Assembly (NCBI GenBank): GCA_964019335.1 | Contig: OZ025689.1 | Coordinates: 124,001 to 188,000, forward strand | Source: Diplonema japonicum | Taxonomy: Eukaryota; Protista; Euglenozoa: Diplonemea | Direction of reading: 5' to 3' | DNA length: 64,000 nt | Shown: in pieces, positions 1 through 64,000 of the stretch | Numbering within the stretch: position 1 is the first letter of the stretch | Layout: each line of letters begins with the position of its first letter | Translations under genes and position numbers: made by a program | Notes under the pieces: generated by a model | What the model saw: the letters and a program-made list of their open reading frames with translations, nothing else | Told to the model about the DNA's origin: nothing | The model's database searches: none

Positions 1-859
1 GGTTGTCTAAAAGAACATTTTGAAGCTCTTTAAACCGTGTAATAAGGGAAGGAAAGCCTTCCATCTCACAGTCGTCTGCTACATGCAGATCAACACTGAC
101 GCTGGCCTTCCCGTACGAAGCGATAGTTTTTTTTAATATGTTGAGAGTGTCGCCCACCGTTTCTGCGAGGGTAGCGTAGTCGTAGCTGTCCGTCTCGTCG
201 GGTGTGTCGGGGTCTTCATCGTCGATGTCCTCGCTGTCGGCGTTGTCGTCTCCGAAGGAGAATTTTTTGTTTGCGATGTAATCGTTGATCCCTGTGAGGG
301 AGTCCTCCCAGGAGTTGATGGTGAGGTAGTTCTTAACGTCATCTAATATTCTGTCGATGGCGAGGGACTTCGTCAGTTCTTTGAATCTTTCTTCGTTCTC
401 GCCGTCCAGTGTGTTCGAGTCGAACATCTCAAGCTCTTGAGAGCTGCCGTCCGACAGCGACAAAGACGTTTCCTCAACACACGCGTCTAGTTCTTGTTGT
501 GCTGCTTGAACAAGTTCCTCTCGTGAGTTGAATTTTACGCAGCTTTTTGCTCGTTGAGTTGTCCCGAATCCCATTTGTTTAAACTGCTGTTCGATGCACT
601 CGTAAGGGTTTCCTTCGTTGTTCTCCGCGCATTGCAGCATAGCCGCCTCGAGGCTCTCGCACACGCGGGTTCTTCTTAAGTATTTGTCGGCTTCGCGGTC
701 TGTGTAGGAGCCTTTATTGTGGACGCATTCGGCCACCCAAGTGTGGTGGTCGTCTGGTCTTTCCTTTGACAGGCCCTCTATCACGTTAGCATACAGCTGG
801 TTGAGGTTGTGTTGCCGCACGTATGCTTTGTGTTCTTCTGGTGAATTTAGTATCCGCAT
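1..859 (-). CDS. Protein with N-terminal RIIa/Dpy-30-like dimerisation-docking motif; 3' end runs off the window
   Basis: ATG at 859 opens MRILNSPEEHKAYVRQHNLNQLYANVIEGLSKERPDDHHTWVAECVH..., open to position 1. It is absent from the ORF track because there is no stop. The Y..+HN+..L...+...L..ERP.D pattern resembles D/D domains. Confidence 0.6.
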   Translation of the reverse strand, partial: MRILNSPEEHKAYVRQHNLNQLYANVIEGLSKERPDDHHTWVAECVHNKGSYTDREADKYLRRTRVCESLEAAMLQCAENNEGNPYECIEQQFKQMGFGTTQRAKSCVKFNSREELVQAAQQELDACVEETSLSLSDGSSQELEMFDSNTLDGENEERFKELTKSLAIDRILDDVKNYLTINSWEDSLTGINDYIANKKFSFGDDNADSEDIDDEDPDTPDETDSYDYATLAETVGDTLNILKKTIASYGKASVSVDLHVADDCEMEGFPSLITRFKELQNVLLDN

Positions 860-1223
860 TTTCTTTTTTTTTCTTTTCTAGGGGGATTTTTTTTTTTTCC
901 CCTCCCCCTCCACCTTCTTGAGATTTTGAAAAAGGTTTTGTTTTTTTTGTGGGGGGGGGAGAATATGTCTAACTATGGTCTTTTGGTAAGCTTGCGAGAC
1001 TTTGACCGAAAGTGGTCGAAAAAAAGAAGAAAAAAAACAAAAAAGGATGTTCCCCCCCTTTCTTTTTCTTCTTTTTTCTACAAGCCAAAAAGAGGTATTT
1101 ACAGAAAGACCAATGATTCATCCGGTTTTTGTTTTTTTTTTTTTTTCTTTTGTGAAAAAATAGTCTTTCCCCCTCCCCCCCCCCCTTTTTTTTTCTTCTC
1201 ATTCGATTGAAAGCTAGTTTGTA

Positions 1224-1256
<33 letters not shown>

Positions 1257-1434
1257 ACTGGAGGAAAAAAAAAAAAAAAATTAGCATGGAATAAACCCTG
1301 TCCCGATAAAGTCTTTTTACACCTATTGCTCTGGGGCAGGTAATCGCTTTTACGGGTAGTGGTAAGGCTAGTTATTCCTTTTTTTTTTTTTTTCCTATCT
1401 TTTTTTTTTTCTTCTTCTTTTTTTTTTCCTTCAT

Positions 1435-2099
1435 TTAATTCACCTCTCCCCGAAGGAGCGCGAAGTAGGAGTGGAGAGATGTTGTTGCGATAACCGAGGT
1501 GGGTACCTCTGGGGTGGGTGTAATGAAACAAACATGAGAAACATGTGGTTGGAGGTAAATGGCAACAGGGAGAGAGCTGTCGACAGCTATGGCAGGCCGG
1601 GGGGAGCCGAGGAGCTGTCGGTAGATAGCCTTCTTACCGATCTCAGTAGAACAGAACAGGAGTCTATGGGAGGGGAAAGGCTTTGCAAACGGAATTCTCG
1701 CCATGCCCGCCCTCACCAAATCCTCTTTGTCGGTGTCGTCCTCAATCTGCATCACAAAATACAGGTCACAGTCTTCAGCAAGTGTCACCAACTCGTCAGC
1801 ATCTTCCTTAAAAATTACAAACTTCCCCTCTGTAAACCGGCCTACTGCCTCGACTCCTATGACCACTTTCCAACCTTTTAAATTTGCCTCACCGACGTCT
1901 GTAAGTTCATCCGGTGACTGGGAGCCGGTAGAGACCGATGAAGGGGCATTCCGCCTTCCATGGTGCGGTACGCTGGATGTATCTAAAAATCAATACAAAA
2001 AAAAAAAGAAATTAAAAAAAAAAAAATCATACTTTTAATCAAATACCTCACCCCTATTATGGTCACCGCCGCTGCGCCGAGCGTTGCCACCCATTTCAT
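1435..2099 (-). CDS. PEX22: Peroxin PEX22-like protein; intron 1983-2032
   Basis: Spliced N-terminus MKWVATLGAAAVTIIGVRYLIKN (membrane anchor) joins in frame to the 1435-1866 ORF. That ORF has HRLLFCSTEIGKKAIYRQL, the plant-type PEX22 motif. Confidence 0.7.
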
Positions 2100-2182
2100 T
2101 TTTTTTTTAAACTCCCTTCCTTTGCAAACCATCAAGATGAGAACGAAAAAAAAGGGGGAGGGGGGGAGAAATCTTTCTCGTT

Positions 2183-2527
2183 TTACATGTAAGGTCCCTT
2201 TGTGGTATAACTCGCAGTTTCTCCCGTTTTGTTGCGCACTAGACTGTTATTCTGGTCCAGCAGGGAGTCCAGCCCGTTGGACGCCATTTGCATTGCCTCG
2301 CTGATGTCCTTTTTATCTTTTAACTGCATGTTGGTTCTGTACAGCCGCCTCACTTCGTGTCGCACTGATGCTCTTCTTATAGAAGGCCAAATTCTAAGCT
2401 CTCTGAGCACCTCTTTGTAAACGTTGAGGACGTGCCGCTTCCTCTCTGCCTCCGACTGTGGCTTGAACTGCAGTAAGCGATCGAGAGATCTCTTCCCTGC
2501 ATTCCTGAATGACGTGCCAAAATTCAT
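2183..2527 (-). CDS. LYR-motif (Complex1_LYR-like) small mitochondrial protein
   Basis: VLNVYKEVLRELRIWP...VRHEVRRLYRTN...D...I pattern typical of LYRM proteins. Confidence 0.6.
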   Translation of the reverse strand: MNFGTSFRNAGKRSLDRLLQFKPQSEAERKRHVLNVYKEVLRELRIWPSIRRASVRHEVRRLYRTNMQLKDKKDISEAMQMASNGLDSLLDQNNSLVRNKTGETASYTTKGPYM

Positions 2528-2847
2528 TCTGCTGGCTGAGAGGGGGGTTGACAGTTTAGAAAAATTGCAAGCAAATAAAAAAAAAATCGTCTTTTTTTTT
2601 CTTTAAACATGAAGAACCAAAAAAAAAAAAAAAAAGGGAGAAAAAATACGAGAGGGAGTTTGTTTTAGAAAAAAAAAAAAAGGAAAAAAAAAAGGAGGAG
2701 AAAAAAAAAAAAAAACCAATGTTTCTTTTTTTTTTTTTTGTTTTTTTTTTTTTTTGTTCCCCTGTTTTTTTTTCCTTTTTTTTTTCTTCTTCGAAAAAAT
2801 ACGGACTTCTTGGGGGAGAAAATTCTGGTGACAGTTCTTTTTTTTTC

Positions 2848-2880
<33 letters not shown>

Positions 2881-3417
2881 CTTTTAAATTCCTCGCAGTG
2901 GTGGAACAACAAGATATATCAGCTGAAAGAAAAAGGGAGAAAGGTTTATTCTTAGTTTGTCTTTTCCCTTTCAAAGAGAAAAGAAAAAAAGAAGAAAAAA
3001 ACAACCACACGCCGGTACATTAAACCTTCTCTTGTTTTCTCTCCCTTCAACTCTTGTTTTGCACCCTCTGTGCATGCAAGGACAAAGAAAACTTAAAAAA
3101 ATTCAAATAAAAAATAAAGGCTTCACTCCAGGGGTTTCCTTTTCCCCGTTGTTTTTTTTTTTTTTAAAGCTTATTTTACAAATTTCTTCTGTATAAAAAT
3201 ATAAAAAAAAAGGGAGGGGAGAGTGGGGGAATAAAAAAAAAAAAAGAAAAATGGAAATTACGAACCTCGACCCGTTGTGAGTGAGGGGTATGACGAAAAA
3301 GAAAAAAAAATAGAAAAAAACCTAAATAAAAAAGTGGATATTCTTTTTTTTTTTTTTTAATCAGAAGAAACTTTTATCTTTTGCTAGAGCGTTTCTAACA
3401 ACCCACTGCCCCACTAT

Positions 3418-4718
3418 CTACTGGTGGCGCTTCATGAACTCGTGCATGAACCTCTGTACCTCCTGGATGTGCTCGATGGGCTGGGGGTTGTACATGGTGA
3501 CCCTAATGGCGTCCGAGGGGATGCCGAGAGGGTGCGACCTGATGTCCAACCACCCCATCTCGGTGGAGGCCTCGTGAAGGAAGAGGTTCACAAGTTCCTG
3601 GTTCTTCTGGGTGGTCCCGTCACCGATGGTGAAGACGACCTGCATCCTGGACCTGTACCTCTCATCAGTCACGAAGGTGTTGTAGAAGCCCTTCGACTCG
3701 TCGCATGTGTCGTACAGAAGCCTAGACCTCCTCTTCGCGAGGTCCTCGAAGAAGTCCATTCCACCCCTCTCCTTCATCCAGTCGAGGGTGAGCTCAGCCA
3801 TCCACACAGACAGGATCACAGGGACGTTCCAGATCTTGTTGGGGGCGTCGTTGAAGACCTTCCACCTGCACATAGTAGGGGTGTGCGGGAGGATCGTGTC
3901 GGCGGTGATGAGGTCCTTCCTGATCACGGCAAGGCAGAACCCGGCTGTGCTGAAGTTCTTGTGTGCCGCGGCGTACACCATCCCGTACTTGCTGAAGTCG
4001 ACCTTCTTCGACCCGAGGTCCGCACTCTGGTCGGAGATGAGGGGCATCCCCTCAGGGACCACCTCGTAAGGGAAGTCGATGAACTCGAACCCCTGACGTG
4101 TGTCAGCAGACGTGTAGTGCATGTACACACCGTCCTTGTTGATCTTCCAATCCTTCGGCTCCGGGACCGTGAAGTACAGCCCTGTCTCGTCCTCGGCCGT
4201 CCTGTGCACCTTGCAGTACAGCTCCGCCTCGCGCGACGCCTTTTCGGACCAGTGCCCGTTCATGATGTAGTTCGCCACCTTCGGCCCAGTGGGGTTTGTC
4301 GGCTGTGCCCCACCCATCAAGTTCATGGGGATCGCTGCGAACTGCAGTGTCGCCCCACCGTTGAAGAAGAAGATCTCGTGCGTGTCAGGGATGTCCAGCA
4401 TCTCCTTGAACTTCGTCTCCGTCGCGTCCTGCACCTCGTGGAACCAGCCAGTGCGGTACCCGAGCTCCGCAACGCTGATCGACTTCCCCTTCCAGTTCGC
4501 GAACTCCTTCTGCGCCCTCTCCAAGACCTCGATAGGGAGAGCAGCGTTCCCCGCAGACAGGTTCATCACCCTCCCTGTCGCAGGCACCTCAGCGTACTTC
4601 ACATCAAGCGGGGCGTCCGCAACCTCTGCAGGTAAGGGTGTAAGGATGTTTAGATAACTAAAAAAAAATAACACATACTGGACGCCATCCTCCTCTGAAT
4701 GCCCCTGAAAGCCTTCAT
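3418..4718 (-). CDS. serC: Phosphoserine aminotransferase-like (class V PLP enzyme), copy 1; intron 4626-4678; probable mitochondrial presequence
   Basis: Motifs MNLSAGNAALP, GGATLQFAAIPMNL, YAAAHKNFSTAG (PLP lysine), RSRMQVVF and IRVTMYN. Exon 1 MKAFRGIQRRMAS joins through a GTATGT...CTGCAG intron. Confidence 0.9.
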
Positions 4719-4914
4719 TTTCTTATGTGTTGTGATAAAGGTGTGTTCTTTTGTTAATAACCTTTGTTGTGAATGGAGATGTGTAATCGAAAGATCGCTC
4801 TAAAAACTGTTATAGGACACAGCACGACCCTTTGCTGCGCAAGATAACGGGGAAGGGTTAATGGGGGTGCCTGGGCGGTCCCAGCGATCTGGCAACCCTA
4901 AAAAAAACAAGAAA

Positions 4915-7900
4915 TAACTCAAAGTACAGGACAAGCCGCTAGAGGGCCGCCCCATGGGAGGGGGGGGTCTATCTGTTAATACTCCCCTTCTGGAGCATTG
5001 CTTTCATCCCGATCGTGGCTGTGAGCGTCTTGCGAAGTCGAGTGATGCGATCCCGCTTGTAGGCGGCCTTCAAATCCATCAGCTTGTCGTGCGTGGACTG
5101 GGTAGCAAAAATGGGCCTCCTGGAGAAGCCTATAGCTGCCTTTCCTCCTATGGCGATGAGGGATTTCACCCTTTTCTGCTCATCCGCTGGGAAGGGGCGT
5201 CGCTTCTTCCGTGCCCTGCACGCTGCGTTTATCTTTACGATTAGGGCCTTGATTCTGCGTGCCCTATCTTCCAGCAGGCCTCCTAATGATTTACCGGTCG
5301 TCCATTCGAAGTCAATGGCTAGCTCCACCGCCGACACCTCCGAGGTGGTGTCCTTCTCCACCCAGCGCAGCTGTGACAACCATTGTAGCAGCGGGTTCAG
5401 GTACTGGGACAGGACCCCACTCACTCCCTCGAGCTCGCCTGCTATCGGAACGGGGCATCTCTTTCCTACTACATTTCGTTCCCACGGTAGCGGCTGTGTG
5501 TTGACGTCCTCCTTCTGCATGAGCTCCACGTCCCGCTTCTCAACCACCACGGCCAAGTATCGTTGCAGTTTTTCCAGGTATGCAAAGGCACGTCCTCTCG
5601 GCAGTATTGCGTGTAGCTCAAGACACAGGGGCCATCCCGTCCTGTCGCGCAGCGGTTCCAAACCGTCCTGTGCCAGCTCGTCCCGTGCACACTCGTAGAG
5701 CTGATGGCGGAGTAAGGTTACCGTGTCCGGGTGTGGAGACTCACACAGGTCACACCTGAACCCTTGTGTGCGTGGTACTTCCGTCGTTGGGACGTGGTCT
5801 ATGCTGTCCCCGTCTTCCCGTGCCATCTCCTTCTGGTGCCAGAGGGACGCTCCTTTGACTCGTATCTGCATGCGGGCTAAGGTGAGGGGACCCCTCCGGC
5901 GATCACCCGTCTCAGGCAGTAGGACATGAGTGGTCCTTGGCTGTCTTCCACAGTTGGTTGGTTTTGGGATCCGCTCCCGCCTCCATCCCCTTCACTGTTC
6001 TTTCGTTCGCCAGTGCTCCGGGCTTTCCTCACCGCGTCCCTAAAGGCGTGCCCGCGCTCGGCCCAGGGTTTGTTCCTACAGTCTAGCAGTTGCGTCCAAC
6101 TCCACCCTATGTAGGGGAGCCACTGACAGATCAGGTTGCCTACTGGCCCCATTGGGATGGACCCCGTGCCGCACCCCGCAGCGATCCGTGTGCATCTCTG
6201 TCGCAGTCTCTCGTCGTCAAGCGCTCTGGACACTACCTTCAGGGAGTGGTATATCACATTGGAGAGGGGGTCGCTGGTGTGCCCCTTCAAGAGGACCGTG
6301 TTGACCGCGGTTGGAGATCGTCCACGATGATGCGGGCCCCACAGATTGCATGTTACCCTCGTTGACAACTTCTTGAGTGTCTCGTCACATGGGGGAGAGA
6401 ACGGCCCGCTGTGGCATGACGGGAGTACTGTCGTGCTGACCATGTGTGCTTTGGTCTCGAAAGCTAATCTCGTGCACCCTAGCCGGTCTAGTGAGTCAAG
6501 TGCATCCGTGGATGGTTCCATTTCGTTCCTGTCCTGCGCGTGTTGATCCTCACGCCAAGCCCTTTGAGGTTCGTCACTGTCTTGTAAGGTACAGCAACTA
6601 CCGAGCCTTTCCTATTCGCCGTACGGTCTCCCACGACTCTCGACTTGTAACCCTCTGCGGTGCCAAAGCCAACCGTCTTTTCCTCGTTGACCTTCATGCC
6701 AGTCAGGTCGCAGAACTCCAGAGTCCCTTCGACCGCTGCTTGTAGGGAGTCGCGTAGCTTCGCTAACAGGTAAGCGTCGTCAGCATATGCTAGCACCTCG
6801 GCGTCCGGCGCTACTTGCTCGATGGCCCGTATCATGATGGACAGCAGGGCGTTGATGACAATGACCGACAACGGGCACCCTTGGAGGATTCCGTTTGTGG
6901 CCTCAAACGTGTCACCTACTCCAATGGGGTACTTGAACCTCCTTGTGATCTGGGAATACATCCCCTGGAGTGCTTTTCCTATGGATTCGTCCATCCCCAG
7001 GGCGTTCATGAAGTCAAGTGACAGCTGTTGTGGGACTAGGTCGAAGCACTTTCGAAAATCCAGGGCTAGTCCCTCCAGAGGCTCTCCTTCCACCAAAGCC
7101 AGCTCCAGCTTGGTATACAGTTCCATGAGGGCTGTTGTCGTACTGTGCTTGGGCCTAAACCCGTGCTGTCTCGGCGTGATCCAACGTTCCTGCCAGTCAA
7201 GGACATCCTTCAGCCTCGTACACGCCCACAAGCGATAGATGGTGCTGTCACTGTGATGGGTCGGTGGTTCAGCGGTGCTGACCCTTCACCCTTTGGTATC
7301 AGTGACACCAGGGCTGTCGTGATCTGTCTCGGCCACTGGCCTGTCTCCTCAATCAGGTTGAAGAGGTCTGCGAAGGCCTTCAGGATGCTCACCGGGAGAC
7401 GTTTCAGCTCACTCATTCGCCAGCCGTCTACGCCACAGGCTCCCTTCTCCGGCTTCTTTTTGACCACTTCTCTTAGCCGCTCTGCTGTGATCGGGGTCCG
7501 CGTCATTGGGGTTTTCTTGATTAAGTCCCTGTAGCGTTGTGCGAATCGTTCGTACTGCGGCTCGTCTTCTGGTGTCCGCGCAGAAAAGTGCCCGACCAAG
7601 CATCCCGCATCACCTCGTCCATCTTCCGTAGGTTTGCGGTCACCCCGCCGTCTGCTGTCTCAACCACATCTGTCTTCTGGTTTGGGCGGTCTCTGACCCA
7701 GGCCGTGATGTGTCTGCGCTCCTTCCCAAAGTCTGAGCGTATTGAACGTTCGTATGCTTTCGCCTGCATGTTCTTGCGTTGTAGGAGCAGCTCCGATAAC
7801 ATTCCCTAGACGAGCGTAGTCTTCAGCTATTTCCAGCTCTCCCCTGATGCTATCAATACTCCCTGCCGCGTCGATCTTGCAGAACTCGACCTTCAGCTCT

Positions 7901-8700
7901 TCCCCCAACGTTGTAATGTTCCTGAGTGTGTTCCGTACCTCTACTGGGAGCGGCCCGCAGTGCCCGCCCTCATAGAGCTTTAACATTTGCTGTTTTGCGC
8001 TTCGGATTTTGAGCTTCAACTTCTCAAGTCGTTGTTGTCGATTTGTTGCCGCCCCAACTGCCGACTCCGTAGACCTCGCACTCAGCTCCGACTTCGTAGG
8101 CTCCCGTACCTTGCCTCTCCCGAACCTTGCCTCTCCCGAACCCTGCCTCTCCCGGTGTATACGCTGCGCACCGGACCCACGTATCCATGTAGTACTAAGG
8201 AAGGCTGGGATGTTGAGTGTTACCGACAGGCATCGGTGGTCCGACCCGGAGATAGCCTCGTTTACTCCACAATGTTCGAGCCCCTGGGCCGCGATGTTGT
8301 TCAACAGTACCCTATCCACCCGCGTACTGCAGTTGGTTCTGACAAGCGTGCTCTCTACCTGCACTCCATCCCTCCGAGCACAGAATGCAGCGGCGTCTAC
8401 CCAGTCCGTCTGTAAAGCCCTCCTTAGCGTGGCGGAACGGGTTTCGTCCGTTGTTGAAGTCACCCATCACGGCCACCGGCACGTCTCCCAGCTCGAACTT
8501 GAGTCGGTGTAGTAGGTAATGGAGAAGCTCCTCACGGTACTTCGCCTTCGTCGGGTCCTGTCCTGAGTGGCAGTATACATTCACCAGATGAAGCCATCGC
8601 TTGTTCCCATCAAGTGAGATTTTCACGTGTGACCATCTGTCCTTGTGCGCCCAGTCGTTTCACAGACCACCGCTGTCCGTGGTTTTTTCACAAAGGTAGG
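4915..8700 (-). mobile_element. Non-LTR retrotransposon (APE endonuclease, RT, CCHC), 5'-truncated and frameshifted; family A
   Basis: APE motifs LVNVY, VMGDFN, RVDRV, SDH (7660-8626). RT motifs QHGFRP, LDFRKCFD, GILQGCPLS, YADD (6488-7231). Zinc finger CDLC...H...C (4969-5871). T-rich 3' tail. Confidence 0.92.
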
Positions 8701-9405
8701 AGAAATAAAAAATAATAAATTTGTATTTAAACGAGAAACAAAAGGTGAGAGGGAGGAGGAGAGGGGCGGGGAGGGAACAAAGAAAAAAGAAGCCGGTCAC
8801 ATAAATCGTTGCCAGTATCAAGAAGTCCACACTTATGTCCCTCTTCTCGCTTTTCACGGGTGCAGCAATACAGGCGATCTCGAGTGGGATAGCTGGCACT
8901 CCATTTCTCAAAATGAGGAAATTAATTTCCTACACATCACGTCACGCGCACAAACAGAATAGAAATGGAGTCCTCCCCCCCCTCGATCCCTGTTGTCTTT
9001 TCTTCTTCTTTTACACCTAATCTTTGTTCACGCTCAAGAGAATAAGGTTCTCCCTTTTTCTTTTTTTAATTATTTTTTTTTTTTAATTCTCCAAACGAAA
9101 GAGTAAATTCAATGCCCGCTCATAGCAAAACATTGCGAAAGGTCCTTTCAAAGGCACATGTTGATTAGATACACACCCCATCAATTTTCTTTTAGTTTTA
9201 ATATTCAGCTTTCCGTAATACAAAAAAAATAAAAAAGCCCGAGGAGAAGTAGAAGACACAAAAAAACAAAAAACAGAAAAGAAATTACAAACCTCGACCC
9301 GTTGTGAGTGAGGGATATGACGAAAAAAAATAATAGAAAAAAAATAAAATAAAATAGAGCCTACGGGCTTTTTTCATTTCCTTTTCTCACTCTCTTTAGT
9401 ACTAT

Positions 9406-10706
9406 CTACTGGTGGCGCTTCATGAACTCGTGCATGAACCTCTGTACCTCCTGGATGTGCTCGATGGGCTGGGGGTTGTACATGGTGACCCTAATGGCGT
9501 CCGAGGGGATGCCGAGAGGGTGCGACCTGATGTCCAACCACCCCATCTCGGTGGAGGCCTCGTGAAGGAAGAGGTTCACAAGTTCCTGGTTCTTCTGGGT
9601 GGTCCCGTCACCGATGGTGAAGACGACCTGCATCCTGGACCTGTACCTCTCATCAGTCACGAAGGTGTTGTAGAAGCCCTTCGACTCGTCGCATGTGTCG
9701 TACAGAAGCCTAGACCTCCTCTTCGCGAGGTCCTCGAAGAAGTCCATTCCACCCCTCTCCTTCATCCAGTCGAGGGTGAGCTCAGCCATCCACACAGACA
9801 GGATCACAGGGACGTTCCAGATCTTGTTGGGGGCGTCGTTGAAGACCTTCCACCTGCACATAGTAGGGGTGTGCGGGAGGATCGTGTCGGCGGTGATGAG
9901 GTCCTTCCTGATCACGGCAAGGCAGAACCCGGCTGTGCTGAAGTTCTTGTGTGCCGCGGCGTACACCATCCCGTACTTGCTGAAGTCGACCTTCTTCGAC
10001 CCGAGGTCCGCACTCTGGTCGGAGATGAGGGGCATCCCCTCAGGGACCACCTCGTAAGGGAAGTCGATGAACTCGAACCCCTGACGTGTGTCAGCAGACG
10101 TGTAGTGCATGTACACACCGTCCTTGTTGATCTTCCAATCCTTCGGCTCCGGGACCGTGAAGTACAGCCCTGTCTCGTCCTCGGCCGTCCTGTGCACCTT
10201 GCAGTACAGCTCCGCCTCGCGCGACGCCTTTTCGGACCAGTGCCCGTTCATGATGTAGTTCGCCACCTTCGGCCCAGTGGGGTTTGTCGGCTGTGCCCCA
10301 CCCATCAAGTTCATGGGGATCGCTGCGAACTGCAGTGTCGCCCCACCGTTGAAGAAGAAGATCTCGTGCGTGTCAGGGATGTCCAGCATCTCCTTGAACT
10401 TCGTCTCCGTCGCGTCCTGCACCTCGTGGAACCAGCCAGTGCGGTACCCGAGCTCCGCAACGCTGATCGACTTCCCCTTCCAGTTCGCGAACTCCTTCTG
10501 CGCCCTCTCCAAGACCTCGATAGGGAGAGCAGCGTTCCCCGCAGACAGGTTCATCACCCTCCCTGTCGCAGGCACCTCAGCGTACTTCACATCAAGCGGG
10601 GCGTCCGCAACCTCTGCAGGTAAGGGTGTAAGGATGTTTAGATAACTAAAAAAAAATAACACATACTGGACGCCATCCTCCTCTGAATGCCCCTGAAAGC
10701 CTTCAT
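9406..10706 (-). CDS. serC: Phosphoserine aminotransferase-like, copy 2; intron 10614-10666
   Basis: Same protein and intron as copy 1 at an offset of 5988 nt. Confidence 0.9.
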
Positions 10707-11220
10707 TTTCTTATGTGTTGTGATAAAGGTGTGTTCTTTTGTTAATAACCTTTGTTGTGGGATGGTGGTTCTATTTCTTCTTTTGTTTAGAACAGCAAGA
10801 ATGTCAAAACAGTTTCGTGTTACGAACAAAAAGTGAACAGCACCTAGTCGCCGTTCTGCCCACTTTGGGCACCGCAAGCGTTAGAGTTTAGAAGCTTTTT
10901 TAAAAAGAGGGTCCTTCCCCTCTTCTCGTAAAGTTGCTAATAATGAATAAGTTCAATGGTTGTATTTATGTTCCTCTCCCTTTGACCCGCTCCCTCCAAC
11001 AGGGACAAAAAGAGATTCACAAAAAATGATATGATTCTTTATGTAAATGTTTATGGTTCCTTTTCTTTTTTTTTTTTCCTCTCTCTCTTCCTATCGTATT
11101 CTTTAAAAATCGGAAGGGCAGAGAAAAAAAAGAACGAAAGGTCCCCCCCCCCTACCTGGATGCCCCGCTTGATACGTGCCGGCAAAACAAAGAAGAAAAT
11201 TCTAAAAAAGAAGAAAAAAA

Positions 11221-11262
11221 GAGACATTTAAGGGGAACCTGCAGCATGTGGCAGGACCCCTC
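11221..11262 (-). repeat. ~42-nt stem-loop retroposon tail, family D
   Basis: GAGGGGTCCTGCCACATGCTGCAGGTTCCCCTTAAATGTCTC followed by a T-run. Related copies at 14781, 47274 and 50679. Confidence 0.7.
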
Positions 11263-11448
11263 AAAAAAAAAGAAGTGAAGTTGAAAAGAAAAAAAGGGGG
11301 GGGGGGAAGAATTTCTTGAAGCTCCCAAGCAAAGAAAAAAAAAAGCTCTCAAAAAAGCTTCAAAAAAGAAAATCAGTAATCAAAGAAAAAAACTATTCGT
11401 TATTTTTTTTCTTTCTTGCGCTGCCCAACTTGCTGCAAGAAAAAAAAA

Positions 11449-12925
11449 CCATTCTTTTATGCGTTTTTGCGCTCACCGGCCGAGCTGCGCTTAGTCCCCG
11501 TTGTCCCCGTTCTGGGGGCTCTGGCGGGTTCCTACTGCGGTGGTCAAACTGCGGGGCAGCCTTGTCGGAGTCTGCGACAGGTACCTGTCCCGCAAGCCTC
11601 ATGGTTCGTTCCCGCCACGGGTAAGCATATGTCTGCAGTGCGCGGTTCGCATCCGCCGCTGCATCCCTCGACTACCTCCAGCAGGTACTTCTGCACCAGT
11701 AAGGCCCTTGGCTTGTCTTGGCAGCCTCTGGGCACCACCCCATGGAGCCTCGTCGCCTTCGGCATAGCTGCCGGGTCCAGGTTCGCGTACTCCATCTTGC
11801 TCTGCACCGCGTCACCCGGCTCGCATCGCCAGAGGGCGTGCTCCAGCACCTCCGTGTAGCTGCCGAACCGTTCCTCACACACGTCGCAGAGGTGCTGCAG
11901 CGGGTTGTTCGGTTCCTGCGCCACGCCCCGCGCTCCCGGGTAGACCGCAAACACCGCTCCTGCAATCAGCCTCCTCAATCGGTACGCCGCCACTGGGTTG
12001 CCCGAGAGTGACCTCCACCACACGTTCGTGTCCGGGTCGGCTCCTTCCGGCATGCCGTCGTAGGAGTCCCTGTCTGCTAGCTCGGCTGCCGTCATGGCCC
12101 TCGCCACCCGACGGATCTCGTGCTTGCGCTCGCGTTCCGGCATGGCACCCAGCCCCATCACGAAATTCCAGCCTTTCCCGATCGCCTGCAGCCATCTTCT
12201 CATCAGGGTCCCCACTGGCTCCAGGGCTTCAATATCGCACTCCCGGTACAGGGCGGCACACCTCCCCATCCGGTCCCACAGCTCCGTATCCGACCCGCCT
12301 ACCTTCACCACTGTGCACAGCAGTCGGTAAAGCGTCACCACCAGCGGGTCCGTCGTGTGCCCTGGCAGCAAGACGTTCGCAACAGCACACGGCGAGCGCA
12401 TCTTGAACTTCGGTCCCCAGAGGCACGTCGCAACACTCGCTCGGATTGTACCCGCATCCATTTTCGAGGGGGGTGCATAGGCAACACCGTAGAGGCAGGA
12501 GGGGAGAATGGAGCTGGTGAGGATCCTCGCCTTCTGTGTGAACCCCAGCGGCATGGCGGCCAGTCTCCCGCAAGCGCGTCCCATCGCCTCAAGGGGCTTC
12601 GCCCTGTGCTCGCCGTCCATACATACCCGGACTCCCAGGACGCTGATCTCCTTTTTGGCTGTGAGCACCTCACGTCCGCACTTCACCGTTCCGTGCTCTG
12701 CCGTTGTAAACATGTCCGTCTTCTTCAGGTTGAGGTTCATCCCTGTCAGCAGAGAGAACTCGCACACCCCCGCTGCCGCCTTCTCCAGCGCGCTGAGCAG
12801 AGCTGCTATCAAGTAGACGTCGTCCGCGTATGACAGGGAATCAGCGCCGGGCACCTCCGCCATGATGGCCTTCACCATCACCCCTACCAGCGCGTTCACC
12901 ATCACCACCGAGATCGGGCACCCAG
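11449..12925 (-). mobile_element. 5'-truncated non-LTR retrotransposon, family B (RT C-terminal half plus CCHC)
   Basis: Begins at GCPISVVMVN, has YADD and CDVC...H...C in the intact 454-aa ORF. Both junctions lie in T-runs of the minus strand. Confidence 0.9.
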
Positions 12926-12990
12926 AAAAAAAAAGAAAACATAAAAAAAAGCAGATAAATTGACCAAAAAAAGAAAGAAAAAAAAAAAAA

Positions 12991-13122
12991 CTATTCTTTT
13001 AAGGTATGCGTTTTTGCGCTCACCGGCCGCGCTGTACTTAGTCCCCGTTGTCCCCGTTCTGGGGGCTCTGGCGGGTTCGTACTGCGGTGGTAAAACTGCG
13101 TGCAGCCTTGTCGGGGTCTGCG
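12991..13122 (-). mobile_element. ~130-nt 3'-end copy of family B LINE
   Basis: Near-identical to 11450-11577 (GGGGACAACGGGGAC, CCGCCAGAGCCCCCAG). Lies about 20 nt downstream of the kinase stop. Confidence 0.85.
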
Positions 13123-13143
13123 AAAAAAAAAAAACAGCCCAAT

Positions 13144-14412
13144 TCAGCAAGCCAGCAAACCAATGAGGGACGACAGGTCGGCAGGGTGGTCCGATAAATA
13201 TGGTGAATCCAAATGCGAGGCAGCAGATGGACGGCGGTAAGGGGATCTGGTCAAAAGGGACAGGAGAAAGGAAGAAAGGTGAGCCGGGGTGTTATCGGGA
13301 AGTCGTGACTGGAGCACGGGGGACATGGCGGAGAGTTGAAAAAGCTTAAGAGTCGACAGCTCAGAGAAACAAGGCCATTCCTCCTCCGTGGGCGGCCACC
13401 CCACCAGTTCGACAACCTCAGTCATAACAGGGATCTCACTGGTATAATTTTCCAACAAGTGTTTCCCAACCCAAGCCTCGGCCAACGTCATCCCAGTGCT
13501 CCACACATCTACTGTAAGACCATAGTCCTCCTTACCCAACAAACATTCAGGCGGCCGGTACGGCAGCGTCATCCTACTATACAACGGCGAGACAGGCTTG
13601 AGCTTGTCCTCCTCAGACATACATCGGGACATACCATAGTCACATAGCATAACCCCGCCTGCTTTGCTTAATAAAACATTCGCTGGCTTGATGTCTCTGT
13701 GCATGATGTCATGGCTGTGCAGGTGTGACACTGCGGTTAGAATCGCCTTCGAGACGATCTGATGAGCGGGTAACGGCAAGCAGCCTTTTCTTTTCAAAAG
13801 ATGGGACAGGTCAACGTCCATTTTCGGCAGGACCAAAATGGGCATTTTCATGCTGTTTTGCAGGACCTCCAGCAAGGGTAAGGTGTGTTTGGACGGGTCC
13901 CCGCAGAGTTTCATGGTGCTGATCTCTCGGAGGGCCATCATTGGGACACCTGTGTCGCCCTGATCTCGGGAGATACGTTTCATGTTAGACACGTTGAGAA
14001 CCTTGCAGGCGACCTGTTCTCCCGTGTCTCGTATTTCTGCGTTGTACACCCACCCGTATGCTCCTTCACCAAGTTTGGATTTTCGTCGGACTGCTTTCAC
14101 GCTTCGTGTGGAGCCGTAGACAGAGGGCGTGGTGACCTCTTCGTCGAAACGTTCTGCGTCGCTGTCCCAACCGGAGCCCGTCATGGCGCCTTCGCATGTT
14201 ACTGTAAAGACGTAGCCGTCTTGAACGTGTCTTGCTGGGGTGTCGCCTCTTCCCAACACTTCTCCGTCCCCGTAGGCTATGTGGAAGAATTCTGCGTTCA
14301 TGTGGATTTCTTTCGCCACGAGCGCGTACACCTCACTCCCTGTCACTTCCTTGTCGACGCAGAAGCTGCATATGCCGTTGATAGGGTTCTTCACGAGGAT
14401 AGTCACTGCCAT
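13144..14412 (-). CDS. CDK-like Ser/Thr kinase with probable N-terminal ubiquitin-like domain
   Basis: GEGAYG, VACK, PMMALRE at the PSTAIRE position, HRDIKPAN, DYG, YRPPE, DVWSTG. The first ~75 aa look like a beta-grasp fold. Confidence 0.85.
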   Translation of the reverse strand: MAVTILVKNPINGICSFCVDKEVTGSEVYALVAKEIHMNAEFFHIAYGDGEVLGRGDTPARHVQDGYVFTVTCEGAMTGSGWDSDAERFDEEVTTPSVYGSTRSVKAVRRKSKLGEGAYGWVYNAEIRDTGEQVACKVLNVSNMKRISRDQGDTGVPMMALREISTMKLCGDPSKHTLPLLEVLQNSMKMPILVLPKMDVDLSHLLKRKGCLPLPAHQIVSKAILTAVSHLHSHDIMHRDIKPANVLLSKAGGVMLCDYGMSRCMSEEDKLKPVSPLYSRMTLPYRPPECLLGKEDYGLTVDVWSTGMTLAEAWVGKHLLENYTSEIPVMTEVVELVGWPPTEEEWPCFSELSTLKLFQLSAMSPVLQSRLPDNTPAHLSSFLLSLLTRSPYRRPSAASHLDSPYLSDHPADLSSLIGLLAC

Positions 14413-14780
14413 TTCGTTTTTGATCCTCCACCCCCCCCCCCCCCCCCTTCCGCCCCTGCCCTGTGGTTTCCTTTAAAGATTATTTTGACTTACTTAGTTT
14501 AGATAGCGAGAGAGGAAAGTCGTATAAAAAAGACGGATCCCGTGTGGTGGTTGGGAACCATCTCTTCGCCACGGCCCCCGTCCGGCCGTGGGCAGGGTCA
14601 CCACGGGCAGGTGAATGGGGGAGGCAGTCCAGTTGGCTTCCTTAAAAAAGATGCGATGTCACATGCAAACTCCGCGCGAGAGCCGCATGACAAAAAAGAA
14701 AAGAAAAAATTAAAGAAGGAAAAAGGATGCAGTGTGTACGCATCCCCCCCCTGCAGGGTCGGAGAAAGAGAAGAAAAAAA

Positions 14781-14823
14781 AGATGTCTTTGAAGGGAACC
14801 TGCAGTATGTGACAGGATCGCCT
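14781..14823 (-). repeat. Family D stem-loop retroposon tail
   Basis: Near-identical to 50679-50720. Confidence 0.7.
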
Positions 14824-15006
14824 TAAAAAGAAAAGAACCGACTTTTTAGCATTTGTTTTGCGCCGGTATAAATACTCTTTAGCTCGTACAAGAGACTGAG
14901 CGGTTCTTGTTGAGTACAAAAAAAAAAAAAAAAAAAAAAAAACCGTTTCCGGCAGGGGAAGGAGAGAGGGACCTTTTTTTCTCTTTTTTGTAATTATGAA
15001 ATCGGT

Positions 15007-15095
15007 CCTATTTTTCGAGGCATTATACTAAAAGGCAGCTGAAGCATTAGTGTAAGTGCTTTTATGTTGGCGCTGCCTGCCTGTCACAGAAAAGG
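15007..15095 (-). promoter_or_regulatory. Candidate SECIS element in the 3' UTR of the AhpD-like gene (atypical)
   Basis: Folded by hand. Helix I CCUUUU/AAAUAGG; core GUGAC/CGAA with tandem G-A; helix II AGGCA/UGCCU plus GGCAGC/GCUGCC with an 11-nt 3' bulge; unpaired AA; apical AAGCA/UGCUU mini-stem. Confidence 0.4.
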
Positions 15096-15187
15096 TTTCG
15101 ATACACGGCCGTTCATAAGAAAGGGTCCGCCCTCCCCCTCCGCACGTGCGAGAAAGGAAAGAAAAAGTTTGTTCAACAAATGTCAAT

Positions 15188-15799
15188 TTATTGGCCAGGA
15201 GCGCCCTCGCCGTGACCGAGAGGGACACCAAGGCCAGCAGCGACACGGTTGGCGTAGGCGAAGTAAGAGGCGACCTGCACCGTGTCGAGGATCTCACGGT
15301 CGGAGAAGCCGGATGTGCGCAACGCGTCCACGTCGCTTTTGGTCATTTCGGAAGGGTGGCTTGTCAACTTGGTAGAGTAAACAGCAAGTGCGTGTTCCCT
15401 GTCAGTCAGCTCAGACATGTCGCCTGCCACAAGCTTGTCAGCAACGTGCTTGCGTGCATCAGGCAGCAGGCTTCGCAGGCCTGCTGCGTGGTGCGTGTGT
15501 CAGTACCCACAGTTGTTCAGATTGCTCACCACCACCGCCACGACCTCCCTCTCCACAAAGCTCAAAGGGCTCTCCTCCTTCATGCACTGCTTGTACAGCA
15601 CCTCGTGCGACACCATGGACGCGGGGTTCAGAGAGTGCACCTTGTCGATGTTGTCCACACTGCCGTCGGGCTTCCCATACTTCGCATAACACTCTTTCAA
15701 CTCCCCTACGGCGTCCTGGGGCTCAACTACCTCGATGAACGGGCCTTGAGGAGGCACCCTGCACACGGTACTGCTACTGCATAACGTGCGCCGAAACAT
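15188..15799 (-). CDS. AhpD/CMD-family peroxidase-related enzyme with in-frame TGA at the second CxxC position (probable selenocysteine); 203 aa
   Basis: One frame reads MFRRTLCSSS...HSLNP...EREVVAVVVSNLNNCGY-TGA(15500-15502)-HTHHAAGL...LRTSGFSDREILDTVQVASYFAYANRVAAGLGV. Both halves fit the family, and the only stop sits at the resolving Cys position of N.C.YC...H. Confidence 0.85.
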
Positions 15800-15896
15800 T
15801 TTTTTCTTTTTTCTTATCCCCCCTCCTTCTTTTATTTGTTGGCGGGGGGGAGAAGCAAAATGAGAAGACGAGTTTCTTTTTTCTTTTCTTCTTTTT

Positions 15897-18428
15897 TTAC
15901 TGGAACCCGTCCCAGGGGTTAGTCTCGTCGTCGCTGACCCATCCTGTTTCTTCTCCTGCGGGGATGTCCCCGACTGCTTCGTCAAGGACGGACGCCATGC
16001 CTTCCCGCCTGCCGGTGGTGTTGACAAGCGAGGTGAGGTTGTCGAAGATGTTCTCCAGGTTATCGACCTTGACCGCGCTGCGTCCCTTGTGCAGCATGGC
16101 ATCCGTCACAGCACCCTCTACGGTGTCCCAGCTGTCGGTTCCGTTCTGTGCAGCGTGTTGTGCATTGTGTTCATAACATACGTCAAACGTCGATGGCATG
16201 AGTGTGCTGTTCCGCGGCTGCCGGCTCTTCCTTTGAGCTTTCGACTTTGCGGTGTTCTTGCTTGCAGTGAGCTTATTCTTCCAATCGCTGTGTAGGTCCA
16301 ACCACATGCGTCGTCTCAAGTTGAACTCGCTCTCGTCCTCCACTACCCAGTCGTCGAGGCCAACGCTGCTCACATCCGACAGCCCGTCAAAGTCCTGTGC
16401 CTCTTCTATCTTCTTTTCTTGGAACTCTTCCTTCGCAGCCATTTGGGTGGGATACAGAGGTGGTATGTTGTTCACTCTTACGACATCTTCCTCAACCCCA
16501 GCATTCACCCCTTCCATACTGCGGGTGGAGGGAATTTGCATTTTCTCTTCTTTTTCTTTTTTTGCATACTCAAATAAACCCAACTCATCGTCGCTCTCTG
16601 CTTTTGCGTCACCAATCTCCCTCTCGAGGGCCTGGATACCTTCATCGTTTAATGTGGCTTCGAGGAGCTCATCGCCTGCTTTCAAATCACTGCCCACCAC
16701 CTTGCTCGGGTCGTACTCTTTGGTGTGGAGGTGATTTTTCTTTTTCTTTTTCTTTTTATACCACCGGCCTGCGCCTCCAAATCTTCTAAATTGGTAATGT
16801 CGTCCGTGTTGGACATGGCAAGAAGGTTTTTGAGAATGTCCTCGTCCTCCTCTCCGCTCTGGAAGGGCTCCTGCATGAGATGGTCGTCATCTACGAATCT
16901 GACGTCGTTGAGGTTTGCAACATCGTTAATGGGCCCGTCTTCTTCTGCTGGGGCTTTGCTTTCGTCAATCCGACGTTCTTCTTCCTGTTGCTCCATTTCG
17001 CGAGCAGCTCTCTGTTGCCTGACCTTGATGAATTCGGCAAGAGGTAGGTCTGAGGTGAGATTGGGGTGAAGTGTGTTGTGCCATACCAGCATCTGCGTCT
17101 GTTGTGGATGCATAGGAAGCGTACGAGGAGTCGCTTGAGGTGGCCAGGTCAACATCGATGTGTGCGATGTCCTCCGCCCACTCTCCTTCTTCCTCCACAG
17201 TGGACGTTGAGACTGACGAGACGGAGACGGAATCGCTGGGTGACGATGATGAGGATTCCACAGATTTCGCGCGTTTTCTCTTCTTCGATTTGTTGGCTTG
17301 CTTGCGCTTTATTTTCTTCTCTTGTTTCATCTCTTCTTTCTTCTCGGCCACCTTCGCATTCTTCTTCATTTTCTTCCGGTATTTCTTTTTGTTCTCCATC
17401 TGCTTCTCGTATTTCAGCTTCGTGGCCGCTCGTTGCCTGGTCACTCCGCTGAATTTTCCGAGCATTATTTTCGACTCTTTTGCGTTGACGAAGCTTTCAA
17501 CAGCGGAGGTGTCCTTTCCTCGGCGGGCGAGGTATGATTTTAACAATTCGTCGCGTCTCTGCTGCATGAGGAGGGAGGCGGGGAGCGCGTTGGTTTTCGC
17601 GGTTTCAGAGTCGACGCTTTCCTTTTTGATCTTCGAGTACAGCTTCTTCGCCTCCTCCAGCCTTTTTATCGCAACGTTGTTGGTGATGCTCAACACCCTT
17701 GTAACGTTTTCCAGTCGTATCTGACTGTAGCCATGTAACCGTGCTGCGAGGTAGATCGCGGCAGCCAACACACCAGCGGGCTTCCTCCCTTGTGAAATCC
17801 AGTCCCGGTTCATCCTTGCCATCAGCGTCGCTGCTGACTGTGTCACTTCCGTTTGCTTCGAACGCATTCCCAAAACGGAAATATATTTGTGAATGTACAG
17901 CGATGGATCGACAGTGCTGAGCTGCATTTTAAGATGCTTCATAACGTATTCTGCTATCTGACCGATTGCATAGGGGGATTCTGCTGTCACTTCGCTGAAG
18001 TCCACCAACATCAAAGGTGTGTTTCCCGCCATACGAGATGCTATGTACAAACAAGCGCAGCTTGTGAGTTGCATGCGACGATTTGCTAGAAGGTGTTTTT
18101 GTACGGCCATGTTGTAGACCTTCATTGCGGACTCTACAAGGTCAGATGTGAGCTCCATTGTAATGGAAATGTCTTCCATTTTCGTTCTTGCCTTTGCGAT
18201 GACGCCCTCAGAGGGGCCGGCTCCGAATGTTCGTGCAGTGAACGATCGGCCGCCGGGCATCCATTTCTTGCCGCCCCCACCCCCCCCGCCGGAAGGCACG
18301 TGTGCGCCTTGAAATTCTTCGGTCAGCAAATTACTTTCAACTACAAGACCACACGAACCGCACACCTGCGTCCCGTTTGCATTGTCGGTGACAAACCCGC
18401 TGCGGGGTGCACCGCACAAGCAGTCCAT
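15897..18428 (-). CDS. BRF1: TFIIIB subunit BRF1; introns 17050-17086 and 16718-16761
   Basis: Zn ribbon CLC...CGSCG, cyclin repeats with ACLYIA, DPSLYI and MNRDWISQGRKPAG, and a C-terminal LSDV...DDWV...E...RRMW TBP-binding-like block. Two GT-AG introns join three ORFs in frame. Confidence 0.88.
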
Positions 18429-18552
18429 CGCTTCCTGTTTTTTTTTTTTTTTTTTTTTTTTTTTTTCCGATTTGAAGAACACGAGCAAGATAAAATAAAC
18501 CAGCAGGCAAAAAAAAAAGGGGGGGATGGGGGAGGGGAAGAGGGAAAGAATT

Positions 18553-19066
18553 CTACAGAGTCAATTGACAATCGTGCCCCTGAGCTGCCGCAAGCTCGCG
18601 TTTACAATCAGTGTGGTTTCTGATATTAACTTTTTTAAAAAAAAAAAACTTTTTTTTACACAACATACCTTGCTGACTGGACACATTGCTTGAAAGAGCT
18701 GATGAGCGTTTTGCAACGTGGGTGTTCTTCTTCGGCGACGAGTTCGCCAATGGGCAACAAGGGGACCTGTTCGCGGCACACCTCAAAATCTGCCATGTAC
18801 TGCTCGCACGAGGTGTGTTGGCTAATGCCGTACATGGGCTCGTTTGGATTGGCCACCTCGTCTAGCTTGTCTTGCCTAGTGCCGGCCTTCAAGCGATCCG
18901 CCATGTGGCGTGACGATGAAAAACCATAACCCGAAGCATGATCGCTGCCTCCCCCCCCAGCCGGGCCTGAGTCTTTGCCCTTGCCCTTTTGGTCAATACA
19001 CCTATAATACTGCCTTAAAATGGGCGCACACTCGTCTCGAAATTGGTATTGGGAATATCGGTCCAT
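18553..19066 (-). CDS. Cx9C (CHCH-type) protein; intron 18620-18668
   Basis: Three Cx9C motifs plus a final Cys pair in exon 2 after a GTATGT...ATCAG intron. Confidence 0.6.
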
Positions 19067-19329
19067 CGCACGGGAAGGAGGGAGGAGTGCTTTCTCTTTT
19101 TTTTTTTTTTTTTTTCTCTTTTTTTCTCAAATATTAAAAAAAAAAAAAAAGGGGGATAGAAAAAAAAAAAAAAATCTTTTTTTTTTTCCTCTCATCTTTT
19201 TTTTTTTTTTTTTTTTTTCTTCTTCCCCCTCAGGGAAAAAAAAAAAAGAAAAAAAAAAAGAAAATATACGGCAGGGGTACCACTGGTAAGGATACTATTT
19301 TTTTCTTTTTTTCTTCTTTTTTTTCCCCT

Positions 19330-20118
19330 TCAAATGTAAGGAATCCATGTTCGAAACAGTTCGGGCAAAGACATGACCTCGATGTACTGCGACTCCACCA
19401 TGATGAACCCCCGGTTAAGAAGGCCTTCTGAAATGCCTTGCGTGTGCGCGCCTCCCCACGGAATGATGACATAGTTCCAAGCAAAGGGATGGGAAAGCTT
19501 GGTATCAAGGTTCACAAGAAGATTGTTGTTTCTCCGGGTGATAAGCGACGATGGGCAGGCGCTGATGGTGCTCAATGGTAAATCCGCATTCTCGCAATAT
19601 GAAAACCAAGGGACAAACGCGTCAAAGTAGTCCTGAGACACTAAGTAAGCCGCCGTTTCGGGTTGCGTCTGCATTGACAGTGCCCTTATAAGTGATATTG
19701 ATACAAATCCGAATGTGGTAAACAAAACCTGTGCCAGGGTGTGTAGCATCCACCTCAACAGACGAAAGCTGGACGATTCCTGCGTGTGCTGCCTTGGCCG
19801 TATCCCTTCCATCAGTGTTACCCCCCCGCCACCCATCTCCGCAACTTCCTCGTAGAACCGTGGTGTTGCGAAATGCACCATAGGTGCCAGCACCACGCGT
19901 GCTCCGTCTGCCCTCTGCCACAGTGCTATCTTGCTCATTACTCTGCCGCTGCGGTCTATCTTTAAGTTTGGCCAAACCTGCCAGTACATATGCCCCACAG
20001 CCACCACCAACACGCACGCTACACCTTTATATCTTAACCTCCCAAGGGGTGCTGTCAGACGGGAGAACACGCTTTGAGCTTGCTTTTTTACATTTGGCCG
20101 AACCCCCCGATTGCGCAT
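19330..20118 (-). CDS. TraB/GumN-like domain protein
   Basis: VVLAPMVHFA..FY, LMEG, NADL, RRN and IPWGGAH motifs. Start taken at MRNRG. Confidence 0.55.
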   Translation of the reverse strand: MRNRGVRPNVKKQAQSVFSRLTAPLGRLRYKGVACVLVVAVGHMYWQVWPNLKIDRSGRVMSKIALWQRADGARVVLAPMVHFATPRFYEEVAEMGGGGVTLMEGIRPRQHTQESSSFRLLRWMLHTLAQVLFTTFGFVSISLIRALSMQTQPETAAYLVSQDYFDAFVPWFSYCENADLPLSTISACPSSLITRRNNNLLVNLDTKLSHPFAWNYVIIPWGGAHTQGISEGLLNRGFIMVESQYIEVMSLPELFRTWIPYI

Positions 20119-20437
20119 TTTCTTTTTTTTTTTTGGAGCTCTTGTTGCCCTTTGCTGTTGCATATAAAAAGAATGGGAGGGGAAAAAAAAAGGGGGGGGG
20201 GAAACGAGGGGACGGTGGGGATATGAGGTGGAACGGGAGGAATTAGGGGTTTGCCGGAGAAGACAAAGAATAAGAGGGAGGGAGGGGGCATTTACACTTT
20301 TCTTTTTTTATTTGTTATTCTGTTTTCCCCTTTTTCTTTTTTTTTTCCCCGTCTTCTCTTTTTTTTTTTTTTTCAGTTCCTTCAAAATTAAAAAGAAAAA
20401 GTATAAGCCCCCCCTCCGACACTAAAACAGGGAAGTG

Positions 20438-20471
<34 letters not shown>

Positions 20472-20536
20472 ACACTAAAATAATTTTACAGAACGTGGTA
20501 GTAAAAAAAAAAATCGACAATTTTCTCCCCCCCCCT

Positions 20537-22148
20537 CTAAAAAACAAGAGGCTGAGGCATGGGAAGACCTGCGGCTGCGCAGTATGCGGCATAGGCGTAA
20601 TCATAATCAAAGGCCTTGAGGAAACGCTCGGCATACTCCTGTTTTTTTTTTCTTCCCCCCTCCCCCCCACTCCAAAATACCTTTTGAGATTCGTAATCAA
20701 TGGACCAGACGTCCTTATCCACGACAAGTGCGGCAATGGGAATATTTGTGGGGTCGTAAACATCTGAGAACTGAGCGGGGGAGATGTCGATGCTCTTAGT
20801 GGCGGTGCTGTAGCTGACCCACACGAACCCGTCTCCGTTCAAAGCCTCGGCAGCACTGACAATGGAGCTCTCAAAAGCAGCCTTCCCACCGCAGTGGATG
20901 TCAAGAACCTCTTGGAATTCGGCCCGCAAAGGGCCTCCCCGGGGCTTGATGGACCTCCACATAACGGTCCTAGCAAGCTGCTGCACGCAGTCCGATCTGA
21001 GACCATCGTCCAGAGTGTTGTTCATGACCTCCATGAGCTCGTCCTTGCCCCCTGCTGTGGCCTTGTTCAACCGCCTCACACAAGGCTCGTGGATGTCGTA
21101 CTTCAATTTTCTAAAAGCCACCGCAGACAGGAACGGCATCACACCGTTCACCGTCTGGTAGTCGTCCGTCGGGAGCGCAAACTCTCCCCCATACCTCTCC
21201 TGTGGGAAATTCTCTTTTTTTTTTTTTTTTATTCTTGTTGTAAATATACCATTTCCCTCGCTTTCTCCCTCTCCCACACCATGTGTGGGTACAGGGTTTG
21301 GTTGCTCCGCTGCTTCCAGTACTCACCGGGGTTCTATTTTTTTTTTGTTTTTCTTTTTTTTTTTCTTTTTCTTTTTTTTTTTTTTTTTTTAATTTCAAAA
21401 AGAAAAAAAGAACCGCGAGCAGCGAAACGCTGGTCTCTTGAGCAGGGCAGTTTGACCAGCCCTTCGTAACGTGGGAAGAGCTGGTGGCGGGGAAGGACGG
21501 CGTTGCCATCGTAAGCACTCATCCTCAAGCGCCGCGGCACAGGACGGGATGAGTACGACATCGTGCTCAAGGCAGACGGAGAGTTCACGAACAGGAAGAT
21601 GTCCTAAGACAATAACGACATGACAATATTAAAAATATGCTTCCTCCCCCTCCCTTCCCCCCCTTTTTTTTTAATGCCAAAACACACACCTCTTCATACG
21701 AGTTGGGGTACATCCCGTAGTAGTACTCCTCCATGTTTCCCCATCTCGTAAGGGGGTCCTTTCCGTTTTCCACCTTTTGAGGCACACCCTGGGACCACTT
21801 GTGAGACCAGTCATTACGGACGTCAGGGGTCTGCGTGTAGACGGCTTGCTCCCAAAGGACACGGCGCTCTGGGTCGACTTTGCAACTGAGGGAAGTGTCT
21901 TTCACCTGTTCAGGAAAAAAAATTTAAAAGGGGGTTATTTTGTATACCGGGTGCACCCATGCGACGTGGTTCACACCAAAGAGCTGCTCGACCCGCTCAT
22001 CATTTTCGTTTGACTTCCCGACCGCCTCTTCCATGTCGAAGTCCCGCCTCCTGCTCCACCCCGCCTGGTTCACGGGCACCACACCCCTCTTGGCGTAGGC
22101 GAAGCCATCACTCCCCCATCGCCTCTGCGTCTTTGCCACGGCACGCAT
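20537..22148 (-). CDS. Fe/Mn-SOD-fold, probably non-catalytic mitochondrial protein (mitoribosomal mS42/mS43-like); five introns, the third anomalous
   Basis: SOD C-domain pattern (GDGFVWV, PIAALVVDKDVWSIDY, EYAERF) lacking the DVWEH ligands. Introns 21906-21947, 21604-21689, ~21330-21413, 21200-21249 and 20639-20680. Confidence 0.65.
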
Positions 22149-22290
22149 TGCAAAAAAAAACCAAACCCCCTTTTTTTCTTTTTAGTACTTTTTTTTTTTG
22201 TATGCTTTCAAAAAAAAAAGAAAATAAACCGGCGTAACAAAAAAAAAAAAGGGTGGCAAGGAAAAGAGCAAAAAAAAAAAAAAAAAAAAA

Positions 22291-22938
22291 AGAGATGAGA
22301 TAAAGGAGGTTCCTGTTTTGGAACGTCCCCCTTGTCTCTACTTATCTACCCCTTTCTCCCTTCTGGGGCCTCGGCCTTTCTTTCTTTTTTGGCTGTGTTG
22401 CCTTCCTCAAAGTATCCTCCCTTTCTTCTTGCCACTTTCTGCCCAGTTTCTTAAGGTCCTTCTTGGTTTTCTCTGATGCAAAAACTGGCCTTCTGTTCCA
22501 TCCCAGACTCTTCTTCGCACCTATGGTTCTAAGCGCGTGGTTCTTCTTGCTCTCCGCTGGGAAGATCCGCTTGCCTCTGACCTTCTTCTGTATGCGTGCT
22601 GTGTCCCACCCTTCTTGGATTCTTTCCAGGAGGCCGTGGAAACTCCGCGCTTTCTTCTGTATCATGTCTAGATCACCCTTCTTCCCCGTGATCGGCTCGA
22701 CGCCCAGCGTGTTCTCGAAGTCTAGTACGAGTTCCATTGTGGTGACTGTCGTCTTCCTCGGTCCATCGTACCACTTCAGCTTTTTGAGCCACTTGACGAT
22801 GTCTTCACCGTGCTTCATCATCAGGCTCCCGCTCACATGCTTCCTCAGCTCCTTCCATTCAGGTGGCGCATGAGCGTTTCCTTCCGTTATCTGTTCCCAG
22901 GGGTGCGTCGTGTACGTTTCTAGCTTTCTTGTCCTGGA
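22291..22938 (-). mobile_element. 5'-truncated LINE 3' end, family C
   Basis: Protein (WLKKLKW...ELVLDFE...FPAE...GWNRRPVFA) aligns with the family A C-terminus (WLSQLRW...ELAIDFE...FPAD...GFSRRPIFA). T-runs at both junctions. Confidence 0.85.
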
Positions 22939-23027
22939 GAAAAAAAAAAAAAAAAAAAAAAAAAACAGAATTGAATGATTAGGAAAAAAAAGGGGGGGGG
23001 GGAACGGAAGACGGGGGAGGGTGTAAC

Positions 23028-24194
23028 TCACTTACGACAGTAAAACAGAAGGTAAGGGTCGGTGCACGCGGCACCGATGCTGTGGATAGGAGTGACCCTC
23101 GAGTCGTCGGCTAATGCCCATTTGTCGCCTTTTTTGATAAAGGCTGTGTAGTGTCCTCGTGTGACATCGCCTCCCTTGTGGCAGACGGCAGCGTGGAGGG
23201 AATACTCAATTTTGGTACGGGTAGTGGTCACCGAAGGGTGGATAGCGAGGTTTTCAGTGACCTGTATGGTTTTCGTGGATTTTTGTTGAAGGGTGGGAGA
23301 CCACAGCTTGAGGCAGACAATGAGAATCGGGGGCATGCTGCTGAAGACCATCTGCTTTGTACCTTCACCGCTCGCCAGCTCCACCCTTTGCGGTGAAGCC
23401 CAGTCTTGCAAAAAAGCAGCAACACTATGAAACCGATCATCCACGATATCCAAGGGCAGGACGGTGAAGGGCTGAAGCGTGACAGAAGGCTTCGCTCCCC
23501 TCGATGCCAGCCTGCTAGCCATTGTCCCTCTGAATAATTGTGTAATGGGAGATACACTACTTTCTCCAGTGGTGTGTTCTACGCCGCGTGACCTGCTTCC
23601 CTTTCCAATGGTTTCCCAGCCATCTTCTTGCCGTGCCGCCTCGGTAGGCTTGGGGAGAATCGATTGCAGTTCATCGTCAAGTGTGGTGAGTAAATGGATG
23701 AGGTATTCACTGGCGTCTGCCTGTTCCTTTGCCCTGGCTTGTTTGAAGGTTCTGGACATGGACTGAAGTAAGGTGTAAATATTAGCAGGGCTGCCAGGTG
23801 CGCCTCGGAATTCCTGAAGAACAGCCTTCAAAGCCGTTAATGTGGTTGGAAGGGAATCGCCTGTTGGGATGGTCTTTGCGAAGTTTAAAAAACCAGGGCA
23901 TGCTAGAAGGCCTTGGAACACCGCGATGTGATAGCATTCATTCCCGTGGTTCGTGCACCCTTTGAACTGGTACCCCGTGTGTTTTGTGTTGAGTTCGAAG
24001 TTGTAGTTTTCGATGGTACCGATGACAAGCTTCTTCTCTTGGTCGGGTTGGGTGGGGGGCGCTGGTTTTGGTTGTTGTTTCTTTTTGGGCTTCGGTGGGG
24101 GTTTCTTCCCTTTCTCTTCCACCACTTTTGCGGCTTTCGGCTGGGTTTTCTTCCCCTTCCCCACTGTGTTCCAGCCGTCCTCGTCGGTAGCCAT
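23028..24194 (-). CDS. Ubiquitin-specific protease, USP10/Ubp3-like
   Basis: Cys box GCTNHGNECY, QADASEY, GWETIGK, SPITQLFRG, His box HKGG...GHYTA, WALADD. Confidence 0.88.
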   Translation of the reverse strand: MATDEDGWNTVGKGKKTQPKAAKVVEEKGKKPPPKPKKKQQPKPAPPTQPDQEKKLVIGTIENYNFELNTKHTGYQFKGCTNHGNECYHIAVFQGLLACPGFLNFAKTIPTGDSLPTTLTALKAVLQEFRGAPGSPANIYTLLQSMSRTFKQARAKEQADASEYLIHLLTTLDDELQSILPKPTEAARQEDGWETIGKGSRSRGVEHTTGESSVSPITQLFRGTMASRLASRGAKPSVTLQPFTVLPLDIVDDRFHSVAAFLQDWASPQRVELASGEGTKQMVFSSMPPILIVCLKLWSPTLQQKSTKTIQVTENLAIHPSVTTTRTKIEYSLHAAVCHKGGDVTRGHYTAFIKKGDKWALADDSRVTPIHSIGAACTDPYLLFYCRK

Positions 24195-24673
24195 TTCCTC
24201 TTCTTCTTTCTTTTAGTCTTTTTCCCGTATTATGAAATTCGAAATACTTGTGTTAATGGCTAAGTACATCTGTGTATGTTTGTGAATTTAAAAAAAAAAT
24301 TTGAGTTTTGAAAAACAGGCGGGGGAACGGGGGGGGGGGGGGGGGGGAATACAAATTTGAATAGTAGATGAATGAGAATAATAATAAAAAAAAACAGCAG
24401 CTGGGGGGGGTGATTAACCTCGAAAAGGACAACGCCCAAACAAATATGCTACCTTTTTTTTTCCTGCTTTTTTTTTTGTTCCAGACACGAAACCAAATTT
24501 CCTTAGCTGGGGGGGGGGGGGGGGTCTTTCCTCTTCTTAATTTACAAGCACAAAAAATGATACCAAAATGGGGGGGGGGGGGGGGGGAAATGGGGCGGCG
24601 ATAAAAAGGGCTAAATTAATAGTAAAACAAAAGAAATTCCATTAAAAGACGAATGGAAGAAAAAAAAATATAT

Positions 24674-24720
24674 ATGAGTTAAAGGAAATCTTTGTGAGTC
24701 CCATCCACTACCTGCATGTA
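24674..24720 (-). repeat. Short dispersed repeat, family E (copies at 26544-26576 and 28962-29002)
   Basis: GTTAAAGGARRTCTTTGTGAG on + in three places. The minus-strand end CCTTTAACTCAT resembles the family C tail CCTTTATCTCAT. Confidence 0.6.
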
Positions 24721-24822
24721 TCCCCTTTATAAAGAAAAGAATCCGAGATTTTCTTCTTCTTTTCTTTTTATAATTTATTTTTCTTCCTTTTTTTTGTATG
24801 GCGTCTTGTTTTACGGTGACAA

Positions 24823-24953
24823 AAAAACAAAAACAAAAACAAAAACAAAAACAAAAACAAAAACAAAAACAAAAACAAAAACAAAAACAAAAACAAAAAC
24901 AAAAACAAAAACAAAAACAAAAACAAAAACAAAAACAAAAACAAAAACAAAAC
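24823..24953. repeat. (AAAAAC)n microsatellite, about 21 units
   Basis: Perfect hexamer array. Confidence 0.95.
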
Positions 24954-25156
24954 ACTGAAGCCCAATCTGCGAGACTACAAAAAATGCCCTCATCATTTCC
25001 GTTCTTCAAGGCTTTCAACAAGAAAAAAAAAAGGGGAAAGAGAGAGAGAAAAAAAGGAAGAAAAGGAGAGAGCTTTACCTCACCTTGCAAGGATTAGCGT
25101 CGGTTAAAATATTCTTGGTGAACTGCAGGCATGAAAGGGTTAATAAAAACAAATAT

Positions 25157-26539
25157 GGTCAAATATTTGTCACAAAGTACTGCCCGCAAATTTCATATTT
25201 CTTTAAGTGTAAAAATCAAAAGCCATGCCTGGATTTGCTCCAGAAGTGGAATAAAATTTTGAATAAGAAAATCACGGCTAGGTGCTGTCATTTTTTTTTT
25301 TACTTTCTTTAAACCCAGCGAAAATTAAGCAGGATTTACACTACTTTTCCCTTTCATCCCATGTCGAAGTTGTGCAAACTGTGTTCATACACCACGAGAA
25401 CCGGTACCTTGTTGTCCAGCTTCCCTCAGGCCATGCAGTCGAAGCTGTTGGGGTCACACACTGTGAAGTCGTAAAGCCCTTCAAGGGTAGTGACTTCAGA
25501 GCAGTCGGTGCAGCCGATACGGTGCATAGCGGCGTTGTGGGCTTCTAAGAAGGGTTTGGGTGTGGGTCTTGCATCAGCACCTCGGTGTCTATGGGCACTG
25601 CCTGATTTGTCTCGGGCGTTTCTTCAGGAAGGTGGAGTAGCCAACTACATCAGCACCCGAGCCCAGGTACTGTACGTGGAACTCATGAAAAGGGCCTTGG
25701 ACGTAACACAGCCTAATGCGTTGATCACTCCCGGGAGAAACACGAATTGTTCTGCGACTTTGATGCAGAATCGATTCATTTTGCCACCAAGTCACAATAG
25801 TGCAGGCTATGCCTGCTGACGATGCATCAGAACGCGTTTTCCTTGCAGGGGACTCTCGTGCGTGTCACTGTTGTCCAAGGAAAAGAACTTGACGATGTCC
25901 TTCGGGTCGACATCCTTGTCCAGGAAGGGCTGTTCTGAGGCGGCTGAAACCACCGTTTCTCCCACCGAATTCCTCCGGCTCTTTGCAGTAGATGCCGAAA
26001 AGCCGCTGCAAGAGTCCCAACAGCACCCCACAAGTACCTCATGGTGTTTGCTGGGCCAAAAGAGCGCTCTGAAGTGCACTTAGAAGTGTCGCTGTGTAGA
26101 AAATCTGATTTTATTGCCTGAATCAGGAGGGCCAAAAACAGGCCAAAAAACGCACACAAATTGGCTCACTAGTGCCCACCGAAGATCGAACAGAGACAAA
26201 AGCACCTTCCAGTGGGACCCCTCTTTGGCTGCAGATTGTCAACAAAATTTTGAATAAGGGATCTATGGTTAAATGCTGCGCGTTTCTGGGTGAACAAATC
26301 GGGATTTGCTGCATTTTCCCTTTTTCGTGACAGCCGAATTTCGGTCCACTTTTATGGTTCAGCCCCCCACATTGTATTTTTTCTCAAAAGCAAGCCCTTA
26401 ACGGAGTTTTCGGGACTATTTACGCATTTCTTTCATACTTCCTGTGGTTGCATGCTGCCCCTTTTTTGTGAAAATTTAAAAAAGCGTTTTTTTTCGCATT
26501 TTTCGAAAAAAAGCATTGACAAATAGCGGAGAGGTGACC
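25157..26539 (-). mobile_element. Decayed DNA transposon, Sola/Chapaev-like
   Basis: Imperfect TIRs GGTCA...TATTTGTCA and ATAT on both flanks. Stop-ridden remnants DIVKFFSLDNS, GYSTFLKKRPRQI...C.CKTH and VCDPNSFDCM. Confidence 0.55.
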
Positions 26540-27577
26540 ATATATGAGTTAAAGGAAGTCTTTGTGAGACCTCCCGTATTCTCATTCAAACAAAAAAAAA
26601 ACCCCCTGTTTGCCTGCAGACACCGGATCGCAATAAAGTGTTTCAGGAGCGAGAGACGGAAGAGAAAAAAAAAAAGAGAAAAAAAAGAGGAAATAGCAGG
26701 TATTGATTACATACTGCGTAATAAGCACGAATAAGAGGAGGAAGGTTTTCTTTTTAGAGACAAAAAAATAGTAAATTAAGAGGTGTGTGTATAACGTCAT
26801 GTTTGCCCAACATTTCAAAAAACAGGTTTCCCTTTCTTCCTTTCCGAAAAGCTTTTTTTTCCTCCTTAACCTTGCTATGCATACAACGAAAACCTAAAAA
26901 AAAAAGAAGAAGAAAAAAAAGAAATTACGCACCGTATTTTTAATTAGCTTTTCTTTTTTTTTTTGATACCGTTATTTGTACTTTATATGGAACGGAAAAA
27001 GTTCCAAAATCGCATTCTCTTTCTTTTTTTTTCGCTTGCTTGTTTCACATTTATTCCGTTTTATTAACTGCGTACTACTCTCGATAAATAAAAAAGACCT
27101 TTAGCAAAATCTGAAATTTCTTCCTGACCTAAATGTATTTAACAACTCAGCTCAGTAAAATAGATTAGAAAAAAAAAAAAAAAAAGATCGTTTTTTTTCT
27201 TAGGAAAAAATCCGGCAGCCTCTGAGTGACCTAAACTTCGGGAAGAAAAAAAAAATGAAGAACCAGTTTTTTTCCCCCTCTTTTTCTATAATGCGCCCCA
27301 TGTGAATCTTAGAAAGAAAATAAAGTTTCGACTGAAGTTGCATTGAAATATTGCAAATGGCAGAGGAGAGAGAGAGAGAGGGAGAGAGAGAGAAAGTAAG
27401 GTCCTTTATTCGCACCTTTGTGGCTTTTTCTTCTTCTTTTCTTTTTTTTTTTCTCCCTTCTAAAAGCCATTAAAAGGACACTGTCCTTAGAATTTTATTT
27501 CATAAGACATTTTGTTTTTGTCAATTTCTGTTGTTATGCCGCTCCTCTAAAAGCCTAGGGGGGAGAAAAAAAAATAA

Positions 27578-27900
27578 AAACTCAAAGTACAGGACAAGCC
27601 CCCCGCTAGAGGGCCGCCCTATGGGAGGGGGGGGTCTATCTGTTAATACTCCCCTTCTGGAGCATTGCTTTCATCCCGATTGTGGCTGCGAGCGTCTTGC
27701 GGAGTCGTGTGATGCGATCCCGCTTGTAGGCGGCCTTCAAATCCATCAGCTTGTCGTGCGTGGACTGGGTAGCAAAAATGGGCCTCCTGGAGAAGCCTAT
27801 AGCTGCCTTTCCTCCTATGGCGATGAGGGATTTCACCCTTTTCTGCTCATCCGCTGGGAAGGGGCGTCGCTTCTTCCGTGCCCTGCACGCTGCGTTTATC
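27578..27900 (-). mobile_element. ~320-nt 3'-end copy of family A LINE
   Basis: Near-identical to 4915-5234. Confidence 0.92.
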
Positions 27901-29779
27901 TTAAAAATCTTAAAAATAAAAAAAATCCTGGACGGTATTAAAGCCCTAAAGAATTGCTGCAAGAATTTAAAAAGAAAACAAAGGCAAGTATAGAAACCCC
28001 CATTTGAAATTCCACGATGGGGAGAATAAAACGATAACGGTAAGTGAAAGTGATTACCATCATAGCCAAGAGAAAGAGAGAGAGAGAGGAGCTGACCACC
28101 GCAAAAACTCGGTTTTTAGTTTTTGCGGTGCGCTTCCTTTTGGTGGCGTGGATTGGGGATCCTACACTTGCCAGTCACCATAAAAGAGACGGAAAAGAGA
28201 AATAAATACAAAACAAAAGTTTAGCTACGCACTACGCAAGGCTGAGACTGCCGACGAGCAAGGAGCAGGTGGTCCAAATATGTCCACCATGTCCAATATG
28301 CGCAAGTCAAAAAGAAACCTGATTTAAAAAAATATAGGGGGGGGACCACTATGAACCTCATGGGTGGTAGATATTGTTATTCTTGAAAAACACGGTTTCT
28401 TTTTTTTTTTATTCTTTCCTTCTTCTCTTTCTTTCTTCAATTCATCCGTTTCCCTCTTTACGTGGAAATAATGTTCACCCCACCGAAAACTCACCCCTTA
28501 TACCCCTCTTCCTTTTGGTAATAGAGGTTAAAAGAGTAGGGACGGGGAGACGACAGTTCACACGTTTTGCTAGAGAAGAAAAAGAATTCAAATTAACATG
28601 CAAGCTCCTGAGACGAAAGCCGCATGCAAAAAAAAAAGGGGGGAGTAAGGGTGAATAGGGAGAGGGTAGGTGCGATCTCACTTTCGATGATTGTCTTTCA
28701 TCCTTCTTTTTTTTTTTTTTTTTTTTTCCTTCATAAAAAAAAACCGTGCACTCCTTTGTGCAGGGGATACTGAAAACCACTAATTGTTTAAACAATGATT
28801 CGCAACGTTTTGAATTGAACACAAGGCTTTTCCAAGGAAAAAAGTACCAACTACCAGGCACCTCGCGAGTGTAAAGGTCCTGGAATCATCCCCATGCACA
28901 CCCTTATCAAGTCCAAGATGGACTACCATGTTAAAGACACATGGGACGTTAAAAAAGGAAAAGTTAAAGGAGGTCTTTGTGAGACACCTACTACCTACAT
29001 GTCCAACTTTTTTGGACAAAAAAAAATAAATAAAATAAAAAGAGAGGGAGGAATAAAGCTTCCTGACAGTGCCATCGGCTCTATGTCTCTAAAATGTTCG
29101 TGGTGTTAACAAAAAAGGAAAAAGTTCGCAACAAAACCCCTTATTGTGGGTGGCCATGCGGTAGGTGACACTGCAGCCCCCTTGTTGAAAGCCTCCGAAA
29201 TCCTGGGCTCTCCACCCCTGAGTCGAGAGGTTCCGTTTCGCTTGTGTCTCCCCCCAAAAAGGGGTTCACCTAAGAAATTCCACAATGATCCTTTCACCAG
29301 CCAGGGAACTTTTTTGTACGAATTCGGGGGGGGGGGGGGGGGGGTCTTTGAACATTAGAGATTAGAAATATGAAAAAAAAAATATGAAGCGTTGGGTATT
29401 TTTGTTTTTTTGGGGCCAGACCCATCAGCCACACAGTGTTGTGTATTGGTAAAAAAAAAAAAAAAAGGATTTTCTTTTTTTTTTTTTTTTTTTTTCTCTT
29501 TTCGCACGGGTAAAAAAATAAAAAAAAATAAAAAAAAATAATTCTTGAGGATATAAAAAAATTCGATCTTTTAACGTCAAGGTGACAAGTCGAACAACGC
29601 TCCAAGTGTACAACGGGTGGGGGTGTTTGTAGTCAAACTACACATTGGAGAGACAGTTCTAACCTGTGCGGCACCACCTCTCAGACTGGGCATCTTTTTC
29701 CCATTTAAAAACAGAAGCACCTCAGAAAAAGGACAAACAATAGGGGAGGGAGAGGGGGAGGTGTTAAGTTACAGGTTTT

Positions 29780-30487
29780 CTAAAGCTGGACCTGCGAGTC
29801 GTGAGATAGAGTAAGAGACGAATTCAGGTCTTCTTCCTCAGCCTTGCTGCACTCCTCCTCGGCTTCAACAGGGTGCAACGTCGTTGTTGATGAGAGGAAG
29901 GCGTCCATCTGGAGGAGCCTTCGGGTGTGTTTTGAGTGCAGTTCGCACGAAGATCGGCTTTGCTCCAACAACAGCAACGACTGCACAGGCTTCTTCGCAT
30001 AGACTAGAGAATAGTCAAGAGGAGTCAGCCCATGATCATCAGTGAGGTTAGGAGCAGCGCCGTTGGACAGGAGAAGCTCTGTAAGGGACGCATGACCATA
30101 CTGAGAGGCAAGGTGTAGGGGGGTTTTACCCTCCCTTCCTGGGCTGTCTAGTGGACTGCTGAGCACTGACCGTAACTCTTCAATGTCGCCGGAGAGAACA
30201 GCCTTGTGTGCAGAAGTCCATCCGTCAGTGTCTACATCAACTGCGATCTCAGGTGGTCGTCCGTCTCCGTTAGTGACCACCTTCCCCCCTAAGCGTTGCT
30301 GTTGTGTTTTTTTCCTTGCATAGCACTCCGCCATTATCGTTATTGTCACTCCAGTCAGCACCACCCCACCCGCTATGACCCACTTAATCTCGCACCAACA
30401 CCGTGTTGCTTGTATCCCCACAATGGCCACCAGCATGCAAAGCCCAATGGTTATAACCACCAGTCTTGCTTTGCTGGCGTTAATCAT
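29780..30487 (-). CDS. Ankyrin-repeat protein with two N-terminal transmembrane segments
   Basis: GWTSAHKA, GKTPLHLA, GLTPLDY. Confidence 0.85.
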   Translation of the reverse strand: MINASKARLVVITIGLCMLVAIVGIQATRCWCEIKWVIAGGVVLTGVTITIMAECYARKKTQQQRLGGKVVTNGDGRPPEIAVDVDTDGWTSAHKAVLSGDIEELRSVLSSPLDSPGREGKTPLHLASQYGHASLTELLLSNGAAPNLTDDHGLTPLDYSLVYAKKPVQSLLLLEQSRSSCELHSKHTRRLLQMDAFLSSTTTLHPVEAEEECSKAEEEDLNSSLTLSHDSQVQL

Positions 30488-30528
30488 AATGTGGTTCTCC
30501 TTTTTTTTTTTTTTTTTTTTTTTTTAAA

Positions 30529-31584
30529 CCCATAAAGGACCGGAGCTGAATATTCAGCTAAAAAAACCTTTTTTTTAATTCTGCTAATGCATTTTTAGTG
30601 CTCTGCATGCCCACTCTTTAAAGAGGGGCCTTATTGCGCGACTTTTTTATGCTGAACGCTATATCGCCCGTAAATTTTTGCATCCAAACTGCAAGGGGAG
30701 AAAAAAAATAGTGGCACAGACATTGTTTTTTTTACACCCCATAAGGGAGTAGTGCTGAAAGTACTTCTGAAGAAGGTCAGTGTCACCGGATGATGGGGAT
30801 ATCCCGGATATGGAATGGGATGACAAAATCGAGAAGGTGGGGAGGAAAATATTTCGAGGTCCAAGTGTACCAGTAGTGGGTCTCAACGGGCTGGAGGTTT
30901 TTCCTTTGTTTTTGATAGGGCGGCCCTCCAACATCATCGCAAAAGGTGGCACCCACGCCGAAGACACCTACTCCTCAGGGTGCACCTTCACGTACCAGGG
31001 GTGCACCTTCACGCACCAGGGGTGCACCTTCAATATGTCCTGAAAAGATGCAAAAGGCACGGAATTGCACTGTGTGCAACAAACCAGAGAAAAAACGCAC
31101 CCAGACCATGTTCTCGTGCAGAGATTGCAACGTAGCAATGTGCCCTGTGCCCTGTTTCGAAAATTTTCACATTAACGACACCTTATAAAAAACCACCTGA
31201 AAACCACTTGAAAATAAAAATACGTTTAAATTGGATAAGTCGCATATCTGCGGCACCTCGGACCTTGTGTTCAAAGAACGGCCATAAGTGGTGAAAAAAA
31301 AATAACCAGCCCACCCTGCACGCTGAATAAGCGCTGCTTGCCGAAACCATGGAACCTCCGGATAGCATGTGCCCTTTGCAAGAGTTGTTTCTCTCAAATG
31401 CTGCTCTACCACCAAAGTTTGGGCGCGTCGGGGCTGAAATGCAGGCCGCTTCGCGCTCCAGAAATGGCGTAGTGAAAATAATATAGGTACACACCCTCTA
31501 ACTCCACCCTCGCCATTTTATTTTGGTATTTGAACGAAAAGTTCAAAATCGACTTTTTAGACGAAAATAGCGGTCCTTTATGGG
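30529..31584 (+). mobile_element. Internally deleted piggyBac element
   Basis: TIR CCCATAAAGGACCG/CGGTCCTTTATGGG with flanks TAAA and TTAA. Retains the transposase Cys-rich tail CTVC...CRDC..MC..PCFENFH. Has a 21-nt tandem repeat at ~30975-31032. Confidence 0.88.
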
Positions 31585-31936
31585 TTAAACAAAAGTTCTG
31601 ATGGGAAAAAAAAAAGAGAGAAAAGAAAAAAAACTCGATAAAATTTCAGTCTGCATGGGGGTGCTCACTGAAAAAAAAAGAAAAAAATGAAAAAGGGAAA
31701 ATGGTTTCTCTTCCCCCCCCCTTCTCTCAATTTTGTTTTATTTTTTTTGCCCCCATGGTGAGGGGCAAAAAAAAAAAAAAAAAAAAAAAGGAACAAAAAA
31801 AAAGGAGGGGACGCGCGCGAATCTAACATAAATATTTAAAAAAAACAAAAAAGAGAAAAAGAAAAACCTATTAAAAACCCATTCTAGTTTGTTTAATCAC
31901 TCCCTCATTCTTCTTTCCCCCCCCCCCCCCCCCTTT

Positions 31937-33816
31937 TTATATCTTCGATTTACGCGCTGCTGCCTCGCGCAGAGTACGCATGATGTCGGCTGCCGCAGTG
32001 TAGATGGCAGCCTCGAACCGAACAATGTCGAAGTTAGGGTGAGCCTGTTTTTTTTCTTTCTTCTTCCAAAAAGAAATACCTTGTGCGAACACAAATTGAA
32101 GACGATAAGGTCGTTCAGGATCCTGTAGGAACACCCATAGCACGTGGGGGTCGGGGCGTTGAACCCAAACCCTTCAACACCACCACCTGCAAGCTGCGAG
32201 GTGGACAACACAATGTTGCTGAGGTACTTATACGCACTGTGCTCGAAGAGGGCGGGAGTAGGCATGCCAAGGTCGGCCGCGCTCATCTTGAGGCACAACA
32301 GGTGCCTGTCAAAGCTTTCCGCGTTCATGCACTTCACCATCCGCGTCTTGTGGACATCTGCCGCCTTTCTAAACAGCGCGTCTCGCTTCACAGCACTGCT
32401 GGACCGGTCATCCATCGCTTCGACAAACTTCACAGACTCCACACTCGTCGTTCGCAAGGTCTCAGTCCTTCCATGCAGGTATTTCCTTAGAGACGCTGTT
32501 TCGTACGTTGAGGGGGTGTACCCCTGGTCCCTCTTGAAGGCAAGCTGCAAGATCAGCTGCACCATGCTGTCAGGACCGCATTTCATTTCCTTGATATGCT
32601 TTGCGCCGAACCCGCCGTAGATGCACACGCGCAGCATAGTCTGCCCCGCCATCACTTCCAAGTGGTCATATGCCTTCCTGAAGCAACCTAGTAGGTGGCT
32701 GTCTGTGGCAACGTCCATTCTGTTCCAGTAGCACGGTTTGTTCCCGATGTGCCTGTTAAGGTCGATGGGGTCGCCGTGTACCTTTTGTATCCACTTGCAC
32801 CCCACGGTGACACCTGCTGCTGCGTTTGTGTATTCGCACGCGTGGGCGATCATCCTTGTGGACACCCTGGCGTCGGCAGGTGTGTGCTCCACGTTGAGAC
32901 CGATCTTCCCGTTCTCGTACACAAGCACGGTGAAGATCTTGTCGAACCATATCCCGTTGCAGTGGGAGTGCGCTGTGCTAAGCCACACCGCAGTATGGTC
33001 TTCAGGGCGATGGGGTGCCAGCGACACGTGGAAGAGAGCGCCTTCCATGTCGGTGATGAAGTCTTTGTTCCCATGCTGCAGCATGTACTGCCTGCCGTCG
33101 GCCCATGTGTCTCGGTCTTGAGATGTCATTGCTGACACGCCACCGATGCCGCCTGCAGGAGGGGGCCTGCTTGCAGCATCATGTTCTATACTCCGCAGGG
33201 CAGCTTCGATGTCTTGAGGTTGTACACCAACTACCAGCACCTTGTACCAGTGACCCTTCCTTTCCACGGCAATGTAGTCGGAGTTGGACGCAGTGAGCTC
33301 GTCGCAACCCCGTTTGGGGACTCTTGTCGTGCCGAACAGTTTGCGGTACTGACTGCTGCACACGGGCTTTCCGAATGCCTTTTCGACAGGCAAGATCCCG
33401 GTGTCGATTTGGCGCTTGAAGTCCAGCAAACCTATTATGAACCAAGCGGTTCTCTTCAGTCTGTGTTCCGTTCCCTTGTCATCGAAGGCGTCCAACATCA
33501 CATTCAGCCAAATCGCAATAGGATCCCTCCCCTTCAGGTACGCCCCTTCCTCCCAGAACCTCTCCAGCCACGTCGTGTTCGGGTAATCACTCCCGTCGCT
33601 GTTTGACTTGTCGCACTCATTTTTTCTCTTCTGCAGATGTTCCTGCAGCACTTTCCCCTCGTTTCTGATGAACTCTTCGCCAAGCTTTCTCGCTTCTTCG
33701 ACCTCCTTTGGAGAAACCAACGCCTTCAGCACCTCAATATACCCATCTAGCGACTGCTGCAGGCTTGGGAGCGGAAGCCTCTCCAGATCCTGCTGCATCT
33801 CCCACATGTTAGGCAT
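31937..33816 (-). CDS. Carnitine O-acyltransferase, probably peroxisomal; intron 32045-32079
   Basis: LPLPSL, WFDK, catalytic EHTPADA, TYETA...GRTET and LSTS motifs. The spliced C-terminus ends in SKI (PTS1-like). Confidence 0.9.
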
Positions 33817-33884
33817 TTCTTTTTCTTTCCCCCTCCTTTACTTTTTAATGGGTAATTATCATTGCATTGAGATGCAAACTAAGG

Positions 33885-35024
33885 TCACTTTTTCCTCTTA
33901 GGACTCGATTTGGTTTTCTTTTTAGACTTAGCTTGTTTAACTTTGGGTTTTGATTCCTTTTCGGATTTTGCTTGTGCCTCAGCACATAGCTTCTTCTCCC
34001 TGTCCTGGATGTCCTTGGTCTGGACGGAGGCATGGGCGGAGTCGGTGTCCCAGACGCGGACGGAGCCGTCATATGACCCAGTGTAGAGCTGGTTGGTCTT
34101 TGTGAGGACCATGCTGGACACAGCGGAGTTATGTCCCATGAAGATGTACTCTAAGGAGTTTGTTGATGTGTTCCACTGCATGACGGTCATGTCTTCGGAG
34201 GCCGTGTAAAGAGTAGGAGTGGCCGGTGTGGGAGAGGGTGGCACGGCCGGGTCTGCTGTGGGGCTACAGGGATAAGTAGACTTGGGCGGCATGACAGTCG
34301 GGTCAGAGAGCGCCATCCCGACAACAGCTTCCTTGTGTCCCCTGAGCTGACCAATGCATACTGCTGTTCTAACATCGAAGAGAAGGACGTGGGTGCACGA
34401 ACCCCCTACGTACAGCACGGAGGTGTCGTGGTCCAGCACACAGCAGTGGAGCGGGCCGCAACCCTCGTATGCAGCGAGGAGCTTGCCAGTGTTGACGTCA
34501 ATGTGCTTCGCCAACCCATCGGTAGAGACTGTAAAGACTTGCGATGGGGACATGACTTCCAAGGCTGTGATGCTCCCTACATGTGCTTTGAGCTGCTTCT
34601 TCGGTTCATGTATCATGCCCGCCGCATCCCACAATGTCAGAAGCCCCTCGTTCCCCCCCGCGTACAAGACATCGTTTTTCTCTGCCAGGCACACCACACC
34701 CTGTCCCACGTCCCGCGACACTATCTCTTCCTTGCTCTTCAGGTCCCACGTCTTTACCGCACCGTCTAATGAGCAACTATGCAGTGAATTTCCCTCTGCC
34801 ACCAACCCCTTGACGACACTTCGATGTGACGCCAGCTCGCACGCCGTCACAGGGTCATCGAGGAAAAACCCCCGTATCATCCCGTTGTGCATCCCGTGCA
34901 GGAACATGTTCTCCGTCACTTCCAGTGAAAATACGGCCTCAAGCTCTGGCCCGGAGTATGCCATGAGGCAGTCGCTCTCCGGGTCGGCAGGGATTTCATA
35001 CCCAGCAGCGGCATTGCTGAACAT
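33885..35024 (-). CDS. WD40-repeat protein
   Basis: Repeated GH...S.D...WD units. Confidence 0.85.
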   Translation of the reverse strand: MFSNAAAGYEIPADPESDCLMAYSGPELEAVFSLEVTENMFLHGMHNGMIRGFFLDDPVTACELASHRSVVKGLVAEGNSLHSCSLDGAVKTWDLKSKEEIVSRDVGQGVVCLAEKNDVLYAGGNEGLLTLWDAAGMIHEPKKQLKAHVGSITALEVMSPSQVFTVSTDGLAKHIDVNTGKLLAAYEGCGPLHCCVLDHDTSVLYVGGSCTHVLLFDVRTAVCIGQLRGHKEAVVGMALSDPTVMPPKSTYPCSPTADPAVPPSPTPATPTLYTASEDMTVMQWNTSTNSLEYIFMGHNSAVSSMVLTKTNQLYTGSYDGSVRVWDTDSAHASVQTKDIQDREKKLCAEAQAKSEKESKPKVKQAKSKKKTKSSPKRKK

Positions 35025-35100
35025 GTTCGTGTAACCTAGGTGCCGTAAACCGGGTTGTCATCATCAAACATAATATTTCTCTATACTTTGGTACAACGAT

Positions 35101-36833
35101 CTATAAGATGGACCTCCTGCCCGAGCCACGGCCCATGCCCGCGAGACCTGGGTTCGTTGTTGGAGTGGCGGTGCCTGGGGCAAAGAGTTCTTCCTCGTCA
35201 TAAGTCAGCTTGTTCGGAGTGGCTGGGGGGAGAGGTGCGGAGATGACGTTTGGAGGGACAAACTGGTTTATAGGGGAGGTGGCGTTCCTCGACCCGAAGC
35301 GGGAGGAGAAGGGGACTTGGCCGTTGTGCGGCATGTGCACCGATGCAGTGTGCTGTGGGAACGCAGGGGGGGTCGCTGCCTGCCGAGCAGCCTGCGACGT
35401 GGCTTGCGCCAGCTGCTTCGCAGTCTGCCCATGGCTCTCCTCACCTTGTGGGAATGCATTCCCGCTAAACACCTTTTCCAAATAATCTACTATGTGCTCG
35501 TCGTACAGCTGGAACTGCTGCCTCACTTGAGCCAACTCGTCTACCTGCCGCTTGAACGCGTCTTTCATCAAATTCTTAGAATGTTTTAACTCCCTGTCGC
35601 GCAGGGCAAACTGTCTTTGCAGCTCCGCAATGGTGCCATGCAGCTCACGTGCCTTTGGTGTCGAGTCTTTGTGCATAACCTCGCCTTCTGCAATCTGGTC
35701 GGCGCGTATCCTCACATCCTCCGTGGGGTACGGGTTGTCGATGATCAGCTTCTGCAGCATCTTCACCTTTTCCTCTCCGTCTTCGACTTCTTTCCGCATC
35801 TGGGCAACCTAATGCGATAGGAAGGAATGTGTGAAGTCATACCTGCGAGGATTCCATCAGGCCATCGAGGTTCCCTGTCGCCCTGGACTGTTGCAGGTGG
35901 TATATTAGCTGACGGTAATCTTCCAGCTGCCGTTCCAGTTCAATCTTTCGTTTCCCTTCCGGGGACGTGATGCCTGCTGTGAGGTTGTTCTGCGCCGCTT
36001 TGCACCGCGGGCAGCTCCGCCAGAACTCAGGGTTCTCTGTGAGTGAAAGGTACTGTTGCTTCAAAGTATCGATCTCCCTGTGTGTGTGTGGAGTCAGAGG
36101 ATTTGAACGACTCCGGTCCATACCTGTCCCTCTCATCGATCATGGCTACGTACCCTTCAAGCTCCCTCTGCGCTTCGAGTATCTCGCCATGTCGGTATGA
36201 TTGCAGCCTGTTGCGGAGTTCCATCTTGTTAAACGACTCTCGGATAGCTCGCCTGTCGTCATCGTGAGAGGCTTGAGCTTGCATTTCTTGTTGTTCTTCG
36301 ACCTCTTGGTGCTTCACCATCTCTGATTGGTCGGTAAGCTGTAGGTCTACCCTAGCCTTCCAACCCTTGGGTCTTTCAAGCCCTAACAATTCTGCGAATT
36401 TTTCTGTGTTCTCTACATTTCTGGTGGGGAGCTCGGAGTTGAAGATGTGCTTACGGACAATGGTCAGGATTCGAAGTATGTCGGACATATCCATAGCTGA
36501 TGCGGTCTTAAAGCAGCAATCATACTGCCCAGCGCCTCCTATCTTGAGCCCTATGTGCCATGTTTCCCTTGGGTCTAGGATGACCTGTTTAATATGTCCT
36601 ATTTCGATCCCTCTTGTGAGCTTCTTGTTTGATCCCATTTTTAAGAAGTACATCAGCCTTTCTGTGATGATGAGCATCCTCTTCTGCTTCCCCCACGTTC
36701 TGTTCACCTTGAGCACGTACCCAAACCAGTAAATCACCTTGTTCTTCAACTTGTCCCCGAACTTTAAATGTTCACTGTTTGGTATCATTGCCATTGGAAG
36801 GCCAGTCCGCGGGTCCGTCACAGTACTGGCCAT
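35101..36833 (-). CDS. PH-like/coiled-coil protein, paralog 1; introns 36078-36123 and 35809-35842
   Basis: Three ORFs joined by GTATG-AG introns. Homologous along its length to 38784-40452. Ends RRSIL. Confidence 0.8.
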
Positions 36834-36932
36834 TGTTTTTTTCTTTTCTTTTTTTCTTCTTCTTCTTTTCTTTTTTGCCACAGAGACCTGATTTTGAAAA
36901 AGATTTTGTTTTCGATTTTGCTTTTATTTTAA

Positions 36933-38174
36933 CCCACAACACTCCAAGGCGCAAATATTTGTCGTTTTGAAAAATCGTTTTTTTCTCTATGTACTTTTTC
37001 GTCCCCACGACCCCTGGATCTCCAAGAACGACTAGTGAGGAGTTATTTTCAACTGCATTTGATGCTGCGCTGCATCACTTCACCTTGTTATCCACCCACC
37101 ATGGGTCCCAAATCCGAGTAGGATATAGGCTAAAAACGCAAAATAACGGGTGTGCATACTGTGCCCAAATTGTTCCCAAAAAACGCAAAGGTAAAGCCAA
37201 AACAGCTACGGACGAGGTCCAACCTTCATGGGTAAGGGAGTTGGTACCCATAGAGACCATAAAATAGGCCAGTGGGGAGAAAAAAAGCTGCCCCGTGGTA
37301 CGCAGAAACCTGACGACGCAAAATGGTTATTCCTTCGGTTTTTTTATAAGAAGCTCACCGACGTCATCCAAGAAGAGACAAACAAGCAAAAGGACGCTGA
37401 GATTGAAATTTCGACGCAGGACTCCACCGCTTACTCGGATTGAGCATTGCGATGGGTTTACGGCGTGCCCAGAATCAACAGTCGTAGTGGTCCACAGGAC
37501 CCATGAAAAACCCCCTTTTCAGTAACACGATGCCCAGGAGACGCTACCAGGAAATCAAAAGTAGCCTCCACTTCACTCACACAGAAGAGTCAAACGGTGA
37601 TGTGTTGTGAAGATACGAGGGTTTCTGGACAGAATTGGTGACAAGTGGGCAAAGGCAGCAGTGCCAGGAAAATATTTAAGCATTGACGAGACACTCGTAC
37701 CTTCACGGGGCAATCAGGGGGGCTGCGGGTCTACTGTCCTCTCAAGCGTAAAAGATATGGCATAAAGATCTGCTGAAACCAACACCTCTGTCCAAATAAG
37801 TGCTTTTTTCGTACCACTCTTCCGTCACCCCAAAAAGGCCTCTTGACGATTTCGAGGCCGATATTCCACCCGCAAATAGGCACTTCTCTCGGTCTGAGAC
37901 ATCTGAGGGGTCCTGATGCTGCCTTTTTTGTCGCTCAATTTACACCCCCCCGTGCACAACCCATGTTGACATGGTCGTTTTTGAGCACCCTACGGCCATT
38001 CAACTCTTCATCCCCTTTGTATTTTTATTAATTTCTGAACTTTCTTTTTAATTTTCCTGGTCCAAAAAACCCGTTTTACCTGCAAACGGGGGTTAAATGC
38101 TGCCATTTTCCCCCTCAAATTGAAAAGGAGCAAAAAAGGGACCCCTATCTAGATAGGCCCTGGAGTGTTATGGG
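36933..38174 (+). mobile_element. Decayed piggyBac element
   Basis: TTAA on both sides and 18-nt TIRs with 2 mismatches (CCCACAACACTCCAAGGC). Transposase remnants MPRRRYQEIKSSLHF, LSIDETLVP and KRYGIKI. Confidence 0.92.
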
Positions 38175-38190
38175 TTAAAAAAAAAAAAAA

Positions 38191-38710
38191 CTATTCTGTT
38201 AACTGTATCGTCCAATACTACCTATAGGCGCTCTTGCAACGACCACCACAGCCATCGCCAACGTGCCAAAAAATGGGCTAAACTCGCACACTGGTGTGAG
38301 CTTCAAGGGAGCTAAACGTTTCAGACATGGCGTGCCACACCCATAGGCCTCACGACCGGGGAGGGGGACATTTATCTTTCGCCCGTAAGCTAGAGTGCGC
38401 ATGCATCCCCAGCTCGCTTTGGGAGGTGTTGCCAACACCTGGGTCGCTTCGCGGTCCGACCTGCTGCCCAATTCAAAGCGCGGTTGCGGTGAATCCAAGC
38501 CCCCTAAGCATCGACACGATTAACAAAGGGGTTTGTTACGCCGGGATATCTTGTTCACCAATGCTCCATACGCCCCCTGTTGCCAGTTCGCCGGATGAGC
38601 ATACTGCAGGGTCTTCCACTCATCCGTTGCCCGGTGGGTACCACGAGGAGGTCAGCAACAATTCTATACTTTTGGCCACGTAGGGCCTGTTCTACATTTA
38701 GTATAGTCCC
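38191..38710 (-). ncRNA. ~520-nt highly structured element (candidate SINE or ncRNA)
   Basis: Many nested helices and no credible ORF. The 3' end TTAACAGAATAG(T)n resembles the family B tail TTAAAAGAATAG(T)n. Confidence 0.4.
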
Positions 38711-38783
38711 ACCAAAAAAAAAAAGGAGAATGGGAAATAAACTCTATACTACACAGTCCTCTAAAATAAGGTCTTTTTTTCAG

Positions 38784-40452
38784 CTACAGAATACTCTTGC
38801 GCGATGAAACGCTAGGTCTGCGAGATGATTTTTTACTTTTTTTTTTTCTTTTTTCTTTTTTCCTTCACAGCATACCCTTTAGTAAATTGGCTAGGCCTTT
38901 CTGACAGGGGTTGCAAATTTGCACCGAGCCACGCCCGCCTTGGGGACCGATCTTCGAGGGTTGATTGCGCGTAGAAAGGAGACCGCTCGTGGGTGTGGTA
39001 TGAGTCTTCGCTTAATATGCTTGGATCGGAAGGTGACTCGGGGATGCTGACAGGGGTAGCGTTGGCTTTCGCTGCAGAGGCAGTGAGCTCAGCCAGCTCT
39101 CTTGGTGTTTGCCTGTCTGTGGCACCAGGAGGGTACGTGCGCCCTGAGAATATCTTTTCGAGGTATGATACGATCTCGTGGTCATACGACTCGAAGCCTT
39201 TCTTCAACCGCTCCAACTCTTCAACTTGGCGTTGGAAGGACTCCCTCATCACACTCTTCGTCATCCTCAGCTCTTTATCCTTCTCGGCAAGCGTTCGGTC
39301 TAAGTCATACGCGTGTCTCGCAAGCTGCTTCTCCCGCTCACTGGCATCTTTTGGAACAGGTCCCACCCTTGTCAACGCGTCCTGTGTTTGTTGGCCCCGC
39401 CATTTTTAAAAATAACATACCCTCCTTGCCTCGTTTGAGGGGTACATCCCGGGGGATTCGATGATGACGTTGCGAAGTTGTTGGATTTTCTCGTTGACCT
39501 CGTGTTTCTGCTGACGGAGTTGGATGATCTGTGTGGACTCGGAGAACTGTGCGGTGCGTTTTCCAGATGAGGTGGCCTGCCGTGCGTGCTGAAGGTGGTC
39601 GAGAAGGTGCTCCGCGTCTGCGATCTGCCTCTCGAGAGAGTTCACCGTCTTTGTGGTGACCTTCCCAGTGTTGTTCCGGTTTCTGTCGAGGCAATTCGGA
39701 CATCCGTCCCACACATGAGGGTTCTCGTACACAGTGTCGCGAAGGTTGCGCAGCCTGTCGATCTCCCTGTCACGGTCGTCAATCATCTCGATGTACATAT
39801 CAACCGTTTTGGAGATCTCTTCAAACTCTTCAGCACCGTACGAGGCGAGCTCATAGCGCAGCTCTTTCTTCATGCGCTCGAACTCTTCGACAACCAAATG
39901 CTGTGCCCGACGGTTGTTCATCTCCGCAGCGGCCTCGTCTTGCCTTTGCATCTGAGCGCGTGATTTAAACCTCTCGGTGACCTGTTTATACCCGGCCGGC
40001 TTTACCAAGTTCAATACATCCTGCAGTAGTCTATCCTGCACCAAGCTAGACTTTTCAATGGGGCGCCCCGTTTTTGCTTTGCGTATCGTGTCGAGAATGA
40101 AGTAAATCTTCTTCCTCTCGTCAGCGGAGAGCACGTCGACGACCAAGTCGCAGTCGTTCACCGTGGCCGTGTCCACCATGATCGCCACATATGTGGGGTG
40201 CGTCTCGTCCACGATTAGTTGTTTGATATCGGACACCAAGAGCCCTCCGGTGAGGCCCCCGCTCATCTGCCCCATGTAGATACAAGAATGCGATATGATC
40301 ATCACGCTGTCGCTTTCTAGCCACTTGTTCGTGAACTGCTTCACGTGTCCTATCCAGTGGATAACCGGGTTCCGCAGTGCACCGTATGCCGCCTCGAACT
40401 CATCAGGGATATCGATGCACTCCAACCCTGTCGTCGGGTCCACTATGGTCAT
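38784..40452 (-). CDS. PH-like/coiled-coil protein, paralog 2; introns 39382-39420 and 38818-38875
   Basis: Shares VDPTTGL, VIHWIG.V, ENP..W..CP.C and YDHEIVSYLEKIFSG with paralog 1. The spliced end is RKSIL. Confidence 0.8.
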
Positions 40453-40585
40453 TTCTCACCCCACCCCCCCCTCCTCCCCCCACGGCTGTGTTGGGGATTT
40501 CTTTCAAAGAAAAAAAAGGGGGGGGGGATCTTTTGCAGGAAAACTGTTTTTCAAAACTACTGATTGACAAGCCTTGTAAAAGGCC

Positions 40586-42094
40586 CTATACTGGTGTTAC
40601 TGCCCTTGCTGTTAAAGAATGGCAAGACATGGCGGAGACAAGTGAGTCGGTCGATTGGGGACGTGGAGCTCGTTGTCTACCTGTGCGTGCAGACTTCCAT
40701 GCAGCCAGCTGACAGACGTCGACAGGGAAGAGCCGCCGCAACGTAGAGTCGACGAAGGGCTTGGGGTGGTACGGGGGAGGTGGAATGGGCACGAAATACG
40801 GCGTGCTCCTCGATGTCCCGTAGGTTGCCTCAAAACGCGCGGTAATCTCGCAAGGACCAGGGGTGGGGACCTCTAATATCTCATTGGTGCCTATTGCAAC
40901 ATCGGCTACCTCAACAACAGGTGGCGTGGGGTTCCGCTGCAACACCCATTTGTTCGTCGTAGGGATCTTTCGTGGCGGCTGCGGTACACGCTTCAACGCC
41001 TTGATGCATGTGCTGCTCGGCACTTCGGGCTCCTCTTTTTTCATAGTCCCCGGTTTCACACAGCCTTGTATGCGCTTCCGTGCTCTCGTCTGGTTGCGCC
41101 TGCTCTTCGACGGCATTTGCCCCCTGTTCTTACCAGAGAGTGTGAAATACAAGTTGATGAGCATTTGAACGTTCTTTGTATTGAATGTAAGCAGTTCCGC
41201 GTAGTACTTAACCCAATGGTGATCGTGTCGGCGTCCATGGCTACCCTCTTTCGCAGGCTCAGATGCGAGGCACTGTTCCAAGGTGGCTACGAGATGTGAA
41301 ATAGTGATGTTGCTGGGGTTGAGGCAGTCCATGAAAGACGGTTCGTTCTTTATGATGGTCTTCAGTCCTTTTGACTCTTTTTTGAACTCGAACTGCCCCG
41401 CAACGCAGGACAGGGCCATGGTCTCTTCGTGCAGCTTGGCTAGGCGTAACGTGCTCCCGTGCTGCTGGCTGAGCTTCCATGCTCGCAATTTCGTTTTGTA
41501 CTCTTCCTTGCACCGATCCCATAATAATCTAATGCTTGTCAGCTTCAGTGTATCTGGTGTCCAACAGTCGTTGTATAGGCATCGCAGTGCATAGACCCTT
41601 CGGTTCCCGACGAGCTTCGCGAGGCCGCCGTCGTAGTCATCATCATGCTCGTTCGCGATTTCTTTGCGCATCCGTGTGCGGGCTTGGTTCTCTGCCTTCT
41701 TCCATTTTCTTACCAGGCTCTCCTCACATGTTCTCTTGAATGACCAGAACTTCCTGTACGCCCTCTGAAGGATCTTTGTGGAGTTCATCAAGCGGCGTAT
41801 TGACGTTACGAAGTACCTCTGCGTCTTCGGCACTACTTTGAAGGAACTCCTTATCAACTCAACGAAGGTGTCGATCTCGCGCACAGTTGACACTACGCTG
41901 CGCGGGTCGCTCCTGAACCTGTACCTGCACGCGAACTGCACGAACGTCGTCAACGCCCACTCCTCTTCCACATCCTGAATCCCCGCCTCTGCCTCTGGGA
42001 ACAACCGTTTCACATTTTCCAACAATCCCACATATCCCTCGTCTTCAACTTCCAGCTGGCGTGTGTTAATCCGTGCCTTTTTCCGTGCTAGCAT
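40586..42094 (-). CDS. Hypothetical protein with IQ-like motif
   Basis: 502-aa ORF containing ILQRAYRKF. Confidence 0.65.
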   Translation of the reverse strand: MLARKKARINTRQLEVEDEGYVGLLENVKRLFPEAEAGIQDVEEEWALTTFVQFACRYRFRSDPRSVVSTVREIDTFVELIRSSFKVVPKTQRYFVTSIRRLMNSTKILQRAYRKFWSFKRTCEESLVRKWKKAENQARTRMRKEIANEHDDDYDGGLAKLVGNRRVYALRCLYNDCWTPDTLKLTSIRLLWDRCKEEYKTKLRAWKLSQQHGSTLRLAKLHEETMALSCVAGQFEFKKESKGLKTIIKNEPSFMDCLNPSNITISHLVATLEQCLASEPAKEGSHGRRHDHHWVKYYAELLTFNTKNVQMLINLYFTLSGKNRGQMPSKSRRNQTRARKRIQGCVKPGTMKKEEPEVPSSTCIKALKRVPQPPRKIPTTNKWVLQRNPTPPVVEVADVAIGTNEILEVPTPGPCEITARFEATYGTSRSTPYFVPIPPPPYHPKPFVDSTLRRLFPVDVCQLAAWKSARTGRQRAPRPQSTDSLVSAMSCHSLTARAVTPV

Positions 42095-42222
42095 TTATTT
42101 CCCCTTTGTACCACCTCCTTTTTTCCCCTGCCCCCCCCGCATTTTGCAGCACGTATAAAAAAGAGAAGGCCTCTGGTAAACATGTTGGGAGAAAATCTAG
42201 GCCTTTTTTTTTTTTAAATTTC

Positions 42223-43356
42223 CTATCTAGGGGCCGCTGCCCACCATTGCAGCAAAGCGGCGGCCTCGGGGGACTTGTCGATGTTCAGAGATGAAGACCT
42301 CGTGAAGGATAGGTTGGGGGCGTTGTTGAACTCGCCAAGCTTCAGCTCTTTCGCCACGATAGGCTCCCCTGCCTGGTGGGTGAAGGAGACGGCGTCTACG
42401 CCCCAAAGTATCAGCTCGACAGTGCCTGTTCGGTCGGTGACCTCTAAAGAGCGTTTGGCGAGCTCGTCGTTGGTACGCGTTCGTATCTCACCTAGAGGGC
42501 CTACCTTGGAGAGCACGCCACTCACGTCTATCTTGCTTCCTTTTAGCAGCGTACGCAGCGACACAATAGGCACCGCTCTCGATGCGGCTGCAGCCACGTC
42601 CTCGTCGCCCTCTACTTCGCGTATCGCAGTCGCGTTGCTGAACACAATCTCAATGTCGGACATCACGTCAGCAGCATACACCTTGTCGGTGGCCTTTGTC
42701 TGGCACGCTGTGAATACGTACGTTTTCCCTTCTTCTACAACAGGGCTCCATTTTGAAGCTGCTTCGCGGAAGAAGGTTCCCCTTACAGTTCCCGAGGCGT
42801 CTGCGAGTTCCACCCAAAAGTACACTCCTTCGCCCTTTGCGTTGCTCCAAGTGCGCAAGGCTATCCGTGATACGACCTTTGCTTTGATAGTGTACTTTCC
42901 ACCGAATTCTAGCTTGGAGATCTTTGTGATGTATGAGTCGCGCTTTTGTGTGTTGCGGTTTGCGTTCGCAGGGTACGCGCTGCTCGAGTGCTCGTCGACG
43001 AAGGGGTTGTGCGGGTTGCCCACTATGCTCAGTGCGGGGCTTCGCAGTTGCGCGGCTGTGATCACCAGTACCGCTTTCTTGTTCACGGCGGTTGTCACGA
43101 AGAACCCCGTCAGCTGTATTACACACCCCTTCTCGATCCTATTGTCGTACACGTCCTCCCCCGCCTCCTCTGTGCACAGCCCGTAGATCATGCTCTCCCC
43201 ATCACTAAGAAGCAATCTAAACCTATTCACGCCATCCCTTCCCTTCTGTATCTTAATCTCGATCACCTGCAGCACCGGACTGGCTTGATCGTCTGCCTCA
43301 CCGTTGTTAAGAAACAACAAACATATCCCACTCGACAGCGACCATGCAGGGGGCAT
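42223..43356 (-). CDS. RPA1 (RPA70)-like OB-fold protein lacking the C-terminal domain
   Basis: PVLQV...RFRLLLSDG (RPA70N), IRTWSNAKGEG-like DBD-A motif, DBD-B. Confidence 0.82.
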   Translation of the reverse strand: MPPAWSLSSGICLLFLNNGEADDQASPVLQVIEIKIQKGRDGVNRFRLLLSDGESMIYGLCTEEAGEDVYDNRIEKGCVIQLTGFFVTTAVNKKAVLVITAAQLRSPALSIVGNPHNPFVDEHSSSAYPANANRNTQKRDSYITKISKLEFGGKYTIKAKVVSRIALRTWSNAKGEGVYFWVELADASGTVRGTFFREAASKWSPVVEEGKTYVFTACQTKATDKVYAADVMSDIEIVFSNATAIREVEGDEDVAAAASRAVPIVSLRTLLKGSKIDVSGVLSKVGPLGEIRTRTNDELAKRSLEVTDRTGTVELILWGVDAVSFTHQAGEPIVAKELKLGEFNNAPNLSFTRSSSLNIDKSPEAAALLQWWAAAPR

Positions 43357-43419
43357 TCCTGGGAATATTTCTTTTCCTTTTTTTGTCCGTTAAAAAAAAA
43401 GCTTTTTCTTTTCGAAGGC

Positions 43420-44472
43420 TTAGAATCTAGGAGGGTAAGTGTCAGGGGTGTTGTGGAAGTAAGGGTGTTCCAATGCTTGCAAAGCTGTGGGGCGGTCGTT
43501 GGCCGAGACGCTGAGGAGGGAAGAGATGAGATTGATGGCGTCCTGAGGGACCTTTGGGAAGGAATGCGTCTGGGCACGACGGCATCGCTTGCAAACCCCT
43601 TCACCGAGAAAGGCCTCTATGATACGGGGCTTGTTGGTGATGAGGGCTGTGGTCCAACCGTCGCTGCCGCAGATTGTTATGATCTCACTGACGATGTCTT
43701 TGTCTGACCTGTTCATAACCACAGGGTGGAACAGAGGGTGCTGCAGGATGAAGAGCTCTGCAACGACACATCCTACACTCCACACATCCGCTGTATGACC
43801 ATATGGCTTACTCTCCCCCATTTTGTAACAAAATATCTCAGGAGGGCGGTAGCTCGACGTCACCACAGTCGGGCTGTACCTGCAGCCAACCCTCTCCTCC
43901 CTGCTCAAACCGAAGTCTGCAAGCTTGAGAACCCCATCTGCCGTGACTAAAACGTTGTCTGGCTTAATGTCCAAGTGCAGCACATTATTCTCTTGAAGAT
44001 AAGCTAGCCCCGCGAGAAGCTGCTTGCTGTACACCCTGCGCTGCTGCATGGTCAGGGCGGCAGGGTGCTCTGACGCGTTTCGAATAACCTTCGAAAGAGT
44101 GTACTCCACGTATTCCATAAAGATGTAGACATCAGCCTCGCCAGGGATGGACGGGTAGTGTGTCTGTCCTTTCAGCAGCTCCATATCTTCCTCAGCAACA
44201 GGGCCTCCTTCTAGCCCAGTCGCAGGCTGCTCGTCAACGATGATGTCGTACAGCTGCACGATGTTCTTGTGGCGGTACCTCTGCAGCGCTTCAACCTCCC
44301 TCAGCAGCCTGGGCATGAACCCGTGTGTGCTCATCATCTGGTTGTTCTTCAATTGTTTTCTCGCCACGCGTTGGTTAGTCTTCTTGTGCTTCAGACACGA
44401 CACAACACCGTAGCTCCCCTTCCCCAGCACCCTCTCCTCGGTGTACTCCGATGCGTCGATTTTCATTTTCAT
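43420..44472 (-). CDS. CMGC/CDK-like kinase
   Basis: GKGSYG, LLREV, HLDIKPDN, DFG, VVTSSYRPPE, DVWSVG. Confidence 0.88.
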   Translation of the reverse strand: MKMKIDASEYTEERVLGKGSYGVVSCLKHKKTNQRVARKQLKNNQMMSTHGFMPRLLREVEALQRYRHKNIVQLYDIIVDEQPATGLEGGPVAEEDMELLKGQTHYPSIPGEADVYIFMEYVEYTLSKVIRNASEHPAALTMQQRRVYSKQLLAGLAYLQENNVLHLDIKPDNVLVTADGVLKLADFGLSREERVGCRYSPTVVTSSYRPPEIFCYKMGESKPYGHTADVWSVGCVVAELFILQHPLFHPVVMNRSDKDIVSEIITICGSDGWTTALITNKPRIIEAFLGEGVCKRCRRAQTHSFPKVPQDAINLISSLLSVSANDRPTALQALEHPYFHNTPDTYPPRF

Positions 44473-44523
44473 TTTTGGCCTGCTGTGTCATGAGACAGAC
44501 CGGGAAGCATGAACCGAAAATGT

Positions 44524-46195
44524 CTACTGCGGCTCCAGACACTGTGCGAAGTAGCCTGAGCTAAGGAGGTCACAGCGGCTGCTGTAAGTTGGGTTGTTCG
44601 AAGAGACGGCAAGCGGTGTGTTCATTTTCAACACGCTACGTGTCGCGTTGAAGGAGGGCCACCGCGGGCCTGGGTCGGAAGACGCGACAAAAGAAAACCA
44701 CATCTCCTGCATGGCATCGGCAAGCGTCCCATCTGCAGGTTGATACTGCCTGTGCTTCCACGAGATATTCGTGTTGTGTGCATAAGGCCTGCAAGGAAAA
44801 AAAAAATTAAACCTCTCTGCAACGAACATACCAGAAGTAGGGCAGTTCACAATTGTGTTCGGCCCCCTCGCCATCCTCTCGGGTGAACACGTACTGCCAC
44901 ACAGGCACGGAGGAGGACAGTATCTCGCTGGCGCTGTACGCAGGGCAGAAGTATGACGCGTCTGTCTCTATGTTCCCTGCAGAGGTACACACATCATTGC
45001 AATGCCCCACCGTGTCCCCGAAGGGGTACAGATTCCCCAACCTAGCGTTGAGGTCAGAGGGCCTATGTATACCCTCAGTCATGTTCGGGAAGCGCGAGTC
45101 GACCCATTCCTGCCAGTCTGCAGCGTTCGCCGTGTTCACAATATTCGCGTAAGGGAAGCCGTCGTGGCGGCACGTCCCGTGCAGCACGGGGAGCGGGGTG
45201 TGGTTCCCTGATTTAAGTACATCATGTGGCGAGGCGACAAGGCGGACCCCATCGACAGGGGGCGAGAAGGTACACCCGTCTGCACATGTAGACGACGATG
45301 TGGCTGAAGCGAGCTTTGCAACATCCTGCTGCTTGAGACAAGCTACATCCGAACATGACACAGCAGCAAGTACGGCAGCGTACTGGTCCTTCGACGCAGT
45401 AAGCGTGGTGGTGGCCCATGAGGAAAACCCACCAGACTGCATGATGGCCGAACGGAAGAGACCATTGCTGAGCCCTGACGTGTAGTGGATGGCAACGGCA
45501 CCAGCACCCGACGACTGCCCCGCAATGGTGACCCGGGAAGGGTCACCACCGAATGCGGGGATATGCGCTTGTATCCATTTCAATGCATGGATCTGATCGG
45601 TGATACCGTACCACCCAGTAAGGTTCTGACCGTCAGAGAGGAAGCCGAAGACACCTTGTCGCGAAGCGGGCACTGCTATGATCGAATTGTGTTTTGCGGC
45701 AAGCTGTGCACCATTGTAGTTATCTGTTGTACCATAGGTGTAGCAGCCTCCGTGGAGGAAGACGAGAACGGGGAGAGGGGACGAGGGGGAGATGTGTGGG
45801 GTGTATATGTTCATGTACAAGCAGTCTTCGGTTCCCTTGCCGTCCCCGTCCGCACAAGGCTGTGCTTGCTGTGTGGCATCCTTGATGTCCTCCCAGCTTT
45901 GCTTCGCAACAGCATCCTCCCACCTATTTGGTCTCTCCGCGAACGGAACCCCTTTGAATATATTTGTGCCAGAGGAAACGCAGCCACGGAGTTTTCCTAG
46001 CCCGGGGATGTCCACAACGACCACCGCCTTGTCGTACTCCCCTATCAGGGTACACACCACCACTACTGCTATAGTTGCTACTATGAAACCACTTCCTGCT
46101 GTTTTCACGTATTTCTTACGTTGTTTTTCCTCTTCCAGATCATCCCCGGGGAAGACTGCCTCTTCGATTTCCGTTTCAAACTGGTCAAGGGACAT
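44524..46195 (-). CDS. Type-B carboxylesterase with N-terminal membrane anchor; intron 44789-44831
   Basis: EDCLYMNI, HGG, FGGDP, GQSSGAG, GAEH. Confidence 0.9.
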
Positions 46196-46599
46196 TTTTC
46201 TTTCCCCCTGATAATTATTCGGATGAACTGAGCGAGGGGGGGGGAAAAAATGAAATAAACCGAGAGAGGAATAGGAAAGGAAAGAAGAAAAAAGAAGGAG
46301 GGGGGAAAGGGGGGGGGGGGGAAAAACCAAACACTTTTTAACGTCAATAGCAGGGCAACGAAAATAAAATAAAAAAAAGGAAAAGAAGGAAAATATAAGA
46401 AAAAAGTGACAAAGAGAGAGAGAGGAAAAAGGGCGGGGGGATAAAAAAAGAAAACCAATCTAACGTCCTCTTTTCTTTTATCCCATCCCCTCCCCTGTCA
46501 GTCGCTTTCGTTGTCCCTTTTTTTCTTTTTTTTGATTAGCCTTCTTTTTACTGAACTAAACGGGTGACAGTGGTCAGGGGATAATAATAATATAAAAGG

Positions 46600-47265
46600 A
46601 ATAAAATAATAGCTATTTACTGCCAACAAGTAATGACTTCACCGTTACCTCGAGGTCGGTAAAGCATTACTTGGCGGTAGGTAAGTGGTTTTATTTCACG
46701 ACACTCTGAAATTACTTCACCACGAGGGGCACAACAGGGTGACAAGGGGTACAACAAGAGAGGGGTTACAAAGGTTACAATACAAGTTGTTTTTCCTCCT
46801 TTTGTTGACTAAGAGCTGCCGCTGTCGCTGGCATTGCCGCTGTCACCATCTCTAATCAGGCCTTCCCATACCTAGCGCGGCCGCTGGCTCCTTTTTTTCT
46901 GCTGCTTCGGTAGTTTGAAGTCATTTGGGGAGCTTGGGTAAGCTGACTAAGTTACCCTTACCCACAGAAGAGTTACCCACAGAAACTGGGAACAAGGCCT
47001 AGCCAAAAGTGGGCAAATTGGGAGGAAAAAGTAGTCCAACTTGGAACTGAGCGAGGCAAAAGTTGGCCAATTGAGCTGAACCTGGGGGGAAATAGCAAAC
47101 TGAGAGGAAAAAGTAGCCCCACTGGGAACCGAACCGAGGCAAAAATTGGCCTACCGAGGCATATTATTTAACGGAAACCCCCTATTACTTCACGAAAACA
47201 GGCCATTATTTCACCGTGAAGTAATGAGATTTAGCGTGAAGTAATTTCTGAAGAGTGAAATAAAA
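46600..47265. mobile_element. Non-coding fold-back element: long hairpin, inverted repeats and ~80-nt internal repeats
   Basis: Hairpin 46600-46696. Imperfect ~30-nt inverted repeats (TTTTATTTCAC...GAAATTACTTCAC) at 46689 and 47265. Direct repeats at ~47021 and ~47103. Confidence 0.5.
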
Positions 47266-47273
47266 TAAAAAAA

Positions 47274-47520
47274 GAGACTATTTAAGGGTGCCTGCAATAT
47301 GTGGCAGGGCGCCCTGCACAAGCTTGATTACAGGGGGCGCGCCTCGGTCTAGCTGTAGCTTCTTCTGCGTTCCGCGTCGTGTCCTTAATGCGTGCGGTGT
47401 GCAACCCCCTGGTAACCAAGATTCTGAGCCCGTGCAGTTTGTTGCCTGTTCGTCACCCTGAGCATCTGCAATGCAGCGAACAAGAGATATGATGTACTTC
47501 TTTATATTTCCATATTTCTG
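47274..47520 (-). mobile_element. Longer family D copy (LINE 3' end)
   Basis: Ends in the CCTGC-CACATATT-GCAGG stem-loop. The upstream frame KKYIISLVRC weakly resembles the family B C-terminus QKYLLEVVEG. Confidence 0.5.
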
Positions 47521-48211
47521 TGTTATCCCCACCACCCAAAAAAATAAAAAAAAAAAGGGAACGAATTTGGTCCCCTTGTCTTCCTCTGTTGCCCATCGTG
47601 CTGCTAAAAGTGTACTAGTTGCATCATCATGATGCCGCACACCAGACCTAGGCCCGAAGGCTTTTAGTTTTATAGTGTGCATTGAACGTGTGAAGAACAA
47701 AAAAAAGGGGGGGGGGGCGCGTGTCTCTTTTTTCCTTTTCTTTTTCGCAATACTATTTTCTTCTTCTTTTATTTGTTTTTTTTTTTTTGGTCTTCTTTGT
47801 ATGACATAATGTGGGAAAGAAAATGGGAGAAGAATAAAAAAGAGGGTAATAATAATTACCTTTTTTCCCCCCTCCCCCAGTTGCATTTTTTTTTTCCATT
47901 TTTCTTTTGTTGTTTTCCTTTTCTTTCCCTCTTCTTTCTTTCTTTTTTTTTTTTTTTTTTTTTTTTTTTGCAAATTGATGATCCCTCCCTCCTTCCAATT
48001 CCCTTCTATTTTTCTTTTTTTTGTGTGTGTTTTCTTACCCATGTCTCCCGAAGGAAAAAAAGGAAAAAAAAAAAAAGAAAAAAAAAAAGCCTGTTGTTTC
48101 GTTTTTTATTTTTTCCTTTTTTTCTTCCTCTTTACTGGCTGCTTTTTTTAAATATTTTTATTTTTATCAATTGGGACAGGTAGAAAGGGAAAGGGAGAAG
48201 GGGCTTAAGGA

Positions 48212-48260
48212 GAAGTATCAGAGAAAAAACACGGTTGGTCCCAAAGGCTTCGCACTGGGG

Positions 48261-48294
<34 letters not shown>

Positions 48295-48315
48295 GGTAAA
48301 AGTCGTCATCACTTC
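48212..48315 (-). ncRNA. Box C/D snoRNA antisense to SSU rRNA GUAAAAGUCGU
   Basis: Terminal stem GAAGU/ACUUC, box C GUGAUGA, guide ACGACUUUUAC, box D' AUGA, box D CUGA. Confidence 0.7.
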
Positions 48316-49233
48316 TTTTTTTTTTCTCGCTCGAGCTATCGGACTGGTCGGTAAATCACATGACAACCTCAGGCTCTTATCACCTATCTCATGATGGGAA
48401 CTACCTAGGTATACCATCGGCGGTTATAGGGACAAGAAACCTGGTTATTCTTAGGGCTGGTTTTTTAAAAATCAAAATCCTAATAATGAAAAGAAAAAAA
48501 AATAGAAAAAAGAAAAGGTACACCTCCCCCTTTACTCGGTATGAAAAAAAAAGTGCACAAGCTAATTTTTCGACCATTTTTTGTTTTCCCTTTTTTTTTG
48601 CAATTGAATTTTTTGCCGTAGTTGGGTAAGTTACAAGGGCCGTTTTTTTTTTTTTTGTTTTGTTTTTTTTCTTTTGGCAGATGCAAAAAAGACCAACCAC
48701 AGTTCAACGGGGGAGGGAGGTGGGGGGGGCGGGGGTGGCGTTTTCTTCTTTTTCTTACTTGGTGGAACCAGTAAAACCTTGAAAAGAAATGTTATCGCAG
48801 AAAAGAAAAAAAAATAAATAAAAAAAAACATGACTTGGACCCTTCTGAATTGGCGCCCCGAGGGAGCGCCCCTGCACAAAAACAACCCAAACGACTCGTA
48901 TCGTCTTTTTCTTCGTTCGCACAATCTTCTTATTCTTTCCTTCTTCTTTTCGTTCTGTTTTCTTTCCTTTTTTTTATATAACTTCAGTCAGATTTTCAAC
49001 CGTGGGACTTTATTTAATTCTGAGCAGCTCTCTTAAATCCCCAGAACCGTCCGAGAAACAAAGTATCTGATAATTTCCTCATGTTTTTAAGCTAAGCGTT
49101 GCTGGGCGTGAAAATCAGGTACTTTATTTCACCCACACCCACACAGGAAATGCAAGCCCAAGTAAAATTTGTAACATGTAACCTGTAATAACCCACACTT
49201 TCAAATCTGACTGACGTTAAAATAAAACAACGG

Positions 49234-49384
49234 ATTTAGTGAAAATAGATCCGATTTCCACCTGTGGTGATGATGTTTAACTCGTTGATGTTACTTCACT
49301 CGCCTTCGCTCGTGAAGTCATAAGACCCGCTCGTTAAACCTCTGCCACCACGCGTGAAAAATCATACGATCTTCTTCACTAAAT
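49234..49384. repeat. ~150-nt imperfect palindrome sharing motifs with 46600-47265
   Basis: Nested pairs ATTTAGTGAA/TTCACTAAAT, GTGGTG/CACCAC, TTTAAC/GTTAAA and ACTTCAC/GTGAAGT. Confidence 0.6.
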
Positions 49385-49429
49385 AAATAGTTTCTTTTTT
49401 TTTTCTTCTCTTTTTTTTTTCCTTTTTTT

Positions 49430-50605
49430 TTACTGATGAATCAAAGACAGATGAAGAGGAGGTGTGGCCTTGTCCCACATCCATTTATTGCTGAAATGCA
49501 GGTATCGATTGGTGTAGGTGCAGGCAGTGGCGAGGTACTTATTCTCAACAACCCCATCAGCGGGGAGGTTGTCTGTAATAGTCGTAAGCGGGTTCCCACT
49601 AGATATTATAAGGGGAAGCAAGCTCCCTGGTGTGAGGAAGCCTTGAGAGGTTGAGTCGAGTGTAGTGAATAAATCGTAAAAACAATCCTTGCAATCGGGC
49701 CAGAAATCCTCCCCAAAGGTCCGGAATGTAGGAAAATCAACAGCGGGACGCCCTTTCTGCGCCTCGCTGACAGCTGATATACGAGCCTCGACGGTATCAA
49801 GAGGGACGTTTTCAAAAAAAGCACATGGTTTGCCCTTACACCGTTTTTCGGTCATCAAACACCACAGCATGAGGACATCCCTGACAACTCTCTCACTTTG
49901 TGTGGTGCACCAATGTACTGGGTTGAAGCTTGGAGACCAGCCTTTAGGGAACCCCCAGTCCCGCATTACCTTGGGGACATCACTGTCATCGATACGAAGG
50001 ACGTCCGTCATGATGGCCTCCCACCCGTACCTGTCTTCAGGGTTGCATTTGTCGATGAACTGTCTTGCTTCCTTCTTCCTGCCGTTGTTTCTTAGTGAAA
50101 AGAGCAGTTCGTGTCCTGAAACGCCTTTATTCCTGCTTGTTTTTTTGCATATTTTGCAGTACACGTCCATCACGCTGTCGTACTCTTCCCTCGTGCAGTG
50201 CTGCGAGCTTGAGGGTGAGGGCGCGGCCTTTTCGTCTATGCATATCGGGGGCAACCCAACTGCTGACGATCCCAGCGCTGGAAGGCGCAGCGGTGTCATG
50301 GTCTGCTGTGTGGCTGCGTCGTGTTTTTTCTCTCGTTTCTTAGGTGTTTTCGCAGCTGGCATTAGGACGTCTTCTCGCAGGCCTTGTCTATACCGTTCAT
50401 ATGTCCCAGTTAGTCGGGTGAGGCTGCACTCTTCTGTTTTTGTCGGGGACGTGATCGGTGTGAGCACGGTGGTTGTGGTGGTTGTGGTAGTGGTAGTGTC
50501 CTGTCCGTCCTCTTCCGCTTTCTTCTTCTTCTTCTTCTTTTTGGACCCCGTCCGCGACTTGGTGGGGCTTTCCACAAACAGCTCGTCCAGTTTAAACTTC
50601 GGCAT
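49430..50605 (-). CDS. Hypothetical protein with degenerate C-terminal EF-hand
   Basis: Long ORF from MPKFKLDE containing LFTTLDSTSQGFLT. Confidence 0.65.
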   Translation of the reverse strand: MPKFKLDELFVESPTKSRTGSKKKKKKKKAEEDGQDTTTTTTTTTTVLTPITSPTKTEECSLTRLTGTYERYRQGLREDVLMPAAKTPKKREKKHDAATQQTMTPLRLPALGSSAVGLPPICIDEKAAPSPSSSQHCTREEYDSVMDVYCKICKKTSRNKGVSGHELLFSLRNNGRKKEARQFIDKCNPEDRYGWEAIMTDVLRIDDSDVPKVMRDWGFPKGWSPSFNPVHWCTTQSERVVRDVLMLWCLMTEKRCKGKPCAFFENVPLDTVEARISAVSEAQKGRPAVDFPTFRTFGEDFWPDCKDCFYDLFTTLDSTSQGFLTPGSLLPLIISSGNPLTTITDNLPADGVVENKYLATACTYTNRYLHFSNKWMWDKATPPLHLSLIHQ

Positions 50606-50678
50606 TTCTTTTTTTTTGGGGGGGGGAGCCTTCTTTTTTGTGTTAAAGAAACGCAAAAAAAAAAAATAATAAAATAAA

Positions 50679-50720
50679 AGATGTCTTTGAGGGAACCTGC
50701 AGTATGTGACAGGATCGCCT
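50679..50720 (-). repeat. Family D stem-loop tail with probable target-site duplication
   Basis: AATAATAAAATAAAA occurs at both 50665-50679 and 50728-50742. Confidence 0.75.
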
Positions 50721-51136
50721 AAATAATAATAATAAAATAAAATGTGGTTGCATTTTTCTAAAAAGTCTTCGATATAAAGTCCTCAAGGAAAAAAAAGGAA
50801 TAAAGTGGGAAGAAATGTCAGCGATGTCATCTTAAGAGTAAGGGTATTCGGGGACCACGAACAAGGGTCGTATGATCGATAAGACTAGCACCCCATCCAG
50901 TTTGGAGGGAACCATCACACCGTGTGCTCCAACACATCATCTAGTTCAGCAAAAGTCAAATGGAATCAGGTATTGGGTTTCTCCCTCCCACCCCAGAAAA
51001 TCGAACCCCCCAGTGCCTGCTGCACATTGCAAGATTTCTCAGGATTTTTTCCACTCAAGCAAAAAGCAATCAGCTCGGAACCCGAAATACAAGGTATTAT
51101 TCATTTGAGCTCTCCTTGAGCTGAAGGATCTCCTGT

Positions 51137-52795
51137 CTAACCTTTAGAGGGGAAGGAAAACCTGGAATCTAACGGGGGGGAGGAACCCTCTTTTTTCCAT
51201 CTTAGTATTGCCTCATCAAGCTCGTTGACAACAATGCTCTGTTCCGCGAAATCTTGTTGCAGCTGGTCCAATGCATTCGCGTTGATTAGCCCGCCTCGTC
51301 GTTGCTGCAGTAAAACGGTGAAGCGGTGCGTGACCTTGAGAAGTTCATCGATGGGGGTGCTGGGCAGCTTGAGCAACACATACAAAAGTTCCAAGAGTTT
51401 AGCGATGCTGTAGGTGGCGAGAACACCTTGGTCCAACAAACTGGGCAGTGCCTCGTCAACAGCGTGAAAACCAGCAGTCAGGAGTGTGTTGGTCACGCGG
51501 ACCAAAACAGAGTTCATTACATTGCCGACTATAAGGCTGAACCCCTCTGTGACAAGGTGGTGGTATTCCTCGGTCAAGCCCATCTTCGCGATGTTTTCAA
51601 TCAGGTGTGCGATGCCGTTCCCGCGTTGAACCATCTTCAGATCCTTGCTGCGCAGCCTGTCCAGGTACCACCTGGCGAGGTTCAGGGCTTCGACCTTGTG
51701 CTTGCCGGAGCTCTTCGAGGCGATCACTAGCAACCCCTTACCAATATGAACGACATCGTAAGGCGATTCATGCATAGATCGTTTTGAAAGGAACTTAAGA
51801 ACAATATTGTGAATCGACGGGTGGCAGTGTGAGGAGTACAACTGGCAGATTTCAGCATGCCCGCCGTTGACTAGCTCGAATGAGTTACTAGGATCGCGTA
51901 CAACTGCCTCAAGCAGAACGGTGATCGCTTCCATAGGTGTGTGTTCCGGCTTCGGAGTGCACACCGCGTAGCCTTTGGAGAGTTGTTGCCCGAGGTTCAG
52001 GATATCCCTGAGCGGGAGGCCGTTGAAGTACTTCTTCACATAGTTCGGAGGAACCCTGCCTGTGGTCCCTGTCAGGTCCCGCACGATAGAAAACATTCGT
52101 TTGTACAACGCAGCAGCGCGTGCAGATTTTTCCAGCCCAGACACCCCCACAACACCGACTAACGCGTTCCATGTCAAGTCTCCATCGGGTATTGCCTCAG
52201 CGATGTCGAGGAGACAGGATACCGGTACCCCTAGTTTTTTGTATAATGCAACCTGTGCTGAGAACATCACGTCAGGGCCTTGTATGGTGTGACGGCGGAG
52301 GAGCGCCAGGAGTATGGGATCATCCGGCTCCGCCGAAATGGTGAGAAGCACTTCGAGGAGAGAAGTTAAATGTTCTCCTGGAATTATTTGAAGATCCTTG
52401 ACGACACGGAGCATCAACTTTCTGACGGTTGGTGTGTATATTTTTCTAGTCAGCATGTTCTTTCTGGAGGAGATGCACTTGCAGAATAAGGCGTAACGCT
52501 GGATGTTTCCTTTCGCCACGTAGTCGTCCCGTGCGAACAGAAGGCACGCGAAGTCGACAGCTTCCCGGCACCTTGTGTCCCATAGGTCGTTGTTCTCAAT
52601 AAGAACGGCTATGGCGGCCTGTTGGATCGCCCTTGCATCCATCTTCATTCCGTTGTCCCTTACATCGAGTAAAAGCTGCACGCCTTGCGGGCGGTTGATC
52701 TTACTGTCGGGGGCTAAGAACTGAACGTTTAGATCTGTATTGTTTCTCGACACGAAGGCGGCGGTTCGCAGAAGGAGCCGTACTCTTTGTATCAT
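51137..52795 (-). CDS. Hypothetical alpha-helical protein, possible mitochondrial presequence; 3' end uncertain
   Basis: 552-aa Leu-rich ORF starting MIQRVRLLLRTAAF. Confidence 0.7.
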   Translation of the reverse strand: MIQRVRLLLRTAAFVSRNNTDLNVQFLAPDSKINRPQGVQLLLDVRDNGMKMDARAIQQAAIAVLIENNDLWDTRCREAVDFACLLFARDDYVAKGNIQRYALFCKCISSRKNMLTRKIYTPTVRKLMLRVVKDLQIIPGEHLTSLLEVLLTISAEPDDPILLALLRRHTIQGPDVMFSAQVALYKKLGVPVSCLLDIAEAIPDGDLTWNALVGVVGVSGLEKSARAAALYKRMFSIVRDLTGTTGRVPPNYVKKYFNGLPLRDILNLGQQLSKGYAVCTPKPEHTPMEAITVLLEAVVRDPSNSFELVNGGHAEICQLYSSHCHPSIHNIVLKFLSKRSMHESPYDVVHIGKGLLVIASKSSGKHKVEALNLARWYLDRLRSKDLKMVQRGNGIAHLIENIAKMGLTEEYHHLVTEGFSLIVGNVMNSVLVRVTNTLLTAGFHAVDEALPSLLDQGVLATYSIAKLLELLYVLLKLPSTPIDELLKVTHRFTVLLQQRRGGLINANALDQLQQDFAEQSIVVNELDEAILRWKKEGSSPPLDSRFSFPSKG

Positions 52796-52957
52796 GTAGG
52801 GAGCTTACCCCCCCCCCTTCCCCCTTCTCCTCCTTTTTCTTTTTGTTTCATTCTTCGCCCGACGGTGCAAAATAAAAAAAAAATATATATATAAAAGAAA
52901 AAAAAAGAAAATTGGTAAATTAAACATTTCGTTTTTTTTTTGTTTTTGTTTTTTATC

Positions 52958-53764
52958 TCACCTGGGGCTAGACCCACCCCGAACAAGCTCTTCTAGCCGC
53001 CGTTCCTTGCACTGTGGGAAAAAAAAGGGAAAAAAAATTATACTAAAAAAAAAAAAAAAAAAAAAATGGTCGCCCTCCAATCACACCTTGTTTTCAGCTT
53101 TCTTCAAGTACCTATAAGACGCATCATCGTACAGAAGCTGTATCCCTATGCGGAGGTAGTGCAGGGCTTCTTCCCAGTTCTTCAGAAGACAGTATGCACG
53201 CCCTCTTAATTTATACGCCTGAGCGGAATCAGGGTTGCAAGCGATGGCTGCATCTGTGTCTCGTATTGCGGACTGTGCTCTTCGCAGACTGAGGTAAAAC
53301 TGGGCTCGTGTGGAATAGAGCAAGGCTTGCGTGGGATTGCATTCTATGGCGCTGCTTAAGATCGACAGTGCTTTGTACTGTTGGTTGGCTTCCCAAACTG
53401 CTAAGGCTTCGCCTAAGAGGTGCATGGCTCGCTTTGAACAAACTTCGACTTCTTTTGAAGGCTGTACTTCTAGTTGTGGGGGTTCAAGATCTGCTGTTGG
53501 GTCTTTGTTTGCTTTGTCGTCGATCAATGTCTCGCCTTCCTCTCCGGAGCTTTCTTCGCTCCAGTCTCCGTTTAAAAAGCTTCCTAAGCTGAAAACATTC
53601 GCTGCCCTTCCCTTAAGGACGTCGTCAGCCGCGGCCTGCTGGTGTTGGACCATCCCGTGCATCTCCACCACGAAGTCGCGCAGATGTTTCATCTCCGAAT
53701 TGTGCAGCATGCTTGGGTTGCTGCGGCACATGTCCATCATCTCTTTCATAGCTTTCTCAATCAT
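52958..53764 (-). CDS. Hsc70-interacting protein (HIP/ST13)-like TPR protein; intron 53012-53086
   Basis: NPSMLH.SEMK.LRDFV dimerisation motif. TPRs AIECNP, AIRD..AAI..NPDSAQAYKLRGRA. Confidence 0.8.
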
Positions 53765-53862
53765 TGCGTTGTCCCCCCCCCCCCCCCCCCCCCACACACC
53801 CTTCTTTTGTGCGTTTAAGAAAAGGGGAAAAAAAAAGAAAAGAAAAAAAACAATTTAACTTT

Positions 53863-54450
53863 TTAATACAAATTTGTTTTCTTCAGAAGCCTCATGAATT
53901 CTTCCTCCGTCACGCAATCCTTTAGGTTTTCCTTCACCTTCTTGTCCTTCGGCCGGTTTTTTGTTGCGAATTCTATCATTTCCATGAGCTCTTCGTCCGT
54001 CATCTTTTTTTTTTTTTTTTTTTTTAAATTATATACCTGTTCTCCAATTTCTTGGGAAACCACACGTAGGTCTTCGAATGTTATCACCTCGCCCTTGCCG
54101 CGGTCGTGTCGCTCTGTATCGCAAAACATCTTAAATGCTTTGAGCGTTTCCTCTTTGCTGTCTTTCTCGCCCATCTTCTTTACGAGCACCTCTAGGAACA
54201 TGTTGAAGTCGAGAACCCCCGACCCGGTTTTGTCAACGGAAGAAACCAGCCTTTTTAGCTCATCTTTGTTCGGTTCAAATCCAAGGGCCCTGAGCGCAAC
54301 TTTAATATCCTTAGCCTGGATTTTGCCGGTACCGTCCACATCAAATAAATCGAAAGCCTGTTTCACCTCCGCCTTTTGTTGTGCTGTCAGCTCTATCTTA
54401 ACCTTCCATTCAGCCTTGCCTTGCTTCTTGCCTTTCATCGGTGTGGCCAT
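53863..54450 (-). CDS. Centrin; 33-nt poly(A) intron 54004-54036
   Basis: [25 protein letters not shown]. Removing the intron restores the [15 protein letters not shown] centrin spacing. Confidence 0.9.
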
Positions 54451-54451
54451 T

Positions 54452-54482
<31 letters not shown>

Positions 54483-54822
54483 TTTTCTCCCACCCCCGTT
54501 TTTTTTTTTTGTTCTTATTTCTTTTTTTTAAAAAAAAAAGAGGTCGGGGTATCAACAACCAGGGATTCTTATAATAATTAAAAAAAAAAAAAGAAGAAAA
54601 ACCAGGACATTTTTTTTTTTTTCTTTTTTTACGGATTACCCCACGGCCATCAAGGGTAGGGAAGAAGTTTTTCTTTCGCAAAAAAAAAAAAAAAAAAAAA
54701 AGAAAGAAAAAGAAAAGAAAAGAATTTTTGTTGGTTAAAAACGCAGAAAAAAAATGGAGGAAAGGGAAAAGGAAAAGTGATCAGAGAAAAAAAAAAGAAG
54801 GAGAAAGAGAACAAAATAAAAA

Positions 54823-54855
54823 AGAGATGAGATAAAGGAGGCTGGAACGTCCCTC
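54823..54855 (-). repeat. Tiny family C LINE tail
   Basis: AGAGATGAGATAAAGGAGG...GGAACGTCCC matches 22291-22331. Confidence 0.65.
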
Positions 54856-55102
54856 TTTTCTCTCTTCATACACTCAGTGAATACTTCTTTTTTCAAAAAA
54901 AAAAGAAAAAAAAGAAGCTGCTTTTTTTCTCTTTTTTTTTTTCCTCTTCTCCCTCTTTCTTCTCCAATTTTCCAACTTCCCTTTTTTTCTTCGTGTTTAC
55001 AAATGTGATTCTCCATTTTTGTAGCACGCAGAAGGGGGGGGGGGGGGGGGGGGGGAACTTCTCTCCGTGTCGGTCTTTTAAACCAAAGGTACAGGATATA
55101 TA

Positions 55103-56425
55103 TACTGTAAAACGAAAAACTCCCGGACGGAAAAATGTTAGTTTTTTTGGCGTCCGGGAACTTTTCCGTCCGGGAATTTCTTTTAGGTAAGGCCGTCAGG
55201 GGGCCTGGTCCACTACCACCTGGAAGAAACCCCCAGGGTTCCCTTTCTGCATCTTTGTCCTCCCTTGCTGCCCCTGAGGCAATCAGCTTGTTGAGCCTTC
55301 GTGTGGCCTACTACCTTTCTTAATAGATGCTTTACAGCTGCGTTCAACCCAATATCCGTCGGTTGAACCATGTAGCCCAGGGGGACAAAAGCAATGTGCA
55401 CGTTTGCGCCTGCGAACCACTCTACGAACCCATAGGCATAGGTCGTGTGAGAGTTGTGGTCGCCGACAAGCAGCAGAATCGGCCCGTTCGGCAAAACCAT
55501 GGAATCGATGATTTATAGCAAAAAGGAAGAAACAGCTCCGTAACCCAGATACCGAGTATCATAATTAGCCCAATGATTGGGCGATGCCGTTAGGCTCCAT
55601 TCGATGGGCGGGTGCTTGACTTTCTTGCTGCAAAGTTTTGTCAGCCTAGCCAGTGGAAAAGGACAGTGCCCCACCAAAGTCTACCAGGTCTGTCTTTCGG
55701 GCTGGATTGGCGCGCAACAGCCCTTCTGCATAGGTGCATATTTGTTGTGCTGGGATAGGCCCGCCAAGCCCGTTTTACCTATCGACTCAAACAAAAACCT
55801 TTCAGCCCCCGAAGGATGCTAAATCCTGTATTGGCGATACGCTGCTATCACGGCGTCGCGGCGGCCAGGGTGCGGTAGGGTGGAATAGCAACGTCCAGTA
55901 TTTCCGTCTGGAAGAAACTGGGGGCTCTGTTGAACCTGTTGCTGCCGTCTTCTGACCGAGGCAGAGGCCGCCAAGATGCTTTCGGGGGTTTATACTTGCC
56001 TTCTCGGCCCGGTGTAAGGAGTTTATCTCCTCCACCTCTCGGGGGTGAGCTGGCCGGGGGTGTCAGCACCAAAGTTGGGCCCCTCACAAGCCAGCTGCTC
56101 AACGGCCTTGGGTAGTCGAACTGGTTAATTTGACGAAAGAAGTACGGGTTTATGAGAAGTTAAAGATCCCGTGGGTGCTGTTTGTTGGTGCATTGAAAGG
56201 GGAAGAAAAATTCAAACTGCCACGCACATTTTGGCTCTGCACAAGGAATAAAGCCCTTCCAGGCAAACGTGGTGGGAGCTGCTACCCCCCTAAAGTAAAA
56301 AAACTTCTTCCCAGAAAAACTCCCGGACGGAAAAATGTCCGAGTTTTTTTGGTGTCCGGGAGTTTTCCGTCCGGGAGTTTTTCTGTCCGAGAATCTTTCC
56401 GTCCGACATTATTCGTTTTACAGTG
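55103..56425 (-). mobile_element. Decayed pogo/Tc1-mariner-superfamily element
   Basis: TIR ACTGTAAAACGAA in TA runs and subterminal palindromic AAAACTCCCGGACGGAAAA repeats. DDE_1-like remnant LLLVGDHNSH...QPTDIGLNAAVK. Confidence 0.8.
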
Positions 56426-56481
<56 letters not shown>

Positions 56482-56531
56482 TTATTCGTGACACAATTTG
56501 ATGATCAAATATTTTCCTCTCTTGTCAAATT

Positions 56532-56796
56532 CTAGTGAGGGGACGGTGGGGGTTCTTCCTCGTACTTTTCAGGTGGTAACTCAGGTAGTTTTAAAGTTAG
56601 AGACAGCGACAAGCATGCAATGCAAGCGCCGATAGCGTAGGGGGTCCCTAAGTGTTTTTTTTTTTTCCTCCCCAATTTTTTTATTTTTTTACCTTCAGGA
56701 CCACCTTCGTTAATAGAGAAAAGAATACCCATGAATAGGGGACCGAGCCCTTCTGCAAGCGCCCGAAATGCAGCAATGGCGCCTTGAACTTCGCCC

Positions 56797-56827
<31 letters not shown>

Positions 56828-57905
56828 CCTCTCATACCTGTTTCCCTTTAATCTCAGCAGCCGATGAAGCAAGTGAAACAAACGCAGGGCCGAACACCCC
56901 AGACACCAGAGACATCAATGCCGCTACATCCAACCACAGCTTAGTTGTTGCTACTGTAAACAAGCACATCTTTACAACCCATCCAGCAAGCCCGACTTGC
57001 ATCAAGATTTTATCTTTAACACCGAACTTCATGCACACACGCACGATGATGAACTCTGACATCATGTGGCAAAACCCGATGAGAGACAGGAACCTCCCGC
57101 GTTCCATCACCCCGTAGTGGAATTTTCGGGTGAGGTACAGCATGATAGACGAGACGAGGGACCAGTAGGAGATGAAGTAGAGGAAGGCAATGGTCATGAG
57201 ATGCCTGAGGAACTGGTCGTTCCACACCCAGGCCATGACACGGAAGGGATTCGCTGCGCTCCAGTCCATTTCCTTCCCCCTTCTCGGAAGGGATTCGGGG
57301 AGAAACACGAGAGAGTACATCATCGCGGAAAACCCCAACAACGTTGTTAGCTTGAACGCCGCTATGTTACCCCCAGCAGCGGCTGCCATGCCACCAAGGT
57401 AAGGCCCCACCGTCAAAGAAAGCCCCAGTGTACCCAGCACCACACCATATGCGTTTGTTCGTTTTGGGCCTTGCGGGGTTGTGTCGGCTACGAATGCAAA
57501 CACAACAACAAATGTACCCTTTAGAATCCCTGAAAGTGCAACCAAAACCTGGTAAGTCAGCATGTTGCTCCCTAGCATCAGTGCAACAACGGGGATCATT
57601 GCACCTAAGGCCGCAACGGCCAACGGAACGCACCGTCCATATACATCGCTCACCGCTCCAAAGATAGGGCAGAAAAAGAAAGACAGAATACCCTGTACCG
57701 CCAGTGTGTAGCCCTCCACTCTGTAACTCGCTGCCCCAAATGTCTGAGCCTGCATCCCCGGTATCACCGCTCTCGTGATCGTGAAGCTTAAAAATTCCGT
57801 TAGACACATAGGGATCACTGATAAAAACATCGGTACCTTTCCATAACACACCTTCTTCTCGTACGCCTCTCTGGACGGCGACCCCGCCCTCTCACCTGCG
57901 TCCAT
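56532..57905 (-). CDS. MFS transporter (HIAT1/MFSD14-like); introns 56796-56837 and 56648-56692
   Basis: GAVSDVYGR, FAFVADTT, LPESL. Spliced QGEVQGAIAAFRALAEGLGP motif. Confidence 0.88.
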
Positions 57906-58016
57906 TAGAAGGGCTCTTGGGCGTGTAACCCACCCACCCTCCTTGTGTTTGTGTGGTTTTTTTATATTTTTGTTTTCGTTGAAATAAGAAGTAAATGAAC
58001 CCCTTGTTCCCGTCCC

Positions 58017-60521
58017 TTAAAACTTACAAGGTGCTGGTTTGCACCTCGGGTCCACGTCCTCCCCAGGCTTTCCTCGTATCAAAAGCTGGCTGCTTTCCCA
58101 TTTTTTGGTCTGTTTGTGTGTGGGTGTTGTGTTGTAAAGGGCAGCATACAAATGGCTTCATTTCCTTCTTCTTCCCAAAGACACCGGGGACTCTGACTGC
58201 ATAGGTCTCCGCCTTGTCTTTGGTCTTCTCCTTCACCACCCCCACGCTACCGGCGCTGGCGATCACCTGCTCGCCGAAAACTAAGTCGGTTTTGAGTATC
58301 ACCCTTTGCCCCACTGGAAGATCTAATCTTTCTGCCGAACTGGCAGGAGTGGGGGTAGCCGGTATGGGTTCAGGTGTAGCTGGGTTGGGCTTCGGTGTAG
58401 CTGGGATGGGTGTAGCAGGAGGAGGAGGTGGTGGTGGTGGTGGTGGCGGGGGAGGAAGAGTCGGAGGCAACAGTCGGGGTCGGGCCGTCGGGGCCATGAT
58501 CCTACCGCCTCTTGCAGTGCCACCGCCCCGTGCACTACCGCCACCCCGTGCAGTCGGCACTCCACCACCCCCCCTCCCTCTTCCATGTCCCCCAGGTTTC
58601 TCGTTCGCAGCTGGCAAAGCAAGCCCCGATGGTACTGCCTGTGGTATCACCACGGGTACGGGCGGCGTTGGTGTAACAACTTCGCTAACGGGTACCCGTG
58701 CGACCTTCTTCAAAGGTGAATGAACTACTTCCAACTCTGTACCCCTGTTTTAGTTGTTCTTGAGACCTCCTTCACATACTTGTACCACGACGTGCCGCCG
58801 TAGGGCCCTTTCACGAGGAACACATCGTCTTGCTCGTCGACAATGATGCCGACATCGCTGCCCTCAAGGACACCGTCCTCACGAGAGAAGCGGCGAAGGA
58901 CAACATGCTCGCCTGTAGCAGGGCGGGCACGGGAAACCGCAGGTGTAATGGGAGCAACCGCAAGTGCTTTGGGAACTGGGGGAACTGGGGTGTCCTTGTT
59001 GTCAGCAACAGGGGCAGGAGTGATGAGGGGTACAAAACTAAGCAACGATGGGCTCACGATGAGGCTTACAGGCCACACCGACGTCGTGGAGTCGAGGTGC
59101 GAGAGCTGCATCACCTCGTCAGGTGACACAGACTGAATTGTTTCTCTGAGGGGCACCACTAACGCAGGCTGTCCACATTTCCCTTTCATGTCCTCTGTCC
59201 ACAGTTCCTTGGACACCAGCTCTGTCGCTTCCTTGGCAAAGTCACAGTCACTTGTTACACCCACCACAGCCCCTTCTGTCAGAGAGGGGAATAACAGTGG
59301 CTGCAACACTCTCAACGGGAATTTCCAGGTGCCGGAGGGAGCAGCGACCTGTACGCTGTTCTCTGTTTTGTTTGATTCGACGATCACAACCTTTGTGCCG
59401 CACACAGCTGCCATGCCTGTCTTCCACGGTAGGCTGCTTAGGCGCGTTAACTGTTGAGTTCAAGAATTTGGAGGAAGGTCATACCTCCTCACATCTTTGT
59501 ACTACCCTCACTGTCTCGTTCTTCACCACTTCGAACCACGTCAGTCTGAGGCTCTTTACCACCAGCTCTGGCCAGGCCCTCACTATGCTGTCGTCGTGGC
59601 GCACCATCACTGTCTTGTCCGCCTCGACGCTTTCTACGATTGCTCTTCGCCCTGCAAAGCGGATCAAGTAGGGTAGCTTGTGTCCGGTGGAGCGGAGCTG
59701 TGTTTTCCACGTTGCAAGGGCGACTGGGGCATACCTCACTGATCATGTCTGAGATCACCACTTCCTCGCCTTCTGCGAGCTCCACCTGCTCCGCGGCAGG
59801 CCGCGGTTGTATTTCAGTGCTCCACTTTGCATCTGCGCCAAAAAAGTGCACGTCAAGGGCAGCAGCGGCTTCGGACTAGAAAAAATATGAAAGGGGAAAT
59901 AGGTCATACCATAGTAGCGAGGACAGGCCAAGTGAGAGCGATGCCGTCGTGGTGGCGGAGGCGGATGCTGCCTGCAGCACGGTCGGCTGCGTCGTATCGG
60001 ATAACGGTGGCAAACCTCCCGCAGTAGGAGGGCATGGAGGGGGACCAGCCTACGGCGGGGGTGGCATGGGTGAGGGCAAGGATTCCCTTAGGAGAGACTG
60101 CGACGAGGACGTGGTCGCCTATACGGATTGCTTCCGGATGGCCCTCGATGTCGAGACGGTCTTTGATCATGCCTACGATCTGGACGGCTTTGAGGGGCCA
60201 CGTTACGGATCGCCCATCGTAGTGCGTCACACGCAGTACACCGTCCATCCTGTCTGTTGCATCATACCGTGTGACCTTCCCTGTCTGCCCACAGTACTGT
60301 TCCATGCCTTCCCGCCACCCAGCGTTAGGTGACACACTGAATGCCTGCTTCACTAAGATCATGTCCCTCAGCACCTGCACTTCAATGCCCTCCCAAGGTT
60401 CCACCCTGTTCAATTCCTTCACAGCTGCCTCCGCATCAATATCGGACACAAGCGTCAGATACCTCACCCCCGTCACCACCAGCAGAAACACGAGCAGTCC
60501 GGCCCATATCCTGCTGCGCAT
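58017..60521 (-). CDS. Membrane-anchored protein with repeated SH3-like (Mind bomb repeat-like) modules and a Pro-rich linker; five GTATG-AG introns
   Basis: Repeated W...M..YCG..G.V...D......V.WP units. The ORFs join in frame through five short introns. Confidence 0.7.
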
Positions 60522-60769
60522 CACCAACTCCTTTCCTGTTTTTTATGTCTTGTGGCGAAGGTAGGTTTAAATAGATACAAAGTACTTTTTTTTTTCCTTC
60601 CGTGGATGAAAAGCATCACCCTCTGTCTACAAGATAAAAAAGGGAACAAAAATATAATAAAAGGAGAGGGGGGGGGGGGGGGGGGGACAAATACAGCATA
60701 AAAGCCCTAATTTTTTAACAAGAAATGGTACAATGCTACTACATACAGAAAACTGGAGGGGAAAAAAAA

Positions 60770-63355
60770 TCATGCATCTAGGGAGCTAGAGAGGCGGCGC
60801 CAATTTAGAAGCGCGTCCTCTGCCGCTGAAGTGGTGTGTGGTTGCGTTACGTAATCGTTGTAGTGGTAAAGAGAGCCGTCCTGAAAGGTTTCGTCCTCCT
60901 CGTATACTTCCTCATGATATGCCTCCTGCGGGCACGCTTCACCGTAGGACTCATAGTCACAGTAGTCGTACTGCGGAGGCTGCACCTGCTGCTCCATTTG
61001 GTAAGATGGTACACAGTCAGCGCTCACGCTTCTTACACCAGCTTTCTCTCCGGCCTTTTTGAATATGTTGTGAGACGCATTGCATATGGTTGGCGTAAAG
61101 GTGCAAGCTTGCATCTCTGCATCAGCTTTGCTCTTCCTCAGTTTTTCGAGCTTCATCCTTCTCTGCTTTTCATGCATTGCGCTGCGTGTTGCGAACTGCT
61201 CTGTTGCAACGCTCCTGTGAGAAGATAAAAGAAAGGGCGGGGGTGGGTTTCTTTTCGAAAAAAAACACACCTCTCACTGTCTGCCACTGATGCCGCATAG
61301 GACGTCGAAGCACCGCCAACACTGTTGTGTCCCTTGCTGAACAGGACCGCACCATGTTGCACACCGCCCTCCTGCTCCTTGGAGTGGGTTTCGTAAAGCG
61401 GTTTACGCTCGATGCGTGAAACGATTTCTTGCGTGGTTCTGAAGGGTGGATTTACAATGTGCGGGGCCAACATACTTGCTCAGCTTCGATTTGTGTACTT
61501 TGCTCTCGTTCTTCAAACTTTCCTTTTGCAGCCTCCTCCGTTCTGCTTGTTGTCCTTGCGACAGCAACCTATGAATCACCGCGTCGGGCTCTGGGTTCTC
61601 TTGCTTTTTTGAAACCCTTGTGAACAGCATCCCGCCTCTCACCTGGCTTGGCGGGCTTGGGGGTGGTGACGTGTGTTTCGATGTGATGCTCGGTGTGTAC
61701 CTAGGCTTCCCTGTCGTCTTGTCGTACTGCGCCTTCTCCGTGGCTTTGTTCACACGCTGTTCGTGCTTCATCGCCCGCATAGCTGCGTCGTTGTACAGTC
61801 TGTCCCCTGAGCACCCCTTGCGGTGTAGGTTGGAAGCCGTGGATGTGATGTTTGGCTTGAACATGTATGGGTCCGCCTTCGCGGGGCTACGCGTCTTGCA
61901 GTGCTTTTCAAACCTAGCCCCCCAGTTCTTCACAGGGCCCTGAGCACGGTCCCGCGTCAGCTCCTCTGATTTCTTTGACATGGCCACCCTCCTGTTCTCC
62001 TGGTCCTCCATCGTGTTTTCCTTGTTTTTCCGAGTGAGCGCATCATCTTTGGACGCTTTGACCTTGCTCGCCCACTCAGCCTGCCGCTGTGCAAACCCTC
62101 CTTTGACGCTCTTCGCTTTTGACGTGATTACAGGACCGCGTGAGAGGCGCGACATCTCCTCCAGGATTTTCGACTCGCGTTCTTGCTGAAGCTTATCTTG
62201 TCTGTGGTGCGGTGATAACCATGTGCGGTGACATACTTCAGCTGCTCCCTTGCAGCGCCAGCGAAGTACAACCTCTCGCCAGGTTCCATATGCTTCATAG
62301 AAGGCTTCTCTGGTGAAGGCGTTTTGGTGTTGGGGGATGCAGAGGTGCGCGGCGGCGAGTGGTACAGCACGTGCGTCTGGCGGCGCATCTCCTCCTCACG
62401 CCGCATGTCGCGGTCCGCCTGCACCAGCACCACCTCGTCGTCCTTGATTTGCTTCCTGCATGATGTTGCTCAGGTGTAATAAAACATACCCCAAAAGCCT
62501 CTGGTAGGCTTTATCATCGATCTGTTGGATCCTAAGCGGCGACTGTGAATTGCCGGACTTCACACCAGGTGAACGCGAAGGCGACCTCGACAACGCACCC
62601 AGCGCCTCGTACTCGCCTGTCATGCCGTTTGAGGCTGTCCACACGCCAGACGTGTCATCGAGCAGCACGCCATGCCGCCAAAGCATTTCGCGTATCTGGT
62701 CACCTTTTTCATACTCGCCCGAGAGCACGTACTCCACCCGCTCATCACACAGCAGGTTGATCTCCTCTATAGGTATCTCGTCATTGTCACCGTCCGCAAC
62801 TGTTTCATGTTCCGGTTCTAAGTCAGGCTCGAGCTCTGGTTCCAAGACGGCCACGTGTTCGGATTCTTGTTGAAGTGCTTCATCATCGCATGCGACAGGA
62901 ACAAGAAGTGGCTCACTAGGCTCCTCTTCACGTGCCGCATCAAAACTAGGCGGTGTCACGGGCTGCACAACATTGTCGGTGTCCTTGCTGCCGCTCTGGG
63001 CGGGGCTCTCCTCTGGCGGATTCAGCACAGGGATGTCCCTGATAATACCCATAGCCCTGTCCTCGCGTTCTGTCCTTGCTTGCTGCGCCTTGCCCAGTGC
63101 TTCTGCTACCCTAGTTGCGTCGGCTAGCACCTTGCTGATCCCTGCCAGAGGCAGGTTTCGTCGCCTTCTGTTGGCCTCCTTTCCATCGGCAATGATGAGG
63201 CTTGATGTGCGGGACCTATTCGGCACCATGTCAGGCGTGGGGGGTGTGATCGTGCTCGAGGAACGCGTTCTTTTAAGGGCGCTGTCGCCGCTTTCACTAG
63301 ACTTGCTCCCTGTAGGGACCATGACAGGGGAACCCCGCACCACAAGCTCGTCCAT
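60770..63355 (-). CDS. Coiled-coil protein with F.P.I motifs; four introns
   Basis: Five ORFs joined in frame by GT-AG introns. GERLY/GDRLY and FKPNI/CTFTPTI motifs. Confidence 0.7.
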
Positions 63356-63486
63356 TTTTCCTTGTCACCCTGTGATGCGGTGATGTTGTCGAGGGGAGGA
63401 AGAGGGGAAATAATTCACTATAATGGGAAGAAGTGTTAGCAACGACCCACCAGCCAAAGAAAAAAAGAAGGGGTCGAAGTCTAAAC

Positions 63487-64000
63487 TCACGTCGTTATGC
63501 TGTTGTAAGCCGCCAGAAGAGGGGGGGTTGCCTTAAGTGCGAGGCCTGTGATGTTCGCCATGACAGCGTCCGCGTGTTGCTTGTTATTGGCAGCGGCACA
63601 GAGCTGCATCATGTTGGTGTGGATACGCGGGCTTGTGGCGTTGTAAGTTTTGAGTGCTTCGATGTACTTTTCGTGACCGTCCTCAAGGGAGCCTGTTTGC
63701 ACACAGCCTTTGATGAAGGTGCTGTATGTGATCTCCGAGGGCTTAACAGATTCGGCAAGCCTTGTCCACGCACTGTGAAGGGGCCGCATCGCTCCCAAGT
63801 CTTTGTAAACGGCTAGTAATGCGGTCCACTCTTTGACGGTGGGCACGATACCGCTTGCAATGCACTTTGTCCAGATCTCTTCGGCGAGGGTGGTATTCGA
63901 GTCGCATTTGCCGAGAACTGCGAGGAGCGTGAACCTGTCTGGCGTGACAGAAGTCTTCTTCAGCATGTAGGTGAACAGTTCGTGTGCATCGTCAGCATTG
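63487..64000 (-). CDS. Pentatricopeptide-repeat protein, 3' part
   Basis: PDRFT, GIVPTVKEWTALL, VKPSEITYSTFIKGC. Confidence 0.8.
   Translation of the reverse strand, partial: NADDAHELFTYMLKKTSVTPDRFTLLAVLGKCDSNTTLAEEIWTKCIASGIVPTVKEWTALLAVYKDLGAMRPLHSAWTRLAESVKPSEITYSTFIKGCVQTGSLEDGHEKYIEALKTYNATSPRIHTNMMQLCAAANNKQHADAVMANITGLALKATPPLLAAYNSITT

Follow-up and report, generated by a model that had tools for sequence, protein, structure and literature searches.

The window, a 64,000-nt stretch of Diplonema japonicum contig OZ025689.1, contains an AhpD-like coding sequence (NCBIfam TIGR01926) on the minus strand at 15188–15799. It runs from an ATG at 15799–15797 to a TAA at 15190–15188 and has 203 codons, including one UGA. 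This codon, an in-frame TGA at 15500–15502 on the minus strand (codon 100, next base C), is the proposed selenocysteine (Sec) codon. It is the single internal stop in the minus-strand frame 15799–15188, which has no frameshift, and it lies in the context S-N-L-N-N-C-G-Y-[TGA]-H-T-H-H-A-A-G-L. The redox motif around it, C97-G-Y-U100-H-T-H-H104 (CxxUxxxH), was placed at 15488–15511 (minus strand) by alignment to the solved homologue 2oyo and to the protein P0006. An earlier reading of the letters by themselves, the sequence-only reading, had joined two fragments of the open reading frame (ORF) track, 15500–16102 and 15188–15430 (both minus strand), into one frame. Both are present in the ORF list and do form one frame. 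That reading had also treated TGA as an ordinary stop here, with no change of genetic code, and the stop usage agrees: TGA is the commonest stop in the window, closing 10 of its 24 long ORFs, and is therefore not reassigned.

All but two of the long ORFs in the window are on the minus strand and form one array. The AhpD-like gene is part of this same-strand eukaryotic gene array, in a 62.5-Mb assembly of 132 contigs, and its neighbour is ~100 nt away. Only ~100 nt (15800–15896) separate the stop of the upstream gene from the AhpD-like ATG. This interval contains a pyrimidine tract and an AG at 15830–15829, at which the match to a contig from sequencing run X13 ends; the AG may be the trans-splice acceptor of the AhpD-like gene.

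The two pieces of the frame, an N piece of 99 aa and a C piece of 103 aa, were searched separately, and the six-frame genome search itself read across the stop. Both pieces matched TIGR01926, 'peroxidase-related enzyme', at profile positions 1–81 for the N piece and 85–174 for the C piece, with scores of 38.4 and 74.0 bits. The two matches are collinear, and there is therefore no gap, frameshift, or missing residue; the three profile positions between them are the TGA and the next two residues. Read through in the six-frame search, the frame scored 123.9 bits (cut-off, 81.8 bits) across profile positions 1–174 of 178, with '1 TGA' inside, and the read-through protein was present as a single copy in the genome. 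A second, distant TIGR01926-like domain was found at G000:C72:350711-351094 (50 bits), with no stop and inside a 540-residue open frame.

Matches of the C half to solved structures included 2oyo (E 6e-16) and 6k40 (E 1e-14). When aligned to 2oyo, Y99 corresponds to residue 93 and H103 to residue 97, with no gap across the site. The TGA falls in the column of Cys94, the second Cys of C-L-Y-C-A-V-S-H, and H104 is the conserved His. Among full-length Cys homologues, the closest found was the metagenomic P0006, which reads R-C-A-Y-C-K-T-H-H and has Cys in the TGA column. The proposal of an AhpD/CMD-fold protein with a CxxU site is upheld by a TIGR01926 score well above the cut-off and by the position of the TGA on the second motif Cys. 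Other profiles gave lower scores. The 175-bit cut-off of NF041238, AhpD_rel_CFYUT (seleno)protein, was not reached (C piece, 19 bits). The N piece alone scored 14.2 on Pfam CMD (PF02627; cut-off, 23) and 19.6 on the TIGR00778 AhpD core domain (cut-off, 27.8), both of which are domains split by the UGA; P0006, with Cys, scores above the TIGR00778 cut-off. From the alignments, the Diplonema protein probably has in common with Mycobacterium tuberculosis AhpD, 2oyo, and 6k40 the AhpD-core fold and the CxxC...H redox centre. It differs from M. tuberculosis AhpD in that it is not an AhpD equivalog (only TIGR00778 is touched, below its cut-off) and in having a probable Sec for Cys. We take the replaced position to be Cys133 of M. 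tuberculosis AhpD. Koshkin et al. (2003) reportedly described this residue as the nucleophile towards a disulfide or sulfenate of the partner and placed the +4 His in the proton relay.

The first ~20 residues, M-F-R-R-T-L-C-S-S-S-T-V-C-R-V-P-P-Q-G-P (15740–15799, minus strand), form an N-terminal extension with three Arg and no acidic residue. The Arg/Ser-rich presequence that had been proposed here corresponds to a real feature: bacterial homologues, which start at the equivalent of I-E-V-V-E-P, have no such extension, and one of the same character is kept in the relative P0005. Its composition suggests an organellar presequence, probably mitochondrial.

A word-indexed protein search identified very few relatives. 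One, P0005 (107 aa, 68% identical), has ...I-N-N-C-G-Y as its last residues and so ends at the same column. Another, P0002 (79 aa), is 64% identical to the C half and ends G-A-P-G-Q like the Diplonema protein. For each of the two, the record gives an ENA contig of 867,762 bp. These protein records therefore represent a second, well-diverged organism in which the frame breaks at the same codon and both halves are conserved. A metagenome scan for orthologues yielded only a Cys-form CMD protein (27% identical).

A profile made from the two N pieces was searched against 1.84 billion cluster representatives. Among the best 149 other proteins, 87 end at the C-x-[YFW] column and 38 carry C-x-Y-C-x-x-x-H. 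The 87 column-ending proteins include 55 of ~81 residues, which is the bacterial form, and 32 with N-terminal extensions of at least 15 residues. Cluster look-ups placed EukProt entries from Picomonas judraskeda, Picozoa sp. COSAG01, and the choanoflagellate Stephanoeca diplocostata among the extended, column-ending proteins, together with a Tara eukaryotic transcript. A quick maximum-likelihood tree was constructed from 81 shared columns, omitting P0049 (>400 residues) and matches without the terminal C-x-[YFW] or the C-x-Y-C-x-x-x-H motif. The Diplonema protein pairs with P0005 (SH-aLRT 96), and the pair is nested in a 16-row clade (SH-aLRT 90, without a star), 14 of the rows being extended and truncated, eukaryotic entries included. 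This clade is sister to a small Cys clade. The tree is weak because it has only 81 columns. With other eukaryotic entries in the clade, a private bacterial transfer into this lineage appears unlikely. The view of the protein as a bacterial enzyme retargeted in its host thus fits poorly with the phylogeny, which gives a clade of extended, UGA-truncated sequences that includes Picozoa, a choanoflagellate, and Tara entries.

The locus is present in part in 14 sequencing runs. Half or more of its words are contained in 10 of the 14; these ten share a single organism label and were produced in three studies. Run X3, which belongs to a different study from the best holder's, has a 3539-nt contig on 14954–17100 with zero differences, and the TGA is therefore not an assembly slip of this record. 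No run is RNA on record. Contigs in X11, X12, and X13 appear to be RNA-derived because they skip two stretches bounded by GT..AG, 36 and 51 nt long, in the upstream neighbour. The skipped stretches (16146–16181 and 16519–16569, in the minus-strand gene upstream; 5' site GTATGT) resemble a pair of tiny spliceosomal introns that keep the frame and so are included in the mechanical ORF. The apparently RNA-derived contigs of X11 and X12 cover the neighbouring genes and leave 14842–15779 without coverage. Run X13 has a 296-nt contig, from a relative, that matches 15548–15829 only, with two differences, both synonymous and at third positions.

The genome encodes machinery for Sec, including a tRNA-Sec (72.9 bits, anticodon UCA), SepSecS (384 bits), and an SPS2/SelD (208 bits) of Sec type, with its own in-frame TGA. 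About 15 other genes in the genome have a TGA at a redox Cys. Among them are three Trx-fold genes (W-U-P-x-C), ~10 GILT genes (E-S-L-U-P-G-C), and two deiodinase-like genes, each with the TGA at the catalytic Cys. Sec genes of the Trx-fold, GILT, deiodinase-like, and SPS2 types are located at G000:C8:141016-143056, C77:410891-411139, C72:480643-481140, C15:739232-739705, and C38:556625-557449, and GILT Sec genes are found on contigs C5, C95, C33, C78, C64, and C11 of the same set. SelK and SelT were rejected as positive controls, as their Pfam matches were ambiguous or Cys forms.

Spliced leader sequences were used to place the host. The 3' part of the euglenozoan leader has 217 copies in the genome, and the full leader reads ..ACCAACGATTCTAAAGCTACAGTTTCTGTACTTTATTG. 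This differs from the kinetoplastid AACTAACGC-type leader and is not of kinetoplastid type. The leader type 'Euglenozoa 14' is presumably that of Diplonema, and the AACTAACGC.. type that of kinetoplastids. Among described types, ..ACCAACGATTCTAAAGCTACAGTTTCTGTACTTTATTG is nearest to 'Euglenozoa 14' (PMC3795323). The 217 places are on most contigs (e.g., L009–L011), often near contig ends, and each 3' leader copy has the rest of the leader before it and different sequence after it; these dispersed copies may be retroposed SL-capped RNAs or the 5' ends of retroelements. The sequence-only reading had drawn its comparison from the kinetoplastid selenoproteins SelK, SelT, and SelTryp, the three described in trypanosomatids (PMC1557815; PMC12153298). 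A kinetoplastid host with three selenoproteins is supported neither by the leader nor by the many other Sec genes. The selenoproteome is large, and the comparison with the three trypanosomatid selenoproteins is therefore unfit here. What the Diplonema gene has in common with them is a euglenozoan host, UGA recoding with a SECIS in the 3' UTR (a candidate in this gene), and a SECIS that standard models miss; it differs in an unrelated protein family, a different spliced leader, and a much larger selenoproteome.

Immediately downstream of the UGA, a stem-loop is predicted at 15456–15494 (minus strand). It begins 8 nt after the UGA and has a perfect, G+C-rich stem of 9 bp (15487–15479 with 15471–15463). 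Its stability is −26.8 kcal/mol, compared to −16.0 ± 3.4 kcal/mol for synonymous recodings drawn from the codon usage of the window (P 0.0005–0.001), and the same recoding test applied to random coding positions gave a roughly uniform null. Eight of the 13 Sec sites tested in the genome had P <= 0.03 in this test. By analogy, the stem-loop looks like a Sec-redefinition element; it could equally be a relic of a bacterial SECIS. A Sec redefinition element (SRE) is said to have been described by Howard et al. in 2005 in vertebrate SEPN1. The likeness lies in a stable stem-loop a few nt 3' of the Sec UGA, located in the coding region and not accounted for by the encoded amino acids. The Diplonema stem-loop differs in its spacing of 8 nt, and it is a predicted fold.

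A SECIS-like core, which we treat as a candidate, was identified in the 3' UTR at 15015–15088 (minus strand), with U-GUGA at 15088–15084 and the partner GA at 15016–15015. The core sequence is U-GUGA-C-A-G (15088–15081). Helix II has 11 bp in blocks of 5 and 6 bp, with a 3' bulge of 11 nt between them; beyond it come an internal loop rich in A, helix III of 5 bp, and an apical loop of 10 nt. The candidate is at the tip of a long, irregular 3' UTR hairpin of ~200 nt (14943–15157, minus strand; z = −1.9 only), which would act as an extended helix I and which ends at a poly(T) tract before the next gene.

Other Sec genes in the genome were used for comparison. The tandem Trx-fold pair has a common, clean form-2 SECIS that starts with GUGA, and a U-GUGA-Y-R-(C) core was found in the 3' UTR of every other Sec gene examined. 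SPS2, which was examined after the motif had been defined, has a single UGUGAYR in 1.26 kb, and this one is in a SECIS-like fold. The loop and helix III of the AhpD-like candidate, A-C-A-U-A-A-A-A-G-C-A, are a near repeat of those in the SPS2 candidate. The AhpD-like candidate is atypical in its bulged helix II, in a longer distance between the quartet and the A-run than the controls show, and in a G at the eighth core position, which is otherwise an invariant C. The descriptor used for the search was self-made, was tuned with the candidate already in view, and detects only about half of the control genes. It has six background places in 128 kb of window, and when the intergenic region of 775 nt was shuffled with its dinucleotides preserved, 0.8% of the shuffles matched. 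The chance expectation for the candidate is about 0.01–0.04 under a descriptor tuned post hoc. Because of this tuning and the detection of only half of the controls, 15088–15015 is called a candidate only for the SECIS of the AhpD-like gene.

Standard models did not recognize this type of element. An Rfam scan of 12500–16000 by E-value found no SECIS, and RF00031 (SECIS_1) had no match in the whole genome, clear Sec genes included; the missing Rfam match near the AhpD-like gene is therefore uninformative. A covariance model built from the SECIS of the tandem Trx-fold pair (R1) was too sequence-specific, finding only its two training copies, and a MAFFT alignment of seven candidate sequences aligned only the 5' core. 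We rejected an AUGA at 15116–15113 as an alternative SECIS core, as the fold places it in Watson-Crick pairs of the outer stem and the nearest GA would leave a helix II of only 4 bp. Descriptor matches at 59388 and 59246 (minus strand) were assigned to background, with no TGA-interrupted redox ORF upstream.

Taken with the Sec machinery of the genome (tRNA-Sec, SepSecS, and SPS2), the break kept in a relative, and the SECIS-like candidate in the 3' UTR, these observations make decoding by the eukaryotic Sec machinery, as had been proposed from the sequence, the most likely reading. We consider it likely, with good though incomplete confidence, that the UGA of the AhpD-like gene is decoded as selenocysteine. 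Under this interpretation, a nuclear euglenozoan gene would produce a ~22-kDa thiol/selenol oxidoreductase of AhpD fold and of the TIGR01926 family, with Sec as its second active-site Cys. The UGA at codon 100 would be read by tRNA-Sec during translation, directed by a GUGA-type, form-2-like SECIS (15088–15015) at the tip of the long 3' UTR hairpin. The stem-loop 8 nt downstream of the UGA may assist decoding in the manner of a Sec-redefinition element. In the enzyme, U100 would hold the nucleophilic position and C97 would resolve the selenenyl-sulfide.

Four other explanations were weighed. The UGA might be read through without selenium by a near-cognate tRNA (Cys, Trp, or Arg), or only the 99-residue N fragment might be made; we rate this as unlikely, although it is the strongest of the competing accounts. 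UGA-C is a leaky context, a strong downstream hairpin also promotes plain read-through, and the SECIS has the status of a candidate. However, the UGA falls at the column of the catalytic Cys in a family that has many Sec members, and the genome has a Sec system and uses UGA at a redox Cys in many genes. Judged by the fold of 2oyo and 6k40, the N fragment would be half an AhpD fold without the His and the C-terminal helices and would be non-functional.

It is still less probable, though slightly so, that the gene is a pseudogene, inactivated recently by the change of a TGC or TGT to TGA. One transition or transversion would suffice, and most of the gene is uncovered in the apparently RNA-derived contigs of X11 and X12. 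Against this, the relative that is 64–68% identical breaks at the same codon with both halves conserved, and a whole clade of relatives is truncated at the C-x-Y column. The Diplonema frame has no further stops or frameshifts, the differences in X13 are synonymous only, and an RNA hairpin appears to be selected just after the UGA.

It is very improbable that the TGA reflects faulty assembly or sequencing, or that the gene came from a bacterial contaminant and has a SECIS of bacterial type. The family is mostly bacterial and the post-UGA hairpin is at the position of a bacterial SECIS, but the DNA is identical in an independent run, and most of the locus is present in ten runs, which were produced in three studies. 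The gene also sits in a same-strand eukaryotic array in the 62.5-Mb assembly, and the neighbour ~100 nt away has spliceosomal introns. Removal of the UGA by an intron, for which a 27-nt GT...AG stretch spanning the UGA and the tiny 36- and 51-nt introns of the neighbour might be cited, is the least probable account and is excluded, since splicing would take out C-G-Y-U-H-T-H-H-A, the best-conserved motif in the family, through which the genomic frame is collinear, residue by residue, with the TIGR01926 profile and the PDB homologues.

We searched the literature to see whether Sec-containing members of this family had been described. AhpD-like proteins (COG2128, CxxU) were reported as a new prokaryotic selenoprotein family from the Sargasso Sea metagenome (PMC1088965). 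In the GOS data, 'AhpD-like 1' is abundant, as the fourth most abundant selenoprotein family (PMC2398784), and a 2026 review lists the AhpD-like selenoprotein under TIGR01926 (PMC13188914). Bacterial TIGR01926 CxxU selenoproteins have thus been catalogued since 2005, and the novelty implied by the sequence-only reading was overstated. A search with incomplete coverage of the literature found no AhpD-like selenoprotein in eukaryotes and nothing on diplonemid selenoproteins, with the family described as prokaryotic only, and a eukaryotic form of the TIGR01926 CxxU selenoprotein appears to be undescribed. The bacterial AhpD-like selenoproteins and the Diplonema protein belong to the same NCBIfam family and have the same CxxU...H motif and Sec column. 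The Diplonema gene differs in being nuclear, in its eukaryotic gene array, and in its N-terminal extension. The bacterial family uses a hairpin bound by SelB, whereas the Diplonema gene has a candidate 3' UTR SECIS that eukaryotic factors would read.

Selenocysteine decoding of this gene may also be part of a wider pattern, to which we give somewhat less than an even chance as a whole. The gene would belong to a eukaryotic branch of AhpD-like CxxU selenoproteins that is widespread and has gone unrecognized, and it would use a two-part, lineage-specific Sec signal made up of a SECIS with an invariant U-GUGA-Y-R core and a selected post-UGA stem-loop. This eukaryotic branch would comprise euglenozoan, Picozoa, choanoflagellate, and Tara transcript sequences that have been mis-called as stubs of ~100–140 residues. 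The SECIS would often cap a very long hairpin, most genes would have the stem-loop, and the two-part signal would be used across a large selenoproteome, with GILT and deiodinase-like enzymes among its members.

If Sec decoding of this gene is confirmed, AhpD-like proteins (TIGR01926) would join the eukaryotic selenoprotein families, and in several protist lineages gene callers would be cutting them short at the Sec codon. In an enzyme that, judging from the N-terminal extension, is probably organellar, Sec would be the nucleophile of an AhpD-type redox centre. The gene would also provide a handle on an unusual SECIS type, with a GUGA core, extended hairpins, and frequent UGA-adjacent hairpins, that standard models such as Rfam SECIS_1 miss entirely in this genome. 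Annotation of the Diplonema selenoproteome has to be done by hand or with a lineage-specific SECIS model.

A dispersed element of ~46 nt was also observed in the intergenic DNA of the window, at 14778–14823 and 50676–50720. Its summed contig depth in X3 is ~9800, compared to 16 in the flanks. It is also very deep in X11, X12, and X13, where it is joined to many different flanks.
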